A DNA stretch of 64,000 nucleotides, from positions 9,461 through 73,460 of the IMG/VR virus record IMGVR_UViG_3300023273_000426, one strand, 5' to 3'. The translations under genes and the position numbers were made by a program. Positions 1-64,000 of this stretch are shown here, one piece after another. The stretch is from a virus. The notes under the pieces are model-generated. The model was given only the letters and a program-made list of their open reading frames with translations, was not told the origin of the DNA and did not search any database. Position 1 is the first letter of the stretch. Each line of letters opens with the position of its first letter.

Positions 1-18
1 TCCTGCTTTTATTCCCAT
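1..18 (-). CDS. 5' end of a gene running off the left edge (MGIKAG...)
   Basis: ATG at 18-16 overlaps the TAA of the upstream ORF (TAATG coupling). Only 6 codons are visible. Confidence 0.35.
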
Positions 19-617
19 TATGCTATATACTCCTTTAATATTTCTATTGCCTCGTGCCAGCTAACATATTGTTCTGTTTCAATATCCCAAACTGGTTGAA
101 AGCATACTGTCCATCGTGGCTGGTTTCCTGGATTAAGTGTACCATGCAATACACCTGTATTTACAATACTAGGTTTATTTGTATTAGCTCTATGCAATAC
201 TGTACAATCTTTTGGTGATGCTGTTAATACTGTAATTTCATCATTGTATATTATGCTTTCGTCGCCTTTTGTATTTACACCAGGCTTAACTGTATATTCA
301 AAAGTTTTATCTGCTTTGTACCATATTATTTCGCCATCTTCAGGTCCCCACGTTTGATTTATCTTTACAAATTCAGTTTCGTAATGATAAAAGTCTGTAT
401 GTATTGGTACCTTGCCGCCGTTTGGCGGAGTATAAAAACATTCAATCATCAACAACTTCATATCAAACTGTGCTAAGAAATCTACCATATTTTGATCGTA
501 GTGATTGGGCAAATGCTGTTGCATTACAGTTTTTTGATTAGTATCAAATAGATCTGGTTTTTTAATTTCAAAAGGAAGATCTATATATCTATGATATCTG
601 TTATAAAAGTTTTCCAA
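18..617 (-). CDS. hypothetical protein, possible cupin/2OG-Fe(II)-type double-stranded beta-helix fold
   Basis: 199 aa ORF with HxD (IHTD), a distal His (VLHG) and RW near the C-terminus, a layout typical of phage DSBH proteins. Confidence 0.45.
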   Translation of the reverse strand: MENFYNRYHRYIDLPFEIKKPDLFDTNQKTVMQQHLPNHYDQNMVDFLAQFDMKLLMIECFYTPPNGGKVPIHTDFYHYETEFVKINQTWGPEDGEIIWYKADKTFEYTVKPGVNTKGDESIIYNDEITVLTASPKDCTVLHRANTNKPSIVNTGVLHGTLNPGNQPRWTVCFQPVWDIETEQYVSWHEAIEILKEYIA

Positions 618-1107
618 AATCTATTATCTCACACTGTCTACTTATATCCTTAACAAAAAATGCACATAGAGGATTTTCTCCTTCTGTAATCGGAACACTT
701 AAAAGTTGTCCGTTTTTCATTTTAGGAAAATACCATTTAACATCGTTATAGAAATTTACTATCTCAATGCTACCAAATCCTGGCTGAAAACTAGTTAGTG
801 GATTGAACAAAAAAGATTCAAATCCACGTTCATTTAAACTTGTAATCGGCAATACTTCTAAATCACTGCCGGCTTCACTACATCCAACAGCAATACACCA
901 ATCCAATGGCATAGTAACTTGATGTCCATTAATTTCTATAACTGCTGCCGGACTATTAAAACTTTCTAAAAAGATTAATGGTACATAAAAGAAATCAGGA
1001 TCTTGTGGACTACTGTTATCTAACACACTAAATCGCATAGTGTCGTCTACTTCTTCTGGCAAACTATTTAAGTTAAAACTTTTATTTTCTAATGTAAGTA
1101 TATTCAT
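601..1107 (-). CDS. hypothetical protein, possible degenerate Hint-like beta fold
   Basis: 168 aa ORF coupled to the helicase (ATGA/ATAA-type overlap at 1104-1107). Beta-rich. Confidence 0.55.
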   Translation of the reverse strand: MNILTLENKSFNLNSLPEEVDDTMRFSVLDNSSPQDPDFFYVPLIFLESFNSPAAVIEINGHQVTMPLDWCIAVGCSEAGSDLEVLPITSLNERGFESFLFNPLTSFQPGFGSIEIVNFYNDVKWYFPKMKNGQLLSVPITEGENPLCAFFVKDISRQCEIIDFGKLL

Positions 1108-2585
1108 TTATTCCAATCTACTTTCTCAATTGTGAATGGATACTCTGCTTCTTTGTAAAACTTTTTACGCTGAGTTAGATGTCGCTTCGCAAACTTACAC
1201 GTACTTGTAAGATCCCATATTTGTACGAAGTCTTTATCTTTTGCCTTTCTTACGCCTCTACCAATACTTTGTATAACACGCACGAAAGACTTACCAGGCT
1301 CAAGGAGAACAAGATTAAAAATACGTGGAATGTTAAGGCCGACGGCGGCGACTCCATACGTTGCGATAATGACTTCATTAGTTCCTTCGCGAATCGTGTC
1401 ATATGTTTCCTTTCTGTCTTTGTTCTTAACAGCGCCGCTTATAAATGTGCTGCCTGGTATCAGTTCTGCTAGTGCTTCACCTGCACTAATTCTATCTACT
1501 AGTATAAGTGTATTGCCTGAGTCTTTTACTGTATTTAATAGTTTGCCTATATATTCTAAACGTGCTGTATTTGTTGTTAAATATTTTAATTCTTCTTGGT
1601 AGCCTGCATGTGCTACTGTATCTATTAGTTGTACTACATTAACATGACATTGTGATAATACACCTTTGTCTTGTAATTCTTTTGCACTAATATTGCCAAT
1701 CACTGGACCAAGACTAGCGTGAATACTTTCGAACTCAAACTTCTCTTTAGGCACCGTGCCAGTTAGTCCCCAACGTATGGGTGCATTACGTAGGTTGCGA
1801 GTAAGCAAGTTCTTAAGAACTTCTGCTTTGGCTTGGTGTACTTCGTCGACAATAATAGTGCTTACACCTTCTAAGAATTCGGCCAGTGATAACACTGCGC
1901 TTCCGTCCTTATGCTTCTTGTCTAGAATATTCAAACTCTGCCAAGTGCATATAGTGTGAGTCTTACCTAAGTTCTTCCTGTCTCCGAAGTACACCCCTAC
2001 ATCGAGACCGCAGTTAATATAGTCCTCTTCTGTTTGTTCTACTAAGCTCTTGTTAGGAACAATCACAAGACTTCTACCATACGGCTCAGTTATGTGTGAC
2101 AGCGTTGCTGTAGTAATAGTTTTACCTGCACCAGTAGCAATCTGTTGCAAGCTCTGTGGATTGTTTAAAAAGTTGTTGATTGCCTCAACTTGATAATCTC
2201 GAAGAATAATGTCTTCGCCTTCTGCAGGATGACCTTCCGGCCATTGTACGCCTTGGTCTGCCCAATAACTTTCTGTTACTGGAGTAAAGTTTAACTGTAT
2301 TGGATGTCGTCTGTCTTCAATGTCTACAATCTGTACACGATTTTTAGAGAGCACTTCTTGTACAACATCAAGATGATTAACATAACCAGTGCCGCCAATA
2401 CCAAAAAAAGCAACCTTGCCGTCCCAACGTCCGAGTTTGTATTGTGGCATGTGTTTTGCATATGGTACTTCAAACTTTAGTGCATTAGACAGTTTGCGTC
2501 TAACGTCTACATCAAGTCCTTCTATCTTAATGTTTACTTCATCTTCGATTATCAGTTTACAACTTGCCACTGGCATAACTCCCAA
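1104..2585 (-). CDS. uvsW: UvsW-like superfamily 2 DNA helicase (true start probably 2576 or GTG at 2570)
   Basis: Q motif LRDYQ, Walker A ATGAGKT, DEVH, motif III GLTGT, motif VI QSIGRGVR. T4-like context with uvsX, uvsY and gp32. Confidence 0.88.
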   Translation of the reverse strand: MGVMPVASCKLIIEDEVNIKIEGLDVDVRRKLSNALKFEVPYAKHMPQYKLGRWDGKVAFFGIGGTGYVNHLDVVQEVLSKNRVQIVDIEDRRHPIQLNFTPVTESYWADQGVQWPEGHPAEGEDIILRDYQVEAINNFLNNPQSLQQIATGAGKTITTATLSHITEPYGRSLVIVPNKSLVEQTEEDYINCGLDVGVYFGDRKNLGKTHTICTWQSLNILDKKHKDGSAVLSLAEFLEGVSTIIVDEVHQAKAEVLKNLLTRNLRNAPIRWGLTGTVPKEKFEFESIHASLGPVIGNISAKELQDKGVLSQCHVNVVQLIDTVAHAGYQEELKYLTTNTARLEYIGKLLNTVKDSGNTLILVDRISAGEALAELIPGSTFISGAVKNKDRKETYDTIREGTNEVIIATYGVAAVGLNIPRIFNLVLLEPGKSFVRVIQSIGRGVRKAKDKDFVQIWDLTSTCKFAKRHLTQRKKFYKEAEYPFTIEKVDWNK

Positions 2586-3726
2586 AAAGACCTACATGAT
2601 TATCATTATATATAATGCAGTCGCAGTTTATATCTACATAATACTTTACATTACTACGTGAGCGTATGCTAGATTTACTTAAACAACAAATAGGTAAAAA
2701 ACTAGAACTCAATAAAGTCTTAGGTAGTTTGTTCTTTTTAATATATACTATTTTTGTGTTGTTGTCAACCCAATTATTTAACTTTTGATTTTTTACATAT
2801 GCATTTAACTCTAAGTTTTTTGTATCACTTGAATCTACTCTAAACATAACCGATTGCAAACTACTATCAACATATGGTAAAAATGCTTGATGAGCTTCAA
2901 TAAGTTGTTGATGACAATCATCTTCATCAACTGTAACAATCAACGGAAACCGATTGAGTACATTAATACTATTTGCAATATCACTCATTGTCCATGTTTG
3001 AGGGTCTGCTGGTACAGACGAACTTGTTCTATAAGCAATCATTTCAGTTAAGTCTAGAGAATCAATGTTATCATTTGAATAGCCGTATCTTAATGAACGA
3101 TCAGCTTGTTGTAAAGGTGTTAGACTTTTTATGTATTCGCGTTCTGTTGTATCCATTCTGTTTAATACATTTTCAAATGACGAACTATACTTTGATTTAT
3201 CATCTAATATATTTTTAACTTTGTTAACATATTCAACTATTATTTCATCAGTTTTAAAACTACGTTCTTCTAATGCGCTGAGTATTTTAAACGCATTAGT
3301 TGGTGTTAGTTTATAAAAGTGTTCGTGCGATCCGCGAACATGAAAATATTCTCGATTTGGTATATTTAAACTTTGTATTTTTACTATATCTTTTTTATTA
3401 AACGGAAATCTCACCTTGATCCATGTAGAATCTTTCGACGATGGTTTGAACCGTGGTCGACCAGGAATACTTTCTCCATCAATAATAATAATATATTTTT
3501 CTCTATTAACAGATCTCAACGGCATACGTGTTGGTAAATCTTCTATAGAAATATTATCCAACTCTGATTCAAATGGTTTTAGCTTTTCTAAAACCAATGC
3601 ATATTGTCTATCAGTTAATGCAACATCTTTTTGTGTTTGTTGACATATACTTTCTAAAATAGCACGAGCAGGCGTTTCTATGTTAACTTCGTATAATAGT
3701 TTATGGAGTACATTTTCTAAGTTCAT
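2557..3726 (-). CDS. hypothetical protein
   Basis: 389 aa ORF with its own sigma70-like promoter, overlapping the helicase start. Confidence 0.7.
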   Translation of the reverse strand: MNLENVLHKLLYEVNIETPARAILESICQQTQKDVALTDRQYALVLEKLKPFESELDNISIEDLPTRMPLRSVNREKYIIIIDGESIPGRPRFKPSSKDSTWIKVRFPFNKKDIVKIQSLNIPNREYFHVRGSHEHFYKLTPTNAFKILSALEERSFKTDEIIVEYVNKVKNILDDKSKYSSSFENVLNRMDTTEREYIKSLTPLQQADRSLRYGYSNDNIDSLDLTEMIAYRTSSSVPADPQTWTMSDIANSINVLNRFPLIVTVDEDDCHQQLIEAHQAFLPYVDSSLQSVMFRVDSSDTKNLELNAYVKNQKLNNWVDNNTKIVYIKKNKLPKTLLSSSFLPICCLSKSSIRSRSNVKYYVDINCDCIIYNDNHVGLFGSYASGKL

Positions 3727-3732
3727 ACAAAC

Positions 3733-3761
3733 AATATAACATATTACAACCTACTAGTCAA
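3733..3761 (-). promoter_or_regulatory. sigma70-like early promoter
   Basis: TTGACT-17 nt-TATATT with TGn extension, ending 6 nt before the ATG at 3726. Confidence 0.65.
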
Positions 3762-4589
3762 GTTTTTCAGTGACAATCCTTGAGATATTTCATCAAGAGT
3801 ATATTCGGTGTGAGCATAATCATTTAGCCATTGCTTACGGTTTGGCCTCCTTGGATGTTCTATATTTTTAAAATCAGTGTTTGAAACATCATACGCAAGA
3901 CTGCTTGGCCCAGAAAATACTGGTATGCCAGCTAGTATAGCCAATGGCCCGGGATTACTACTCCAACTTACAACAGCGTGAACTTTGTTAAATGATAGAT
4001 TATAATCATCATACGTATTCAATAGTTTTTGAGGCTGATCTCTATAAACATTTTTATACTGTCTTTCAATGTCCGGCAACGGGCATCTTGGATGTGGTCG
4101 AAAAACTATAGGCATATCAGTATATGTTTGTATTTCATCTATAGTATTCATCACCCAGTTACTCATACGTGGCATGCCTTGCCACTGTAGGCTTTTATCA
4201 TGTTGCCCGCATATTAGTATATACTCGCCGTTGTCTCGCCACGGCTTTAGAGATAGACCGAGTAGACAACAGCGATCACTGTTATTACTATTAGGCCCAA
4301 AGTAAGCATCTCTATTGATGCCATTTAGTCCCACCTTCCATGTTGTTCCTCGATTGATTCCACCCACTTCCAATACGATTGTTGGTTTGCCGGTCTGTTG
4401 ATTTTCATTCCAAATACGTGCGTTAGGAGCCATCCTACCGTGAAATAATACACTCCATATAACATCAATGCCATTATTACTAGCATTATCGCTACAAGTG
4501 TGCCCAAGTGCATTAGCACCTTGTCTAAAAGCATCGAAAACAGGGGTTGAATTTTGTGCGCCATATTGTGTCCATAAATTAAAGTTCAT
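3744..4589 (-). CDS. glycosyltransferase-like protein (capsule-synthesis KpsC/KpsS-like)
   Basis: IVFRPHP motif plus VVSWSS..AILAGIPV. Paralogous to 5436-6365 and 6352-7164. Start placed at ATG 4589 (MNFNLW). Confidence 0.6.
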   Translation of the reverse strand: MNFNLWTQYGAQNSTPVFDAFRQGANALGHTCSDNASNNGIDVIWSVLFHGRMAPNARIWNENQQTGKPTIVLEVGGINRGTTWKVGLNGINRDAYFGPNSNNSDRCCLLGLSLKPWRDNGEYILICGQHDKSLQWQGMPRMSNWVMNTIDEIQTYTDMPIVFRPHPRCPLPDIERQYKNVYRDQPQKLLNTYDDYNLSFNKVHAVVSWSSNPGPLAILAGIPVFSGPSSLAYDVSNTDFKNIEHPRRPNRKQWLNDYAHTEYTLDEISQGLSLKNLTSRL

Positions 4590-4590
4590 T

Positions 4591-4617
4591 GTTAAATATC
4601 CTAGTACACTATTTAAC
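4591..4617. promoter_or_regulatory. pair of late-type promoters (TTAAATA on each strand) serving divergent glycosyltransferase genes
   Basis: Inverted repeat gttaaata(4591-4598)...tatttaac(4610-4617) between divergent starts at 4589 and 4630. Resembles the T4 late box TATAAATA. Confidence 0.5.
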
Positions 4618-4629
4618 AAGGATTAGCCC

Positions 4630-5448
4630 GTGACAACAATTTCTTTTGTATCAACTTTCCACAAGCCTGTATTAGATTTATACGGGCAACGCTTTGTTGA
4701 CAGTTTTAGTAAAAACATTGATCAACAAATAAAACTTTATCTGTATGCAGAAGACTGTGTTCCTGTTACAGATGATCCACGTATACACATTATGGATCAT
4801 CATGCAACACTTCCAAAACTAGTTGCATTTAAAAACAAATGGAAAGATGTGCCTAAAGCAAATGGAAAATGTCCATGGCCTGAAAGGCGTCCAAGAGATC
4901 ATCATAAAGAGTTTAAATGGAATGCAATACGATTTGCCAACAAAGTATATGCAGTATTTGATGCTGCACAACGTTGCGATACAGATTGGCTTGTTTGGCT
5001 AGATGCTGATACGTATGTACACTCGCCTGCATTATTAATGGACTTGCAAAAGTTTACACCCAAACGTGCTTGGATGAGTTATTTAGGCAGAGGAAAGAAG
5101 TGGCCCGAGTGCGGGTTTTACGGGCTAAATCTTAAAACAGATGCAGCACAAGAGTTTTTAGCAGAGTTTGAACGTGTGTACCAAGATGCTGAAAATGGAA
5201 TATTCCAAATGGAAGAATGGCATGATAGTTATGTATTTGAAGAAGTAAGAAAAAAGATACAACACAAACATAGCCGAGTGCCGTTTTTTAACATAAGCGG
5301 TGATTTAATAAACGGCGAAGGACACCCAATGATTAACAGTGATTTAGGAAAATATTTTGATCACTTGAAAGGCGACAGAAAAGAAGTTGGGAAAAGCAAC
5401 AAACCAAAAGACTTGAAAGTTAAACGCACTGAAAGTTATTGGCAGTAG
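4630..5448 (+). CDS. GT-A fold nucleotide-diphospho-sugar transferase
   Basis: WLDAD DxD motif, ECGF, WHDSYVF, DHLKG. GTG start with AAGGA RBS. Paralog of 11046-11798. Confidence 0.7.
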   Translation: MTTISFVSTFHKPVLDLYGQRFVDSFSKNIDQQIKLYLYAEDCVPVTDDPRIHIMDHHATLPKLVAFKNKWKDVPKANGKCPWPERRPRDHHKEFKWNAIRFANKVYAVFDAAQRCDTDWLVWLDADTYVHSPALLMDLQKFTPKRAWMSYLGRGKKWPECGFYGLNLKTDAAQEFLAEFERVYQDAENGIFQMEEWHDSYVFEEVRKKIQHKHSRVPFFNISGDLINGEGHPMINSDLGKYFDHLKGDRKEVGKSNKPKDLKVKRTESYWQ

Positions 5449-6365
5449 TTGCGCATATGCCGCCAACAAGTTCCATTGCGCAGTTCATCAAATTTCCAGT
5501 GGAACATACTAATACGTTGTAGCCATGCTTCTCTGTCAAACTCTTTTGGGCTTTCTAATCTGTGGAAATCATCATGCGAAACATCACTACACTGACTGTT
5601 TGTACTATCGGTTATAAATGAGTGATACCCTTGTATAATAGGACCTACTACGCTACTACTGTTATGGTTAACCACTGCCCATGCTTTGTGCATGTCTTGT
5701 TCCAGCGGTGTGCCAAACTCACTTATTCGTACGCCTCTTATTTTTGCCAGTCGAGAAGTACGATGATTTAAATATTGATGTGCCGCTTTGTCGCCTGGGT
5801 GTGCTCTAACAACAATGGGCCTGTCGCTGTGTTTTCGAATACGATTAATAGTTTGTATTGCCCATTCTTGCACATCTAGCCCTTTCATGCTCCAACCACC
5901 GTTGCGTTGCATCATTAGAACAATAAACTTTCCTTTTTTAATAGTAGGTTGTAACTGTATGCCAGTGTCTCTACTAATAATATTCCATCTATTAGGATCA
6001 ACGTGTGCATCGCAATATTCGCCAGTTGTAGGGAATATTCCATTAAAACTATATCGTAGATAGCCATGCGGATTAAGTTTATTAGCATATAAAAAAAGAT
6101 TAGCATCGGCGCAGCAAACATGTTTATTTGTTTTAGCTTGATGATTAATAATGTCGTCTCTTAACTTTAAATGAGGAGTAGTTTTTTTATCATATACCCA
6201 TCCTTGTATAACTCCAACATCAGAGTTTACTAAGTGTTCTCCATCATGTAGTATACCGGTATCGCCTGCTGCATTAACACCTTGTACAAAATGTTTTAAT
6301 AACAATGTCTTTTGTTCATTGCTGTTTGCTCTTGGAACACTTTTAAGATAACTAACTACTTTCAT
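5436..6365 (-). CDS. glycosyltransferase-like protein (capsule-synthesis KpsC/KpsS-like)
   Basis: IVVRAHP and VVNHNSS motifs. Paralog of the neighbouring ORFs. Confidence 0.6.
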   Translation of the reverse strand: MKVVSYLKSVPRANSNEQKTLLLKHFVQGVNAAGDTGILHDGEHLVNSDVGVIQGWVYDKKTTPHLKLRDDIINHQAKTNKHVCCADANLFLYANKLNPHGYLRYSFNGIFPTTGEYCDAHVDPNRWNIISRDTGIQLQPTIKKGKFIVLMMQRNGGWSMKGLDVQEWAIQTINRIRKHSDRPIVVRAHPGDKAAHQYLNHRTSRLAKIRGVRISEFGTPLEQDMHKAWAVVNHNSSSVVGPIIQGYHSFITDSTNSQCSDVSHDDFHRLESPKEFDREAWLQRISMFHWKFDELRNGTCWRHMRNYCQ

Positions 6366-7164
6366 TTAGTATTTCCCAGGCAATGCCTGTACGCATTTCT
6401 TTGGCTGTAAACTGACAATAACTTAGATGTGCAGCAAATGCAGTCATGTCGACAGGGTTAGGTATATACAAATCATTTATCTGAGATATTTCAGTATTAC
6501 AAAACATTGTTGCTGAATTTTGTGCTAATGCTATTGCAGGAACACCGTAAAGTAATGCTTCAGTGGCCGCAATGCTATTATAAGTAACTACGCAATATGC
6601 ATCCTCCATAGCCTGCTGAATAGTATTTGTACTAGTTCGATCGGTACGTGAAGGTTTTAGTCTAACTTCAATATCCATTGATGTATATTTTTTAATCTCT
6701 GCTATAGTTTCTTGCATCCATGTATCCAAGTTATATCCATTAAATACCATAACTTTTTCACTTGGTGGAACTATTAATATTTTTGATCCAGGGCGATGAT
6801 TTCTATATCTCCATTTTAATAGACCGAGTCTATCGTGGTCTCTAGGAATACAAGGTCCAAGATTTTGCATAGCGTTTTTTGTAATTCGATGATAATCTTT
6901 TTTGACACCAGCTTGTATATATCCAGTATCAATAGTATAAAAATCAATATTATGTTGCTGACAGTACCTAATAGCTTTACGACTAGTGCCGCCTATGCCT
7001 CTACAAACTAATGGATTGGTAGTGCCTTTCTTAGCGTCCCATTCGCCAAGTTTGCCACCGCATCCAATAATAAATGATTCAAGATAAGGATCGTATTCAA
7101 CACCTTTTTTTGATAAATCAAAATCTTCTGTATCTGGTGCTATTGCTTGTACTTTTCTGCCCAT
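6352..7164 (-). CDS. glycosyltransferase-like protein (capsule-synthesis-like); frame stays open upstream to 7347
   Basis: IEVRLKP, VVTYNSIAATEALLYGVP and YCQFT motifs. AAGGA RBS before the ATG at 7164. Confidence 0.6.
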   Translation of the reverse strand: MGRKVQAIAPDTEDFDLSKKGVEYDPYLESFIIGCGGKLGEWDAKKGTTNPLVCRGIGGTSRKAIRYCQQHNIDFYTIDTGYIQAGVKKDYHRITKNAMQNLGPCIPRDHDRLGLLKWRYRNHRPGSKILIVPPSEKVMVFNGYNLDTWMQETIAEIKKYTSMDIEVRLKPSRTDRTSTNTIQQAMEDAYCVVTYNSIAATEALLYGVPAIALAQNSATMFCNTEISQINDLYIPNPVDMTAFAAHLSYCQFTAKEMRTGIAWEILNESS

Positions 7165-7307
7165 ATTATTTTCCTTAACTTCTTTTAATATTTTATCCGG
7201 CTGGTATACTACTCTGTCAGGATCAACTATATCCTGTACTGTTGCATTAAAATAATCAATAAGATATTTTGGATAATCTAAGTCGTCTATTTTTCTATCT
7301 CTAAATC

Positions 7308-8063
7308 TTAAATCACCGATCTTTTTTTTTGACTTTCGATTATTTCTTCATGCATACGACTTTTTGCATTATACCATTCACTTGCATATTCGCAAGATTC
7401 ATATTGTTTAAACCAAGGGCCACCTTCTGTGTAGTGTAAAAACTTTGGAGATCCATCCTCTGGTTCTTTGTACCATCCTACTAACCAGTTCCATTCGTGA
7501 CTTAGTTCTCCAATTTCTGTATCGTCTAGCCAACTAAATCTATGAAAGTATGCTCCAGTTTTATGTACATTGTTTACTTGTTCGGCTGTTATACTTGCAT
7601 TGCTAGGATGCCCACAGTTAATAAGCATCATACTACTCCAGTTTTTACGTGGATATATATGCTGAACTTGTCCGTCCATTTTTACAGTTTCTTTTGGAGT
7701 GTAATCATGTTGAGCGCACATCACAGCATATTTGTCATCAACTTGGTCAAACAATAGTTTAACATCTTCGAGAGCAACAAAGTCACAGTCAATAAACAAT
7801 GCCCAACCTTTATACTCGGTTAAATGCGGAATAAGAAATCTTGTAAATGTAAATTCTGTACTTGCTAACGCATCTACTGGTCTAGTATATACTTTATGCT
7901 TACGAAGTTCTTTTTGCTTCAATGGTATAACTTCAACAGGAACACTAGCAAGTTGTTCAATACTGCTTTTACACACTTGGTATGCAATATCTTCTCTGCT
8001 ATCCCAACCTACAAATATTTTTAATGGTTCAATAGGTTGATCTATTTTAATCTCTTCGCTCAA
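7308..8063 (-). CDS. GT8-like glycosyltransferase (CDI-like)
   Basis: IFVGWDSRE, STEFTFTRF, FIDCD (DxD), YPRKNWSS, EWNWLVG and HYTEGGPWF motifs. Confidence 0.8.
   Translation of the reverse strand: MSEEIKIDQPIEPLKIFVGWDSREDIAYQVCKSSIEQLASVPVEVIPLKQKELRKHKVYTRPVDALASTEFTFTRFLIPHLTEYKGWALFIDCDFVALEDVKLLFDQVDDKYAVMCAQHDYTPKETVKMDGQVQHIYPRKNWSSMMLINCGHPSNASITAEQVNNVHKTGAYFHRFSWLDDTEIGELSHEWNWLVGWYKEPEDGSPKFLHYTEGGPWFKQYESCEYASEWYNAKSRMHEEIIESQKKRSVI
7322..7330 (-). other. A9 slippery run, candidate -1 frameshift or transcriptional slippage site
   Basis: CAA AAA AAA AGA near the end of the GT8 ORF. The -1 frame is stop-free into the 6352-7164 ORF. Confidence 0.55.
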
Positions 8064-8811
8064 TATCTTTCTCCGTTAATTCGTTACCTAACCATACTTC
8101 TATTACACGAACTGTCTTTTCGTCATTGTTAACTGCTTTATGCCAGCAAAGTGCAGGTATATCTAAACTGTGACCTTGGCCAACAACATATGTGTGCTTT
8201 TCTTCGCCGTCATACTGTAGTGTAATCTCTACATTACCTTCAACTACATGCCAATGTTCCGAACGTGTAAAATGCCGTTGGTCGCTTAATGCTTTACCTG
8301 CATCAAACTCTAGTTGTTTTACTTGCCAGCCATCGCCCTTGTCTAGCACAGTGTATCTGCCCCAAGCACGTTCTGTAGTAGGTTGGCTCCATTCTTTTAG
8401 TATCCAACTGCTACTGTTTTTCTTGTCCTCACCGCCAACACCAAATACAAATTCTACATCAGGATGATTGCCGTATGTTGCTTGTTCTGGTATGCTACCA
8501 TCAACTCTATCGCCTCCGTTGGCGACAATCAACTTGCCTCTGTGTGTGGCAAGCAAATAACCAATAGCTTGTGTTGTGCCGCCTGTGTCGTCGTCTTTAA
8601 CAAGTATAACTTCATCAACACAAGCAAGTTCTTTTACTATTGCAGCACGTTCGTGAAAAGGCATAAACGGCCTGCCTTTTTTATTCACAAGCCATGTATC
8701 GCTGTTTAATCCTACAACTAGTTTATCGCCCAACTGTTTTGCTGCTTTAAAATATTCAATATGACCGCTGTGAAGTGGGTCGAACCCGCCTGTAACTAAT
8801 ACTGTTTTCAT
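8047..8811 (-). CDS. bifunctional cytidylyltransferase-family nucleotidyltransferase (RfaE/TagD-like) and C-terminal cupin (mannose-6-phosphate isomerase type II-like)
   Basis: TGGFDPLHSGH (HxGH), ANGGDR, NSSS, then RAWGRY..LSDQRHFTRSEHW..EVWLG..EKDIER. Confidence 0.85.
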   Translation of the reverse strand: MKTVLVTGGFDPLHSGHIEYFKAAKQLGDKLVVGLNSDTWLVNKKGRPFMPFHERAAIVKELACVDEVILVKDDDTGGTTQAIGYLLATHRGKLIVANGGDRVDGSIPEQATYGNHPDVEFVFGVGGEDKKNSSSWILKEWSQPTTERAWGRYTVLDKGDGWQVKQLEFDAGKALSDQRHFTRSEHWHVVEGNVEITLQYDGEEKHTYVVGQGHSLDIPALCWHKAVNNDEKTVRVIEVWLGNELTEKDIERRD

Positions 8812-8819
8812 AATAGTAC

Positions 8820-9395
8820 TTATATGATAGTTTTATTCTGTTCTAAAAAAGTGGCATATGTTATTTGTTCGTAGTTAATATTTTTATTTACAAACCACGT
8901 TTCGTATATTTTTTCAGGTTCGTCATTTATGAATACTTGATCAACTGCAACTTTGTATCCATTGCTAACCATAAACTCTTTTGCAAGTAGATTATATTTG
9001 CTGCCTTCTTGATACTCATCGTGTTCAAATGTTATACAGTCAAATGTAACGCCTTGACTTATTACTCGTTGTAATGCTCGAAATGTATTTGCAGCAGGTT
9101 CGATATCACAGCTCAAATATCCTACATGCATATTCATATTATTTTCTTGTATTGCTTTTTGATAATCAAAAGTTAGTGCATTTTCAAAATAACATTTATT
9201 GTTTCTAGATTCTGCTTGCCAATCTGGTAAGTGTTTTTGTGAAAGCTCAATACTAAAACCTTGAAAGTTGTTGTTTTCTAACTCGTATGTGTTGTTAAAC
9301 TTTACAGGTTTTTTGGCGCCGATTTCGATATAAGATTTTGTAGTGCATATGTTTAATGCAAATAAATCTTGACATGATTGAGAATAGGATTTCAT
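8820..9395 (-). CDS. FkbM-like SAM-dependent methyltransferase
   Basis: YSQSCQD, YIEIGA, NNTYELE, YLSCDIE and ITFEHD motifs. Confidence 0.7.
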   Translation of the reverse strand: MKSYSQSCQDLFALNICTTKSYIEIGAKKPVKFNNTYELENNNFQGFSIELSQKHLPDWQAESRNNKCYFENALTFDYQKAIQENNMNMHVGYLSCDIEPAANTFRALQRVISQGVTFDCITFEHDEYQEGSKYNLLAKEFMVSNGYKVAVDQVFINDEPEKIYETWFVNKNINYEQITYATFLEQNKTII

Positions 9396-10189
9396 TAACT
9401 TCTCATTCCATTGAATACTGTTTTCTTAAACTTTTCATTATCAGTATGCACACTGTTAATCAGTTCAAAGTCTAAGTTTAGTTGCTTTAATAAAGATGCT
9501 ATTGCTTGTGTATCTTTAGGCAAGCACATACCACCATACCCTCTAAGATTGGGATTTACATCTAAATACATATCAGTAGCTTTGCCCGTTTTGATATAGG
9601 CATTTTTAATCGTAGTATAATCGCAATCTAACTTTTCACAAATTTCGTACATAACATTTGCAAATGTGACACGCAAAGCAGCGTACACATTGTTATAATA
9701 TTTTAAAACTTCTGCTTCATTAGGCGTTAGGTGTTCTGTGTGTTCTGGTAACTCGCCGTGTGCTTTTACAAGTTTACGATACACCCAAATATCATGTGTG
9801 CCAATTGCAAGCAACTTATGATTGTTAATAAAATCTTCTGCTGCACAACGTTCACGTAAAAACTCTGGCACAAAACATATAGTAAGATTTCTATATGTAT
9901 CTATCATGCGTTGTGTAAATCCTGGAACAACTGTACTACGTATTGCAATAATACCTTTGTAAGAATAAAGATTGAGTTCTTTTATTACTGATTCTAATAT
10001 ACTTGTATCACAACTTCCATCAGCAGCTTGAGGAGTAGGCACACATAGAAATGCTATTTCGGCATCCAAGACTTCGTTGATTGTTGTGTCAAGTTTTGTA
10101 TCATGTGTAACTAGGTCATGTCCTAGCATACTAAACCCTGAATAATTGGCACTGCCTACCGCGCCCATACCTATAATACCTATCTTCAT
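9395..10189 (-). CDS. UDP-glucose/GDP-mannose 6-dehydrogenase family protein
   Basis: GxGxxG (GMGAVG), CVPTP, RSTVVPG, PEFLRE and catalytic GYGGMCLPKD. Lacks the C-terminal UDP-binding domain. Confidence 0.9.
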   Translation of the reverse strand: MKIGIIGMGAVGSANYSGFSMLGHDLVTHDTKLDTTINEVLDAEIAFLCVPTPQAADGSCDTSILESVIKELNLYSYKGIIAIRSTVVPGFTQRMIDTYRNLTICFVPEFLRERCAAEDFINNHKLLAIGTHDIWVYRKLVKAHGELPEHTEHLTPNEAEVLKYYNNVYAALRVTFANVMYEICEKLDCDYTTIKNAYIKTGKATDMYLDVNPNLRGYGGMCLPKDTQAIASLLKQLNLDFELINSVHTDNEKFKKTVFNGMRS

Positions 10190-11049
10190 AATAAACTTTC
10201 CACTGTCTTTCTCAAACCGTCTTGCAAAGGTGTATAATCATCAAACTCTGTTAGCGTTCTAACAAGTGTTGTATCTGGGCAACGGCGTTTTGCACTACCA
10301 ACAGGTCCAGGGCGTACTTCAAGTTTATCTGGATTGATACCCATTATGCCCATTATTAGTTTGGCTACTAGCTTTATTTTAACTTCGTATTGACTGCCAA
10401 CGTTTACAGTTTTGTTGCTGTGATTGCGCACAAGTATATCTGTCATTTTTACAGCATCGTCTACATAACAGAAGCTACGGGTATCATCGCCTTTGATATA
10501 ATATTCTCCTGCTTTACAACGTTCTACAAACTCGTTGATAAAATGATCTATCTGTCCTGGTCCATACACGTTAAAGTAGCGTATGATAAGATATTCCAAT
10601 CCACTGTTTGCTACTAGGTTTTCGCCAAGAGCTTTCGGAATACTATAACTCCATCTTGGATTCGTAATGTCGTTAAACACAACTGGTACTTGCTCATCAG
10701 TTGGCACAGGGTAATAACCTTCATCTATTGCTCCGTTAAATATTTCACATGTACTTGCAAACACAAACTTGGTGTTTGTATCTCTATAACGTTCGATTAA
10801 GTTTATTGTAGGCAATGTATTATTAATCAATACATCAGTAGGCTGTTCATAAAATAGTCGAGTACCATTAGTTGCTGCAAGATGTACTACAACATCACAA
10901 TCAGGCATTGAACTAGTTACACCAGAATACCTTAGGTTTTTAATATTTCCGTCTTTTTGATCATATGGAAATACTTCGCCAGTATCTTTTACATAGTTAT
11001 AATAATGACTACCAATAAATCCTTTATGTCCTGTTAATACTATTTTCAT
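10186..11049 (-). CDS. NAD-dependent nucleotide-sugar epimerase/dehydratase
   Basis: TGHKGFIG, HLAA, YxxxK (YSIPK), RYFNVYGP and RSFCYVDD motifs. Confidence 0.9.
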   Translation of the reverse strand: MKIVLTGHKGFIGSHYYNYVKDTGEVFPYDQKDGNIKNLRYSGVTSSMPDCDVVVHLAATNGTRLFYEQPTDVLINNTLPTINLIERYRDTNTKFVFASTCEIFNGAIDEGYYPVPTDEQVPVVFNDITNPRWSYSIPKALGENLVANSGLEYLIIRYFNVYGPGQIDHFINEFVERCKAGEYYIKGDDTRSFCYVDDAVKMTDILVRNHSNKTVNVGSQYEVKIKLVAKLIMGIMGINPDKLEVRPGPVGSAKRRCPDTTLVRTLTEFDDYTPLQDGLRKTVESLL

Positions 11050-11798
11050 TTCTTTTTCTTTGTTGCTTTAATAAAATAAACATCGCGTTGTTCTTTTCGT
11101 GTGCCTTTGTAATGACACATGTGATTTTTAAATGCTGAATCAAAGTGTCCTTTGCTAATACCTTTTGGACTAATACTCTGACCAACAATCTTGTTTTCTT
11201 TTTCTAGCTTTTCTAAGCAAGCATCAAATACATGACAATCTAACTGTGCAGGTAGATTGTATATTTCATCTGTATCATAATACCATTCCCATAAGTCAAA
11301 AAACTCAGCACTATTAGAACAGTCTAAGTTAAAACTTAACCAACCTGTTTCTGTGTATTTTCCGTCGCGGCCAAGATAGCTTACAAACTTATCATTGTCT
11401 AAGAAGCTACGCAAGTACTCTTCGTTAATAGGTGCAAGTATTTCGGTGTCAGCATCGAGCCAAATAAGTCTGTCAGTTTTAACTTTTCGACTAGCATCAA
11501 TAATACAATAACTTTTGTAACTAAATCTTACAGCATCAGTATAAAACCCTTTGGTACCTTCTTTAACAGGTCTTCCACTATTGCGCTTTTTAAAACGTTT
11601 AAGTCCTTTAGATTCCTTTGAAAGAATATAGTTTTTCCATTTCTCAGTATCGTCAAATAAAGGTGTGTCAGTGTATACTAACACATTAACATTTTCATCT
11701 AAATATTTTTCCAAACTATTCATAAAATACTTGGCATATATTTCATAATGCTGATCGCCAAATGTTGTAACGATTGTTGTTTTTACATTACCATCCAA
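11046..11798 (-). CDS. GT-A fold nucleotide-diphospho-sugar transferase
   Basis: DAVRFSYK, WLDAD, ETGW, DCHVFD and HYKG motifs. Paralog of 4630-5448. Confidence 0.7.
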   Translation of the reverse strand: MDGNVKTTIVTTFGDQHYEIYAKYFMNSLEKYLDENVNVLVYTDTPLFDDTEKWKNYILSKESKGLKRFKKRNSGRPVKEGTKGFYTDAVRFSYKSYCIIDASRKVKTDRLIWLDADTEILAPINEEYLRSFLDNDKFVSYLGRDGKYTETGWLSFNLDCSNSAEFFDLWEWYYDTDEIYNLPAQLDCHVFDACLEKLEKENKIVGQSISPKGISKGHFDSAFKNHMCHYKGTRKEQRDVYFIKATKKKK

Positions 11799-12408
11799 AA
11801 ATATAATCCTTTCTTACATTTGTTATTTCACGAGCACCAAACGATTTTAAAAATAGACCAGCACATTCGTCAGTATCAGCTTGTTGTTCGCATACAATAA
11901 TAGGTTTGTATTTTAGTATTGTATCCATTGCACCCTTGAGTACTTCAAGTTCGTGTCGCTCGCAGTCTATCTTTAATAGGCCAAACTTAGGAAGATTCAA
12001 ATCGTCTAGTCGTTTGATATTAATACTACCTTGTCCTATATTGCTTACAAAACTTCCGCCAGTGTTTTCAGGATCGTATACCATTTCAACTAAATCGTTT
12101 ACGTTTCCTAATGCATGTTTATGTATGTCTACGTTTAATCCTGCTACATTACTTTCTAAACAACTATACACTTGTTCAAGTGGCTCAAATGCTATTACAC
12201 GTTTAAATCTTTCAGTAAGAGGTTTTGCCCATAATCCGACATTGGCTCCGATATCAATAGCAATATCAAAGTCTCTTACATATTTGTATGCTTCATCTCT
12301 TACATCATCTTGATATTGTGCAGGGCCGCCATTGTTAATACGTTTGGTAATCAATCTTTCAAAATGATTATCAGTATCAGGCATCCAATAGTTGTATACT
12401 TGTTTCAT
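11788..12408 (-). CDS. FkbM family methyltransferase
   Basis: IDIGANVG, AFEP, LLKIDCE and EVLKGA..PIIVCE motifs. Confidence 0.88.
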   Translation of the reverse strand: MKQVYNYWMPDTDNHFERLITKRINNGGPAQYQDDVRDEAYKYVRDFDIAIDIGANVGLWAKPLTERFKRVIAFEPLEQVYSCLESNVAGLNVDIHKHALGNVNDLVEMVYDPENTGGSFVSNIGQGSINIKRLDDLNLPKFGLLKIDCERHELEVLKGAMDTILKYKPIIVCEQQADTDECAGLFLKSFGAREITNVRKDYIFGW

Positions 12409-12860
12409 AATGTTGCATCTTCCATGCCTGCTACTCGTAACTTAACTACATTTGTAATCTGCCATTGCTTTTGATCAAGTGCTTTAAGTACACCTAACCA
12501 CTTGTTACGTAGCAATGCAAACTCGTTAATAATCTTTTCGTAGTCGCATACATCTGTTTCGCCATCGACATATTTTTCTACATCACGACTACTTAATGCA
12601 CGTTGATAGTTTTCTAGATACTTCTTAAAAAACGAGCTACGCAACTTGCGTAACTCGATATTTAAATATTCAAGAATAGCTTCAATCTCTTGAAGTTGAT
12701 TGAACCGGTGTTCAACAATACCTGGCATCTCGGCAGCAGCACGTTCTACATTGCCTTTAAGTTTCACTTCAGAACGAGCTGTTACCAACTCGTTCTCAAA
12801 GTGTTGTATTGCGTTAGGTATTTCCGATATGTCTCGACTAACTTGACTATACCATCCCAT
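12405..12860 (-). CDS. uvsY: UvsY-like recombination mediator
   Basis: 151 aa helical protein (YQRALSSRDVEKYVDGE; LKALDQKQWQI..VKLRVAG) downstream of uvsX. Confidence 0.7.
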   Translation of the reverse strand: MGWYSQVSRDISEIPNAIQHFENELVTARSEVKLKGNVERAAAEMPGIVEHRFNQLQEIEAILEYLNIELRKLRSSFFKKYLENYQRALSSRDVEKYVDGETDVCDYEKIINEFALLRNKWLGVLKALDQKQWQITNVVKLRVAGMEDATL

Positions 12861-13087
12861 TATTCATCCCATTCATCTTCATCATCTTCGCTCTGATCTA
12901 GTTCTAAATAATATTGAATAGCAGTATCAAGTCTTTTACTATTACCCATCATATCCTGTAACTGAACTTCGGACATTCCATAGTCAGCCAACATATCGAC
13001 ATAGCGTTCTGCTGCCATTTCAACATGTTTTTTATCTAGATATTCTTTAAACAAGTTCCACAAATCGGCTGCTATTTCTTCGTTCAT
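12860..13087 (-). CDS. hypothetical acidic protein
   Basis: 75 aa ORF packed between uvsX and uvsY. Confidence 0.7.
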   Translation of the reverse strand: MNEEIAADLWNLFKEYLDKKHVEMAAERYVDMLADYGMSEVQLQDMMGNSKRLDTAIQYYLELDQSEDDEDEWDE

Positions 13088-13093
13088 ATTACA

Positions 13094-14218
13094 TTATTCC
13101 TCAACTAAGTTATCTTCGGTATTTACCAATTCAGCATCTTGAGCAGCCAGTTCTGCTTCTTCTGCTGCTCTAGCTGCGTCAGCTGCTAGTTTTGCAACTT
13201 GTGCTTCTTTAGCTGGTAAGTCTGCCATAACTTTGTCAAGTAGATCTCCTGTCCAACGTTTGCGGAATTCTAGAATAGGTTCACCAGTACTCATAACATA
13301 TTCGTACCGATTGCCTTTCTTTTCTAGCAATCCTTTTGCGTCCATCAAGTCAAACATGCCCGAATACGGATCCATGCCTGTTTCATATGGAATCTCAACT
13401 TGTACACTTTCAAACGGTTTGTTGTAACGTGTTTTCATTACTTTACACGCTGCACGAATACCATGTACTTGTGATGTTTTGTTGCCGTCTGCGTCTACTT
13501 TAAGTTTAAGTTTCTTCATAGCAACAACCATAGAGCTTGCATACACAAAGCCCGAACCACCTGAGATCTTGTCATCTGGATCAAACATATCCTGTGATGC
13601 ATAAGTGTGGTTAGTAACAACCATACCTACATTATATGAACCAAACATATTCACACAGTTAGTTACAAGTGCCTTTAGTGCCTTTGCCTTACGACCAAAG
13701 TCACCTTTCATATCACCCTTTTGGAACTGGTCCATTTCAGTTGGTGACATAAGCATACCAAGTGAGTCAACTACAAACAATACTTTAGGACGATCTTCTT
13801 CCGCCATTGCTTTGTAGTCTTCCATAAACGTACTAACTGTTTTAGCAACATCATCAATCATTGCCATGTTAAGTTTAAGAAGCTTGCTTTCGTCTGTGTC
13901 TACTTTTAGTGCTTGTAGCCATGTTTCGTCAAGTGCGTTTTCACTGTCAATCAGTACAACAAAAATGCCTTGCTGCTGTGCGTACTTAACAATGTTACCA
14001 CTTACAATGTACGACTTGCCTGCGCCAGATTCGCCTGCGAACACTGACACTTTACCTAGAGGAATACCTTTTTGAAAGTCTCCACTTAGTAAGTAGTTGA
14101 GTGCAAAGTTGCCTGTACTAATCCAATCAGTTGGATCGTTAAAGCCTGCACTCATACCCGTAATAGATTTTGTCAACGAATTACGAAACTTCGTTGGATC
14201 GAATGACTTATTTGCCAT
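13094..14218 (-). CDS. uvsX: UvsX/RecA-like recombinase
   Basis: ISTG, Walker A GESGAGKS, DSENALD, VVDSLG, TNH and SGG motifs. AGGAG RBS. Confidence 0.93.
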   Translation of the reverse strand: MANKSFDPTKFRNSLTKSITGMSAGFNDPTDWISTGNFALNYLLSGDFQKGIPLGKVSVFAGESGAGKSYIVSGNIVKYAQQQGIFVVLIDSENALDETWLQALKVDTDESKLLKLNMAMIDDVAKTVSTFMEDYKAMAEEDRPKVLFVVDSLGMLMSPTEMDQFQKGDMKGDFGRKAKALKALVTNCVNMFGSYNVGMVVTNHTYASQDMFDPDDKISGGSGFVYASSMVVAMKKLKLKVDADGNKTSQVHGIRAACKVMKTRYNKPFESVQVEIPYETGMDPYSGMFDLMDAKGLLEKKGNRYEYVMSTGEPILEFRKRWTGDLLDKVMADLPAKEAQVAKLAADAARAAEEAELAAQDAELVNTEDNLVEE

Positions 14219-14245
14219 GTATATCTCCTATTAAATGAATGAAGT

Positions 14246-14279
14246 AAAAGGGTTGCTGTGTAATAAAGCAACCCTTTTT
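14246..14279. terminator. intrinsic terminator after gp32
   Basis: AAAAGGGTTGCT...AGCAACCCTTTT inverted repeat with T tracts on both sides. Confidence 0.75.
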
Positions 14280-14287
14280 AGTTGCTA

Positions 14288-15292
14288 TTAACCTTGACGT
14301 GAACGGATCATTGCAAGGATGTCTTGCGCTCCGCCAGCTGCTGGTTCTGCTGCTGGTTCTGCTGCTGGTGTAGCAGGTTCTTGCCATCCAGTATCGGTTG
14401 TAGTTTCAGCTACTGGTGCAGGTGCAGGTGCTGGTGCTGCTGGAGCACTTTGACTTGTAGCAGTTGCTTGTGGGCTTGCTGCTTTTTGCGGATCGCCTGT
14501 ACGTGCAGCCATACCACTTGGACGGAAGTAGTTACTCCAACGTTCTGCATCATATGCTTCGCCGTCTACTGACGCTTCAAACATTTCTGTTAGAATCTTA
14601 ACACCAGCTTCATCTGGTTTTTTAGGAAGGAAGTCGTTGAGATTAAACAGTCCATGTGTATTTACTGCTCCCATCTCTGCATCACCTAGCGGGCGATCTC
14701 GACGTGCCCAGTTACTTGCACCATAATCAGCATAGCCACCTTTGGAACCTTTTGAAAGACGGAAGTCTACACCAGCAGTATAATCTGTTGGAAGTTCTTC
14801 CATATCTGGGTCCATCAGTGCTGCTTTAATAAGTTGGAAGATTTGTGGACCAATAATAAAGCGTCGAATAGGATTCTCTGGCAAATCTTCCTTTAGTGGA
14901 TCTTCAGTTACAAACCCTTGGAAGATATAACTACGTTTTTTCCAATACTTACGACCCATGTCTTCAAGACTTGCGTCTTTAAACCAACCACGTACTTCTT
15001 GTAGGATTGGACATGACTCTCCGTACATTTCCATACACGGAACTTGTACCTGTACGGGGCGTGAATCTGTTTCGCCCTTAACTCCTGCAAAAGGAAGTTT
15101 GATCATCAAACGTTCTTTCCAAAAGAAAGTATTGTCTTGATCGCCATCTGGCAAAAAACGAATAGTTGCCTGTTCGCCTTCTTTCATGTTCCAAAATGGG
15201 TAAATCGCATTGTCACCGCCTGATGTACGGTTGCCGCTTGCGCCAGCTTCTTGTTCTTTGAGCTTTGCTCGAATTTCTGCTAATGATGCCAT
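14288..15292 (-). CDS. gp32: gp32-like single-stranded DNA-binding protein
   Basis: ATIRFLP, C..M.G..CPI, YWKKR and DFRL.K..KGGYADY..S.W motifs with a flexible Ala/Pro C-terminal tail. Lies next to uvsX. Confidence 0.85.
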   Translation of the reverse strand: MASLAEIRAKLKEQEAGASGNRTSGGDNAIYPFWNMKEGEQATIRFLPDGDQDNTFFWKERLMIKLPFAGVKGETDSRPVQVQVPCMEMYGESCPILQEVRGWFKDASLEDMGRKYWKKRSYIFQGFVTEDPLKEDLPENPIRRFIIGPQIFQLIKAALMDPDMEELPTDYTAGVDFRLSKGSKGGYADYGASNWARRDRPLGDAEMGAVNTHGLFNLNDFLPKKPDEAGVKILTEMFEASVDGEAYDAERWSNYFRPSGMAARTGDPQKAASPQATATSQSAPAAPAPAPAPVAETTTDTGWQEPATPAAEPAAEPAAGGAQDILAMIRSRQG

Positions 15293-15373
15293 AGTGCCTT
15301 TTCTCCTATATGTTATGCCTATGTTAGAACAACCTATGTTGCTCTTGTGCCTTTAACGTGTAGCACAGTTTAT

Positions 15374-15402
15374 ATACTACACGTTTAGTTATGACTTGTC
15401 AA
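15374..15402 (-). promoter_or_regulatory. sigma70-like promoter for the gp32-uvsX operon
   Basis: TTGACA-17 nt-TAGTAT. Confidence 0.7.
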
Positions 15403-15436
15403 CTAAAAAATGCCAAGTCTTTAAAGAGTTAGCTGA

Positions 15437-17170
15437 TTATTTTAAACCAGCTAACTCTTGTATTCTTGTAAAATCTGCCATCTTGCGAGCCTGATATTTT
15501 TCATATACTTGACCTAGACGTTCTATGAACTGACTTGCTGGCTTGATATATCTATCACCATATGATTTTTCAACCATTGTTAACACAGCAGTTTCGCCTT
15601 TTGGAAATACGCCTTGTTGCCTATCGTAGTAACTTAGTATAAACTCGCCCAATGGTGTTTTTTGCTCTTTTTCTAGTTTTATCTTTTCGCCATCTGGTCC
15701 GTCGATTTCGTCGCCTTTGGTGTTGCCATTCATTTTAGCTTGACGTACAGCATTTGCGTATGCATTGCCTTCGTCTGTTTCTTGTTCGCCTTCTACTTGC
15801 GCACTAAAGTTATCTGCAAACTGTCCTAACAATTTATCAAATGCTGCATCAATTTGAGATTCATATGCTGCACCACCAATGCCACGTGTGCCGCCACTTG
15901 GACTTGCACCAATATCTACTGTGGGTGCTAACTTGTAAATAAATCCACCTTGCACAGGGCGTATTGTATAGTCTTCACCTTTTTCAAACTGTTTTTTAAC
16001 CTGTCCAGGTTGTGCGGCTAGGGTTTCTTCAGCGGCTTGAATTGCTTGTGCTGGCGTATCGTAAACTTGTGGTCTTGCTTGCGGACGTATACTAGTTTTT
16101 GGAGCGGCCGGTTTTGCTTGCGGACGCATATTTGATGGATCCATTTCCATGTCGCCACGTGGCGGATACACATCTGCTTCTGCAATCAAATCATCAAAGT
16201 CCATTTCGTTTGCTTGTGTTGCTTCACCAACTAGTTTATAAATGTATGGAAATACATCCTTCAAATCTTCATTAAACTGTTTGATAGTAAGTTGATCAAT
16301 CCAGTTACTAGCAACATCAGCAGGAACTTCAGATTCTTCTATAACTACAAATTCTTCAAGTGCTTCTTTGTACATTGTAGGTTTTTGTAATGTTTGTATT
16401 CTTTTCTTAACTGTAGTAATACGTTCGTTTACTGTACCCATGTGCTCTGCTAGGCTTTCTGCCATTACACTACTGCGACCCATATAAGTTTTGAACTTGC
16501 GGAGATTTGAAAGTTCTTCACTTAGGCTTGTAATGTGTTTACCAAAGTCATCATATGGATGTCCGCCTTCACTAACGTGAATAGCCATTGCTCTTGCACC
16601 ACTAAGATGTTTAAACGGATATTTAAATCTTTCACCTTGTGCATTTTCAATAAAAAGAGATCCTATCTTTTTATTTCTACTTTCGCCTTCATTAATATCA
16701 CCTGTATGTTTTATTGAAAGTTTAGCACTTCCAAACTTTTGAAAGCTGGTTTTGTGAGTGCCATACATTTTTGACTCTGCCATTTGTGTTTCTCCGCGAT
16801 TTACTGCCATGCTTGCATAATCTCTTTTTGTAAAGTTAGTTCTGTTAATGTCTCTAACTTCAAAATTTAATAAACGTTTTTTTGAAAACATTCTCATTTG
16901 TTTTAAAAAGTTATACCACTCTTTGGTTTCTTCAGCACCAACTTCTTCTGTAAAGTCTTTGTTATACATTATAGTTACACCAGACTTTTCATCTAGTGAA
17001 ACACTTACTTTACCTACATTAGTGTCTCTGCTTTTAAAATCAAACTCATAAAATCTTGCAAGACTAGGAGCACTTGTTACATTTCCTTCTGCATCACCGG
17101 TGGTAACGCTGGAATAACGTCCTCTAATCTCATTAAAAAGTTGTTCTGCTATTGTATCTAAATTTCTCAT
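15437..17170 (-). CDS. hypothetical protein, probable virion/head-associated
   Basis: 577 aa, late-type GATAAATA promoter immediately upstream, C-terminal RIQELAGLK motif resembling the scaffold C-terminus. Confidence 0.6.
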   Translation of the reverse strand: MRNLDTIAEQLFNEIRGRYSSVTTGDAEGNVTSAPSLARFYEFDFKSRDTNVGKVSVSLDEKSGVTIMYNKDFTEEVGAEETKEWYNFLKQMRMFSKKRLLNFEVRDINRTNFTKRDYASMAVNRGETQMAESKMYGTHKTSFQKFGSAKLSIKHTGDINEGESRNKKIGSLFIENAQGERFKYPFKHLSGARAMAIHVSEGGHPYDDFGKHITSLSEELSNLRKFKTYMGRSSVMAESLAEHMGTVNERITTVKKRIQTLQKPTMYKEALEEFVVIEESEVPADVASNWIDQLTIKQFNEDLKDVFPYIYKLVGEATQANEMDFDDLIAEADVYPPRGDMEMDPSNMRPQAKPAAPKTSIRPQARPQVYDTPAQAIQAAEETLAAQPGQVKKQFEKGEDYTIRPVQGGFIYKLAPTVDIGASPSGGTRGIGGAAYESQIDAAFDKLLGQFADNFSAQVEGEQETDEGNAYANAVRQAKMNGNTKGDEIDGPDGEKIKLEKEQKTPLGEFILSYYDRQQGVFPKGETAVLTMVEKSYGDRYIKPASQFIERLGQVYEKYQARKMADFTRIQELAGLK

Positions 17171-17177
17171 TGCATAC

Positions 17178-17185
17178 TATTTATC
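17178..17185 (-). promoter_or_regulatory. late promoter GATAAATA
   Basis: T4-late-like motif recurring upstream of structural genes in this window. Confidence 0.55.
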
Positions 17186-18764
17186 AATAACTGCTACTAA
17201 CAAAGATCGGCATTGGCATTTCATAATCCTCATCTGCTTCAATCTGATTAAATGTTTCGTACACTGTCGGATCCCAATCTTTCATCACACTCATAATTCT
17301 TAATGTTAATAATAAACTACTGACTAGATCGTCGTGGTGTCCGGGCTTTGCCTGAAAACTACTACCGGATGCAATAAATGCTTTTAGTTCACTAATCAAG
17401 GCTTTACTGTTTACAGTGAGTTTGTCATTCTCGACCATTGTTTTAAGTCTAGCACATGCTGTTGTTTTGCTGCTGTGTGTAGTGTTAAATCCTTTACGAA
17501 ACTTTCTTACGTGTCCTTTTTTCATAGGCTCACTTATAAACAACCCCGGTATGTTTTCTTCGCCAAAGTCATTAATAACAAGCAAACATGCTTCACCTAT
17601 GCCGTTATTTTCTACACTCCAATATATGTTGTTAGTAGCTCTTGTTTCGCTCTCGATATATTTGCATACATCAGCAAGTACTCTAACTTGTCCTGGTATA
17701 GCAGTAAGATTGTGTTGCCACTCTCCAACTTGTTCATATCCAGGAAGTTCAATGATTTGTATTGCAGCATAATCTCCACCGGTGCCCATGCTAGGATCAA
17801 GTGCTACTACATAAGATTTTTTTGGACTAGGTTTTTTATACCAACGCACTTGCCCCATATTAATGATAGGATTACACCCTGTCATTGTTGCTAGTTTAAT
17901 GCTATGAATAAGAGTTTCATCAAAGATTAAAAACTCACAACCGTATTCACGTCTAAACTTTTCCTCGCCGATCCGTCCTATTTCTTCTTTTTTCCACTTT
18001 TCGTCTCTGTCTGGATGTTCGTGCCACTCGGCAATAAAACTGTGAAATCCGTTTATTCCTACATCTTGTTCGTTGCCATATTCGTCAAACTTTTGTTCTG
18101 CTTGTTTCCAAATAGTAGCAAACGTATCTTCGTCACTGTTAGGAGTGCTAGTAATAATAGCTCTACCACCTGTTGCCAGTGTAGGTGATATCGAAGTCCA
18201 AAACTCTTCAGCAATGTTAGGTTGTACGAATGCAAACTCGTCACAGTATAGCAGCGAGATACTCATACCACGTCCTGTATTACCTGTAGTTGTTTGACTT
18301 ACAATACGACTTCCGTTTTCAAACTCTATACTACCTTTGTTGTAACTTGTAACACCTGCTCTAATATGATCTGGACAAGTTTCATACACAAAGCGTATGC
18401 GTGACATAATCTCTTGCGCACCTGTATACTTGTGAGCAGCAACAAGAATAGTTTGATCTGGATTAAACATAGCATACCATGCTAAGTAAATAGCAGCACA
18501 TGTTGTCTTACCAGTTTGTCTTGGCATCATATTAATATTAAATCGATAGTTATGATAACTGTGCATTAATCCTAATTGATATTCATAAGGATCAAAGATT
18601 AATTTACCCAGTTTTGGATGCTGAATATACGCAAACTTGCGGGCAAAATGTAAATATCCTGTATCCGGATCCATGCAAGCTAGTAAGTCTGCAATTTGCT
18701 CTTCAGTAAATGTTTCTTTTCTATTCGCCTTTTTGATTAAGACGCCGTCTAATGATGCTGCCAT
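17184..18764 (-). CDS. gp17: terminase large subunit
   Basis: YEYQ Q-motif, PRQTGKTT Walker A, LLYCDEFAF Walker B, ITSTPN coupling motif, RNase H nuclease motifs (LDPS, HDDLV). Start placed at ATG 18764. Confidence 0.95.
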   Translation of the reverse strand: MAASLDGVLIKKANRKETFTEEQIADLLACMDPDTGYLHFARKFAYIQHPKLGKLIFDPYEYQLGLMHSYHNYRFNINMMPRQTGKTTCAAIYLAWYAMFNPDQTILVAAHKYTGAQEIMSRIRFVYETCPDHIRAGVTSYNKGSIEFENGSRIVSQTTTGNTGRGMSISLLYCDEFAFVQPNIAEEFWTSISPTLATGGRAIITSTPNSDEDTFATIWKQAEQKFDEYGNEQDVGINGFHSFIAEWHEHPDRDEKWKKEEIGRIGEEKFRREYGCEFLIFDETLIHSIKLATMTGCNPIINMGQVRWYKKPSPKKSYVVALDPSMGTGGDYAAIQIIELPGYEQVGEWQHNLTAIPGQVRVLADVCKYIESETRATNNIYWSVENNGIGEACLLVINDFGEENIPGLFISEPMKKGHVRKFRKGFNTTHSSKTTACARLKTMVENDKLTVNSKALISELKAFIASGSSFQAKPGHHDDLVSSLLLTLRIMSVMKDWDPTVYETFNQIEADEDYEMPMPIFVSSSY

Positions 18765-18777
18765 ATAATATTTATTC

Positions 18778-18804
18778 AAAAAAATAGCGCCCGAAGGCGC
18801 TATT
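18778..18804 (-). terminator. intrinsic terminator with cUUCGg tetraloop
   Basis: AATAGCGCC-TTCG-GGCGCTATT followed by further Ts on the minus strand. Confidence 0.85.
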
Positions 18805-18823
18805 GAGTTGGGGGAATATTTTG

Positions 18824-19681
18824 TTAATCTTCAGCTTTTGCTTTTTTCATTAGCATTTGTACAATCTCTTTATTCAACGCTGACTTCTTGATAACGTCTG
18901 CCATGTTGTTAGCAGCAAACCCACTGCCGCCAAACTCAGCTAATACTTCGCCAAGTCTTGAAAGTGCATTTGACATCATTAAACTAGTATCATCAGTTCC
19001 TTTCATGTTTGAACTCATGTCCATCATTTTGCGTCCAAGATTGTTGATGTCTTTGTGCTTGTTTTCAAAGTTGCTAGGCACATCATATTCTGCTACTTCT
19101 TCATCTTCATCTTCGCCGTCACGTTGTGCAATAGCTTGACTCATTGGTTCTGTTTTGTTGCCGTCTTTGTCTAAATCAGGAAAGTCTGGTTTTGTACCTT
19201 TTGATGCTTGTTTTTCAGCAAGTGCTTTTGTAAGCATTGCATGAATACTTTCTCTGGTATTCATTGGATTATCACCGCCTGCTGTTGCTGGATATGATCC
19301 TTTTTCTTTGTGTAAATCGTCGCCGCTTGGAATCATGTCACTTACATCGCCTGCATTTGATCTCATATATTCATCATCAGGTTCTGTAGTAGCATCGCCA
19401 AAGTCGCCATCATAATCTTCTTCTTCACTTGAAATCATTTTGATAGTATCTGACATAGATGGTTCTTCAGGTCCTTTCGATCCGCATCCGCCCATTGGCT
19501 GACTTGGTCCGTGCATTTTACCACATATCGGACATACGCCGTCATCTTGGTTAATATCGGTATCGTCGACTACTTTAGCATCTGCTCCTGCTAGTTGCAT
19601 AATACGCATTAGTTCAGAAACTTCTGCTGCACTTTCGCCATTTACACTAATATTCATATTAGCTTCGTTTACTTTTTTCAT
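18824..19681 (-). CDS. hypothetical acidic protein, probable head-internal protein
   Basis: 285 aa with CPICGKMH, an EF-hand-like DLDKDGN and ELMRIMQLAG. Confidence 0.6.
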   Translation of the reverse strand: MKKVNEANMNISVNGESAAEVSELMRIMQLAGADAKVVDDTDINQDDGVCPICGKMHGPSQPMGGCGSKGPEEPSMSDTIKMISSEEEDYDGDFGDATTEPDDEYMRSNAGDVSDMIPSGDDLHKEKGSYPATAGGDNPMNTRESIHAMLTKALAEKQASKGTKPDFPDLDKDGNKTEPMSQAIAQRDGEDEDEEVAEYDVPSNFENKHKDINNLGRKMMDMSSNMKGTDDTSLMMSNALSRLGEVLAEFGGSGFAANNMADVIKKSALNKEIVQMLMKKAKAED

Positions 19682-19682
19682 A

Positions 19683-20165
19683 TTAGTCTCCTGACTGTTC
19701 TTTACGAGCTGTCTCTAATTCTTTTAGTAGGTTCATTACTCTATCTTCACCAACTGATTCTTGTGCGCTTTCGCCTCCTAGTTCTTCAACTGTTAGCTTT
19801 GCAACGTATACGTCAGATGAAGTTTCTTCTTGATATAACTCTTGCGGCTCATTTGGATTACGTACAATAATATGACTTTGTTTAACACCGCAACATTGTC
19901 CAATGTACTCTTGAAGCACTTGTACTGTTGTTGGGTATGTACAACTTATTTCAAAGTATGTAGCTTCGCAATTTTCTAACTGTGGAAAATCTAATGGGCG
20001 CTCTTGTATCGGTGTTTTCTTACCAGCTGCAATCTGAGAGCATCCGTATTTTTGTAAACTGGTTTCAAGCATATCTTCAAAGTTTTCAGGTAGCTCACCA
20101 GCTACACCAATCTTAAATTCATATGTTTTTTTACTTTCAGTTAAATAATCAGCAAAGTTTTTCAT
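19683..20165 (-). CDS. hypothetical protein
   Basis: 160 aa. The MKNFADYLTE N-terminus is typical of T4-like head-internal proteins. Late promoter at 20189-20196. Confidence 0.65.
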   Translation of the reverse strand: MKNFADYLTESKKTYEFKIGVAGELPENFEDMLETSLQKYGCSQIAAGKKTPIQERPLDFPQLENCEATYFEISCTYPTTVQVLQEYIGQCCGVKQSHIIVRNPNEPQELYQEETSSDVYVAKLTVEELGGESAQESVGEDRVMNLLKELETARKEQSGD

Positions 20166-20187
20166 TATTGTATCCTACATTATGTTA

Positions 20188-20673
20188 CTATTTATCATTC
20201 TTCATGTCTTTTAACTTCTCTAAAAGACTATTACGATCTGAAACAACATAACCTTCACCGTTGACTATGCCGCCTTCGCCTCCTGGATTAGTGTCTCTGT
20301 CCATTTTTTCTTTTTTAAGTTGCAAGTCGATCATTTTTAGTTTCTTATCCATTTTTGCGACTTTAGCATCTAAACTTGTTTTCAACATTCCGCCAGCAAC
20401 TTCAAATACTCTACTTGCATAACGACTTTCGACATTCATACCTAAGTCCATTAAATCATCATATGCTTCTAATGCACGTGATGCAATGTCTTCAAGTTCG
20501 TCATCTGCTTTTTGTCCAAGACCTTTTACAGCTGGTAATGCACTTGCAATCTTGTCAAACTCTGCTATATCGCGAAAAGTATCCTCTTGCTGAACAACAG
20601 CTTGCTTTTGTGCTTCTTGTTTGATATCTTCGTTGTCTGGAAGATTCAACATTTCCTCAAGTTTTTTTGTCAT
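20188..20673 (-). CDS. putative terminase small subunit-like helical protein
   Basis: 161 aa coiled-coil with RVFEVA..ML and a C-terminal V.DRN.LL. Near the large terminase, with a late promoter at 20700-20707. Confidence 0.4.
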   Translation of the reverse strand: MTKKLEEMLNLPDNEDIKQEAQKQAVVQQEDTFRDIAEFDKIASALPAVKGLGQKADDELEDIASRALEAYDDLMDLGMNVESRYASRVFEVAGGMLKTSLDAKVAKMDKKLKMIDLQLKKEKMDRDTNPGGEGGIVNGEGYVVSDRNSLLEKLKDMKNDK

Positions 20674-20705
20674 AATAGTTTTCCATTATATGCTACTATT
20701 ATTTA

Positions 20706-21266
20706 TCAAACAGTCGGTTGATAATTAAAATATTCTATTTCGTCGGCAAATCTATTAGATACTAGTTTAATAAACTCAGCAGTCATAAAGTCTTTTTTAT
20801 TATATATTCCTACATGCACATTTCTTTCTAAAGGAATATAACAGTTAGACCATTTTTGTATTTTTTTAAAATCAGTGGATAATGTTTCATTTGAAAAAAT
20901 ATGTTCTACATCTTTTATATATTTTAATTGAGAGGTAACTCCGTTCATATTATTATCTAGACTATATTCAAGATAATATATTATTCCTTTGTTCCAAACT
21001 TCGAGCATTTTATTATAGTAATCAACTTTATAATTTTTTCTCAAACGTTGATCGCATTTAACTTTTTGAAAAACATACAAACTTATCAATCGATTAAACG
21101 TATTTCTTGTTATTGTAAAACTAGTGTCATACTGTTCTTGAATACTATCTAAAAACAAATGATCATTTCGAATAAATTGAAAACTAGAGTCTTTTAAATT
21201 TTTATACCACCATCTATAAACACTTGCTCCGCCAGTTTTAGGAATATGTACAAAAGCTACTTTCAT
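20706..21266 (-). CDS. sulfotransferase family 2-like protein
   Basis: PAPS-binding 5'-PSB motif FVHIPKTGGAS and 3'-PB-like RNTFNRLISLY. Confidence 0.75.
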   Translation of the reverse strand: MKVAFVHIPKTGGASVYRWWYKNLKDSSFQFIRNDHLFLDSIQEQYDTSFTITRNTFNRLISLYVFQKVKCDQRLRKNYKVDYYNKMLEVWNKGIIYYLEYSLDNNMNGVTSQLKYIKDVEHIFSNETLSTDFKKIQKWSNCYIPLERNVHVGIYNKKDFMTAEFIKLVSNRFADEIEYFNYQPTV

Positions 21267-21700
21267 TTTCTCTTACCTTGATGGAAAATATCTCCTTCGT
21301 TGACAACTCTAAATATCATTCCTTTTTGTTTACAATACGCTTTAGCGGCGCCCCACTTGGCTTGATTGACTACATAATGCAACTTGTTTACTTTACTATT
21401 TCCTAGTTGCTCTTTGAATGTATGATTTGCTGGTTTAACTTCAATAATTTCAACATGTTGTTTGCCTGTACGATCATTGTATACTAAAAAGAAGTCTGGA
21501 ACATATATAGTATATTTTCCACTCAGTGGATTTCTATAAGGAATACGAACTGCTTCACTTGCCCACTTTGTTATATTTTCATTTGTATCACACATACGCA
21601 TAAAAGCAAACTCCCAACTACTTCTATAAGTAGGAGTTCTACCGCCTATGTATTTTTCAGGGTTTTTTAATGTATACTTGCCTTGTGCAAAACGTGACAT
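21263..21700 (-). CDS. gp4: head completion nuclease (gp4-like, TnsA-type PD-(D/E)xK)
   Basis: QGKY..KNPEKY.G, YRSSWE, WASE..IPY, YVPDF, IEVKP and NQAKW motifs. Confidence 0.85.
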   Translation of the reverse strand: MSRFAQGKYTLKNPEKYIGGRTPTYRSSWEFAFMRMCDTNENITKWASEAVRIPYRNPLSGKYTIYVPDFFLVYNDRTGKQHVEIIEVKPANHTFKEQLGNSKVNKLHYVVNQAKWGAAKAYCKQKGMIFRVVNEGDIFHQGKRK

Positions 21701-22074
21701 TATAATATAACATTTCTATTTTCGTATGTTACAACTTGATAATCACTTGTGTAGCCGAGAGCACTTACTTTGCTTCTATTGTTATTTAAAATAGCAGCTA
21801 CTAGCTGACTGAGTTTTACTTCGTCTAATCCTTTTAAACTATCCAACAATTCAAATATATTTTTATTTTCAGATTTGGCTTGTTGTAACAGTACTGTAGT
21901 TATAGCAATAGCTGCACTTTCTTCAAACTTTCTTTTTTTAAAAAATCCCAACACACTATCAACTTCATTACTTGTGATCGATATTGATTTTGAAAAGTAT
22001 CTATCAAAAAATGATTTTACTTCTGTTGCACTGTCCGTTGATTTATTAATACTTTTATCAGTTATACTACTCAT
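21700..22074 (-). CDS. hypothetical protein
   Basis: 124 aa ORF in the tail operon. Confidence 0.65.
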   Translation of the reverse strand: MSSITDKSINKSTDSATEVKSFFDRYFSKSISITSNEVDSVLGFFKKRKFEESAAIAITTVLLQQAKSENKNIFELLDSLKGLDEVKLSQLVAAILNNNRSKVSALGYTSDYQVVTYENRNVIL

Positions 22075-23358
22075 TTAACCACCTATAATATCTTCAAGAA
22101 TACTAGTAAATGCTGCACCTTGTAATGTTGGATCTACTCTGTAGTTATCAACAACTGCTTGTTGCAGTTGAGATTGCTGAACTGTGTTTAAGTTATCAAA
22201 CAACTGTCCATTATCATTAAAAGAGTTTGCCGATCCTTGTGCTATTGCATAGTTTCGAAGTGCATTTCTAGCCAAGTCTCTTTGTTTAATAGTGCTAGTT
22301 CTCAACTCTCTCTCAGATATTTTTGGTTCTAACGCTGCATCAAGAAATGCTGTAGTTATAGCTGTTTGAGTTGAGTTTGTTGGAAAAAATGCATTGTTGT
22401 TGAACGGAACTCTATTATTTGTTGTAACTGGAGTAGTTGAAAATGTTGATCTTAGATTGCGTTGTTGTTCGCTATTAAAATCAGTTATTCCTATTGCTTC
22501 TAAAAATATATCAGTGAATACTTTTTTCCAACCTTCGTCTACTCCGGTTGTTTTGTTATCCGTTGACTCTGTACTAGTACTACTATATGGACTAGGTGAT
22601 CTATCATAGTGTGCATTGTCTGCAAACCCTGCTGGCTCATCTAATCCTGTATATCCTCTATCATACAGTACAGTTTCATAATCAACACGCATGGTGTTTT
22701 TCATTACGCCTGACCCATCTGATTGATCTACTCTATCATGTTGCCATTCTCCTATGAGAGGATTCACAAGTGTAAAACTAGTAAAATGACTATCAGTGTT
22801 TTGATGATGAAGTTGGTGTATAGTTATGCTGTTAAAAAATGGATATGTTTTGCCTGCTCTGTTAAAACCATGTCTATAAGTATTTTGAGGCTCACTATCG
22901 TATAAGCCAGTTTGATATGCACGTGGACGAGTTCCTTGATCGGCATAGTTGCCGTCTTCATAATAATATCTATAATAGGCTTCCCATAGCAGTGTTGTTA
23001 GACCTGCTGCATCGTCATGAAATTCAATATTAACAGGATTGTAGTTTATTCTTGTTTGAACTACTTTTTTTCTATTGTATTGATTCATAGTTTCTGTATT
23101 AATAGTATATGTTGGCAAGTCAGCAGCTGATGCTAGTATATTAAACTCACGTTTGTTTAATAAGTTGCTAACATTGTTACCAAGTGATTGTAACGCTATT
23201 GGGTTTACATCTATTACAACATGATATAGGAATTTAACTTTAGGCGATAATCTAAAGTTATTGCGTCGATACAAGTTTGCAGCATGAGTAAAATCACCCA
23301 TTATACCTTTGTTGGTATCAAAATTGCTAAAGTTATCAAAGTTTCTATTTAACGGCAT
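22075..23358 (-). CDS. tail-tube-like baseplate protein (gp54/gp48-like)
   Basis: Tube-fold pattern LPTYTINTE..NQYNRK..Y.PVNIEFHDD...W..Y. Adjacent to gp19, with a late promoter at 23363-23370. Confidence 0.55.
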   Translation of the reverse strand: MPLNRNFDNFSNFDTNKGIMGDFTHAANLYRRNNFRLSPKVKFLYHVVIDVNPIALQSLGNNVSNLLNKREFNILASAADLPTYTINTETMNQYNRKKVVQTRINYNPVNIEFHDDAAGLTTLLWEAYYRYYYEDGNYADQGTRPRAYQTGLYDSEPQNTYRHGFNRAGKTYPFFNSITIHQLHHQNTDSHFTSFTLVNPLIGEWQHDRVDQSDGSGVMKNTMRVDYETVLYDRGYTGLDEPAGFADNAHYDRSPSPYSSTSTESTDNKTTGVDEGWKKVFTDIFLEAIGITDFNSEQQRNLRSTFSTTPVTTNNRVPFNNNAFFPTNSTQTAITTAFLDAALEPKISERELRTSTIKQRDLARNALRNYAIAQGSANSFNDNGQLFDNLNTVQQSQLQQAVVDNYRVDPTLQGAAFTSILEDIIGG

Positions 23359-23397
23359 AAAGTATTTATCTTATATTTAAACAGCGCACATAACAAA

Positions 23398-23420
23398 TAA
23401 GGAGCCCAATGGGCTCCTTA
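23398..23420. terminator. hairpin/terminator after the tail tube gene
   Basis: TAAGGAGCCC-AAT-GGGCTCCTTA perfect inverted repeat. Confidence 0.65.
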
Positions 23421-23446
23421 GAAGTCAAGCAATCTCTTAAATGTTA

Positions 23447-24085
23447 TTAAAGAGCGGCAGCGCCTGTGGCACCTGTGCCTGTTTCAGTATTTCGATCTTG
23501 GAAGTTGTTAGGCGTTCCAACACCTACATTAAGTTGTACAGCGTTGTCGTATTGAATATTAAGAGCTACTGTCATTGCATCATTTGCTGAGTAACTCATT
23601 GATCCGTAGTCAACACTTGTTAAATAGCAACCATACAGTTCCCAAGTTTCAAGTACAGCTGGAGTATTGGCGCCGTTGCCGCCGTCTAGTACTTCAATGC
23701 GTTGTGTAAACTTGTAGTCTTGTCCTGTAGCAGCACTAGACTGTTCAAAGAAATCAAACTGTTTCTGTAGTTGCTCGCCTACTGAACGTTGTACGTTTCC
23801 GTTAACATCGTCACGTAAATTCATTGTAACTGCTTGCCATTCGTGCTTGCCAGCCATATAAATTTTACTATTGTACACATCAATCGGTATTTGTTGGAAT
23901 GATATGTTTGGACGGGTTGCATCAATAACCTGTTTTGTTAATTCAGTTGTGTTGCCGGTAATACCGAAGTTTTCCAATGTTACACGGAAACGGTATTGTA
24001 GTTTCGGCATTAGCAGACCCTGACTGCTTGCACTAGTATCGTTTGCTAACGGTACTGTTAAATTTAATAGAGTTGAGATTGCCAT
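23447..24085 (-). CDS. gp19: tail tube protein
   Basis: PKLQYRFRV, AGKHEW..T.NLRDD, WELYGC and IQYDNA motifs. Directly after the sheath, with AAGGAG RBS and a late promoter at 24108-24115. Confidence 0.8.
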   Translation of the reverse strand: MAISTLLNLTVPLANDTSASSQGLLMPKLQYRFRVTLENFGITGNTTELTKQVIDATRPNISFQQIPIDVYNSKIYMAGKHEWQAVTMNLRDDVNGNVQRSVGEQLQKQFDFFEQSSAATGQDYKFTQRIEVLDGGNGANTPAVLETWELYGCYLTSVDYGSMSYSANDAMTVALNIQYDNAVQLNVGVGTPNNFQDRNTETGTGATGAAAL

Positions 24086-24119
24086 CTATGTTTCTCCTTA
24101 TCACATGTATTTATCATTT

Positions 24120-24145
24120 GTAGGGGGATTTTATTTTCCCCCTAC
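24120..24145. terminator. hairpin between the sheath and tube genes
   Basis: GTAGGGGGA...TTCCCCTAC inverted repeat. Confidence 0.5.
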
Positions 24146-24154
24146 TTTAATGAC

Positions 24155-27100
24155 TTATAACCCTGCGATTTCTCCTGTGTTTTTGATACGCAACGGTATG
24201 TAGATAAACTCTACTGCTTTGACTGGTTCAATAGCAATATCTACGTACAACTCGTTTCTATCAATTCTCGCTGGTGTGTTGTTTGATTCGTCACACACAA
24301 CTAAGAAGTCATATAGAGCTCTTAGTCCCACTAGTTCAACCATTAAACTTTCTACCTGTGCTTTGATTTCATCACGTGTGATTTTATCATTTGGTTCAAA
24401 TAGATATGGTTTTGTTAACTGATTCAACTGACTACGTAAGTACACTACAAGTCTTGCAACGTTGACTCTATCAAGAGCACTTGCATTTCTTGCACGAGTT
24501 TTTTGTCCAAATACAACTAGCCCAGCACCTGTTAAGAATGTGATAGGGTTGACGTTGTTTTGATACAATGTATCTCGTTGTCCTTCGTTTAGTGCTGATG
24601 CAACAAACTCGCCTTCGCCGTTGATGTAACCTGTTGAAGTTGCATTTGTAACTCCACCACGTCTTGTACCTGCTGGTGCAAACCATGGATACGCAACTTG
24701 GTCATTTAGTGCGAAAGTACGTAGTACCATATGACTTGACGGAACAACTACATTGTTGCCTGCATTATCACTAGTAAATCCACTTGGGTAATAAACACCC
24801 ATGTACTCATCTCTACTTACAAGTCCGTTATCATTATCTTCAACAACTGTATTAACGTTGGTTGCCCATTCGTTAAGAGAAGTTGCATCTGGTGTTAAAC
24901 GGAAAGGTGAATCACCGATAACAAATGCTGTTAGGCCTCTGTCATAGTTTAGTGTAATCATTTCTCCGATTAGCTCTGGATAACCTGGTGTTGCCATTAA
25001 GTTAAAGATGCGTGATTCGTTGTCGCGAATGTCCTGGTTTTCGTTTAGCATTGCTTGTAGTTTTTGTACTACAACTTTACGCTGTGCCTTACGTCCAAAA
25101 CTACCTGAGCCATCTGCTTCATTAGCTGATTCAGTAACCCAACGATGCGGATAATATGCTGACATTGACTCGTCACCAAAACGTTCATTGTCTGCTGCTA
25201 AGTCTACATAGTTACGCTCAAAACGCTTAACATTAAAGCCACTTCTACGTAGATTCCAAAGTATCATGCCTTTTGGATATAGTGCTGGATCTGGACAATC
25301 TACATCTACAAAGTTACTAGTAATCAGATTAGCAATAGTACCTGCTGTACTACTGTTTGCACCTGCTGTGTTGTAACGTGCATCTGCAAATAGTACACCA
25401 TTTTCAGTTGTTTGATCTGTTGTATCTAGTTCAACCCAACTGTTTAGTGTATTGTTCCAACGATAGATTCTTGGAAAGTTTTCAAGATCTGCTGTACTAA
25501 TCCAAATATCGCCTGTTACAAGATTGCCACCGTCTGAACGATCTCCGTCTACTGGTTCACTTGCAGCAACAATCGGACCTTCTGGGTCTGGAGCATTTGC
25601 AGGTGTAGCATCGTAATATGGTGAATCGCTGTTTAAGTATCCAACCCATTTATCGCCATCATGTACCATGATATCAACTTCGTCAACTACACTGTTATAC
25701 CATAATGCGCCGTCTGCTGCAAGAGCAGTTGGAGCATCATTACTTGCTGTATAAGTTAGTTCTTTCCAAAGTGTCGCAATGTATGCGTTTGACAATCCAG
25801 TTGGCGAATCGTAAAAGTTTGCAGTTCCTGATTTTGTTGAGTAGTTCCAAGCAGTAAATGCATCTGTTAATGGAGTATTTGCACCATCTACAAATCTAAT
25901 GTCGCCGCCGATTGCATGTGTTATTACAACTCTGTTGCTTGAATCGACACTAGCAGTAACATTAACTAATCCTGCCGCGTTAATAGCTGCTGCCATTAAA
26001 TCTGCATCTGATGTTGCACCTGTTGCAGTGAATGCAATATTTACTACTGTACTTAATGTTGCACTTCCTTTTACAGTCTCTTGAATAGTAAAATCGTTGC
26101 CGCCTGATGTAAATGTAGTACTATCAACTACACTACTAGTAATAGTTGTTGCACCTGTAGCATTACGCTTGTAAAGAGTGAAGTTGGCTAGATTTGTTGC
26201 ACTTTCTGTAACATTTGCCATTGCATAAACATTAAGCGATGTTAGATTTGCACCACCACCTGTTTTATCTAATCCAACTAGTGCTGCCGAGTTTGAAGTA
26301 TATATTGGTGTGCTTACTGCATCCCATAGTTCAGTTGAACCATTCCATACTTTTGTTTTCCAATCTGCGCCACTGTTTGGTGTAGTTGTTTTAACCCATA
26401 CACTTCCTGTTGGACGAGATACAGAGTCTGCTGTTTTCCATTCTGGAACGCTTGTGTGAGCTGTTGCTTGATGTGCTGGAGGATAATATGTTCCAGCAGC
26501 AATACCTGCATCAGTTAGTGGTGTTCCTGTACCGTTACCAAGAACAATGTTTGAATGTGTTGCGCCAGTATTTTTAAATACTAATCTATTATCTACTGCC
26601 TCTGCTGTGATTCCAACTGCACCCAGTGCTATATTAATATCACTTACAGCTGAAGCAAGGCTAGTTCCTGTTAACGTAACTGTTACACTAAGACCTTCTG
26701 CAGATCCAATAGTGATAGTATCATTTACTGTAAATGTTGGAGTACCTGCTGTACCGGTTACTGAAGGCCAACTGCCTTTCCAATCTGCACTACCAACCTG
26801 TACCCAAGTACCTGAAGTATTTTTATACCATGTGCGGATAATAGTTGAAACTGCTACAACTGCGTAGTCGCCAATTGCGCCAACTGCACCTTTTGGAGCA
26901 AACGGAGATGATCCTGTAGTTTGTGTTGTATCAGTAATAACAGTTGGTGTTTTGTTAGTAAATGTTTGACCAACTTTGTTAGTTGCTGATTCAGCACTGC
27001 CGTTCCATTCAAAAACACCAAACTTTGTTACTTGAGTATCTAACCAGTAAGTTCCATTTGCCGGGTTTGCAGTTGTTGGCGTTGAACTAGCTGATATTGC

Positions 27101-27451
27101 TGTAAGGTCAATATCTGCTCTTACTACATACGCTCTGTTGCTTACGCCTAAATATGAATATGCTGCCTGTAACCCGTATTCATTTTGTTCTCCGCCATGA
27201 ATAGGATTGTTGTTAGCATCTGTATAAAATGTAGGATCACCAAACGTATCTACTAGATCTCGCTGCGATGTTAGTAGGTATGGTTTACCTGCATTGGCTT
27301 TTTGAGTTCCTGGTGCAACACCAGTTCCTGCGCCGTTTAGTTTATTTTCGCCTGTTGCGACAAATATTATAGGTACTGTGCCCGGTTCTGCTGGAGTGTA
27401 AAAACTCTCATCAATAACGCTGACCTCTACACCTGGTGAAGTTAATGCCAT
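24155..27451 (-). CDS. gp18: contractile tail sheath protein
   Basis: MALTSPGVEV, FGDP, WFAPAG..RG, RDTLYQNNVNPI, GQKT, DRVNVARL, FEPND and VCDESNNTP..IDRNEL..P.KAVEFI motifs. Confidence 0.95.
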   Translation of the reverse strand: MALTSPGVEVSVIDESFYTPAEPGTVPIIFVATGENKLNGAGTGVAPGTQKANAGKPYLLTSQRDLVDTFGDPTFYTDANNNPIHGGEQNEYGLQAAYSYLGVSNRAYVVRADIDLTAISASSTPTTANPANGTYWLDTQVTKFGVFEWNGSAESATNKVGQTFTNKTPTVITDTTQTTGSSPFAPKGAVGAIGDYAVVAVSTIIRTWYKNTSGTWVQVGSADWKGSWPSVTGTAGTPTFTVNDTITIGSAEGLSVTVTLTGTSLASAVSDINIALGAVGITAEAVDNRLVFKNTGATHSNIVLGNGTGTPLTDAGIAAGTYYPPAHQATAHTSVPEWKTADSVSRPTGSVWVKTTTPNSGADWKTKVWNGSTELWDAVSTPIYTSNSAALVGLDKTGGGANLTSLNVYAMANVTESATNLANFTLYKRNATGATTITSSVVDSTTFTSGGNDFTIQETVKGSATLSTVVNIAFTATGATSDADLMAAAINAAGLVNVTASVDSSNRVVITHAIGGDIRFVDGANTPLTDAFTAWNYSTKSGTANFYDSPTGLSNAYIATLWKELTYTASNDAPTALAADGALWYNSVVDEVDIMVHDGDKWVGYLNSDSPYYDATPANAPDPEGPIVAASEPVDGDRSDGGNLVTGDIWISTADLENFPRIYRWNNTLNSWVELDTTDQTTENGVLFADARYNTAGANSSTAGTIANLITSNFVDVDCPDPALYPKGMILWNLRRSGFNVKRFERNYVDLAADNERFGDESMSAYYPHRWVTESANEADGSGSFGRKAQRKVVVQKLQAMLNENQDIRDNESRIFNLMATPGYPELIGEMITLNYDRGLTAFVIGDSPFRLTPDATSLNEWATNVNTVVEDNDNGLVSRDEYMGVYYPSGFTSDNAGNNVVVPSSHMVLRTFALNDQVAYPWFAPAGTRRGGVTNATSTGYINGEGEFVASALNEGQRDTLYQNNVNPITFLTGAGLVVFGQKTRARNASALDRVNVARLVVYLRSQLNQLTKPYLFEPNDKITRDEIKAQVESLMVELVGLRALYDFLVVCDESNNTPARIDRNELYVDIAIEPVKAVEFIYIPLRIKNTGEIAGL

Positions 27452-27486
27452 TTTAAATTTCTCCTGTAAAGTGTTTCACTTACAAC

Positions 27487-27494
27487 TATTTAGC
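27487..27494 (-). promoter_or_regulatory. late promoter GCTAAATA upstream of the sheath gene
   Basis: Variant of the recurrent (A/C)TAAATA motif, with an AGGAG RBS downstream. Confidence 0.5.
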
Positions 27495-27526
27495 AGATCG
27501 CCGGAGAAAAAGGCGGTTTTTAGGGG

Positions 27527-28027
27527 TTAAGTACGTATATAACTCATAAGTTCACCTACATTAAAATATAAATCGTCAAGACTTCCGTTGTTGTCAATAG
27601 TAAAATCAGCCATCCATTGTTCAAGGCTCATACTATTTCTACGTTCAGGAGGTAAGTAATCACTACGATCAACCCATATACAATAGTCGAACACACCTGT
27701 GTTTTTCATAGCGTGAAATTCTTTTTTATTTCGAAGCCCACAATAGATATCATAGGCTGCAAACATCTCTCTACCTAGAGTCGCTGCATCAGGAACATTA
27801 TAATCGCAGATAGCATCATACCATTCTGCTCGGTGATTATGCCTGTCAGCGTAACACTGTTCTTCATTATCATATCCATACTTGTCCTTTAACTGATCGT
27901 AAATAAACAACTTGGAGCAAAACTGACTACTGCTCTCAAAACTATAACCATACGTATCTCTTAATATTTCGCACACAGTATCTTTACCGTGTCGGCCGTG
28001 GCCAATAACTAGTAACTTTTTCTTCAT
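27527..28027 (-). CDS. P-loop kinase, deoxynucleoside monophosphate kinase-like
   Basis: GHGRHGKDT P-loop and C-terminal ADFTIDNNGSLDDL, as in T4 gp1-type kinases. Confidence 0.7.
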   Translation of the reverse strand: MKKKLLVIGHGRHGKDTVCEILRDTYGYSFESSSQFCSKLFIYDQLKDKYGYDNEEQCYADRHNHRAEWYDAICDYNVPDAATLGREMFAAYDIYCGLRNKKEFHAMKNTGVFDYCIWVDRSDYLPPERRNSMSLEQWMADFTIDNNGSLDDLYFNVGELMSYIRT

Positions 28028-28033
28028 AAGTTT

Positions 28034-28062
28034 AATATAGCATATTATTTAGACTTTGTCAA
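28034..28062 (-). promoter_or_regulatory. sigma70-like promoter with a nested late motif
   Basis: TTGACA-17 nt-TATATT, with CTAAATA inside the spacer. Confidence 0.65.
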
Positions 28063-28872
28063 TATCCATTTTGAAAAAAGATCTGCCCAATCAATGTGTG
28101 CTTGTTCGAGAGGATGGTCTGATTCTTTTCCACGTTTGTATTTGTTTTTTGTTGCCCAGTTATGAAATCCAAGGCCATCTTCTTTGTGTACATTATTAGG
28201 AAGATCCAATCTTGCGATCATGTCTTGTAAAAACACATTGTCTTGATTTAATAACTCTGGTTCTATATCTTTAAATGCCGACGTAAAAAAATATTTAATA
28301 TTATGATTCTCAAGCCAGTTTGTTAAATATTCAAGTTGCTGTAGTGGATAATATACATGGTTATCGTGCGTGTCACGTCTAGCATAAAACTCTACGTGTG
28401 TTCGTGTTAAATGTTCTGACGCCCACATTTGTCTTCTACTGTACAACATTTCATTTGAATAACCTCTAGTCTTACCGTCTCCGTCTGAAGGCAATGAAGT
28501 TAAAAATCTATCTTCGTGAGTTTTTATTTTTCTACCTGCAGGATATATACTAGGATATTCTCTGCGTAAAATACTTGTCCACATTACAACTACAACAATG
28601 TCTTCTGGTTTGTGTATTTTTAAATGGCGGCGAGTTTGATATATTACACGTCTAACTATACTGCCGTAATCTGCACCTGGCACAGCAGTATTATCAACTG
28701 TTGCATTGGGAAACATTTTTTCTTGAAGCAAGTTTGGCCATGCAGTATAGCTTATCTCGTAGCATATTCCTTTATGAATACGATCCCAACTTTCGTCTGC
28801 AAGTTCAGAGCCTGCTGTAAAACTACAACCTCCTGCTATTACTTTTTTGATATTAGTAAATCTGTTATCCAA
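28045..28872 (-). CDS. SGNH/GDSL-hydrolase-like protein
   Basis: GCSFTAG (block I-like), NTAVPG, VMWT..R and C-terminal DHPLEQAH. Confidence 0.55.
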   Translation of the reverse strand: MDNRFTNIKKVIAGGCSFTAGSELADESWDRIHKGICYEISYTAWPNLLQEKMFPNATVDNTAVPGADYGSIVRRVIYQTRRHLKIHKPEDIVVVVMWTSILRREYPSIYPAGRKIKTHEDRFLTSLPSDGDGKTRGYSNEMLYSRRQMWASEHLTRTHVEFYARRDTHDNHVYYPLQQLEYLTNWLENHNIKYFFTSAFKDIEPELLNQDNVFLQDMIARLDLPNNVHKEDGLGFHNWATKNKYKRGKESDHPLEQAHIDWADLFSKWILTKSK

Positions 28873-29623
28873 TTAAAAATCCGTAGCCAACACCACCTGC
28901 AACAGACATAGCTAAGTCGTTGTCAAGTTTTTCCATTTCTTGTTGAGCTTCGGCTTTAAGTGAATCACCGTTAAGTGTAGTGCCGCCACCAGGGCCAGCA
29001 ATAGTAGCAAACTTACTACGTGCTTCACCTAACATATATTTACAGTTAGCAAGAGTATATTCCTTAATCCATTGAAATGCTTTGTAGTCTTTGTACAACT
29101 CAAAGTCAGGTCTATGATTATAACAATACAGCAATACTTCTTCCTCAGCTCTTGGTCTTGTTAATATAGTTAGTTTTTTTGTACTAGTGTTCCAAACAAA
29201 TTCGATAAAACTACCGAACATTCTTCCTACTAGTTCTTGTTGTTGAGCAAAGAAATCGTATGTAGCAAGTCCGCCTATGCCGCTACCTGCCAACAAGTAT
29301 GTGTTTGTATAAGCAAGGTTAAACGGTTCAAATGTTGTTCCGCCACTGTTGCCACCAAGTCTACTTCCTACACTACGTCTATGAACTTTACGTACCTCGA
29401 TTATTTCATTAGGTAGTGTATATGCATTTACATCTTCGGTTAGTGCAAGAGTAATATAACTTTCTTCAACGCTGTTTTCGCTGCGTTGTCTATATCGTGC
29501 AGTTGCTTTTCCTAGTGCAGTTTCGTAGTGTATAGGATCTAGTTCTACATCTACCATTCCGCCACCTAGAAAGGCATTTACGTAATCAAATATTTCTTGT
29601 TTCTGTGTTGTAAGTTCGGCCAT
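28865..29623 (-). CDS. gp13: neck protein (gp13-like head-tail adaptor)
   Basis: LGGGMVDVEL, WIKEYTLA..K..LGEARSKF..IAGPGGGTTLNG and C-terminal FLIG. Confidence 0.8.
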   Translation of the reverse strand: MAELTTQKQEIFDYVNAFLGGGMVDVELDPIHYETALGKATARYRQRSENSVEESYITLALTEDVNAYTLPNEIIEVRKVHRRSVGSRLGGNSGGTTFEPFNLAYTNTYLLAGSGIGGLATYDFFAQQQELVGRMFGSFIEFVWNTSTKKLTILTRPRAEEEVLLYCYNHRPDFELYKDYKAFQWIKEYTLANCKYMLGEARSKFATIAGPGGGTTLNGDSLKAEAQQEMEKLDNDLAMSVAGGVGYGFLIG

Positions 29624-29639
29624 AGTTTGTCTCCACTAG

Positions 29640-29654
29640 TATTTATGCTAAATA
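29640..29654. promoter_or_regulatory. back-to-back late promoters for gp13 and gp14
   Basis: tatttatGctaaata: ATAAATA on the minus strand and CTAAATA on the plus strand between divergent neck genes. Confidence 0.6.
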
Positions 29655-29659
29655 TACAT

Positions 29660-30814
29660 ATGCCAAGACTTAGTTTATACAGACCCGAGAAAACAAAAGA
29701 TTATTCCTTCCTAGATGGTATTGTCTACGAACAGTTTACCGTTGGAGGGACTGATTTTAATATTCACAAGTATCTTGGTCCAAAGACCACATTGGCAGAT
29801 GATGCAACAGTTGAACAGCCTGTATATGATGTTGTAAAAGAAACAAACATACAAGATTTATTATTTCTTGAAAACAGAGACAGAAAGTATGATGCTGATA
29901 TATACACAATCAGAGGTCATTACAACTTGCAAGATCAAGACTTTGATTTGAGTCAGTTTGGATTGTTTTTACAAAACGATACATTGTTTATGACTATACA
30001 TATTAATAGTAGTGTAAAAACACTAGGTAGAAAAATAATGCCAGGTGATGTAATAGAACTGCCGCACATGAAAGATGAATATGCTGCAAATGATTACAAC
30101 ATTGCACTAAAACGATTTTATGTAATAGACGAAGTTACTAGAGCAGCAGAAGGATTTAGTCAAACTTGGTATCCGCACTTGTATAGATTACGTGCAAAAC
30201 AAATACTAGATTCACAAGAATACAAAGACATACTAGATCTTCCAGCAGAAGAAGGTAGTGCAAATACGCTTAGAGATGTACTTAGTACTTACGAAAAAGA
30301 AATGCAAATAAATGAAGCTATTATAGCGCAAGCAGAAGTTGATGTTCCTCTTAGTGGATATTCTACTATACAGTTCTACACACTACAACTGTCTGATTCA
30401 GGCGAAATTGAAATTGTAAGTACTGACTATGACAGTTTATTAGCTGATGATCAGATAACAGCTGACACTGTTTTTGTTACACCTGATGGAAATGGATATC
30501 AAGGATATTTAGTTGGCGATGGTATTCCTCCAAATGGAGCACCATACGGACAAGGTATTGGGTTTCCGGGTGCACCTGAAAATGGAGACTATTTTTTAAG
30601 AATTGATTTATCTCCTAATAGATTGTTTAGATATGACGGAAATAGCTGGCGCAAAATAGAAGATGCAGTAAGAACCACACTCACACAAACAAGTGGTCGC
30701 GATACTCTAAAAGGCACGTTTATAAACAACACAACAGTAAATAGTATTAGCGGAGAAGAGGTTGTTGAAAGACAGGCTCTAAGTAAAGCTCTTAGAGCAA
30801 AGGCAGGTGACTAA
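29660..30814 (+). CDS. gp14: neck/head-closure protein (gp14-like)
   Basis: MPRLSLY start at 29660, LSQFGLFL and PGDVIELP motifs. Located between gp13 and gp15. Confidence 0.6.
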   Translation: MPRLSLYRPEKTKDYSFLDGIVYEQFTVGGTDFNIHKYLGPKTTLADDATVEQPVYDVVKETNIQDLLFLENRDRKYDADIYTIRGHYNLQDQDFDLSQFGLFLQNDTLFMTIHINSSVKTLGRKIMPGDVIELPHMKDEYAANDYNIALKRFYVIDEVTRAAEGFSQTWYPHLYRLRAKQILDSQEYKDILDLPAEEGSANTLRDVLSTYEKEMQINEAIIAQAEVDVPLSGYSTIQFYTLQLSDSGEIEIVSTDYDSLLADDQITADTVFVTPDGNGYQGYLVGDGIPPNGAPYGQGIGFPGAPENGDYFLRIDLSPNRLFRYDGNSWRKIEDAVRTTLTQTSGRDTLKGTFINNTTVNSISGEEVVERQALSKALRAKAGD

Positions 30815-32517
30815 TGCAATACTTTTATGATGGACAAATACGTAGATACATTACACAGATTGTAAGAGCATTTAGTAACTTTAGCTATCGTGACGGCGAC
30901 GGTGATATCAAAGTAGTTCCGGTATTGTACGGAGATATTACAAGACAAGTTGGCAGTATTATTAGAGAAAACAGTGATAACAAACTACCAAGTGCTCCTC
31001 GAATGGGTGTGTATATTACTAGTTTGCAAATGGACAGATCGCGATTGAGTGATAGTAGTTATGTTAGTAAAATCAATCTTAGAGAAAAACAGTTTGATGA
31101 AAACACTAGTAGTTATATAGCACAACAAGCCAAGGGATATACAGTCGAACGATTGCATCCAACTCCTTACACACTGAGTGTTAATGTTGACGTATGGTCA
31201 ACTAGTACTGATCAAAAACTACAAATACTTGAACAAATTTTTATGTTATTTAATCCAGACTTAGAGTTTCAAACATCTGACAACTATGTAGATTGGACTA
31301 GTTTAAGTGCATTGTATTTAGAAGATATTAACTTTAGTAGTAGAACTATTCCTGTAGGAACGCAAGATGACATTGATGTTGCTACACTAGGATTTACAGC
31401 ACCAATATACATTTCGCCACCTAGTAAAGTTAAAAAACTAGGCATTATAACAGATATTATCACAGGTGTTTACAGTCAAGATGCTGGCACTATTAGTTTA
31501 GAAGGGTTTAATCCTCCTACTACATCGGATCAGGGTGTTGCAAGTGGTGTTACTGTATTACCAGATGGTACTGTTGTTAATGCAGGAAATGTTGGTATTA
31601 CATCTACCTCAAGTGTAAGTAACACAGGATTAGATTTAAGCAATCCACTAGTTGTAAGTTATAGAGATTTTGATATTATAATTAATGACGACGAAGCCAA
31701 ACTAGCTAAAAATAAAAAACTTCGATTAGGCGATATTAGTTGGTTAAATATTTTAGAAGCAGAGCTGCCGTCAAAATATCAACCCAACATAAGTCAAATA
31801 AGATTGCGCAGAGCAGAACTTAGTGGTGAAATAATTGGAACGTTTAATATCCCAAGCAATGATACTCATACAATGATTATCGATTGGGACGAGGACACAT
31901 TGCCGGCTAACACTATTATAACAGGACCGTCTAAGACGGATGGAACTATTGATTATATTATTAATCCTATAACTTATAATCCTCAGACAGTAAAAACACC
32001 TGGTGTTAGATTATTATTATTAGGACCAATAGGTTATAAAGTTGAACGTAGTTTTAAAGCTACTACCAGTAGTAATAGAATAGATACTGATATAGACTTT
32101 ACTATTACTACTAGCGAGTTGGCCGATAGAGCAGGAGATGAACGTGTTACAAGTTTTGAAGTATTTGTAAACGGAACACCAGTAGCAGCAACAAAGTCAA
32201 ACATTGATGATAAGTTTATTATAAATCTAACTACAGCATACAGCATCGACGACAATATCTCGTATGTGCTCAATCTAAACGAAAAAGGTCCTGATGCTTG
32301 GAAAAATGCAGATAATACAGACTTTTCAGCTGATGCAAATGATATAGTTGAATGGGATGGATCTAAATGGGTTACTATTTGGAACTCTAGCAATGACAAT
32401 GAAACTACATACGTTACTAATGTAACTACTGGGCAGCAGTTTTATTGGAACGGATATTATTGGCAAAGTGCAGTTGATGGTTATTATCCACGAGGAACTT
32501 GGACTATTACACTTTAA
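30814..32517 (+). CDS. gp15: tail sheath stabilizer/terminator (gp15-like) with C-terminal extension
   Basis: YFYDGQIRRY...FSNF, VPVLYG, LP..PRM, PTPY.L and QILEQI..LFNP motifs. Confidence 0.75.
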   Translation: MQYFYDGQIRRYITQIVRAFSNFSYRDGDGDIKVVPVLYGDITRQVGSIIRENSDNKLPSAPRMGVYITSLQMDRSRLSDSSYVSKINLREKQFDENTSSYIAQQAKGYTVERLHPTPYTLSVNVDVWSTSTDQKLQILEQIFMLFNPDLEFQTSDNYVDWTSLSALYLEDINFSSRTIPVGTQDDIDVATLGFTAPIYISPPSKVKKLGIITDIITGVYSQDAGTISLEGFNPPTTSDQGVASGVTVLPDGTVVNAGNVGITSTSSVSNTGLDLSNPLVVSYRDFDIIINDDEAKLAKNKKLRLGDISWLNILEAELPSKYQPNISQIRLRRAELSGEIIGTFNIPSNDTHTMIIDWDEDTLPANTIITGPSKTDGTIDYIINPITYNPQTVKTPGVRLLLLGPIGYKVERSFKATTSSNRIDTDIDFTITTSELADRAGDERVTSFEVFVNGTPVAATKSNIDDKFIINLTTAYSIDDNISYVLNLNEKGPDAWKNADNTDFSADANDIVEWDGSKWVTIWNSSNDNETTYVTNVTTGQQFYWNGYYWQSAVDGYYPRGTWTITL

Positions 32518-32530
32518 AATAAGTAGTTGT

Positions 32531-32977
32531 ATGAACAAGATAATTTGCAGTGGTGCTTTATTTTATAGCCTTAAAACAAAACGATTTCTTTTTTTACATC
32601 GCACCAAAGGAAAAACAAAAAACCTTTGGGGATTAGTTGGTGGAACAAACGAAGGCATTGAAACACCTTGGGAAGGATTGCAAAGAGAAATAACTGAAGA
32701 AATAGGCAATCTTCCAAATATTAAAAAAACAATACCTTTAGAAACATTTATAAGCAGCGATAATCATTTTAGTTTTCACACATATCTTTGTGTAGTTGAT
32801 AATGAATTTATTCCAGAATTAAATAATGAGCATGATGGCTACGCTTGGGTAACATTTGGAAAATGGCCAAAACCTTTACATCACGGGTTGAGTAATACAC
32901 TACGAAGTAAAACCAATCAAAAGAAACTAGATACAGTTATACGGTTGGTAGATATAATATCTCAAACTGATTCTTAA
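32531..32977 (+). CDS. NUDIX hydrolase
   Basis: Nudix box GGTNEGIETPWEGLQREITEEIG and LNNEHDGYAW. Start placed at ATG 32531. Confidence 0.85.
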   Translation: MNKIICSGALFYSLKTKRFLFLHRTKGKTKNLWGLVGGTNEGIETPWEGLQREITEEIGNLPNIKKTIPLETFISSDNHFSFHTYLCVVDNEFIPELNNEHDGYAWVTFGKWPKPLHHGLSNTLRSKTNQKKLDTVIRLVDIISQTDS

Positions 32978-35567
32978 GCCATTCAAAATCATTAATTTTT
33001 ACTAGTTCATCTGGATTGTCTGCATTCATTTCGCCAAATGCTTTACCTGCTTTTGCTCCAGCAATAGCTGCTTTTCCAAAAGGTTTATCATCTCCTCTTG
33101 AGCACCATGCATCTAATCTAAAATCAGTTTCGTCATCTTTTTGTCTAGCAATAGTACGACTAGCAAGTTTACAACATTCTCTAAATCCACTACGCCATGC
33201 ACTAAATGCATCTGTATTAAATGCTGTTGTATTACTCATTTTATCTACACCTTTAAACTTATCACTAATACTAGTAGTCATATCAGTTGTAGTTTCGTCA
33301 AGGTTTCTTGTTAATCGAGTGGGCAGAAGTTTGACGCCACCATACCCATACACTAGCCCGTTTACTGGATTATGACTTCTCCACACATGCACAGTATCTT
33401 TGCCGTCGATATCGTATGCAGGCACATAGTAATCAAACTCAAAGTCGTCTATTATTTCAGCATCGCCGTCAACAACCCAAAACATTTCTGTTTCAACTAA
33501 CTCAGCAGCACGTTTATGAGCTGCATGAATTCCTTTGATATCCATTACTCGTTTTGCTCTTGGATACTTTTCTTTTAGTTCATAGTAGTTGTCGTCGGCA
33601 TTTGGTTCGCCATTACTAATAAACACAATATCATACGGCTTTGGCATACTACCAACTTCGTCGTATTCTTTTTTGTTAACAAAAAATCTATAATCAATTT
33701 CTCGTTGACTAATATTCAACTGTTTACTAACTAATGCAATACCGTCATAAAACTCGCTATTTTTCCAAACATGATTTATTCTACGTTCATATTGATTATG
33801 ATGACTGATATAAAAATTCCAGTTAAAATCTTCATTAGGTAAAAACGAATCGTTTACAATCCAAAACATGTCTGTGTTACAGTTTTCTTTTGCTTCTAAA
33901 TAATCTTGATAATCGTTTACTGTATATGTTGGATATTGTTTTGGTGTACTTGCTACAACATCATATTCTTTCTTTTTTATAAGAAAGCGGTGTTCAATTT
34001 CTTTTTCACTTACTAATACATTTTTACTGTATAATACAATACCATCGTAGTTGTCGCCATTTAAAAATACGTGATTGATATTTCTATCAAATGTATTTTG
34101 ATGACTAAAGTATAAACTAAAATCAAAATCTTTGTTTACATCAACGTCAGTAGGCACACCCCAAAACATTTCAGTGTCGGAGTTGTACAATGCATTTGTA
34201 TAATCGTCATAGTTGTCAACTGTAAACTTTTTATATTTTTTTGGTTTACTTGCTACAACTACATGTTCTTTTTTATTAACATAAAATCTATGATCAAATT
34301 CTTTTTCAGATATAAGATCTATAGTATTTAATAATGCAATGCCATCATAATCAACACCATTTAAAAACACATGATTTGTTGATCGGTCAAAAGAATCTTG
34401 ATTGTGGAAATAGTTGTCCCATTCAAAATCACTCAACGGATCTACGTCAAATGGGATTAGCCACATCATATCACTGCCGCAACTATGAAATGCACTCTTG
34501 TATTGCTCATAGTTTTCAACTATAAACTTTTCATAATCTTTTGGACCACTTGCTATAATGTCATGGTCAATTTTATGTTTTAGTTCTTTGTGTTCTATTT
34601 CTTCTTTGCTTACCAATGCTTGCTTACTAAACAAAAATACACCATCGTACTTGTTTCCGTTTAGCCAAGCATGATTAGATTTTTTTTCACTACTATGATG
34701 ACTAATATAATAATCAAACTCAAACTTTTCGTCAATAACAATGTTGTCTGAATATCCCCAGAACATATCAGTTGTCGAAACTTCATTTGCGTACTTGTAA
34801 TCTTCATAGTTGTTAATAACAAACTTATCATAGCATCGTGGATTACTTGCTAAAATTCTTACTTCTTTTTTATTAATAAAAAATCTATGTTTTATTTCTT
34901 TGTCTGTTAGCTCGCAGGATTTTGGACAAAGTACAATGCCATCTAGTGTGTCTATATCGCCATTGCCAAACACATGTGGAATATTAAAACTCCACTCGTC
35001 TGGCTTGTAGCTAAACTTAAATGTATCTCTTACTTCAGTATCATCGTACACTATCCAAAACATATCAGTAAAACTATTTTGTTTAGCTGTGTTTATGGAG
35101 TCAACTACCTGTACATCAAACCCTCTAGTTTCAAGATTCTTTAAAACTTTTGTATCTTCGCCAATGTAAAAAATATCAAACTTGTCTTTTCCTTTGTAAG
35201 GATCATAGTGTCCGCAAATATAAGCATGTTGATTTACAGTATATTCACCTTTTTTAGTCGGAACTAATCTAACTCTATTCCAGTCTTTGACTTTTCGGCT
35301 ATTTTCAAATACATAAGGAAACGCATGTATACGAACTTCATCCTCAGCTTTTGGTTTAAAGAACCAAGGAAATGAACTATATGTTTCAATACTTTCGTCA
35401 ACAACCCACACATAATCAGAATCGCAATCTAACTTCCAAACTTGTTCCAAATCTTCATAGTCGCTGGTTTTTACAACTGGATATTTTTCAAAAATATGAT
35501 TCTTTAAAAAATCCTGTCCATTATGCACTGGTGTTCCAAATCTTTCAAATCTATCAATAGCTCTCAT
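32937..35567 (-). CDS. multi-repeat glycosyltransferase-like protein
   Basis: Tandem units of about 95 aa (TDMFW..D...F.F.Y...HVF.NG..YDG..L..K....KE..HRF...KKE). The last unit has WVVDGD and NGLVYGYGGVKL. Start placed at ATG 35567. Confidence 0.6.
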   Translation of the reverse strand: MRAIDRFERFGTPVHNGQDFLKNHIFEKYPVVKTSDYEDLEQVWKLDCDSDYVWVVDESIETYSSFPWFFKPKAEDEVRIHAFPYVFENSRKVKDWNRVRLVPTKKGEYTVNQHAYICGHYDPYKGKDKFDIFYIGEDTKVLKNLETRGFDVQVVDSINTAKQNSFTDMFWIVYDDTEVRDTFKFSYKPDEWSFNIPHVFGNGDIDTLDGIVLCPKSCELTDKEIKHRFFINKKEVRILASNPRCYDKFVINNYEDYKYANEVSTTDMFWGYSDNIVIDEKFEFDYYISHHSSEKKSNHAWLNGNKYDGVFLFSKQALVSKEEIEHKELKHKIDHDIIASGPKDYEKFIVENYEQYKSAFHSCGSDMMWLIPFDVDPLSDFEWDNYFHNQDSFDRSTNHVFLNGVDYDGIALLNTIDLISEKEFDHRFYVNKKEHVVVASKPKKYKKFTVDNYDDYTNALYNSDTEMFWGVPTDVDVNKDFDFSLYFSHQNTFDRNINHVFLNGDNYDGIVLYSKNVLVSEKEIEHRFLIKKKEYDVVASTPKQYPTYTVNDYQDYLEAKENCNTDMFWIVNDSFLPNEDFNWNFYISHHNQYERRINHVWKNSEFYDGIALVSKQLNISQREIDYRFFVNKKEYDEVGSMPKPYDIVFISNGEPNADDNYYELKEKYPRAKRVMDIKGIHAAHKRAAELVETEMFWVVDGDAEIIDDFEFDYYVPAYDIDGKDTVHVWRSHNPVNGLVYGYGGVKLLPTRLTRNLDETTTDMTTSISDKFKGVDKMSNTTAFNTDAFSAWRSGFRECCKLASRTIARQKDDETDFRLDAWCSRGDDKPFGKAAIAGAKAGKAFGEMNADNPDELVKINDFEWLKNQFEILYLPTV

Positions 35568-36148
35568 AGTATATTTGCCTTTATTCCAAAATGTGCAAGT
35601 TTGATACTTGCATCTATCCATACTTCATAACCGTGATGCATTGCTTGATTACAAAAGTATATATCCTCTCCGCTGAAAGTATCTAGTCGTTTGTTGTATT
35701 CGTGATCAAACCATGGCTTGGGTAGATCATTGTACACACTTGTTTTTGTAAGCATACATCCCATACCAACTGCCCATACTTTGTGCAATCCAAAACTAGC
35801 ATCTAATCTAGTGTCAGTATTTTCACAATCAAGAAATGCTACTGTACGATACGGTGCATACCTAGTACTGTATTGACCTGCTACAATGTCTTTGTTGTGT
35901 GACAACAGAGTTTCAAAAACAGATGGCGGAAAATGCATATCGCTATCAAGCCATAAAATATGTGTAGCATTATTTTCTAATGCTTCTTTTACTAGTGCAG
36001 TTCGACTTTCAACAATCACACTACCACAAACAATATGCAGATCAAAATCAACATTTTGTTTTGTTAATCTATTTGTTAAATGACAAAGACTGCGAGCAAA
36101 CACTGTATTTACTTGATCACGTGCAGGAACACAAATACTTAGTTTCAT
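35564..36148 (-). CDS. GT2-like glycosyltransferase
   Basis: ICVPARD, R..LV..AL, LWLDSDM (DxD), VGMGCML, GEDIYFC and HFG motifs. Confidence 0.75.
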   Translation of the reverse strand: MKLSICVPARDQVNTVFARSLCHLTNRLTKQNVDFDLHIVCGSVIVESRTALVKEALENNATHILWLDSDMHFPPSVFETLLSHNKDIVAGQYSTRYAPYRTVAFLDCENTDTRLDASFGLHKVWAVGMGCMLTKTSVYNDLPKPWFDHEYNKRLDTFSGEDIYFCNQAMHHGYEVWIDASIKLAHFGIKANIL

Positions 36149-36149
36149 A

Positions 36150-36527
36150 TTACAACATAGTTGATGGCATAGTTTCTTCGTTTAAATCTTTTTCGGCTGA
36201 TACAGTGTATTCGTTCCATGTTCTTGCAGCACTTGTTGCAATCTTAACAGCTTCTTTAAAATCTTCTTTTGACAAACTAGCCATAGCCAGCATACTTTCA
36301 GGCTGTACTTTACCTAGTGTAAGTAAATCTGCACCTGCGGCTCTTCCTAACTTTTGAATCCAATGCAATCTATCATCATCATTTGGAATAACCATATCAT
36401 CGATTGCAGCAAAAACTTTTTCGTGCAAATCTCCGTCAAGGTTAAGTGCTGTTGCTGCTTCTTTTTTACGTTCTTTGGTATATTCTTGTGCTAAGTCTAC
36501 ATTTAATACTTCGTATAATGTTTTCAT
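36150..36527 (-). CDS. hypothetical helical protein
   Basis: 125 aa with AAGGA RBS, in an operon with the mini-adhesin and glycosyltransferases. Confidence 0.65.
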   Translation of the reverse strand: MKTLYEVLNVDLAQEYTKERKKEAATALNLDGDLHEKVFAAIDDMVIPNDDDRLHWIQKLGRAAGADLLTLGKVQPESMLAMASLSKEDFKEAVKIATSAARTWNEYTVSAEKDLNEETMPSTML

Positions 36528-36538
36528 TTTTTTTCCTT

Positions 36539-36715
36539 TTAACCTGGTATTGGGAAATAGTAGCCACCAAAACTAGAACTCATGCTAATAGTACTGCCTT
36601 GACTAATACCAATATAAACACCTAGTGTACCAATAGCAATAGTACTGTTGCCCGCACTAAAGTAGTTGCGGATTTGAGACATTGTTATTGTCGAGCCTGT
36701 TGCTGGTAATGCCAT
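36539..36715 (-). CDS. 58-aa small protein resembling the N-terminal fibre-attachment domain of gp38-type adhesins (not in the ORF track)
   Basis: Hand translation: MALPATGSTITMSQIRNYFSAGNSTIAIGTLGVYIGISQGSTISMSSSFGGYYFPIPG*. TAGGA RBS. Directly downstream of the S74-bearing fibre gene. Confidence 0.7.
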   Translation of the reverse strand: MALPATGSTITMSQIRNYFSAGNSTIAIGTLGVYIGISQGSTISMSSSFGGYYFPIPG

Positions 36716-36738
36716 ATTACTTCCTATTTCTCTCTATT

Positions 36739-36767
36739 AATATAACACATTATTTAAGCAGTGTCAA
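36739..36767 (-). promoter_or_regulatory. sigma70-like promoter with a nested late motif
   Basis: TTGACA-17 nt-TATATT with TGn extension, and TTAAATA in the spacer. Confidence 0.65.
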
Positions 36768-36769
36768 GT

Positions 36770-36797
36770 AAAGATAGCCACGCTTGTGGCTATCCTT
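36770..36797 (-). terminator. terminator after the giant fibre gene
   Basis: GATAGCCAC-AAGC-GTGGCTATC-TTT on the minus strand. Confidence 0.7.
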
Positions 36798-36801
36798 TAT
36801 A

Positions 36802-39800
36802 TTATTTATCTAGTAGTTTTTCTACCATTGCACGGAGTTCTGCAATCTCTGCTGCTTGAGTATCAATCTGTGCTTGTTGCTCTTTGATTGCTTCGATTAA
36901 CACAGGAGCAATACGTTCATACTTAACAGTTAAGTAATCTTCACCGCTTTTACTGTTGCCTTCGTCGTCTAAGTCAAATGGTGCAGGAGCAACTGCTTCT
37001 GGCAACACTGCTTGAACTTCTTGTGCAAGTAAACCAACTTCGCGCTTTTCTGTATCAACGTCAAGTCCCCATTTGTGACCTTCGTCTGTCCAGTTATAAA
37101 GCACACCATTCAATTCTTTGACTTTGTTAAGTGCATTTGGAATGTTTTCAATGTTGGTTTTAAGTCTAGCATCTGATGAGTACGCTGTAACTTCGCCTGG
37201 GAATAGTGTATTACCACTACCGTTTAAAATAGTTGCAGTTCTAGTTAGTGAAGTAAACACACCCGTATACTGTCTATGATAGTGTGGTTCTGTACCATCG
37301 TCTCCTGTTGCTATTTCTAAATAACCTGCGTTTGATCCAGTAGCAGCACCACCAAATCTCCACTGGTCGTTGTCACCCATTGTACCTTGTGTACCACGGA
37401 ATGCTGTACCACTGTTTGAGAATACCTGTGTTGCAGTTGATTGATGAGCACCATTTGTTCTTAAGAACCCTGTGCTATCAATACCATCTAGTGTGTTGGC
37501 ATTGTCAGCACTAATACCAGTTAGGCCCGCACCATTACCTGTGAATGCATTAGCAGTAATGTTGCCTGTGATGTTAATAGTACCTGCGCCACTTAGTGTG
37601 CCACTGAAGCTATCGTTTGCATTGCTACGTATAAAGGCACCGCTTGTTAGGCCATCAAGTAGATCAGCATCAAGTCCACTACCAGCACCGTCGTTGCCAC
37701 TGTGCCAGACAGTATAGTCGGTTGATCCATTTTGGAATATTAATCCACTTGTGCCGCCATCTATTTCGAGTGCAGTATTAGCACCTTCGTTTTTGATGTA
37801 TATACTATCGTCACTGTCTCTATACTGCATGTAAGCACGTCTAGTGGTCGATTGATACCAACTAATATAAGGATTACCAGTAGCAGAGGTATCTTGCAAG
37901 CGAATCATTTCATCACCAGCGTGTGACATTGTTAGCAAGCCACCCATTGTATCAGCAACATTACTACGTAAGAAGTTTGCACTATCGATACCGTCTAGCG
38001 TATCAGCATTAACATTTGTTAAGCCACTACCATTACCAGTAAATGTACTTGTACCAATGTTGATGTTGCCAAATGTTGTTGTTATTTCACCTGCACCAAG
38101 TGCGCCAGTACCAGTCAAGTTACTGTATGTACCAGTAACTCTTGCGTTTGGAACAGTTCCTGTAGCTAAGTTACTTGCACTCAAGTTTTGAATGCCGCCA
38201 CCGCTTGCTGTATTAAGTGATCCAGCATATATTGCTCCAACAACACCTAGGCCGCCGCCGACTCTAACTGCACCAGTTGTTGTGTTTGTTGCGCCGCTAG
38301 TATTAGTAAATGTCTTAACACCAGCCATACTTTGATTGCCGCCGAGTCTGCTACCACTTACAGTACCACTACTCAAGTTACTTGCATTTAGTGTTGTTAA
38401 TCCACTACCATTACCAGTAAATGTGCTTGTACCAATATTAATATTACCAAAACCACTAGTAATACTACCACTGTTTAGAGCGCCTGTTCCTGTGATTTGT
38501 GCTTGGTGTTGTGTAATGCTCGAAGCAGCAATACGTGCATCTGCTACAGTACCACTACTCAAGTTACTTGCATTTAGTGTTGTTAAACCGCTACCATTAC
38601 CTGAGAATATGCCGCCGATATTAATATTTCCAAATCCATTAGTAATACTACCTGCATTTAGAATACCAACACCAGTAATACTCAACTGGTGCTGTGTTAC
38701 GCCAGATACTGCAATACGTGCATCCGGTATAGTACCACTAGTTAGGAAAGCAGCACTCATATCACCAATAAAGTTATCTGCACGTATATCTTTGTTTACA
38801 TACAACCCGCCTGTGATTTTAACTGCTGCACTGCCACCTGCAAATGTTGCACCGGTTGCATTTGTACCATCAGTAAATGTTACTAGATTGTTTGAAGCTA
38901 GTGTAGTAAATGCACCACTACTTGGAGTTATGTTACCAATCGGAGTATTGTTAATAGCACTAACAAACAAATCACCATCAATATACATATCAGTATTTGT
39001 ACGTAAATCCATACGTACAACCATTTCGCCTAAAGCACCTGCTAAATCTGCTGCTGCTTTAGTTTCACCAACTACAATCTCAGTTGCTGCTTGAGCAAAT
39101 GCTAGTGTTGTAGCATTATCTTTGAGTAAGTTAAATGTACCTGTTTCATCTGTATCAAGCGTTGTACCATTTACAAACAAGTTGCCTGATAAGTTAACAT
39201 TTGTATTTCTAATGTTAAAGTTGCCTGATGTAGCACCTGCTGTAACTGTTGTTGCTGCTCCACCTACATTAAGTGTAGTTGCAGTTGCGTTGATTAGGTT
39301 AAAAGTTGCTGCGTTTGTAGTTATATCTCCACCATCAACATTAACATCTAGGTCTACATCTAAGTTGTTGTGTATAGTTGTAGTACCTGTTGCTGCGCCT
39401 ATCTCAACACTAGTAGCGTCACCGCCCATGTTTATTGATGTTGCAGTTGTGTCAAACAGTGCCATTGTAGCACTTGCAGCATTAATACCAGTAGTAAAAC
39501 TTGGCGATGTAGCAAATGTTGCTGCGCCAGATCCTGTTTCGTCACTTAGTACACCACGCAGTTGCGCACTTGTAGTTGCTGCAAACTGACTTAATGGATT
39601 TCCTGTAATAGCAAGTGTACCGCTTGTTGGCAATGTTACACTGGTGTTTCCAGTTGTTGTTAATCCTAATGTATGAGCACCAGTATGTGTAAAGTTGCCG
39701 CCAATAGTAATAGTACTGCCGCCGTTGTTTACACCAGTGCCGCCGTAAGTACTGTTGATAACACTACCTTGCCATACACCTGTTCCTATAGTTCCTAATG

Positions 39801-42800
39801 TTTGTAAACTACTGTTGACAACTGCGCTGCCGAGTGTTGTACTGTTAAGAACACTTGCATCGTTGATGTAATATGCTTTACCACTTGCTAGGTTAAAGTC
39901 TTCACTCGAATCCCAACTTGTATTTGCATTATCCCAAGTTAGTGTTGCGTTAGCACCATCAACTGTAATACCAGCACCGTTTGCTGCTGCACCACTTGCT
40001 GCACCACTTGCTACAACAATGTTAAGATCGTCTACAGTTAGTGTTGTACTGTTAATAGTTGTAGTATCGCCATTAACTGTTAGATCACCTGTAACAACAA
40101 GATCGTGTCCAATAGTAGTTGTTCCGCCACCGTCACCACCTGTACCAATATTAACTGTTGTTGCTGCTGCGCCTACATTCAATGTTGTTGGTGTTGCAAA
40201 TGCATTAAATGTTGTTTCAGTAGAATCTAAGTCTCCACCATTAATATCAACATCGTGTGCAAAGGTGGTTTTACCTGTAGCTGCACCTACATTGATTGCT
40301 GTTGCATCGCCGCCCATGTTAATAGTTGTAGCAGTATCATTTAGTAGAGCAACAGTTGTTTCACTTGTGCTTAATGTAGCGTCAACTTCAACTTCACCAG
40401 TGAATGTTGCTTTACCACTTGTATCAATAGTTAAACGAGTTTGAACTGTGTGTTCAATGTCACTTGATGTTGAAACTTCACCAGTTTTAATGATTACATC
40501 GCCGCCGGTTGCATTACCTGTTCCGGAACCGCCTTCAATAGTAATGGCTCCGCCTGCAACATTGTTTCCAATACCGCTTGTACCTTTGATTGTAGAACTA
40601 GTTGGTGTTTCACTTGCTTCGGCATTGCCAAATACAACAGTACTATTTCTAATAATCATGTTATTACCAATGTTTATTGTACCTTGTACAACGTCCAATG
40701 GATCAGATGTAACATTTAAATCTGTTCTAATAGTAAACGAAGTTGCGTTTTCAGTTGCACCAATAACTGGCCAACTACCATCTAAGTTTGTTACTGCACT
40801 ACTTGCAATATTAATAGTATCGCCAACTAGTACACCTAATGTTTTAGGAGTATAAGTAAATGATAGTGTAGTTGAGTTTGTAATAGTACCTGTTGTTTCT
40901 GTACTTAAATATATGTACTCATCAGTAACACCACTAACTGTTGTGTTTGATGGAATACTGCCACTACCAGTAACCAACATACCTGCTAAGATAGTTGATG
41001 TATCACTCATCGGAACTTCTTTTTCGCCGTTGGCTGTAACTCCATTTGTATTTACAGTAACACTTCCAAGGTTAACTACTACATCCTGTGAAATAGTTGC
41101 TTCATAACCGTCAACAAATGTTAACAAGTTACGTGTTGAAGTTGCATTACCTATTTTAATATTAGTAGCAGCGCCGCCTATTTCTAAGCTAGTAACGTTT
41201 GCATTGTAAACACTACCACTACCAATACTCGATGAGTTAAGCGAAGCGTTACCAACGTCAAGTCCTTCTGATAGATCAAGTGCTGTACCCCATTCCGGTG
41301 TTACACCATTTGATTTTAAGAAACTGTTGTTTCTACCAATGTTGAGCGTGTTTAAACTACCTGTGGTTTGTGCATATATCATGTCGCCAATTGCGTATGT
41401 GCTAATGTTTGTACCACCTCTTGCAACTGGAACAAGACTTGTTAAGTTAGCAGGATTTAGGAAATATGCACTATCAAGTCCATCTAGCGTACCTGCATCA
41501 ACTACACCGTCTTTGATAAACACCTGTCCGCTGCCATCACTAGGAACGTCAAACTGCGTTTGTAAAAATCTACTAACACCTAATGTAGAAAAGGTACCCA
41601 GAGGATCAAGGTCTACGTTAGCAATACCAATCTGTACCGGATCGCCGTAGAACTCGCCGCCGACGCTACTACCTGTTAGTGTAATAGGGTTATCTGTTGT
41701 GTTTTGTTTTTTAAGTGTTTGTACAACATTTTTATAAGAACTATCACCAAACAATGCTGTTTCACTGTTTGGCACACCACTTGCGCCAAGTCTACTTGGA
41801 CTAATAGTACCTGAAATAATATTTTCAGCATCAATGTTTGTAACAGCAAGTGTGTTCCAGTTAGCAAGTAATCTACTAGAAGTATTAATAACTGCATTAA
41901 CTTGTACGTTGTTTTTAATAACGTTTGCACTACCTACACCAATACCGTCGATAAGTTTTGGGTTAGTTACTAGATCGTTGATACTACTCAATGCGTCACT
42001 ACGTAATGCATGAAGTGTAAAGCTGTTGAGTGTTACAGATCCTATAAAGAATCTACTTCCTGATGTTACTGCTTCTGCATTAACACTAAACAGTTCATTC
42101 GACGAACTACCATCTGATAGTGATTCAAATCTAACAGCATTACCAGTTGAAAACCCGTGTGCTTGTACTATAATACTATTATCAATTATATTAACTGTTC
42201 TTCTTGTGAGTGTGTGGGCATTGTTAGCAGGAGTGCTTGTAAAATCAATTTGATTTATTAATGCAAATCCTGAATATAATTCAAATGTATCTGCGTCAAT
42301 CTTTTTAGCGTAATAAACCAATCCGTTTACTAGGCCTCCAATTGCAACATTACCATTGGTATTATAGGTTACAGGGTCGCCGTTTTCAAATCCATGATTT
42401 GTTACAATAATACGAGAATCGGTATAGTTGACAGATCCGCCACTACCGCTAACACCAGCTAGGAAGTTGTTTTCAATAAAGTCGTCTAAGTTGATTATTT
42501 TACCGTTTTGTGTTGCAGTGTTGTCTTCAACAAAGTCAATACTCGATGAACTAGCAACGTAAAGCTCGCCACCTAATATATTAACATATGCACGTTTTTC
42601 AAAACTTGTAACTTCAATTTCAAAACCACTACCTGTTCCGCCAATGCTTGATGCAGCAACACTAAGTAGATCGCCGGTATCATAACCAGTACCGCCAGTT
42701 TTAATATCAACGTCAGTAACCTGTCCTGCTGTTACAGTAATGTCTGCTGTTGCGCCTGAGCCCGATCCTGAGTTGTTTGTAAATGCTACGTCTGAATATA

Positions 42801-45800
42801 CTTTTGTTCCGTTGGTTGGAGTATACAAACTGCCGCCTGTAATAGAACCGTTATCTACACCTGTTAGTATACCATAGCGTACTTCTGTTACAGCACCCTG
42901 AGCGTTTCCGTCAGCTGATGTAACAATAGTACGTGCAGTACCTGCTATTGTTTTTGAAGCTTCATTATCGCCAGTGTTGGCAATAGTAAATGATGTTGCT
43001 GTTGGTGTGCTTAACACAAGTGTATTTTCATCGTATGTTGTATCATCTGGAACTAAAACTTGTACATTGTTATCAACTTGTAAGTTGTGAGCACCGCTTG
43101 TTGTGATTGTAGCAATGTTGCTTGTACGTTCAACATCTGTAATAACTGCACTAGTAAATGTATAGTCGACGTCTGGATCAAGAACCAAATACTGACTGCT
43201 GTTTGAACTACGTAAGAAGAAGTTGTCAACAATCTCTGACACTGCACCTTTTGCAGTTGGGCGTACTCCAGAATCAACTCCATTAACAAACAAGTTTGGT
43301 GCTGTTCCACTTACATCCCAAGGATCGCCTGTACTATCATCTTCAGTGTTCCACGCTCCTGGAACACTAGCAATAAGTATGTTTCCGCTCGATGCATAAG
43401 AACCTTTTGCATATGCAATAGCGTCGGCAATGCCGGGTTGTGTAATCACATCACCGTTAGTAACATTTGTAATATTTCCACTAAGTGTAAGTTCAACTTG
43501 CTCGTAGTTTTCTGTAGCAATGTCACCAGCTTTTAGATCTATTGCCGGAATATCATCAACTTGTTCTAGTCTTGATAGGTAGCCTTGTGTGTTTGTGTTG
43601 GTAAACTGACGTGTTGCCGGAATCAAATCTCCGTTTAACTGACCGTTGGTATTAAGCTGAACAATAGCACCCGGAACGGCAGCTGTACTAACTGATTTGT
43701 CAACAAATCCGCCTAGTCTGTTGTTAATAAACGAACGTACTGCTAACTGTGTGACCATACGTGCATCACTTGGTCCGCCAAGTTCGTCGTCGCCTAAGTT
43801 AACACTGGTTGAGATTTCTTCAATAGCAACGTCACTCAAACTCAAACGCAAAGCATCGAGCTCGTCCACCTGAACTTTGTTTCTAAATGTAATGTTACCT
43901 GTTCTGTTGAACGCTGTAATAAAGTCACCAACTTTAAAGTCACCAAGTTCGTTTGTACCTGATGAGTAAACACGTCCTGGAAGTTCTTCAAACTGTTCAA
44001 ACTCACTTCTTGTGTTACCACCGTTTTGTGGAAGTGCGTTGTAGTCAACACCCGAACCTGCGTATTCCCAAGTATGAGAAGAACTGTTAACAATCGACGG
44101 TCTGTGGAACCAAAGTTGTTTCTCAGGCAAGTTAACAGTGTTTGTTAAACTACTGCTACCGTCAGTAGCAGTAATCGAGAATGTTGCAGTACCTAAACCT
44201 AACTTTGTAGCTGCTTCGTTAACACCAATGGTTGAGTTTGGCGAACTAGCATGGTCTTCTGCAATAATACTTGTTTCGTCGAACTGTACTCTAAGCACAC
44301 TAGAACCAACTGCAACTTGTTCAATACTTACAACTAGTCTACGCTCTCTTGGTTCCCATTTTGTAACAATAGCACTGTTATTATTAACACCAGTTGTACC
44401 TGTAATAGTTCTACCAGGCACAAACTCATAACTTTCAGCTCCTGATTCTAGTATTAGTGTTTGATATGTTGTATGAGAACTTATAATTTCTTCAACAAAG
44501 AATTCAATAACGTTTGAGAAGAACTTGTGAGTGTTTGAACCTGCTTCAATAAGATTAACATCAAAATCTCCTGATTCGTCAAATGTTAAACTAAATTCGT
44601 CATCATTAATGATTTTAATATAATAAGTCTGTTCTGCATCAAGTCCTTTAATAGGAGGATTGCCATCTGGATCATATATAACTTTTTGACCATTTGAGAA
44701 TCCGTGATCTACAATTGTAATAACATCTGCTAAAACATTAACGGCTGTAGCAGCATCAAATGTAGTTTCAGTTGGTGTAAGTTTGAAGTCGTTTGTAATA
44801 TCGCCTTCACTGCTCACTTCAGTTGGATCTGGAAGGTCGTCTGGATCATTAATAATAGTTTTTACAACATCAAACTTTGCACTTGCAAAATCTTGTACGG
44901 CTGCACTAACTCCAGTAAGATATGCTAATGTTTCTGTCTTTGCTTGCTCAATAGCAGCAATAGTTTGTAGTTCTTGACCACTAATACTAATACGCGAACT
45001 ATCTTGTAAGTTTTGTGTATAATAAGCCAAGCCAGCACTACGTGAATATCTGTTGCCTGTATCCCAAACATCGTTGGCTACTGCTTCGACAATAAGTTGT
45101 GTGTCTCTATTACATTTTGATTGATTATAATCAAAGTTATACCAAATATTTGCTTGTATTTGTTCGTTAATAAACTGAGTAACATTCTGTGCAATATTGA
45201 TTTGACCTGTGATTCCTAGTTCATTGAAGTCTGCTTGTAGTGCTGCACCAGTCCAAGTTATATCTGGCTCAACTCTAGTTGGCTCTGTAGCACCATTACT
45301 AGTTAAATAAGCAATGATTTCGTCTAGTCTAGCTGCTGCATAATCAGCTGCCGCTTCACTACCTGCTGTACCTGATACATCTTGTGTTTCTGTATTTCCT
45401 GCGGTTACAACAACTGTTTGTTCTTGTATAACTTGTTTTATTATTTCTTTTAGTCTACCATAAGCAGCAATAGTTTCCTCTTGCTGTCCAGCACCGTATT
45501 GTGCTACACCGTCGATAAAATATGCTAATGCTGCAACTAATGTTTGTAAGTTTCCGCCATATGTTAAATCATAAGATAACGCATCAACAATAAGTCCGGT
45601 ATCTCTTTCACATTTTGATTCATTATATGCAAACCCTGGTACAAACGGTGAGTTTCCTGCGGCTATTTCTGCATTTAACCAAGCAGTAAGTTCGCTTTGT
45701 AAAAATGTTTTGTTTGCATTTATTTGTAATACTGCATTTTCAAAACCTGCATCACTAGCGTTATCTGTGCCGCCTGTTGGCAATGGACGAGAATATGCGG

Positions 45801-47640
45801 CTGCAACACTATCGCCGGGCACAGTATTTGCATCGCCGTTGGTTACAATATCAATAATCTCGTCCCAAAGTACATTAGCTCTACTTGTTGCTGTAGCATC
45901 AGTAAGTGCATTTGCAGTAAGTGCTTTAGCTTGTGCAAATGCTGCAATGTGTTGATCTTTTTGGGCAGCAAATACATTGCCTGCAAACGATCCGCTAAAA
46001 TATCTTAGTGCAGCACTAACACTTCTGTGATTACTATTAAACAAGAAATCATAACGTACAGCATCAATCAATCTCTGAACATCGCGTCTGCATTTGTCTT
46101 CGTTATATGTAAATCCTGCCCATATGCTCGGCGAAGCTGCTGCAACTTGTGCATTAATCCAAGTTACCACATCATTAGCAATAATATCTTTGTTGAGTTT
46201 TAGTAAGTCGTGTGCTGTTTTATAATCTGGATCTCTAAAACGTAATACAAATTCTTCAACTGGTGTATCACGATTGATACCAGCAATCGTAATAGTTTGC
46301 TTTCCTTCACTTTGACCTGTTGATGTTACAAACGCTCTATCAAATTGGAACGCTTTAGGCGAATACCCACTACTTCTCAACGCATACAAACCAAAGTTTG
46401 TAGCGGAGTTGGTAATAGAACAGTAGCCGCCACTTTGTGTATAAACACCATTTAGTAGGAAGATTTCAAAACAAGACACGATCTGTGCATAAGCATCATT
46501 GGTTAGACGCCAAGCAGTACCACCAAACGAGAGAATAGTAAATGCGTTGGCAACCATCGATTTACCTTGCTCAGGTATTGCACCAACTACTGGATTCTCA
46601 GCTTCGATTTGATTAACCGGAACGTTTGGAGATTCAACTTTTGAACCGTCAATTTTAGCACCGTTCATTCCTAAGAATGAAATAATCGAGGCGTTCTGAA
46701 TATACGGTGAAGTTGTAATAGTTGGTTTTGTGTTTGGCAAGTTTGGATAACTTGCACGATCAGGAACATCAGTTGCTGTTGGATCATCAAAGGCAACAGC
46801 ATAGTCAGCTGTAATAAGTGGAACAAAGTTTGAGTCAACACCGTCACGGAATGTAAATTCACCAAAATAACAAGCGTTACGAACACGTAGCATGTCCAAG
46901 TTAGCATTCTTAGGACGAATAATACAACCACGCAAACCGTCACCTTTGATAACTGTGTTGTCTGGAACAATAATAGGATTGTCTTCTGTATAGTCGCCAA
47001 CAGCAACTTTGATGTTAATACGTTTAAAGTTAACAGTGCCATCAGCGTTGTATACTTGTGCGGAGGCTAGTTGACAAGCACGTTTAACTGTTTTAACTGG
47101 AGCACTTTGACCGTCATTTGCATCATCGCCTTGTTCTTGAGATACGTAAATGACATTTCCGCCGAAGATATCAGCGTCATTAAAGAATAAGTTACCAGAA
47201 GCATCAACTGACATTAGCTGACCAATAGTACCCGAAGTTGGAGGCAGGGTTAGTTGATAGCCAGCGTCTAATGTATTTGGTGCTTTAATACTAACACCAT
47301 CTTCACCAGAAGCAGTAAGTTCTCTAAATGTTAAAACACCTGCATCTTCAATATCAACATTATCTTTAATATTAAATCCAGCATTTGTAATGGTCATCTT
47401 GTCAACATCATTAACTGTCATTGTGATTGCTGCTTCTGTACTGTCAGCTAAATCGTCAATTTTAATTTCTGAGTTGCCTTCAAAAATACGTTTAGTAATA
47501 TCTTGAACTGTATTATCGTCACGTAGTAAATATACTTTACCGTCTGCTGTGTTTAATGCTAGTTCGCCGCTTTGAAGTTGTGCTATAGTTGGTTTCTTAC
47601 CAGCGACCGCACTTCGTTTGTGTCTAATTGTTGTTGCCAT
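36802..47640 (-). CDS. giant tail fibre protein (about 3612 aa) with C-terminal peptidase S74 intramolecular chaperone
   Basis: N-terminal KRSAVAGKKP...GELALNTADGK fibre motif, KCxRD helical repeats, NADTLDG repeats and C-terminal SSDARLKTNI..GLLAQEVQ..PEAV..Y...LIEAIKEQ. AGGAGG RBS before ATG 47640. Confidence 0.85.
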   Translation of the reverse strand: MATTIRHKRSAVAGKKPTIAQLQSGELALNTADGKVYLLRDDNTVQDITKRIFEGNSEIKIDDLADSTEAAITMTVNDVDKMTITNAGFNIKDNVDIEDAGVLTFRELTASGEDGVSIKAPNTLDAGYQLTLPPTSGTIGQLMSVDASGNLFFNDADIFGGNVIYVSQEQGDDANDGQSAPVKTVKRACQLASAQVYNADGTVNFKRINIKVAVGDYTEDNPIIVPDNTVIKGDGLRGCIIRPKNANLDMLRVRNACYFGEFTFRDGVDSNFVPLITADYAVAFDDPTATDVPDRASYPNLPNTKPTITTSPYIQNASIISFLGMNGAKIDGSKVESPNVPVNQIEAENPVVGAIPEQGKSMVANAFTILSFGGTAWRLTNDAYAQIVSCFEIFLLNGVYTQSGGYCSITNSATNFGLYALRSSGYSPKAFQFDRAFVTSTGQSEGKQTITIAGINRDTPVEEFVLRFRDPDYKTAHDLLKLNKDIIANDVVTWINAQVAAASPSIWAGFTYNEDKCRRDVQRLIDAVRYDFLFNSNHRSVSAALRYFSGSFAGNVFAAQKDQHIAAFAQAKALTANALTDATATSRANVLWDEIIDIVTNGDANTVPGDSVAAAYSRPLPTGGTDNASDAGFENAVLQINANKTFLQSELTAWLNAEIAAGNSPFVPGFAYNESKCERDTGLIVDALSYDLTYGGNLQTLVAALAYFIDGVAQYGAGQQEETIAAYGRLKEIIKQVIQEQTVVVTAGNTETQDVSGTAGSEAAADYAAARLDEIIAYLTSNGATEPTRVEPDITWTGAALQADFNELGITGQINIAQNVTQFINEQIQANIWYNFDYNQSKCNRDTQLIVEAVANDVWDTGNRYSRSAGLAYYTQNLQDSSRISISGQELQTIAAIEQAKTETLAYLTGVSAAVQDFASAKFDVVKTIINDPDDLPDPTEVSSEGDITNDFKLTPTETTFDAATAVNVLADVITIVDHGFSNGQKVIYDPDGNPPIKGLDAEQTYYIKIINDDEFSLTFDESGDFDVNLIEAGSNTHKFFSNVIEFFVEEIISSHTTYQTLILESGAESYEFVPGRTITGTTGVNNNSAIVTKWEPRERRLVVSIEQVAVGSSVLRVQFDETSIIAEDHASSPNSTIGVNEAATKLGLGTATFSITATDGSSSLTNTVNLPEKQLWFHRPSIVNSSSHTWEYAGSGVDYNALPQNGGNTRSEFEQFEELPGRVYSSGTNELGDFKVGDFITAFNRTGNITFRNKVQVDELDALRLSLSDVAIEEISTSVNLGDDELGGPSDARMVTQLAVRSFINNRLGGFVDKSVSTAAVPGAIVQLNTNGQLNGDLIPATRQFTNTNTQGYLSRLEQVDDIPAIDLKAGDIATENYEQVELTLSGNITNVTNGDVITQPGIADAIAYAKGSYASSGNILIASVPGAWNTEDDSTGDPWDVSGTAPNLFVNGVDSGVRPTAKGAVSEIVDNFFLRSSNSSQYLVLDPDVDYTFTSAVITDVERTSNIATITTSGAHNLQVDNNVQVLVPDDTTYDENTLVLSTPTATSFTIANTGDNEASKTIAGTARTIVTSADGNAQGAVTEVRYGILTGVDNGSITGGSLYTPTNGTKVYSDVAFTNNSGSGSGATADITVTAGQVTDVDIKTGGTGYDTGDLLSVAASSIGGTGSGFEIEVTSFEKRAYVNILGGELYVASSSSIDFVEDNTATQNGKIINLDDFIENNFLAGVSGSGGSVNYTDSRIIVTNHGFENGDPVTYNTNGNVAIGGLVNGLVYYAKKIDADTFELYSGFALINQIDFTSTPANNAHTLTRRTVNIIDNSIIVQAHGFSTGNAVRFESLSDGSSSNELFSVNAEAVTSGSRFFIGSVTLNSFTLHALRSDALSSINDLVTNPKLIDGIGVGSANVIKNNVQVNAVINTSSRLLANWNTLAVTNIDAENIISGTISPSRLGASGVPNSETALFGDSSYKNVVQTLKKQNTTDNPITLTGSSVGGEFYGDPVQIGIANVDLDPLGTFSTLGVSRFLQTQFDVPSDGSGQVFIKDGVVDAGTLDGLDSAYFLNPANLTSLVPVARGGTNISTYAIGDMIYAQTTGSLNTLNIGRNNSFLKSNGVTPEWGTALDLSEGLDVGNASLNSSSIGSGSVYNANVTSLEIGGAATNIKIGNATSTRNLLTFVDGYEATISQDVVVNLGSVTVNTNGVTANGEKEVPMSDTSTILAGMLVTGSGSIPSNTTVSGVTDEYIYLSTETTGTITNSTTLSFTYTPKTLGVLVGDTINIASSAVTNLDGSWPVIGATENATSFTIRTDLNVTSDPLDVVQGTINIGNNMIIRNSTVVFGNAEASETPTSSTIKGTSGIGNNVAGGAITIEGGSGTGNATGGDVIIKTGEVSTSSDIEHTVQTRLTIDTSGKATFTGEVEVDATLSTSETTVALLNDTATTINMGGDATAINVGAATGKTTFAHDVDINGGDLDSTETTFNAFATPTTLNVGAAATTVNIGTGGDGGGTTTIGHDLVVTGDLTVNGDTTTINSTTLTVDDLNIVVASGAASGAAANGAGITVDGANATLTWDNANTSWDSSEDFNLASGKAYYINDASVLNSTTLGSAVVNSSLQTLGTIGTGVWQGSVINSTYGGTGVNNGGSTITIGGNFTHTGAHTLGLTTTGNTSVTLPTSGTLAITGNPLSQFAATTSAQLRGVLSDETGSGAATFATSPSFTTGINAASATMALFDTTATSINMGGDATSVEIGAATGTTTIHNNLDVDLDVNVDGGDITTNAATFNLINATATTLNVGGAATTVTAGATSGNFNIRNTNVNLSGNLFVNGTTLDTDETGTFNLLKDNATTLAFAQAATEIVVGETKAAADLAGALGEMVVRMDLRTNTDMYIDGDLFVSAINNTPIGNITPSSGAFTTLASNNLVTFTDGTNATGATFAGGSAAVKITGGLYVNKDIRADNFIGDMSAAFLTSGTIPDARIAVSGVTQHQLSITGVGILNAGSITNGFGNINIGGIFSGNGSGLTTLNASNLSSGTVADARIAASSITQHQAQITGTGALNSGSITSGFGNINIGTSTFTGNGSGLTTLNASNLSSGTVSGSRLGGNQSMAGVKTFTNTSGATNTTTGAVRVGGGLGVVGAIYAGSLNTASGGGIQNLSASNLATGTVPNARVTGTYSNLTGTGALGAGEITTTFGNINIGTSTFTGNGSGLTNVNADTLDGIDSANFLRSNVADTMGGLLTMSHAGDEMIRLQDTSATGNPYISWYQSTTRRAYMQYRDSDDSIYIKNEGANTALEIDGGTSGLIFQNGSTDYTVWHSGNDGAGSGLDADLLDGLTSGAFIRSNANDSFSGTLSGAGTINITGNITANAFTGNGAGLTGISADNANTLDGIDSTGFLRTNGAHQSTATQVFSNSGTAFRGTQGTMGDNDQWRFGGAATGSNAGYLEIATGDDGTEPHYHRQYTGVFTSLTRTATILNGSGNTLFPGEVTAYSSDARLKTNIENIPNALNKVKELNGVLYNWTDEGHKWGLDVDTEKREVGLLAQEVQAVLPEAVAPAPFDLDDEGNSKSGEDYLTVKYERIAPVLIEAIKEQQAQIDTQAAEIAELRAMVEKLLDK
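38359..38586. repeat. exact 42-bp direct repeat in the distal fibre shaft
   Basis: tacagtaccactactcaagttacttgcatttagtgttgttaa at 38359-38400 and 38545-38586, encoding LTTLNASNLSSGTV. Confidence 0.85.
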
Positions 47641-47753
47641 TTGCAACTGCCTCCTATTTAGGTACGGGTCAGGTCCAAAGACGCCCATTGTAAAACGATA
47701 GAAATCGCTACTAACTTATTTATCAAGTTTAAAAAATGGTTACTGTATTCGTA

Positions 47754-47778
47754 AAAAAAGGGCCATTTAAGGCCCTTT
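47754..47778 (-). terminator. intrinsic terminator between the two giant genes
   Basis: AAAGGGCC...GGCCCTTT followed by further Ts on the minus strand. Confidence 0.7.
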
Positions 47779-47807
47779 AGTTTTAGTTTTTATTGTTTTC
47801 AGTAAAC

Positions 47808-50800
47808 TTAGAATGCGCCACCATCTATAGTATCTGTCCAAACTGGTGTATTATCGCCGCTGCCGACTACTGTTAGTACTTGGAACGATTCGCTAGTATC
47901 ACTTGTGCCTGCTGCATCAGTTACTTGAACATCTGTATCTGCATTACCATAAAGTATACCATCTGTGGTAAATGTGCTTACACCTGTACCACCATGTGCA
48001 ACTGCTAGATCATTAGTTAAACTTACTGTTCCAGTTACATGGAAGTCATGATTTACAGTTAATGTACCTGTAGCATCACCAATACTAATAGTTGTTGCTG
48101 CGCCACCAAAGTTGATAGTTGTAGCAGTATCATTTAACAAGTTAAATGTTGTTTGATTTGTGCTCAACACATCGTTGTTGATTGCTAAGTCTGTTGTAAA
48201 GGTTGATATATCTTCACTTAAACGTAGTTTCTCAACACCAGATGTTCCACCGATCATAGTGCTAAACACCATATCAAAGTCTTCTTGCAGTCCGGTGATA
48301 TCTTGTGCTATAACATCAATCTGACCTGATGTTTCAAAATTATCATTTGCTGTTTCAAGTTCAAACTTAATACCTGTACCACTTCCTGCTACCGGAGTAC
48401 CACTTATACTATGATGTGCAAAAGTCATAGGATACACAATATCATCTGCTGCACTATCTGGTGCATTAGTTATAAGTTTTAATCCATCTTGTGCAAGTAA
48501 TGTGTTTGCTCTAATATCAACAGTATCTGTTGCTAAGTTAGTAAGTTGTAATACACCACTGTTGTTGCCACCGATGTACTTTTGTACATGTAGTTCTTCA
48601 CCTATACCAACACCACCTGCAACAACAACTGCACCACTTTGATAAGTCTGACTTGGCGTTGTGTTGTTGAACGTTGTTATTACACTACTATCAATGTTAA
48701 AGTATGAGTTTCCAATAATAGCACGTTGTGATCCATTTGTAAAGAACTCAAGTTCATCGTTGTTAGCACCTGGTGATGTTTCGGGACGTATAAATGTATT
48801 TTGATCTACATCTTTAACACCGCCTAGTGAGCCCCAAGCAACGCCGTCGTATCCTTCAAATACTAACGTATCAGTGTTGAATCGTACTTGTCCTGTTGCT
48901 TCTACTGGACGAGCTGCTGTATCACCAACTGGTAGCTGTAAACTTGTAACACTGTCAATAATAACTATTTCATTATTGATAGTAAGTGTTCCAGATATTG
49001 CACCTATGTTAATATTTGTAGCTGCACCAAATGCATCAATGCGTGTAGCATTAGTGTTGAGTACATTAAAAGTACCAGTTTCGTCTGTAATAATGTTAGT
49101 ACCATTAACTTGTATGTCTCTATCTGCTATAATATCTCTATCAGCAGTAATATCAACACCAGCGTGTATGTTTCTCTGTGCGCTTAGGCCGCCTGTGATT
49201 TGTACTGCGCCAGTAACATTATCTGTAGCATCATCGTTGTTTAGTATAATGATATTTGGAGTTGTTCCAAACTCAACTACTTCCGATCCGTCAGTTGTAT
49301 CTATTACAATATAGTCACTAACATTTTCGTGTATTCTCAATACATTGGTATTGTTGTCTGGTAAGTCAATATCAGTTGCGCCGTTGATGTCAATAGTATC
49401 AACTGCTCTATCACTACCTAATACAACACTGCCGTCTGCTGTAAAATCAATGCCAACATTTAAACTTTTAGCAATGCCGACGCCGCCGTCAATAACAACC
49501 GAGCCTGTAGTTGTGCTAGTTGATTCTGTTGTATTTTCAACAAGCAATCCTGGGCGTATACCAAATGTAATAAGTTCTTCGTCTGTACGTGTGTTAATAC
49601 TAATAAAGTCTAACGAACCTTCTGTACTAATACTATATGCTTGTAAACTTTCATCTGGAATATTTAAACTAACATCACCTGTGAATACAATATCACCGTT
49701 AACTGTTAAACTACCTTGCACAAGCAAGTCAGGATTAACTGTAAATGTACCTTCTGCTGCACCCATAATAATCGAAGTAGCATCACCAAATGCATTAATA
49801 GTTGTAGCACTTGTGTTCAACAAGTTAAATGCACCTGCTGTATCTGTGCTAATCACATCACCGTTAACATCAAAGTCACCGTTGAGTGTAATATCTCCTT
49901 CTACAGTTCCGCCTGTTAGTTTGTTTAAATATCTGTTTTCAACGTATGTACTAACAGCTTTCTGTGTAGGTGCAGTATTAAAGTCTTGTGTACCAATACT
50001 TGAAATTAAGTTTGCATTGTCACTAACTTCTTTAAGTTCTACACCAACCGGAATGCCGTCTCTAATAAACGGTCCAACACTAGTTAGACCTTTTAGATCA
50101 ATTTCGTTAGCATTAAGTGTAATACTACCTGTAAGTGCGTTAACACCAAAGAAGTTACCAACTCTAAAGTTACCAATTTGGTCAACTGTACCACCTGCAA
50201 ATACTTTACCATTGCTTGTTTCGATAATCTCTTGTTCAGGAACTGCTGTGCCGCCAAAGAACGGAAGTGCATTATATGTAACACCGGCGCCAACATATTC
50301 AAACGCATGTCCTGAAGTACTAATAGTTGAAACATTATACAAGTATGCTTGCTGTGTTGTTTCGACACTTATGATACCCGGGAATACTTTAATAGATGCA
50401 CTACCACCGTATGTTGCATTTAGATCGTTGATTGCAGTTTCAACAATAGTTTCTGTTGCTCCAACAATAACATTTCTTTCGGTATTGTATATACTACTAC
50501 CAAGTTCGTGATTATGTCCTACTTCGTGCCAGCCTGTGGTATAACCTTGTATTATAGATAAGGCAACTCTATCAACTAATAGTTCAATGCTTTGTCCTAT
50601 TGTAGTATCGGCATCTGGAATAGTTGTAATCTGTGTTGCTGCGTTTCCAAAACTTTTAGTAACAACTTCGTTGTTTGCAACTTGACGCATTAGATCGCCT
50701 AGTTTATAATAACTATATGCACTAACTAGTGTTTGATCAACATTGCCTACTTTAGCTGCACCTAATATAGTGCCACTGTAGTATGCTTCGGCTGCTCTAC

Positions 50801-53800
50801 GAGATTGTTTGTTACCACCGTACATTGTATCATATAATACAGCGTCAATAATATATCCAGTATCTCTTTCACAAACTTCAATGCCATATTCAAAACCTAT
50901 TATATTGTCTTGAATATATGTAATAACGCCGTTTTGTATATTTGTTTTTTGTGCAAGCAATGCATTAGCTGCCGATCTTGTTGTTTGAGGAAGCCAACTA
51001 AAGTCTGGATTAACTTCTCCTGGAACACCAACTAATGTATTGTTTTCAATAGCACCTTTGATAATACCTATTAGGCCAACTGCTGTTGAACTTTCAATAC
51101 TTGTACCATAAGCACCACCTAAAACTTGTGATTCTGGATTTCCAACAGTTGGAGTTACACCAATACCTTCTATACATTTTAAAGCAACATCTTGTAAGTG
51201 TGTATATGCTGCAACTGTGTTTGCTCGTTGACTTTCAGGAATATATGCTACTGCTCCTAAGAAGTATGCATTAGTAGCAATGATTGTTTGTATATTACCT
51301 GTGTATAGCAAATCGTATGCTACTGCATCAATAATAAGACCTGTGTCATTTCTACAACTTGTTTGGTTGTATGAGAACGCATCATAGTTGTCTTGAAGTT
51401 CAGTTATTGTGTTAGCAACAATAGTATCTTTTGCTGCTTCTAAACTTGCAATAGCAGTTTGTGCGCCAGCAGTTGCCCAAGTAGTATCTGGGTAAACTAC
51501 AGTTGGAAGATTATCAACACCATCAGTGATAACATTTTGGAATATTGTTAATAGTTCATCTGCTCTAGTTACTTCAGTTGCTGTTGCAGCGCCCGCAGTT
51601 GTATCTTGTACTACACCTGTTTGTTCAGGATCATCGTATAATGTATCAAGTAATATACTTCCAAGTAACGTGTTTACCCATCCTAATGCTGCTGCTGTTT
51701 CTGGCTGTTGTCCTACAACTTGACTTACATATCCAACATAGTATGCTTGTGCTGCTTGGTAAGTAGCACTATTACCGCCATATAGAATGTCATATGTAAG
51801 AGCATCAACAATATAACCTGTATCTCTTTCACACTTTGCACTATTAAATGTAAAGCTTCTTGTAAATGTTTTATTAATAAAGTTAATAACATCTGTTTTA
51901 TAAAACTCTACTTTTGTAACACTGTTTAGGTCTGCAAAGTCTGTTTGCAGCTCTGCGGCTGTCCAAGTAATGTCTGTAAGAATATCTGCTGGAATAGAAT
52001 CTATATTGTTGTTGTTAACAACATCTTCAACTATTTGCAACAAGTCTTGTGCTTCGCCAGCTGTACCAGCATCAGCTCCTGGATTTGATGTATTTTGTGT
52101 TACGCCTACTTGTTCTGTAGATCCGTGTGTAATATTTTGTATAACATCAGATGCTACATTTGCCAGTTCGTTAAATGCTGCAACTGTAGCTGCTTGTTGT
52201 CCTGCTCCAAGTTGAGAAGCTGCGCCAACAAAATAACTTTCTGCTGCATTTTTAGATGCCAGGTTGCCGCGATATATGATATCATAACAAATAGCATCAA
52301 TGATGTATTTGGTGTCTCTTTCACATTTTGCTGCATCAAATACTAGAAGTGGAAAGTTATTAGTAACATATGCGCTAGTTTCTTTTGCTAAGAAGTCTCT
52401 GTTTGCTTGTAGCTGAGTTACTGCCAACGGATAGTTAGCATTTAATCCACTATCTGGGAATGTTAACGTATCTGCCGAAGCGTCAGTACTTACAACACCA
52501 TTGTTAATAATATCAAGTATTTCATTAAATCCTGCAAGTACACGACTTCTAAATGTTCCTGACAACTGTGTTTCGTTGGTATTAATAGTGTCTCTTAGAT
52601 ATTCAATAGATTTTACTGTTTGTAAAAGTTGTGATCCAACAGCTACCGCAGCATTTGCTCTTTGATATGCAAGTCCTGCTGTTACTTGATTGAAGTTAGT
52701 TCCTATTGCTGCGTCATAACACACAGCTTCAATCATAATACCTACATCTCTAGCACACTTTGCTTCATCATATGTAAAGTTCTGGAAGTTATTTGCAATC
52801 CAAATAATAACAGATTCTTTTACATCATCTTTATTACCTTTGATAGTGCTATATGCTTGTTGTAAAACACTAGTTGACCAAGTAACTGATGGTAGTTGTA
52901 CCGATGGTAGTCCAGCAATGTTTCCTGCTGTAATAACATCTTCGATGATCTGTACCAGTCCTGATAGATCATCAACTTCTGTTGAACTTGCTGGAGTTCC
53001 GCTAGTATCTTGTACTAAAACGTTGCCTGGGCTATTTTCAACAACTGCTTCGATAACAATATCGCCAACAACTTGTCCAAGTCTGTTGTATGCTGCTGCT
53101 GTTGCTTCTGCTTCGCCTGCACCTAACTGACTTGCTACTCCAACAAAATATGATTGTGCTGCTAGTTGCGTTGCACTGTTGCCGCCATATAAAATATCGT
53201 GACATAATGCATCAACAATATATCCAACATCTCTTCTACATTTAGTTGCATCATAGCTTAGTAATGGATAGTTAGCAGTAATCCATCTAATGATTTCTTC
53301 TTGGATATATGCTTTGTTGGCAATCAACTGATCTTTTGCTTCAACAGCGTTTGTTGATGGTAGCGTTCCAGGTGTTGGAAATACTAATGCATCTGCTGCA
53401 TCGTCTGTACTGATATTTCCGTTTTCTAAAATATCAATAATCTCATCCATTGCAGATTCAGCTCTTGGTTCTGCTGTGTCGCTTAATCCAAGTTTTACTA
53501 TTTCTTTTTTAAGCTCTCTTAGTGCTCCTGATGTTTGTATTAGCTGATCATCTTGTAAATCTGCGCTACTTGCTCTTTGATATGCAAGACCAGCTGTTAC
53601 ACTGTTATAGTTTGTTCCTAGTGCAACATCAAGTGCAACAGCATCCATTATTAACCCAATATCTCTTTCACACTTTTCTTGATTGTATGTAAAGTCTTTG
53701 TAGTTATTTGTAATAAATGTTGCTGCTTCTTTTTGTAAGAATGCTCGGTTTGCTACCATTTGATCTTTTGCATTGATCTGCCCAGTAGTTGCACCAGTTG

Positions 53801-56800
53801 GGTTGGTCCATGTTAATGTATCTGCAAATCCAATGCCGTTTGTAACAATATCAACTACTTCGTCAAATGCTGCGCCTACGGCTGTTTGTGTTGTTGCATC
53901 ACTAGCTGTTGCTGTACTTGCTTCGCCTTTGGCAAAGTTAATAGCTGCTAGTGTTTCTGTTAGCTGATCCGATAATACTGCTCCGGCATTTACTCTTAGA
54001 TATGCTAGTCCGTTGGTTACACTGTTGTAGTTCGTTCCAAGCAATGCATCGTATCCGGCACCTGAAATAATCAGTCCTGTGTCTCTTTCGCATTTAGCTT
54101 GATCATATACAAAGTTGTTAGCATTAATGTATGCAATAACTTCTTCTGTTAAAAAGGCTTTGTTTGCAACAAACTGCGAATGTGCGTCAATAAGTGCATC
54201 AGCTGCTGGACCTGGTTCTGGATATTCTCTGCCTTCACTCGGTAGTTGGTTAAACTCAATAATATCAAATATATTATCAAATAAGTCAGATACCTTATTC
54301 TGGAATGCTGCTTCACCGTTTGCTGCTGCTACAGTCAAACGCTTTGCTTCTCTTAGTGCAATAATGGTTGCAGGCTTTTGTTCGCCATTTAAGTAAGCAA
54401 CATTTGCACGATTGTAAGCTAGTCCTGCTGTAATACTGTTTTGGTTTGTTCCAAGTTGTGCGTCTCTATATACTGCATCAACCATATATCCAACATCTCT
54501 TTTACATTTTTCTTCGTTGTAGGTTAGTGTTGGATTGTTGACTAAGTTATATGCTATTGCATCTGCAATAATAGTTGAGATAACCGAAAGAAGTTTATTC
54601 GAAGCATTTACTTGTCCTGCTGGCTCATTTTCTGTGTTCGGATAAGATTTAGTAGGTAAGCCAGCAACACTTTGTGCATCAATAACACTTTCAACTATTT
54701 GCACTAATCCGTCTAATAATGTAGCTTCGATTTGTGTAGCATCACCGCTTGTAAAATCTTGTGTTTCTGCATTACCTGATGTTTTTGTAACACTAAGTCC
54801 TCTGATAATACGTTGTACAATAAATCTTACTCTTGCAAATGAATCTTCAAATGCTTGTTGATTTGTATTAGTAAAGTTACTCCAAGTTACACTTTTAAAG
54901 AACCATGTTGTTTCTTGTACTGTTGCATTGTTACCACCATATAAAATATCATATGAAAGAGCATCAACAAAGTTTTCAACATATGCTTCCCATTCTGATG
55001 CAGTATAAGTTAGTGTACTATCAAGAGTATCTAGGTAAGCAATAAACTCTGCAACAATAAAATCTTTGTTTGCTTGTAAATGATCTTTTGCATCAATACC
55101 GTTTTGTGTAACACCAACACTTTCTGCATATGTAGGCAAAATACCTGTACTATCACCATCGTCAACTACATTAATAATAATATCAAATGCTTCATTGACT
55201 CTAGTTACCGAAGTAGGATCTGTGTTAACTTCTGTATATCCTAATACTAACGATCTTAAATAAGCAAAACTTGAAACATAAAGATTTTTAAACCTTGTTC
55301 TTGATCTAAATTCTTTTGCTTGTCTAACTATAACATGGTCGCCACCTGTAGCAACATAATAAGAAAGAGCAGTTAAGAATACTGTCATATCTTCGTCAAA
55401 CCAGGCTTGATTATAACTTAGTTCTGTAAACTGATCATTAATATAAGCAGTTAGTTCTGCAATAATAAAGTCTCTATTTTCTAGAATATTATTTTTTGCT
55501 TCAATGATTTCGCCATCTATACTACTTAAATCATTAAACGAGGATTCGATCTGATCTCCAACAAATGGAATGCCAGTACTATCACCTGCTGCAAGTGTGC
55601 TAGTAACAATATTAAATCGTTGATCAAGTTCCTCTTTCATTGCAAGATTTGAAGTTAACGCTTTCATTTCGTCACGTGTTGCTTCTAATGCATATATAGT
55701 AGGAGCAAGTTGATCAAGAATAACTTTAGTAGAAGTAGCTCTTAAATAACTTTGTGCTGCTGTAGTTGTTTGATAATATGTACCCATAACAATGTCACTA
55801 GTTAGTGCATCTATAATACGTCTAACATCGCGTTCGCAGGTTTCTTGATTATATACAAAAGGTTGTTCTGCAATAGTATTTGAAGTAATATAATAAAATG
55901 TGTCGTCGCCGTCAAACTTAATAACAGAACCAGTTTGTGGTTTGTCTCGCAAACTTGAAATAGAAATCGTAGAGTTTGTTCTTAGATTTACTGTTCCAGT
56001 TGCCTGTAGTGTGGCACCGCCACCTGTAAATGTAATAGTTGGAACACTTTTGTATCCACTACCATTGTCGCTAATACTAACTGCTGCAAGTTCGCCTGTA
56101 GTTAAATCAACTTGTGCTGTAGCAACTGCTGTTGTTCCGCTTAGTGCTTCTGGCGCACTGATAGTTACTGTAGGTGTACTAGTGTATCCAGTTCCTGCAA
56201 AAGATAATGTTACACTGCCTACTGTCGAATAATAGTCTTCGTCGGCTGTTGCAGTAGTATATGCTACCGGATAGTATCCATCTGCTACAACACCATTTGT
56301 GCCAAAGTCACTAACACTGTTTGAAATACTTAAATATCCACCTTTGGTGGTTAAGAAACCTGTGCTACAGAAAACCGAGAAGCAACTAACAATCTGTGTA
56401 TAACCAAAGTTAGTAACATGGAACCCAATGCCCCCTTGTGAAATCTGTGTAAAAGCATCTGCAACAAAACTGAATACAAGTGATGCTGGGTCATAATCAT
56501 CGCCATCGACTAAAAGACCACCGCCGCCACCGTTTGGGTTAATTTGTTTTTCTAGTGGAACATTTGGGTTATCTGCCAACAATATTGGCTTTGCACCTGG
56601 TGTGATTCCTTCGATTTGAACAGTTTCAAAAGGAATAAATTCAGTACCATCGTTCAGCCAAGGACCGTTCATATTAGTACAGTTTTGTACATATGGTGAT
56701 GTTGTAACAAGTGCGCCTGGGCGTATTCTTGCACACCAACCTGGCGCACGTAATCCTCTAAATGTTATCTGATACAAATAACACGCATTGCCCATAAGGA

Positions 56801-57209
56801 AGAAATCCGATGTAGGATTCTTCGGAAACACTCTAGTATTTCTAAGTTCGCCTTGTCCAGTAACAGTAACAAAATCTCTCAATGTTATTGGATTGTTTTC
56901 ATAGTAGTCGCCTGGCGCAACAATAATAGTTGAACCAATCGGAGCTACTTCTGATGCACGTTTTATACTAGCAAATGCGCCATTTTTATCTGCACTTCTA
57001 CCATCATTGTCGTCATTTCCATCTTCAGTAACATAATATACGTTAGTAACCTTTGGACCAGTTGTATCACCTGTGGTGATCATGTTGGCATTTACACGAA
57101 ACTCCTTGCCCTCGGCAAGGTTCATTTCCATGTCGCCATCAGATGTGAGAATAAAGGTTTTATCCCCTATTTTTCTGCTATGTATCGACTGTCTTTTAAT
57201 ATAACTCAT
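47808..57209 (-). CDS. giant virion structural/fibre protein (3133 aa)
   Basis: N-terminal beta-helix-like domain (YYV..DG.D.NDG, SPYVQNC) paralogous to the neighbouring giant gene, many F.Y...KCERD.G.I.DA...D repeats and C-terminal IDGGAF. Confidence 0.8.
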   Translation of the reverse strand: MSYIKRQSIHSRKIGDKTFILTSDGDMEMNLAEGKEFRVNANMITTGDTTGPKVTNVYYVTEDGNDDNDGRSADKNGAFASIKRASEVAPIGSTIIVAPGDYYENNPITLRDFVTVTGQGELRNTRVFPKNPTSDFFLMGNACYLYQITFRGLRAPGWCARIRPGALVTTSPYVQNCTNMNGPWLNDGTEFIPFETVQIEGITPGAKPILLADNPNVPLEKQINPNGGGGGLLVDGDDYDPASLVFSFVADAFTQISQGGIGFHVTNFGYTQIVSCFSVFCSTGFLTTKGGYLSISNSVSDFGTNGVVADGYYPVAYTTATADEDYYSTVGSVTLSFAGTGYTSTPTVTISAPEALSGTTAVATAQVDLTTGELAAVSISDNGSGYKSVPTITFTGGGATLQATGTVNLRTNSTISISSLRDKPQTGSVIKFDGDDTFYYITSNTIAEQPFVYNQETCERDVRRIIDALTSDIVMGTYYQTTTAAQSYLRATSTKVILDQLAPTIYALEATRDEMKALTSNLAMKEELDQRFNIVTSTLAAGDSTGIPFVGDQIESSFNDLSSIDGEIIEAKNNILENRDFIIAELTAYINDQFTELSYNQAWFDEDMTVFLTALSYYVATGGDHVIVRQAKEFRSRTRFKNLYVSSFAYLRSLVLGYTEVNTDPTSVTRVNEAFDIIINVVDDGDSTGILPTYAESVGVTQNGIDAKDHLQANKDFIVAEFIAYLDTLDSTLTYTASEWEAYVENFVDALSYDILYGGNNATVQETTWFFKSVTWSNFTNTNQQAFEDSFARVRFIVQRIIRGLSVTKTSGNAETQDFTSGDATQIEATLLDGLVQIVESVIDAQSVAGLPTKSYPNTENEPAGQVNASNKLLSVISTIIADAIAYNLVNNPTLTYNEEKCKRDVGYMVDAVYRDAQLGTNQNSITAGLAYNRANVAYLNGEQKPATIIALREAKRLTVAAANGEAAFQNKVSDLFDNIFDIIEFNQLPSEGREYPEPGPAADALIDAHSQFVANKAFLTEEVIAYINANNFVYDQAKCERDTGLIISGAGYDALLGTNYNSVTNGLAYLRVNAGAVLSDQLTETLAAINFAKGEASTATASDATTQTAVGAAFDEVVDIVTNGIGFADTLTWTNPTGATTGQINAKDQMVANRAFLQKEAATFITNNYKDFTYNQEKCERDIGLIMDAVALDVALGTNYNSVTAGLAYQRASSADLQDDQLIQTSGALRELKKEIVKLGLSDTAEPRAESAMDEIIDILENGNISTDDAADALVFPTPGTLPSTNAVEAKDQLIANKAYIQEEIIRWITANYPLLSYDATKCRRDVGYIVDALCHDILYGGNSATQLAAQSYFVGVASQLGAGEAEATAAAYNRLGQVVGDIVIEAVVENSPGNVLVQDTSGTPASSTEVDDLSGLVQIIEDVITAGNIAGLPSVQLPSVTWSTSVLQQAYSTIKGNKDDVKESVIIWIANNFQNFTYDEAKCARDVGIMIEAVCYDAAIGTNFNQVTAGLAYQRANAAVAVGSQLLQTVKSIEYLRDTINTNETQLSGTFRSRVLAGFNEILDIINNGVVSTDASADTLTFPDSGLNANYPLAVTQLQANRDFLAKETSAYVTNNFPLLVFDAAKCERDTKYIIDAICYDIIYRGNLASKNAAESYFVGAASQLGAGQQAATVAAFNELANVASDVIQNITHGSTEQVGVTQNTSNPGADAGTAGEAQDLLQIVEDVVNNNNIDSIPADILTDITWTAAELQTDFADLNSVTKVEFYKTDVINFINKTFTRSFTFNSAKCERDTGYIVDALTYDILYGGNSATYQAAQAYYVGYVSQVVGQQPETAAALGWVNTLLGSILLDTLYDDPEQTGVVQDTTAGAATATEVTRADELLTIFQNVITDGVDNLPTVVYPDTTWATAGAQTAIASLEAAKDTIVANTITELQDNYDAFSYNQTSCRNDTGLIIDAVAYDLLYTGNIQTIIATNAYFLGAVAYIPESQRANTVAAYTHLQDVALKCIEGIGVTPTVGNPESQVLGGAYGTSIESSTAVGLIGIIKGAIENNTLVGVPGEVNPDFSWLPQTTRSAANALLAQKTNIQNGVITYIQDNIIGFEYGIEVCERDTGYIIDAVLYDTMYGGNKQSRRAAEAYYSGTILGAAKVGNVDQTLVSAYSYYKLGDLMRQVANNEVVTKSFGNAATQITTIPDADTTIGQSIELLVDRVALSIIQGYTTGWHEVGHNHELGSSIYNTERNVIVGATETIVETAINDLNATYGGSASIKVFPGIISVETTQQAYLYNVSTISTSGHAFEYVGAGVTYNALPFFGGTAVPEQEIIETSNGKVFAGGTVDQIGNFRVGNFFGVNALTGSITLNANEIDLKGLTSVGPFIRDGIPVGVELKEVSDNANLISSIGTQDFNTAPTQKAVSTYVENRYLNKLTGGTVEGDITLNGDFDVNGDVISTDTAGAFNLLNTSATTINAFGDATSIIMGAAEGTFTVNPDLLVQGSLTVNGDIVFTGDVSLNIPDESLQAYSISTEGSLDFISINTRTDEELITFGIRPGLLVENTTESTSTTTGSVVIDGGVGIAKSLNVGIDFTADGSVVLGSDRAVDTIDINGATDIDLPDNNTNVLRIHENVSDYIVIDTTDGSEVVEFGTTPNIIILNNDDATDNVTGAVQITGGLSAQRNIHAGVDITADRDIIADRDIQVNGTNIITDETGTFNVLNTNATRIDAFGAATNINIGAISGTLTINNEIVIIDSVTSLQLPVGDTAARPVEATGQVRFNTDTLVFEGYDGVAWGSLGGVKDVDQNTFIRPETSPGANNDELEFFTNGSQRAIIGNSYFNIDSSVITTFNNTTPSQTYQSGAVVVAGGVGIGEELHVQKYIGGNNSGVLQLTNLATDTVDIRANTLLAQDGLKLITNAPDSAADDIVYPMTFAHHSISGTPVAGSGTGIKFELETANDNFETSGQIDVIAQDITGLQEDFDMVFSTMIGGTSGVEKLRLSEDISTFTTDLAINNDVLSTNQTTFNLLNDTATTINFGGAATTISIGDATGTLTVNHDFHVTGTVSLTNDLAVAHGGTGVSTFTTDGILYGNADTDVQVTDAAGTSDTSESFQVLTVVGSGDNTPVWTDTIDGGAF

Positions 57210-57542
57210 TTACACTTCCAAATAACTTAATGTTGCTGATAGATTTGTTGGCGCTGCTCCTATTAGCATAACTCTGTCTCCTGCTTCCAATATTAATCGT
57301 TCTGCCGAGAATGTAAACGTATCAGCTGCACCAATTTCTAAATCATTTAATATTAAGTTATCGGTTGTTTTGACTGCACCATTAGGAATAATATGAACAT
57401 CAACTTTAGTATCATTACTACCTGTTCCGTCATTGAGACCTGTATTACATATTAGCAGAGTTGTTAATGCAAACTTCTTTTCTGCTGGTACAGTTAAAAG
57501 AGTTGTATCTGTTGTTAATATTGCTGCATTTACTATCGCCAT
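57210..57542 (-). CDS. small virion structural protein (beta-sandwich)
   Basis: 110 aa with an LLICN..L.LE.GDR...S.LE pattern. AAGGA RBS. Confidence 0.55.
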   Translation of the reverse strand: MAIVNAAILTTDTTLLTVPAEKKFALTTLLICNTGLNDGTGSNDTKVDVHIIPNGAVKTTDNLILNDLEIGAADTFTFSAERLILEAGDRVMLIGAAPTNLSATLSYLEV

Positions 57543-57552
57543 TGTTTCTTCC

Positions 57553-58602
57553 TTAAAAAATAATACTATAAAGCAACGCTTTATTTCTGCTTACAAGTTC
57601 GTCTTCGGTACCGTCTGCGTTTATAAAATATAAACCAGTACCGCCGTCTCCAAGTGTTTTACTATATAAAGTACTACCTGCACTTGGTGGGCTTGCTGGC
57701 GTTACTTCTTCTGTAAAGTTTAACCAGCCATCAATTTGTACTCTTCCTGTTCCTGATCCTTTTAAGATTATATCACTATTAATACCCGAGGTAGTAACAA
57801 TATTATCATCAAATCTTAAATCTTCAAACTCAACTCTAGATTGGAAAAACGTAGCAATAACACTTTGATCAACTGCTATTTCAACTCGACTAGTTCCGCC
57901 ACCTGTTTCGGTATCGTATACCTGAACACTTGTCGGATCTAATGTACCTGTTGTTATCTTATCCTGGAAGTTGTATGTAAAATATCCATTTACATAATCA
58001 AGCAATCCTCTAGTATTAACTAAAGCATCATCATTTACAGGGACACTAAGTCCGTCGGATTGCGAAGGATCTGGAGTAATATCACTTCCAGTATAAGGCC
58101 ATATTTGTTTTTCGTAATCAGTAGTACCAGTAACATCAACGACACCAGTTCCGCCGCCTATCAAATATAAGTTTTGATTTTCAGTGGAAATAATACTACT
58201 AGTATGAATGCCCGAAAGATTTCCACTTTCTAGTTTGAAAATATACGCACCTTCATTAGCCGGTTGTGCGCCATTTCTTATGGTTTTTAATGTTTCATCA
58301 TACAAAAATCTTGCATTAAACGCATCTGGGCCACGATCAATGATAACACCAGAGGTTCTGCCGTTACCATCGCCAATGTCAGTGATCCCGCCGTCTCCGC
58401 CGGGATCGCCATTATTAATAGTGATAGTTTTATCATCAACTATTAATTCTGCCGACCCAATACTAGTTTGATCGCCTAGTACATCTAAGTCGCCATTAAT
58501 AGTAACCTTACCTGTTAACCCAACGTCAAGAACAATCTCTCCATCAGGATTTACAGATATGGTATACTTGTCAGTACCTATGCGATTAAAACGTTCAGCC
58601 AT
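57553..58602 (-). CDS. virion structural/fibre-associated protein
   Basis: 349 aa with INGDLDVLG fibre-like repeats and C-terminal ELVSRNKALLYSIIF. Confidence 0.55.
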   Translation of the reverse strand: MAERFNRIGTDKYTISVNPDGEIVLDVGLTGKVTINGDLDVLGDQTSIGSAELIVDDKTITINNGDPGGDGGITDIGDGNGRTSGVIIDRGPDAFNARFLYDETLKTIRNGAQPANEGAYIFKLESGNLSGIHTSSIISTENQNLYLIGGGTGVVDVTGTTDYEKQIWPYTGSDITPDPSQSDGLSVPVNDDALVNTRGLLDYVNGYFTYNFQDKITTGTLDPTSVQVYDTETGGGTSRVEIAVDQSVIATFFQSRVEFEDLRFDDNIVTTSGINSDIILKGSGTGRVQIDGWLNFTEEVTPASPPSAGSTLYSKTLGDGGTGLYFINADGTEDELVSRNKALLYSIIF

Positions 58603-58612
58603 TTAAGTTTCC

Positions 58613-59014
58613 TTAAACTGCTGTTAATACAATGTAATCGTTTGTCGAATCGTTTTCTAATGCCCAAGTATATCTATTACCCGAGAAGTCAGTAGCAACA
58701 CGTTTTGTGATTTTTGCAAGATTAACTTCGGCGCCTGAGTTTGAATCTACACGGCCGAACATGCGCATTTCGCCTAATGCACTTGGTGTACCATTTTTAA
58801 GAACACAAGTTGTTGTACTTGTTGAATCTTTAATGTTCGGCGAACCTACGTTTGCATCTTGTGTACAAACAAAAGTTTTTGCTCCACGCTGCTTAACTAT
58901 AGCACCGTCTGTTCTTAATGATGCATCGTAGAATTCTACTCTTACACCAGTGTTGCCATCAGCATCGCCGATAACATCAACACCGTTAATATCTTTTTTT
59001 AGTGGACGTCCCAT
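58613..59014 (-). CDS. hypothetical late protein, probable virion/head decoration
   Basis: 133 aa starting MGRPL. AAGGAG RBS and a late promoter at 59101-59108. Confidence 0.6.
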   Translation of the reverse strand: MGRPLKKDINGVDVIGDADGNTGVRVEFYDASLRTDGAIVKQRGAKTFVCTQDANVGSPNIKDSTSTTTCVLKNGTPSALGEMRMFGRVDSNSGAEVNLAKITKRVATDFSGNRYTWALENDSTNDYIVLTAV

Positions 59015-59108
59015 TTTGTTTCTCCTTATGACGTTCTAGGTCTACACAGATGGTATTCTGCGTAAGTCCAGTTTTTCTGGCTCTTTTATACCTACACAAG
59101 TATTTATC
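59015..59108 (-). promoter_or_regulatory. late promoter plus structured 5' leader
   Basis: GATAAATA, then stems TAGGT/ACCTA, CCAG/CTGG and TACGCAGA/TCTGTGTA before the RBS. Confidence 0.5.
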
Positions 59109-59138
59109 TAAAAGAATAAAATGGGTTATAATGTTCGT

Positions 59139-59172
59139 AAAAAAAGGCCTACCGCATCAGTGGGTAGACCTT
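59139..59172 (-). terminator. intrinsic terminator closing the candidate ncRNA
   Basis: AAGGUCUACC...GGUAGGCCUU followed by a U tract. The stem contains a G-U pair that is valid only on the minus strand. Confidence 0.75.
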
Positions 59173-59391
59173 CTCTATAATATATGATAGGGAGGATTAC
59201 ATTCTACCTCCAACAACCTAGTAAGTATTTTATACATTCGGTTGCGCCTAGTATCAGATAGTTATATCCAAAATACGCATCTTCATGTCTCCATGCTCAT
59301 ACGCTGCCACTACAGCTACTAGCCAAGTTATCGTCCTTACGAAACAACATTTCCTTGCACTATCTAACTAAAGACCGTCGTCTTTGTTATG
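59140..59391 (-). ncRNA. candidate structured non-coding RNA (about 250 nt), family not recognised
   Basis: No ORF of 60 aa or more. Upstream promoter, downstream terminator, and several nested stems including a GAGA tetraloop hairpin. Confidence 0.55.
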
Positions 59392-59396
59392 TAACT

Positions 59397-59424
59397 AATA
59401 TAACATATAAAAAAAGAAAGTCAA
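59397..59424 (-). promoter_or_regulatory. sigma70-like promoter driving the candidate ncRNA
   Basis: TTGACT-16 nt-TATATT with TGn extension, the same -10 as other early promoters here. Confidence 0.6.
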
Positions 59425-59627
59425 CCAGTTTTTTCTATTTTTCTAAGATTTGATGCATATTTTTTTCCATTTGATAATATTTCGTCGTATTCAACTACAT
59501 CACCTAATAATGCTTTAAAATCTTTTGTTTCAAAAAGAACATCGTACAATTCCGGACCCCATTCTTTAGGTCTTATTATACTATACTTTCTTTTTTTGTT
59601 GTATTTTATTATTTGTCCTATTGGCAT
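59421..59627 (-). CDS. cold-shock-domain-like (OB fold) small basic protein
   Basis: 68 aa following the Csp layout: G.I.KYN.KRKYSII.P...DVLF...GDVVEY....GKKYASNL. Confidence 0.55.
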   Translation of the reverse strand: MPIGQIIKYNKKRKYSIIRPKEWGPELYDVLFETKDFKALLGDVVEYDEILSNGKKYASNLRKIEKTG

Positions 59628-59657
59628 ATTATATTACTCCATGCAAATAGTTATCAT

Positions 59658-59684
59658 AAAAATAGACCCCGTAGGGTCTATTTT
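59658..59684. terminator. terminator after the major capsid gene
   Basis: AAAATAGACCC-CGTA-GGGTCTATTTT inverted repeat. Confidence 0.8.
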
Positions 59685-59704
59685 CGTTTTAGTTAAGTTT
59701 AAAC

Positions 59705-60874
59705 TTACGAGAAGCTTAGGTTGTTTGCAGTTACTTCTACTTTTTCCAAGTAGTCAGCTGCGTTACCTAGAGACGAAGCAGTGTTCGATAGCTCAACATA
59801 TCCATAACGTGTCATGAACGAAACTGTTGGTTCGAATGTACTTGGATCTAGGACAACACCTGAAGACATAAGTGGGATGTATGGGCAATAGAATGCTGCT
59901 GCATCTGATTCACTTGTACCTTTGTAACCAACTAATACATCATCATCTGATGCATATGTGTTTACATAGATCTTCATTGCGTTGTTCAATGTACCAACCA
60001 TTTTAGTGTTAGTTGGTGCTTCAAAAGTACCTTCAGTTGTACGTGCAAATGCTGAAGTTGTAGCACTTTGTAGAACTGTTAGGATTGCTGGTGATACAAC
60101 TGCCCAGTTACCTGCGCCACGACGTGTACGCTGTGCGATGCGGTTAGCTGCACGGTTAACTAGTACTGCAAGTGCAGCATGTTCGTCACCAACAAAAGTT
60201 GCTGTACCACTAACTGCTGCTTGGTCAAATGTATCTGTACCTGTACCAGCTAGTGTGTTAAGAGATGCTAGGACCTCTTGGTCGATCTCAGCAGTAATCT
60301 CTTGAGCAAGTGCTGCCATGATTTCTGCTTCAACGTCGATGCCGTGCTGCGACTGTGCGTCTTGTGCGGCTTCGAATGTCCAACGTGCTGATAGCTTACG
60401 TGTTTTAGCTTCAACAGTTTGCTTTAAGATTTGAATTGACAAACGGTTACCCGCTGCGCCTTCAAGTGAAGCTGTTGGTGCTGGTGCATTTGTACCGTCA
60501 CCTGAATATGCTTCAGCAATCTTAAATGGACTTAGTGCTTCTTCACCAGCTATTGCACCGCTTGCGCCTGTGCCTACTGTGTCGCTATAGCGAACACGTA
60601 GCGTGTGAATCTGGCCAACTGGGCCAGTCATTGGTTGTACGCCTACAATCTCGTTTGCGATGACTGTTGGCATAACACGTCTGATCACTGGAAGGATCAC
60701 ACGGTTTAGTGTTGCGATGTTACCGGCAGATGTAGCACCCGCAGTTGCAGTTTCAGCCAAATACCTACGGGTATTTTCTAGGGTTGAAGCCATTACTGCT
60801 TTCTTATTGCCTTGAAGGCCTTCAAGAAGTGCTGACTTGGTATCATTCCAACGACTTTCTAGTAGTTCTGACAT
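59705..60874 (-). CDS. gp23: major capsid protein
   Basis: LENTRR, PVIRRVMP, GVQPMTGPVGQI, EAKTRKL.ARWT.EAAQD..HG.D.EAE...EITAEID.E, FYCPYIPL and TRYG motifs. Confidence 0.96.
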   Translation of the reverse strand: MSELLESRWNDTKSALLEGLQGNKKAVMASTLENTRRYLAETATAGATSAGNIATLNRVILPVIRRVMPTVIANEIVGVQPMTGPVGQIHTLRVRYSDTVGTGASGAIAGEEALSPFKIAEAYSGDGTNAPAPTASLEGAAGNRLSIQILKQTVEAKTRKLSARWTFEAAQDAQSQHGIDVEAEIMAALAQEITAEIDQEVLASLNTLAGTGTDTFDQAAVSGTATFVGDEHAALAVLVNRAANRIAQRTRRGAGNWAVVSPAILTVLQSATTSAFARTTEGTFEAPTNTKMVGTLNNAMKIYVNTYASDDDVLVGYKGTSESDAAAFYCPYIPLMSSGVVLDPSTFEPTVSFMTRYGYVELSNTASSLGNAADYLEKVEVTANNLSFS

Positions 60875-60887
60875 TGGTATCTCCTTA

Positions 60888-61982
60888 TTATAATCCAGCT
60901 AGACGTTTAAGATCAACTACGTTTGAGTCGATTGCGTCTGCTTTGATGTCATTGTGTTGTGTTCGGTTGCCTGTTACTTCTTTTGCCTCTGATAGTACTG
61001 CCTTCTTCTTCGCTGGAGTATTACCGTCTATTACCGCCGGCAGGTATTTGTCAAACGATGCTCGTAAACGAGATGTTTGAACTGATTCCAGTAAGTCTGT
61101 CATAATGTCACGTTGGTCGTTGCTCAATGGCGAAACCAATGCATTAATAGTGTCTTTGCGGGTGTTTGATTCGTTAATCGATTTAACTTCGATTGACTTT
61201 GCTTCCGCAAGTTTGATCGCTTTAGCCGCTGCTTGACGTGCTTCTACAATTTGTTTGTTTTTTGTATCTACAACTTTAAGCAGTTTTGATGTTTCTGAAC
61301 TTTCATTCAAATAACTGTGTTGATATTCGTTAGCAAATGCTTCGAATAGCTTACGGCCAAAATCATTTTCACGTGCTTGATCAATATCTTCTTTTAGTGC
61401 CGAAATTTCTTTCTTAAGTCCTTTTGACACTGCTTCTGATACTAATGCTGCACTTTTCTTAATAAAGTCAGTTTTAACTTTATTAACATGTGCTTTGCCT
61501 TCACGTACTAAACGTACTTTTGTTTCGGCAAGATCTTTTTTATCTTCATAAAACTCTGCAAGTTCTTTTGCAAGTGATTCAACTACAAACTCTTCTAGAG
61601 CAACAAACTTGTCTTTTGTTACTTTTTGATCTGCGTGTAGTTCCTTGATTTCTTTTGCTAGTTGTTCACTAACAAATGATTTCATTAAATTGGCATTTTT
61701 ACGCTGTGCAACTGCAAACTTAGCTTTTGCTTCTGCTAGTTGTTTGCGGTCATCGTGGAACTCTGCAATTTCTTCTGCTAGTTTTTCACTGAGCATAGCA
61801 TCAATGGCTTCCACCATTGTTGTTTTGTCATGTGCATATTTTTTAGCAAATTCTTCGCGTAGTTCCGCAGTGGCTTGAAGTTTATTTTCTTCAACTTTAG
61901 CGTTCCATGCTTCCTCTAGTTCTGAACGCACTTCTTCCGATAGTGCTGAGTTTTCGAAGAGTGATTTAAGTGAGTCTAACAT
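60888..61982 (-). CDS. gp22: prohead scaffolding/core protein
   Basis: 364 aa coiled-coil between the protease and the major capsid gene. Confidence 0.8.
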   Translation of the reverse strand: MLDSLKSLFENSALSEEVRSELEEAWNAKVEENKLQATAELREEFAKKYAHDKTTMVEAIDAMLSEKLAEEIAEFHDDRKQLAEAKAKFAVAQRKNANLMKSFVSEQLAKEIKELHADQKVTKDKFVALEEFVVESLAKELAEFYEDKKDLAETKVRLVREGKAHVNKVKTDFIKKSAALVSEAVSKGLKKEISALKEDIDQARENDFGRKLFEAFANEYQHSYLNESSETSKLLKVVDTKNKQIVEARQAAAKAIKLAEAKSIEVKSINESNTRKDTINALVSPLSNDQRDIMTDLLESVQTSRLRASFDKYLPAVIDGNTPAKKKAVLSEAKEVTGNRTQHNDIKADAIDSNVVDLKRLAGL

Positions 61983-61999
61983 TTTATCTCCTCTCCTAG

Positions 62000-62623
62000 T
62001 TAGCGGAGTTTGCTTATTACATCTAATAAGCTCTCTTTTAAATATTTTTGTGCCTGTTTATCGCCTTGTACTTCCCTAGATGTTAGGAACGCCTTATAAC
62101 CGCCTCGGGTGTTCATAAGGTGTTCGTAAATTGGTGTTGGGTAGGCGCCCGGAGCACTTGGCTGGGCAACTACATCTACTGTTATAATCTCAAAATCGGA
62201 AACTTCGCCATTGCCACTTTCGCTGACATTGCCGCTACCTCTCGATGAAACACCTAGTTTAACACCTGCTTCAAGCATTGTTTTAACTAGTTGTCCCATC
62301 GGAGTTGGTAGTATTTTTAGTTTACCGTAACCGTTTGGGCCATCCATCCACATTTCTGTAATCATATGGCTTACACGGTCAATGTTAATGTTAAGTCCTT
62401 CTGGATGATCTACTTCGCCTAGTACTGAAAAACCATTGCTAATCTGCTCGTTGAGCGTGGTGACAGCCCTGCCAATTTCGTTAACGGGATATACACGTTG
62501 ATTTGCGTTGCGTACTCCGCCTTGAATGCAAATACCTTTCATAAAAAGATCTTTGCCTTCATTAGCAGACTCAACAATCACTTTAGCTTGGTCAAAACTC
62601 AAACTTTCACTTAGTAAATTCAT
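62000..62623 (-). CDS. gp21: prohead protease
   Basis: NANQRVYP, LGEVDHP, TPMG, GVSSRGSG and D.VAQPSAP.A motifs. Confidence 0.93.
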   Translation of the reverse strand: MNLLSESLSFDQAKVIVESANEGKDLFMKGICIQGGVRNANQRVYPVNEIGRAVTTLNEQISNGFSVLGEVDHPEGLNINIDRVSHMITEMWMDGPNGYGKLKILPTPMGQLVKTMLEAGVKLGVSSRGSGNVSESGNGEVSDFEIITVDVVAQPSAPGAYPTPIYEHLMNTRGGYKAFLTSREVQGDKQAQKYLKESLLDVISKLR

Positions 62624-62633
62624 ACTTCAGTCC

Positions 62634-63662
62634 TTACTTCGCTCTTTTTGGAGCGCCATTTAAAGGTGAACCTGCGCCTGCGTCTTGGTTAGGTGCAGCA
62701 CCTTTCTTCTCGGCACCGTGGCCGGGTCGGGTTGACATTTTTGTCGCCCCTTTAGCACCAGGAACATTTACGTTCTTGGTATTCATATCTTTTGGTGTTG
62801 GAGCAGCTAGACCACCTTGTGTTCCGCCTGTTCCGCCGTCGCCACCTTTAACTATGTTAGCACTTGTGCCACCCATGTTGTTTGGTTTTGCTGTTGGTGA
62901 TTTTGCATTTGCGCCATTGTCGCCCATTTTTGCTGGTGCTACTTTGTCTGCATATTCACGCATTAGTTCTGAATTTGACTTTGGAAGTTTTGATTCTTCA
63001 ACTTCGTCTGTTGCTTCTTCAACTTCTTCGTCATCTGATTCAAAAGCATAGGCTTCTTCTTCTGGTTCTTCTGCATCCATATCCATTGGCATTTCGCCGC
63101 CGTCCATGTCCATGTCCATGTCGCCTGCTTCGTCGTCATCTTCGTCGCCTTCGTCACCCATCATATCTGCAAATTCTGCTTTAAGTGCTTCTAGTTCGTC
63201 TTCTAGGTCTGCAACACGATCTTCAACGTCACCGTCTTCGTCGCCCATGCCCATGTCATCAGCGCCTTCTTCGTCGCCCATGCCCATGTCCATGTCCATA
63301 TCACCATCGTCTGCGCTTGGCATCTCGATGTCCATTCCTAGCTCGTCTGCTGGATCTCCACCTTCAGGGAACATACCTTCATCAACTTCATCATCAGTTG
63401 CTTCGTCTAGGTCTTCGTCTGACTCGTCAACTTCTTCATCAGTTGCTTCGTCTAGGTCTTCGTCTGATTCATCTACTTCTTCGTCAGTAGCTTCATCAAC
63501 TTCTTCATCAGTTGTTTCTTCTACTTCTTCGTCTTCTAGTAGTGATTCATAAATATCTCTTGATTTTTCCACTACAATTTCGTGGAACAATGCTTCTGCA
63601 CCTTCTTTGTCTTCGTTTACAAGACGCTCAAGCATTTCTTCAAACTTGTTGCGATCAGTCAT
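62634..63662 (-). CDS. highly acidic prohead core/internal protein
   Basis: D/E-rich low-complexity protein upstream of the protease. N-terminal A..LFHEIVVEKSRDIYE. AAGGAG RBS before ATG 63662. Confidence 0.7.
   Translation of the reverse strand: MTDRNKFEEMLERLVNEDKEGAEALFHEIVVEKSRDIYESLLEDEEVEETTDEEVDEATDEEVDESDEDLDEATDEEVDESDEDLDEATDDEVDEGMFPEGGDPADELGMDIEMPSADDGDMDMDMGMGDEEGADDMGMGDEDGDVEDRVADLEDELEALKAEFADMMGDEGDEDDDEAGDMDMDMDGGEMPMDMDAEEPEEEAYAFESDDEEVEEATDEVEESKLPKSNSELMREYADKVAPAKMGDNGANAKSPTAKPNNMGGTSANIVKGGDGGTGGTQGGLAAPTPKDMNTKNVNVPGAKGATKMSTRPGHGAEKKGAAPNQDAGAGSPLNGAPKRAK
63391..63467. repeat. 45-bp-period tandem repeat in the acidic prohead gene
   Basis: tcatcagttgcttcgtctaggtcttcgtctga at 63391-63422 and 63436-63467. 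Confidence 0.8.
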
Positions 63663-63724
63663 GTCATTCTCCTTTATTGTCAAGGCTGTCTATTATATTT
63701 ACACTTTATTTAAAATATACGCTG

Positions 63725-63750
63725 AAAATGGGCTCAAAACGGCCCATTTT
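63725..63750. terminator. hairpin/terminator
   Basis: AAAATGGGC...GCCCATTTT inverted repeat. Confidence 0.55.
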
Positions 63751-63756
63751 ATTTTT

Positions 63757-63999
63757 TTATTGAAAAATTTTATTAAAATCTTCATATGTTATATGTGATA
63801 AGTTAGATAAATCCTTTAAATGATCTGGAATATAATCCTCCATTGAGCTCATCACTCGGTAGTATTTAGTCTTTGGATGTTGATTTATACACATCATTGT
63901 TTGTCTTTGCCAGTTACCATAATACGTTGCTCTGTCGTTTACGTTCTTATAGTTTCTACTACCTGCATATACATTATTAACTAGTTGATTATCTTTTCC
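63757..63999 (-). CDS. 3' end of a gene entering from the right edge (hypothetical)
   Basis: Open frame GKDNQLVNNVYAGSRNYK...TYYGNWQRQ...ITYEDFNKIFQ*. Confidence 0.6.
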   Translation of the reverse strand, partial: GKDNQLVNNVYAGSRNYKNVNDRATYYGNWQRQTMMCINQHPKTKYYRVMSSMEDYIPDHLKDLSNLSHITYEDFNKIFQ

Positions 64000-64000
64000 T

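What the first reader, a model, noticed from the sequence alone, without database searches (positions are those of the whole stretch)
59139..59424. Independently transcribed structured ncRNA of about 250 nt beside the capsid gene
Seen in the sequence: an ORF-free unit with its own promoter (59397-59424) and strand-specific terminator (59139-59172). Minus-strand stems are AAAGAC/GTCTTT (59385-59370); TTAGATAGT (59367-59359) with ACTATCTGA (59262-59254), enclosing about 100 nt; CATG-GAGA-CATG with a GNRA loop (59295-59284); GCAACC/GGTTGT (59245-59240 with 59218-59213); and GGAGG/CCTCC (59211-59191). The G-U pairs are consistent with the minus strand. I cannot match it to a tRNA, tmRNA, RNase P or known ribozyme. 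Inference: a possibly undescribed phage RNA, such as a sponge, an anti-defence RNA or an RNP scaffold.
Basis: partly seen in the sequence, partly recalled or inferred. Interest (0 to 1): 0.78.

Follow-up and report, generated by a model that had tools for sequence, protein, structure and literature searches.

The report
Free-standing manA-family RNA gene, jumbo phage
The flagged stretch is a real folded RNA gene with its own promoter and stop signal in a fragment of a giant phage, but it is a diverged copy of the already catalogued "manA" phage RNA, built here as a gene of its own and not as a switch for the neighbouring gene.

Summary
The unit at 59139-59424 (minus strand) is real. It is not an undescribed RNA: it matches Rfam manA (RF01745) over the whole model at 47.9 bits, below the 55.2-bit gathering score, E 3.5e-9 for the 64-kb window. 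A model built only from this variant retrieved classic manA RNAs; 18 of the 20 I re-checked score above Rfam's threshold.

The long-range TTAGATAGT/ACTATCTGA pairing does not.

Twelve look-alike copies in IMG/VR contigs keep TTGAC and TATATT invariant around a variable spacer (13 of 13). Eight of 13 keep a terminator whose stem changes while staying paired. The next gene (133 aa) has its own conserved GATAAATA late-type box and freshwater-2 leader, also in relatives that lack the RNA.

So the RNA is most likely made as a free ~250-nt molecule, not as a leader. Its function is unknown. A 2026 preprint reports that manA RNAs self-assemble in vitro into decamers and a 60-mer cage.

Metatranscriptome contigs hold the stretch but show no transcript ends.

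This scan has already filed the same reading several times on other DNA.

The parts
59397..59424 (-). Sigma-70-type promoter: -35 TTGACT (59424-59419), 16-nt spacer, extended -10 TG-n-TATATT (59402-59397). It overlaps the stop codon of the 68-aa ORF. The start of transcription is predicted near 59391-59389 (inference from spacing).
   Evidence: TTGAC and TATATT are invariant in 13 of 13 subfamily copies while the spacer sequence varies (13 of 13).
59182..59388 (-). manA-family RNA body, nine helices (my numbering). P1 59387-59380/59375-59367 (loop GACG). P2 closing helix 59364-59360/59190-59186. P3 59357-59343/59338-59324. P4 59322-59317/59253-59248. P5 59316-59312/59307-59303. P6 59302-59299/59280-59277 plus 59295-59292/59287-59284 with GNRA loop GAGA. 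P7 59271-59265/59260-59254. P8 59245-59240/59218-59213 plus 59235-59233/59223-59221. P9 59211-59207/59195-59191.
   Evidence: Rfam RF01745, 47.9 bits, model 1-192/192. MFE fold. RNAalifold on 13 copies. Coordinates. Joint alignment with classic manA: 94.5% of cells paired.
59139..59176 (-). Intrinsic terminator: 10-bp core stem (59172-59163 / 59153-59144), 9-nt loop, U7 (59145-59139). It starts about 10 nt after the last manA helix and does not overlap it.
   Evidence: -19.1 kcal/mol. Present in 8 of 13 subfamily copies, with stem changes that keep pairing.
59100..59108 (-). GATAAATAC box. It resembles the T4-type late promoter TATAAATA (that consensus is recalled, not from a call). It is the likely own promoter of the downstream 133-aa gene, and marks where the manA unit ends functionally.
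   Evidence: An NATAAATA box (GATAAATA in all but L017, which has CATAAATA) lies 78-105 nt before the start codon in 21 of 21 upstream regions of the 133-aa gene family (15 distinct sequences), including loci without manA.
59012..59082 (-). freshwater-2 RNA motif (RF02980): 5' leader of the 133-aa gene (58613-59014, minus strand), ending at its AUG. It is a neighbour of the manA unit, not part of it.
   Evidence: 43.7 bits here, below the gathering score of 49.9. Above the gathering score in 15 of 20 related loci at the same position.
59421..59627 (-). 68-aa ORF between the capsid gene and the manA promoter. It is a neighbour with no family assigned, and its presence is not coupled to manA.
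   Evidence: No PHROG or Pfam hit. Homologues occur without manA in L008-L013 and L016. manA occurs without this ORF in L072, L135 and L079.
59705..60874 (-). Major capsid gene (gp23-like, 389 aa), the upstream landmark of the RNA cassette.
   Evidence: phrog_138, E 3.4e-103. 66-71% identical to capsids of jumbo phages Phosso, Vibrio phage 2.275.O, PA5oct, CBB and GAP32.

Best explanation
The stretch is a self-contained gene for a diverged manA-family RNA (Rfam RF01745) in an uncultured jumbo myovirus. Host-type sigma-70 RNA polymerase most likely starts about 7 nt after the -10 box (near 59390). It transcribes the roughly 207-nt nine-helix manA fold and stops at the intrinsic terminator (59139), releasing a free RNA of about 250 nt. 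The next gene (133 aa) is served by its own late-type GATAAATA box and freshwater-2 leader, so the RNA acts in trans and not as that gene's switch.

Shown: family membership, the fold, conservation of promoter and terminator, and the cassette's presence/absence among relatives. Inferred: the transcript ends, early timing, and action in trans.

What the free RNA does is not known. My preferred guess, by homology with the manA RNAs reported to self-assemble in vitro, is that it works as a multimeric RNA particle or scaffold and not as a metabolite sensor.
For: Membership:
- RF01745 matches 59181-59385(-) over the whole model. E is 4.6e-11 on 851 nt and 3.5e-9 on the 64-kb window.
- Model R1, built only from 13 copies of this variant, found 46 other full-length RNAs among 100 loci at E 4e-12 to 4e-3. 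Of 20 of these that I re-scanned, 18 are RF01745 above its gathering score (65-189 bits) at the same coordinates.
- On the joint alignment 94.5% of cells pair, against 63.2% in shuffles and 40-49% when partners are slid. 53 of 64 pairs show both-side changes.

Own promoter: TTGAC and TATATT are invariant in 13 of 13 copies with a variable spacer.

Own terminator: present in 8 of 13 copies, with one-sided and inserted-pair changes that keep the stem.

Cassette behaviour:
- Among 20 loci that share the 133-aa gene, only L006, L007 and L023 carry the RNA. The other 17 go from capsid (with or without the 68-aa ORF or other small ORFs) straight to the freshwater-2 leader.
- The RNA is 87-92% identical between phages whose capsids are only 77-87% identical in protein. 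It also occurs between S21 and Hsp20 genes in L074 and L094.

The downstream gene is autonomous: an NATAAATA box (GATAAATA in all but L017) in 21 of 21 upstream regions and freshwater-2 above the gathering score in 15 of 20 loci, regardless of manA.

No coding alternative exists.
Against: - No transcript ends were seen. The only RNA data are assembled contigs.
- Two of those contigs run from inside manA across the terminator into the next genes (X1 record 1, 58000-59326; X3 record 9, 58000-59306). This could be read-through or DNA carry-over.
- Five of 13 subfamily copies lack the terminator (L045, L072, L074, L094, L135). In L074 and L094 the RNA sits ahead of hsp20 like a leader.
- Among 54 other manA-like hits, 36 are followed within 90 nt by an ORF of 100 aa or more, and only 3 by a terminator within 60 nt. 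The family's usual layout is therefore leader-like, as Rfam and Weinberg 2010 state.
- The score is below Rfam's gathering threshold.
- On the single sequence, promoter-like hits are no rarer than chance.
- I found no clear counterpart in this variant of the L8-L9 loop complementarity seen in classic members, so self-assembly is not supported by sequence here.
Confidence: 0.8

Rival explanations
1. It is a cis-acting manA leader or riboswitch, as catalogued. The RNA senses a ligand or condition, and the terminator at 59139-59172 is its expression platform. This would gate read-through from the early-type promoter into the 133-aa gene and the tail/fibre genes beyond.
For: Rfam types manA as Cis-reg, and Weinberg 2010 rates it a probable riboswitch (passages read). 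Of 54 other manA-like hits, 36 have a long ORF starting within 90 nt. RNA contigs bridge the terminator in two runs from different studies. A 6-nt stretch of P9/L9 (GGUAGA; 7 nt in relatives) is complementary to the terminator's 5' arm and could in principle act as an anti-terminator (my reading).
Against: The terminator does not overlap any manA helix. The 6-7-nt complementarity is near chance level, and the same L9 sequence is kept in the 5 copies that have no terminator. The 133-aa gene keeps its own NATAAATA box and freshwater-2 leader in all 21 upstream regions, 17 of them from loci without manA. Downstream genes differ between copies: 133-aa gene, 152-aa ORFs, tRNAs, hsp20. No ligand is known for any manA RNA.
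Confidence: 0.13
2. The RNA is both things: a stable free RNA most of the time, with a regulated fraction of read-through that adds early expression of the late genes downstream.
For: The same evidence as for the two readings above. In addition, contigs cross the terminator, and the family occurs in both leader-like and terminated layouts.
Against: Nothing specific supports regulated read-through. Contigs cannot show single transcripts, and DNA may be present in the RNA libraries (one search says so).
Confidence: 0.05
3. It is not a functional RNA: either a decaying remnant or a small protein-coding region.
For: Only the sub-threshold Rfam score, and the fact that the 4 cultured relatives searched have no copy.
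Against: The RNA body averages 94% column identity across 13 copies while flanks diverge or are unrelated. Eight pairs carry compensatory changes within the subfamily. The fold z-score is -3.36. The longest minus-strand ORF is 20 aa, and single-base indels occur between copies.
Confidence: 0.02

Closest known systems
manA RNA motif (Rfam RF01745; Weinberg et al. 2010, PMC2864571, passages read; Rfam 14 update, PMC7779021, passages read)
   Same: The match covers the full model. It has the same nine-helix layout: a 5' hairpin with GACG loop, a closing helix, and internal hairpins including a GNRA-capped one. It has the same conserved blocks (AGUG, GUGG, GGUA...GUAAUCC..CC). It starts a few nucleotides after a sigma-70-type -10 box, and it comes from marine or estuarine phage DNA.
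   Different: It scores 47.9 bits, below the 55.2 gathering score. The closing helix is GAUAG/CUAUC where classic members have GGGAG/CUCCC. P3 and P8 are shortened. The carrier is a jumbo myovirus with a PA5oct/Rak2-type capsid, not a T4-like cyanophage. It is followed by its own terminator and not by an ORF (8 of 13 copies, against 3 of 54 other hits).
manA RNAs solved by cryo-EM (bioRxiv 10.64898/2026.07.01.735769; passages read, figures and supplements not seen)
   Same: Same family. The window RNA keeps a GNRA loop (GAGA) on the helix I number P6. This is the kind of loop the preprint reports in an L6-P6' loop-receptor contact of one decamer-forming variant.
   Different: Those are in vitro assemblies of other family members. 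My helix numbering is my own mapping. I found no clear L8-L9 or L5-L7 loop complementarity in this variant. Assembly of this RNA is untested.
freshwater-2 RNA motif (Rfam RF02980)
   Same: It lies 57 nt downstream of the manA terminator and is the true 5' leader of the next gene.
   Different: It is unrelated in sequence and fold. It is a neighbour, not part of the unit.
phi29 prohead RNA (pRNA) (recalled from general knowledge, no call)
   Same: It is a phage-encoded, separately transcribed RNA of similar size that works as a homo-oligomer held together by loop-loop pairing, and it is linked to head function. I use it only as a model for how a free manA RNA might work.
   Different: There is no sequence or fold relation, it belongs to a different phage group, and no evidence here ties manA to packaging.

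Membership tests
manA RNA (Rfam RF01745) | Covariance-model score at or above Rfam's gathering score (55.2 bits) | tested here: not met
   47.9 bits. Close relatives L007 and L023 score 45.1 bits. The E-value is nevertheless 3.5e-9 for the 64-kb window.
manA RNA (Rfam RF01745) | Match to the whole model with all helices in order | tested here: met
   Model positions 1-192 of 192, not truncated. The same helices appear in the MFE fold and the RNAalifold consensus.
manA RNA (Rfam RF01745) | Conserved sequence blocks of the consensus (GACG loop of the 5' hairpin, AGUG after the closing helix, GUGG loop, GGUA-N4-GUAAUCC-NN-CC) | tested here: met
   All are aligned to the consensus. The 3' block was used as the pattern that retrieved both classic and variant copies.
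manA RNA (Rfam RF01745) | Reciprocal homology: a model of the variant alone finds bona fide members | tested here: met
   R1 (13 variant copies) hit 46 other loci full length. 18 of the 20 re-scanned are RF01745 above its gathering score. L057 and L102 were not.
manA RNA (Rfam RF01745) | Base pairs supported by covariation when aligned with members | tested here: met
   94.5% of cells paired (shuffles 63.2%, slid 40-49%), and 53 of 64 pairs have both-side changes. Caveat: the alignment was fitted to the model's structure.
manA RNA (Rfam RF01745) | Position in the 5' UTR of a protein-coding gene (Rfam type Cis-reg) | tested here: not met
   A terminator follows the fold by about 10 nt. The next gene has its own GATAAATA box and freshwater-2 leader.
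manA RNA (Rfam RF01745) | Self-assembly into pentamer-based oligomers (2026 preprint) | not testable with these tools
   No RNA-RNA complex prediction is available. The loop inspection was inconclusive for this variant.
Riboswitch (generic) | Expression platform whose terminator or SD-masking helix competes with the aptamer | tested here: not met
   There is no overlap between the terminator and any manA helix. Only a 6-7-nt complementarity links L9 and the terminator's 5' arm, and it is also present in copies without a terminator.
Riboswitch (generic) | Specific ligand binding | not testable with these tools
   No ligand is known for manA (passages read).

The most novel reading that the evidence does not exclude
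The manA RNA of these phages is made as a free, abundant RNA that self-assembles inside the infected cell into an RNA-only multimer or cage. It would act in trans, for example as a scaffold, a sequestering particle or a decoy. Its repeated placement directly behind the major capsid gene would then reflect a link with head production and not chance. That placement is seen both in jumbo phages (10 of 13 variant copies) and in T4-like contigs whose capsids are only 32-34% identical (6 loci).
Probability: 0.12. Interest if true: 0.85.

Novelty: new variant of a known kind. Interest (0 to 1): 0.42.

Why it matters
manA has been listed as an orphan riboswitch candidate since 2010. In 2026 it was reported to build RNA-only decamers and a 60-mer cage in vitro, with no known biological role.

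A subfamily that default Rfam scans miss, and that is wired as a gene of its own (conserved promoter, own terminator, portable between genome contexts), argues that at least some manA RNAs act as free molecules. This gives a concrete, small test object (about 250 nt, with predicted ends) for asking whether the assemblies exist in infected cells and what they do. It also suggests that Rfam's 'Cis-reg' label and gathering score for RF01745 need revisiting.

The point is incremental. The family is known, and this scan has already filed the same reading on other DNA.

Tried and rejected
- Default Rfam scan of the window: 0 hits. The match appears only with the E-value threshold.
- tRNA/tmRNA scan of the window: none.
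- blastn of 59000-59640 against 50,697 phage records: only 45-58-nt matches in 8 Enterococcus phage records, which I judged spurious.
- manA search of 4 cultured jumbo relatives (Vibrio phage 2.275.O, Phosso, PA5oct, CBB): 0 of 4. The tool warns that its first look can miss copies. It did miss L006, which is 89-93% identical by blastn.
- manA search of the records behind L008-L022, L024 and L025: 0 of 17. R1 also found nothing in those loci.
- RNA data: contigs from four metatranscriptome runs (X1, X3, X5, X6) cover the stretch. X1 and X3 cover it fully. Contigs give no starts, ends, strand or local depth, so they neither show nor exclude a discrete transcript. A 285-nt contig of a relative in X6 (record 27, depth 18.4) covers just the manA body, but I draw no conclusion from it. 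I do not name a habitat from the small-share runs.
- Anti-terminator idea (L9 GGUAGA against the terminator 5' arm): rejected as unsupported (see rivals).
- Loop-loop complementarity. Classic members show L8/L9 complements that co-vary (ACAGU/ACUGU; AAUGU/ACAUU in L049; UCGU/ACGA in L041). In the window's variant I found only 4-5-nt matches (GUAAG in L3 against CUUAC in P8), too short to count.
Its presence is uncoupled from the RNA.
- Direct-repeat or insertion-site analysis of the cassette borders: looked at by eye, not pursued.
- Literature. Searches 'manA RNA'+motif+phage (3 papers), 'RF01745' (6) and manA+'orphan riboswitch'+phage (5) returned no paper whose listing or read passages describe manA as a free-standing gene or in jumbo phages. 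The search for 'freshwater-2' returned only unrelated papers. Supplements (Weinberg 2010 Additional files; the S-CREM1 tables; the preprint's supplementary figures) were not available and may list contexts or terminators that bear on this.

Full report
**What is there.** All genes around the finding are on the minus strand. In order they are:
- prohead protease, 62000-62623;
- scaffold-like protein, 60888-61982;
- major capsid protein, 59705-60874 (phrog_138, E 3.4e-103);
- a 68-aa ORF, 59421-59627;
- a 406-nt gap;
- a 133-aa ORF, 58613-59014;
- 349-aa and 110-aa ORFs;
- a 3133-aa fibre-like protein, 47808-57209.

The window is part of a 73,460-base IMG/VR virus record estimated to be 20% complete. 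Its capsid is 66-71% identical to those of the jumbo phages Phosso, Vibrio phage 2.275.O, PA5oct, CBB and GAP32. It is therefore a fragment of an uncultured jumbo myovirus.

**Checking the observation.**
- The gap has no minus-strand ORF above 20 aa.
- The promoter-like site is TTGACT-16-TG-n-TATATT at 59424-59397.
- The terminator is at 59172-59139, -19.1 kcal/mol.
- The minus strand folds much better than shuffles (z -3.36, 0 of 200 as good). The plus strand does not stand out as much (z -1.65, 10 of 200).
- A single promoter-like hit means little on its own: the scan found 19 in 7.5 kb against 18.5 expected.
- The fifth, TTAGATAGT with ACTATCTGA, is replaced by two other helices. One is the closing helix GAUAG (59364-59360) / CUAUC (59190-59186). 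The other is a local hairpin, 59271-59265 / 59260-59254. In that hairpin the window differs from its relatives by two both-side compensatory changes.

**What it is.** A default Rfam scan finds nothing. With an E-value threshold, RF01745 (manA RNA) matches 59181-59385(-) over model positions 1-192 of 192. The score is 47.9 bits, below the gathering score of 55.2. E is 4.6e-11 on the local stretch and 3.5e-9 on the whole window.

I tested membership in the other direction.
2. Twelve loci hold copies of exactly the window's variant: L006, L007, L023, L045, L046, L062, L072, L074, L079, L094, L128 and L135. Mean column identity with the window is 94%.
3. A covariance model built from these 13 sequences alone (R1) then hit 46 further RNAs full length among 100 loci, at E 4e-12 to 4e-3. 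It hit 10 more among 42 further sources.
4. Of 20 such hits re-scanned with Rfam at its gathering threshold, 18 are RF01745 at the same coordinates with 65-189 bits. L057 and L102 are not.
5. On the joint alignment the 64 modelled pairs are formed in 94.5% of cells, against 63.2% in shuffles and 40-49% when partners are slid. 53 pairs show both-side changes. This count leans towards the model because the alignment was fitted to it.

I therefore file the RNA as a diverged subfamily of manA that Rfam's threshold excludes.

**Why it looks like a gene of its own.**
- *Promoter.* In all 13 variant copies TTGAC and TATATT are invariant, while the 16-17-nt spacer and the sequence further upstream differ (13 of 13).
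- *Terminator.* Eight of 13 copies have a terminator 38-41 nt after the end of the modelled RNA: window, L006, L007, L023, L046, L062, L079 and L128. The stems differ by changes that keep pairing (GGUAGGCC, GGUAGACC, and an inserted C-G pair in L079).
- *Presence and absence.* The 133-aa gene was used to collect 20 syntenic loci.
  - Only L006, L007 and L023 carry the RNA.
  - L008-L013 and L016 have the 68-aa ORF homologue followed after about 115-125 nt by the 133-aa gene.
  - L014, L015, L020, L021, L024 and L025 have only about 170 nt between capsid and that gene.
  - L018 and L019 hold other small ORFs there.
  - So roughly 290 nt, from promoter to terminator, come and go as one block.
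- *The downstream gene has its own signals.* An NATAAATA box (GATAAATA in all but L017, which has CATAAATA) lies 78-105 nt before the start codon in 21 of 21 upstream regions (15 distinct), with or without manA. It resembles the T4-type late promoter; that consensus is recalled, not from a call. The freshwater-2 motif (RF02980) follows it, above its gathering score in 15 of 20 loci and at 43.7 bits in the window.
- *Portability.* The RNA is 87-92% identical between phages whose capsid proteins are only 77-87% identical (L072, L135, L079, L128). In L074 and L094 the same promoter and RNA sit between an S21-like gene and an Hsp20 gene, with no capsid gene nearby.

**Evidence on the other side.**
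- Five of 13 variant copies have no nearby terminator.
- Among 54 other manA-like hits, the leader layout reported in 2010 dominates. Counts for these 54 hits:

| Feature | Hits of 54 |
|---|---|
| ORF of at least 100 aa starting within 90 nt downstream | 36 |
| Terminator within 60 nt downstream | 3 |
| Sigma-70-type -35/-10 pair just upstream | 29 |
| tRNA gene abutting upstream | 5 |

- RNA-library contigs from two salt-marsh runs of different studies run from inside manA across the terminator into the next genes. Contigs cannot show single transcripts, ends or strand, and may include DNA. This neither proves read-through nor supports a discrete RNA.
- No direct transcript mapping was possible.

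**Mechanism.** I commit to this reading with confidence 0.8:
- a host-polymerase promoter drives a roughly 250-nt RNA (about 59390 to 59139);
- the RNA folds into the nine-helix manA architecture and is released at its own terminator;
- it acts in trans.

Membership and cassette structure are shown. Transcript ends, early timing and trans action are inferred.

What the free RNA does is unknown. The only experimental lead is a 2026 preprint (10.64898/2026.07.01.735769; passages read, figures not seen). [quoted passage not shown] The window RNA keeps a GAGA loop on the corresponding helix by my numbering. I found no convincing loop-loop complementarity in this variant, so assembly is a hypothesis, not a finding.

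The main rival is a cis-acting leader or attenuator of the 133-aa gene (0.13). It is disfavoured because the terminator does not compete with the fold and the next gene is autonomous in 17 relatives without the RNA.

**Comparison with what is known.** Weinberg et al. 2010 (PMC2864571, passages read) describe manA as a probable cis-regulatory riboswitch candidate. They place it in marine metagenomes, T4-like cyanophages and two gamma-proteobacteria, in 5' UTRs of mannose/fructose, nucleotide, ibpA and photosynthesis genes. Rfam 14 (PMC7779021, passages read) corrected its structure. The S-CREM1 paper (PMC9964418, passages read) annotates one copy.

None of the passages or listings I saw describe either of these:
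- a promoter-to-terminator manA gene;
- copies in jumbo phages.

I could not read the supplements.

This scan has already filed the same reading several times on other genomes (e1-5323103, e1-5913195, e1-5913189, e1-5834998, e1-5700537, e1-5401450, e1-5731371). It has also filed the rpsU-hsp20 context (e1-5367393, e1-5367405). I reached my reading before opening those notes, and my tests agree with them.

**Verdict.**
- Observation: largely right, with one stem mis-assigned.
- Interpretation: 'independent ncRNA' is supported; 'undescribed' is not.
- Novelty: a new variant of a known kind.
- Interest: moderate (0.42). It bears on what an old orphan RNA with a striking in vitro structure does in nature, but it is incremental and repeatedly seen.

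Noticed in passing
window 59012-59108 (-); L008-L025, just upstream of the 133-aa gene homologues: The freshwater-2 RNA motif (RF02980) is the conserved 5' leader of a 133-aa late gene family of these jumbo phages. It is above the gathering score in 15 of 20 loci and always ends at the start codon. A GATAAATA late-promoter-like box precedes it in 21 of 21 upstream regions. The 133-aa protein has no Pfam or PHROG family.
   Followed up: partly
window 59421-59627 (-): The 68-aa Lys-rich ORF, whose stop codon overlaps the manA -35 box, has no Pfam hit (E up to 1) and no PHROG hit. Homologues occur without manA, and manA occurs without it. A protein-RNA pair, as another first-stage note proposes (cold-shock-like protein), is therefore not supported by co-occurrence.
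   Followed up: partly
L074:2505-2710(-) and L094:2264-2469(-): The same manA variant (92% identical over 185 nt, same promoter) lies between an S21-like gene (next to an IF3-like gene) and an Hsp20 gene. There is no terminator and no capsid gene nearby. The promoter-RNA block is therefore portable between genome contexts.
   Followed up: partly
L030, L031, L044, L051, L060, L098: Classic manA RNAs (above the Rfam gathering score where tested) also sit directly behind a gp23-like capsid gene in T4-like contigs (capsid 32-34% identical to the window's). In several of them the capsid terminator hairpin overlaps the TTGAC -35 of the manA promoter.
   Followed up: partly
L041:8193-8477, L049:2819-3091, L102:7682-8551, L057:3139-3666: Some manA RNAs abut tRNA genes with a 0-10 nt gap or lie inside tRNA arrays. 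In L057 a manA-like RNA is followed 65 nt later by a permuted tmRNA gene. This suggests they are released as stable RNAs by tRNA-type processing.
   Followed up: no
alignment A2, loops I number L8 and L9: Across classic manA RNAs the L9 loop and a stretch of the P8 loop stay complementary through changes on both sides: ACAGU/ACUGU in most, AAUGU/ACAUU in L049, UCGU/ACGA in L041, UCAGU/ACUGA in L112. This fits a loop-loop contact under selection. The window's variant lacks an obvious counterpart.
   Followed up: partly
slot between the capsid gene and the 133-aa gene: L018:1700-3000, L019:2520-2950; L004 and L005: The slot behind the capsid gene is variable. It holds the 68-aa ORF, the manA cassette, 186-aa plus 82-aa ORFs (L018), a 95-aa ORF (L019), a Hef-like homing endonuclease (PA5oct) or a T5orf172 protein (CBB).
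   Followed up: no
window 47808-57209 (-): A 3133-aa protein with long internal repeats lies downstream of the head genes. It is probably a giant tail fibre or whisker protein of the jumbo phage.
   Followed up: no
window 59659-59684: A palindromic hairpin (AAAATAGACCC...GGGTCTATTTT) lies right after the capsid stop codon. It is a likely two-way terminator that separates the capsid mRNA from the 68-aa ORF.
   Followed up: no
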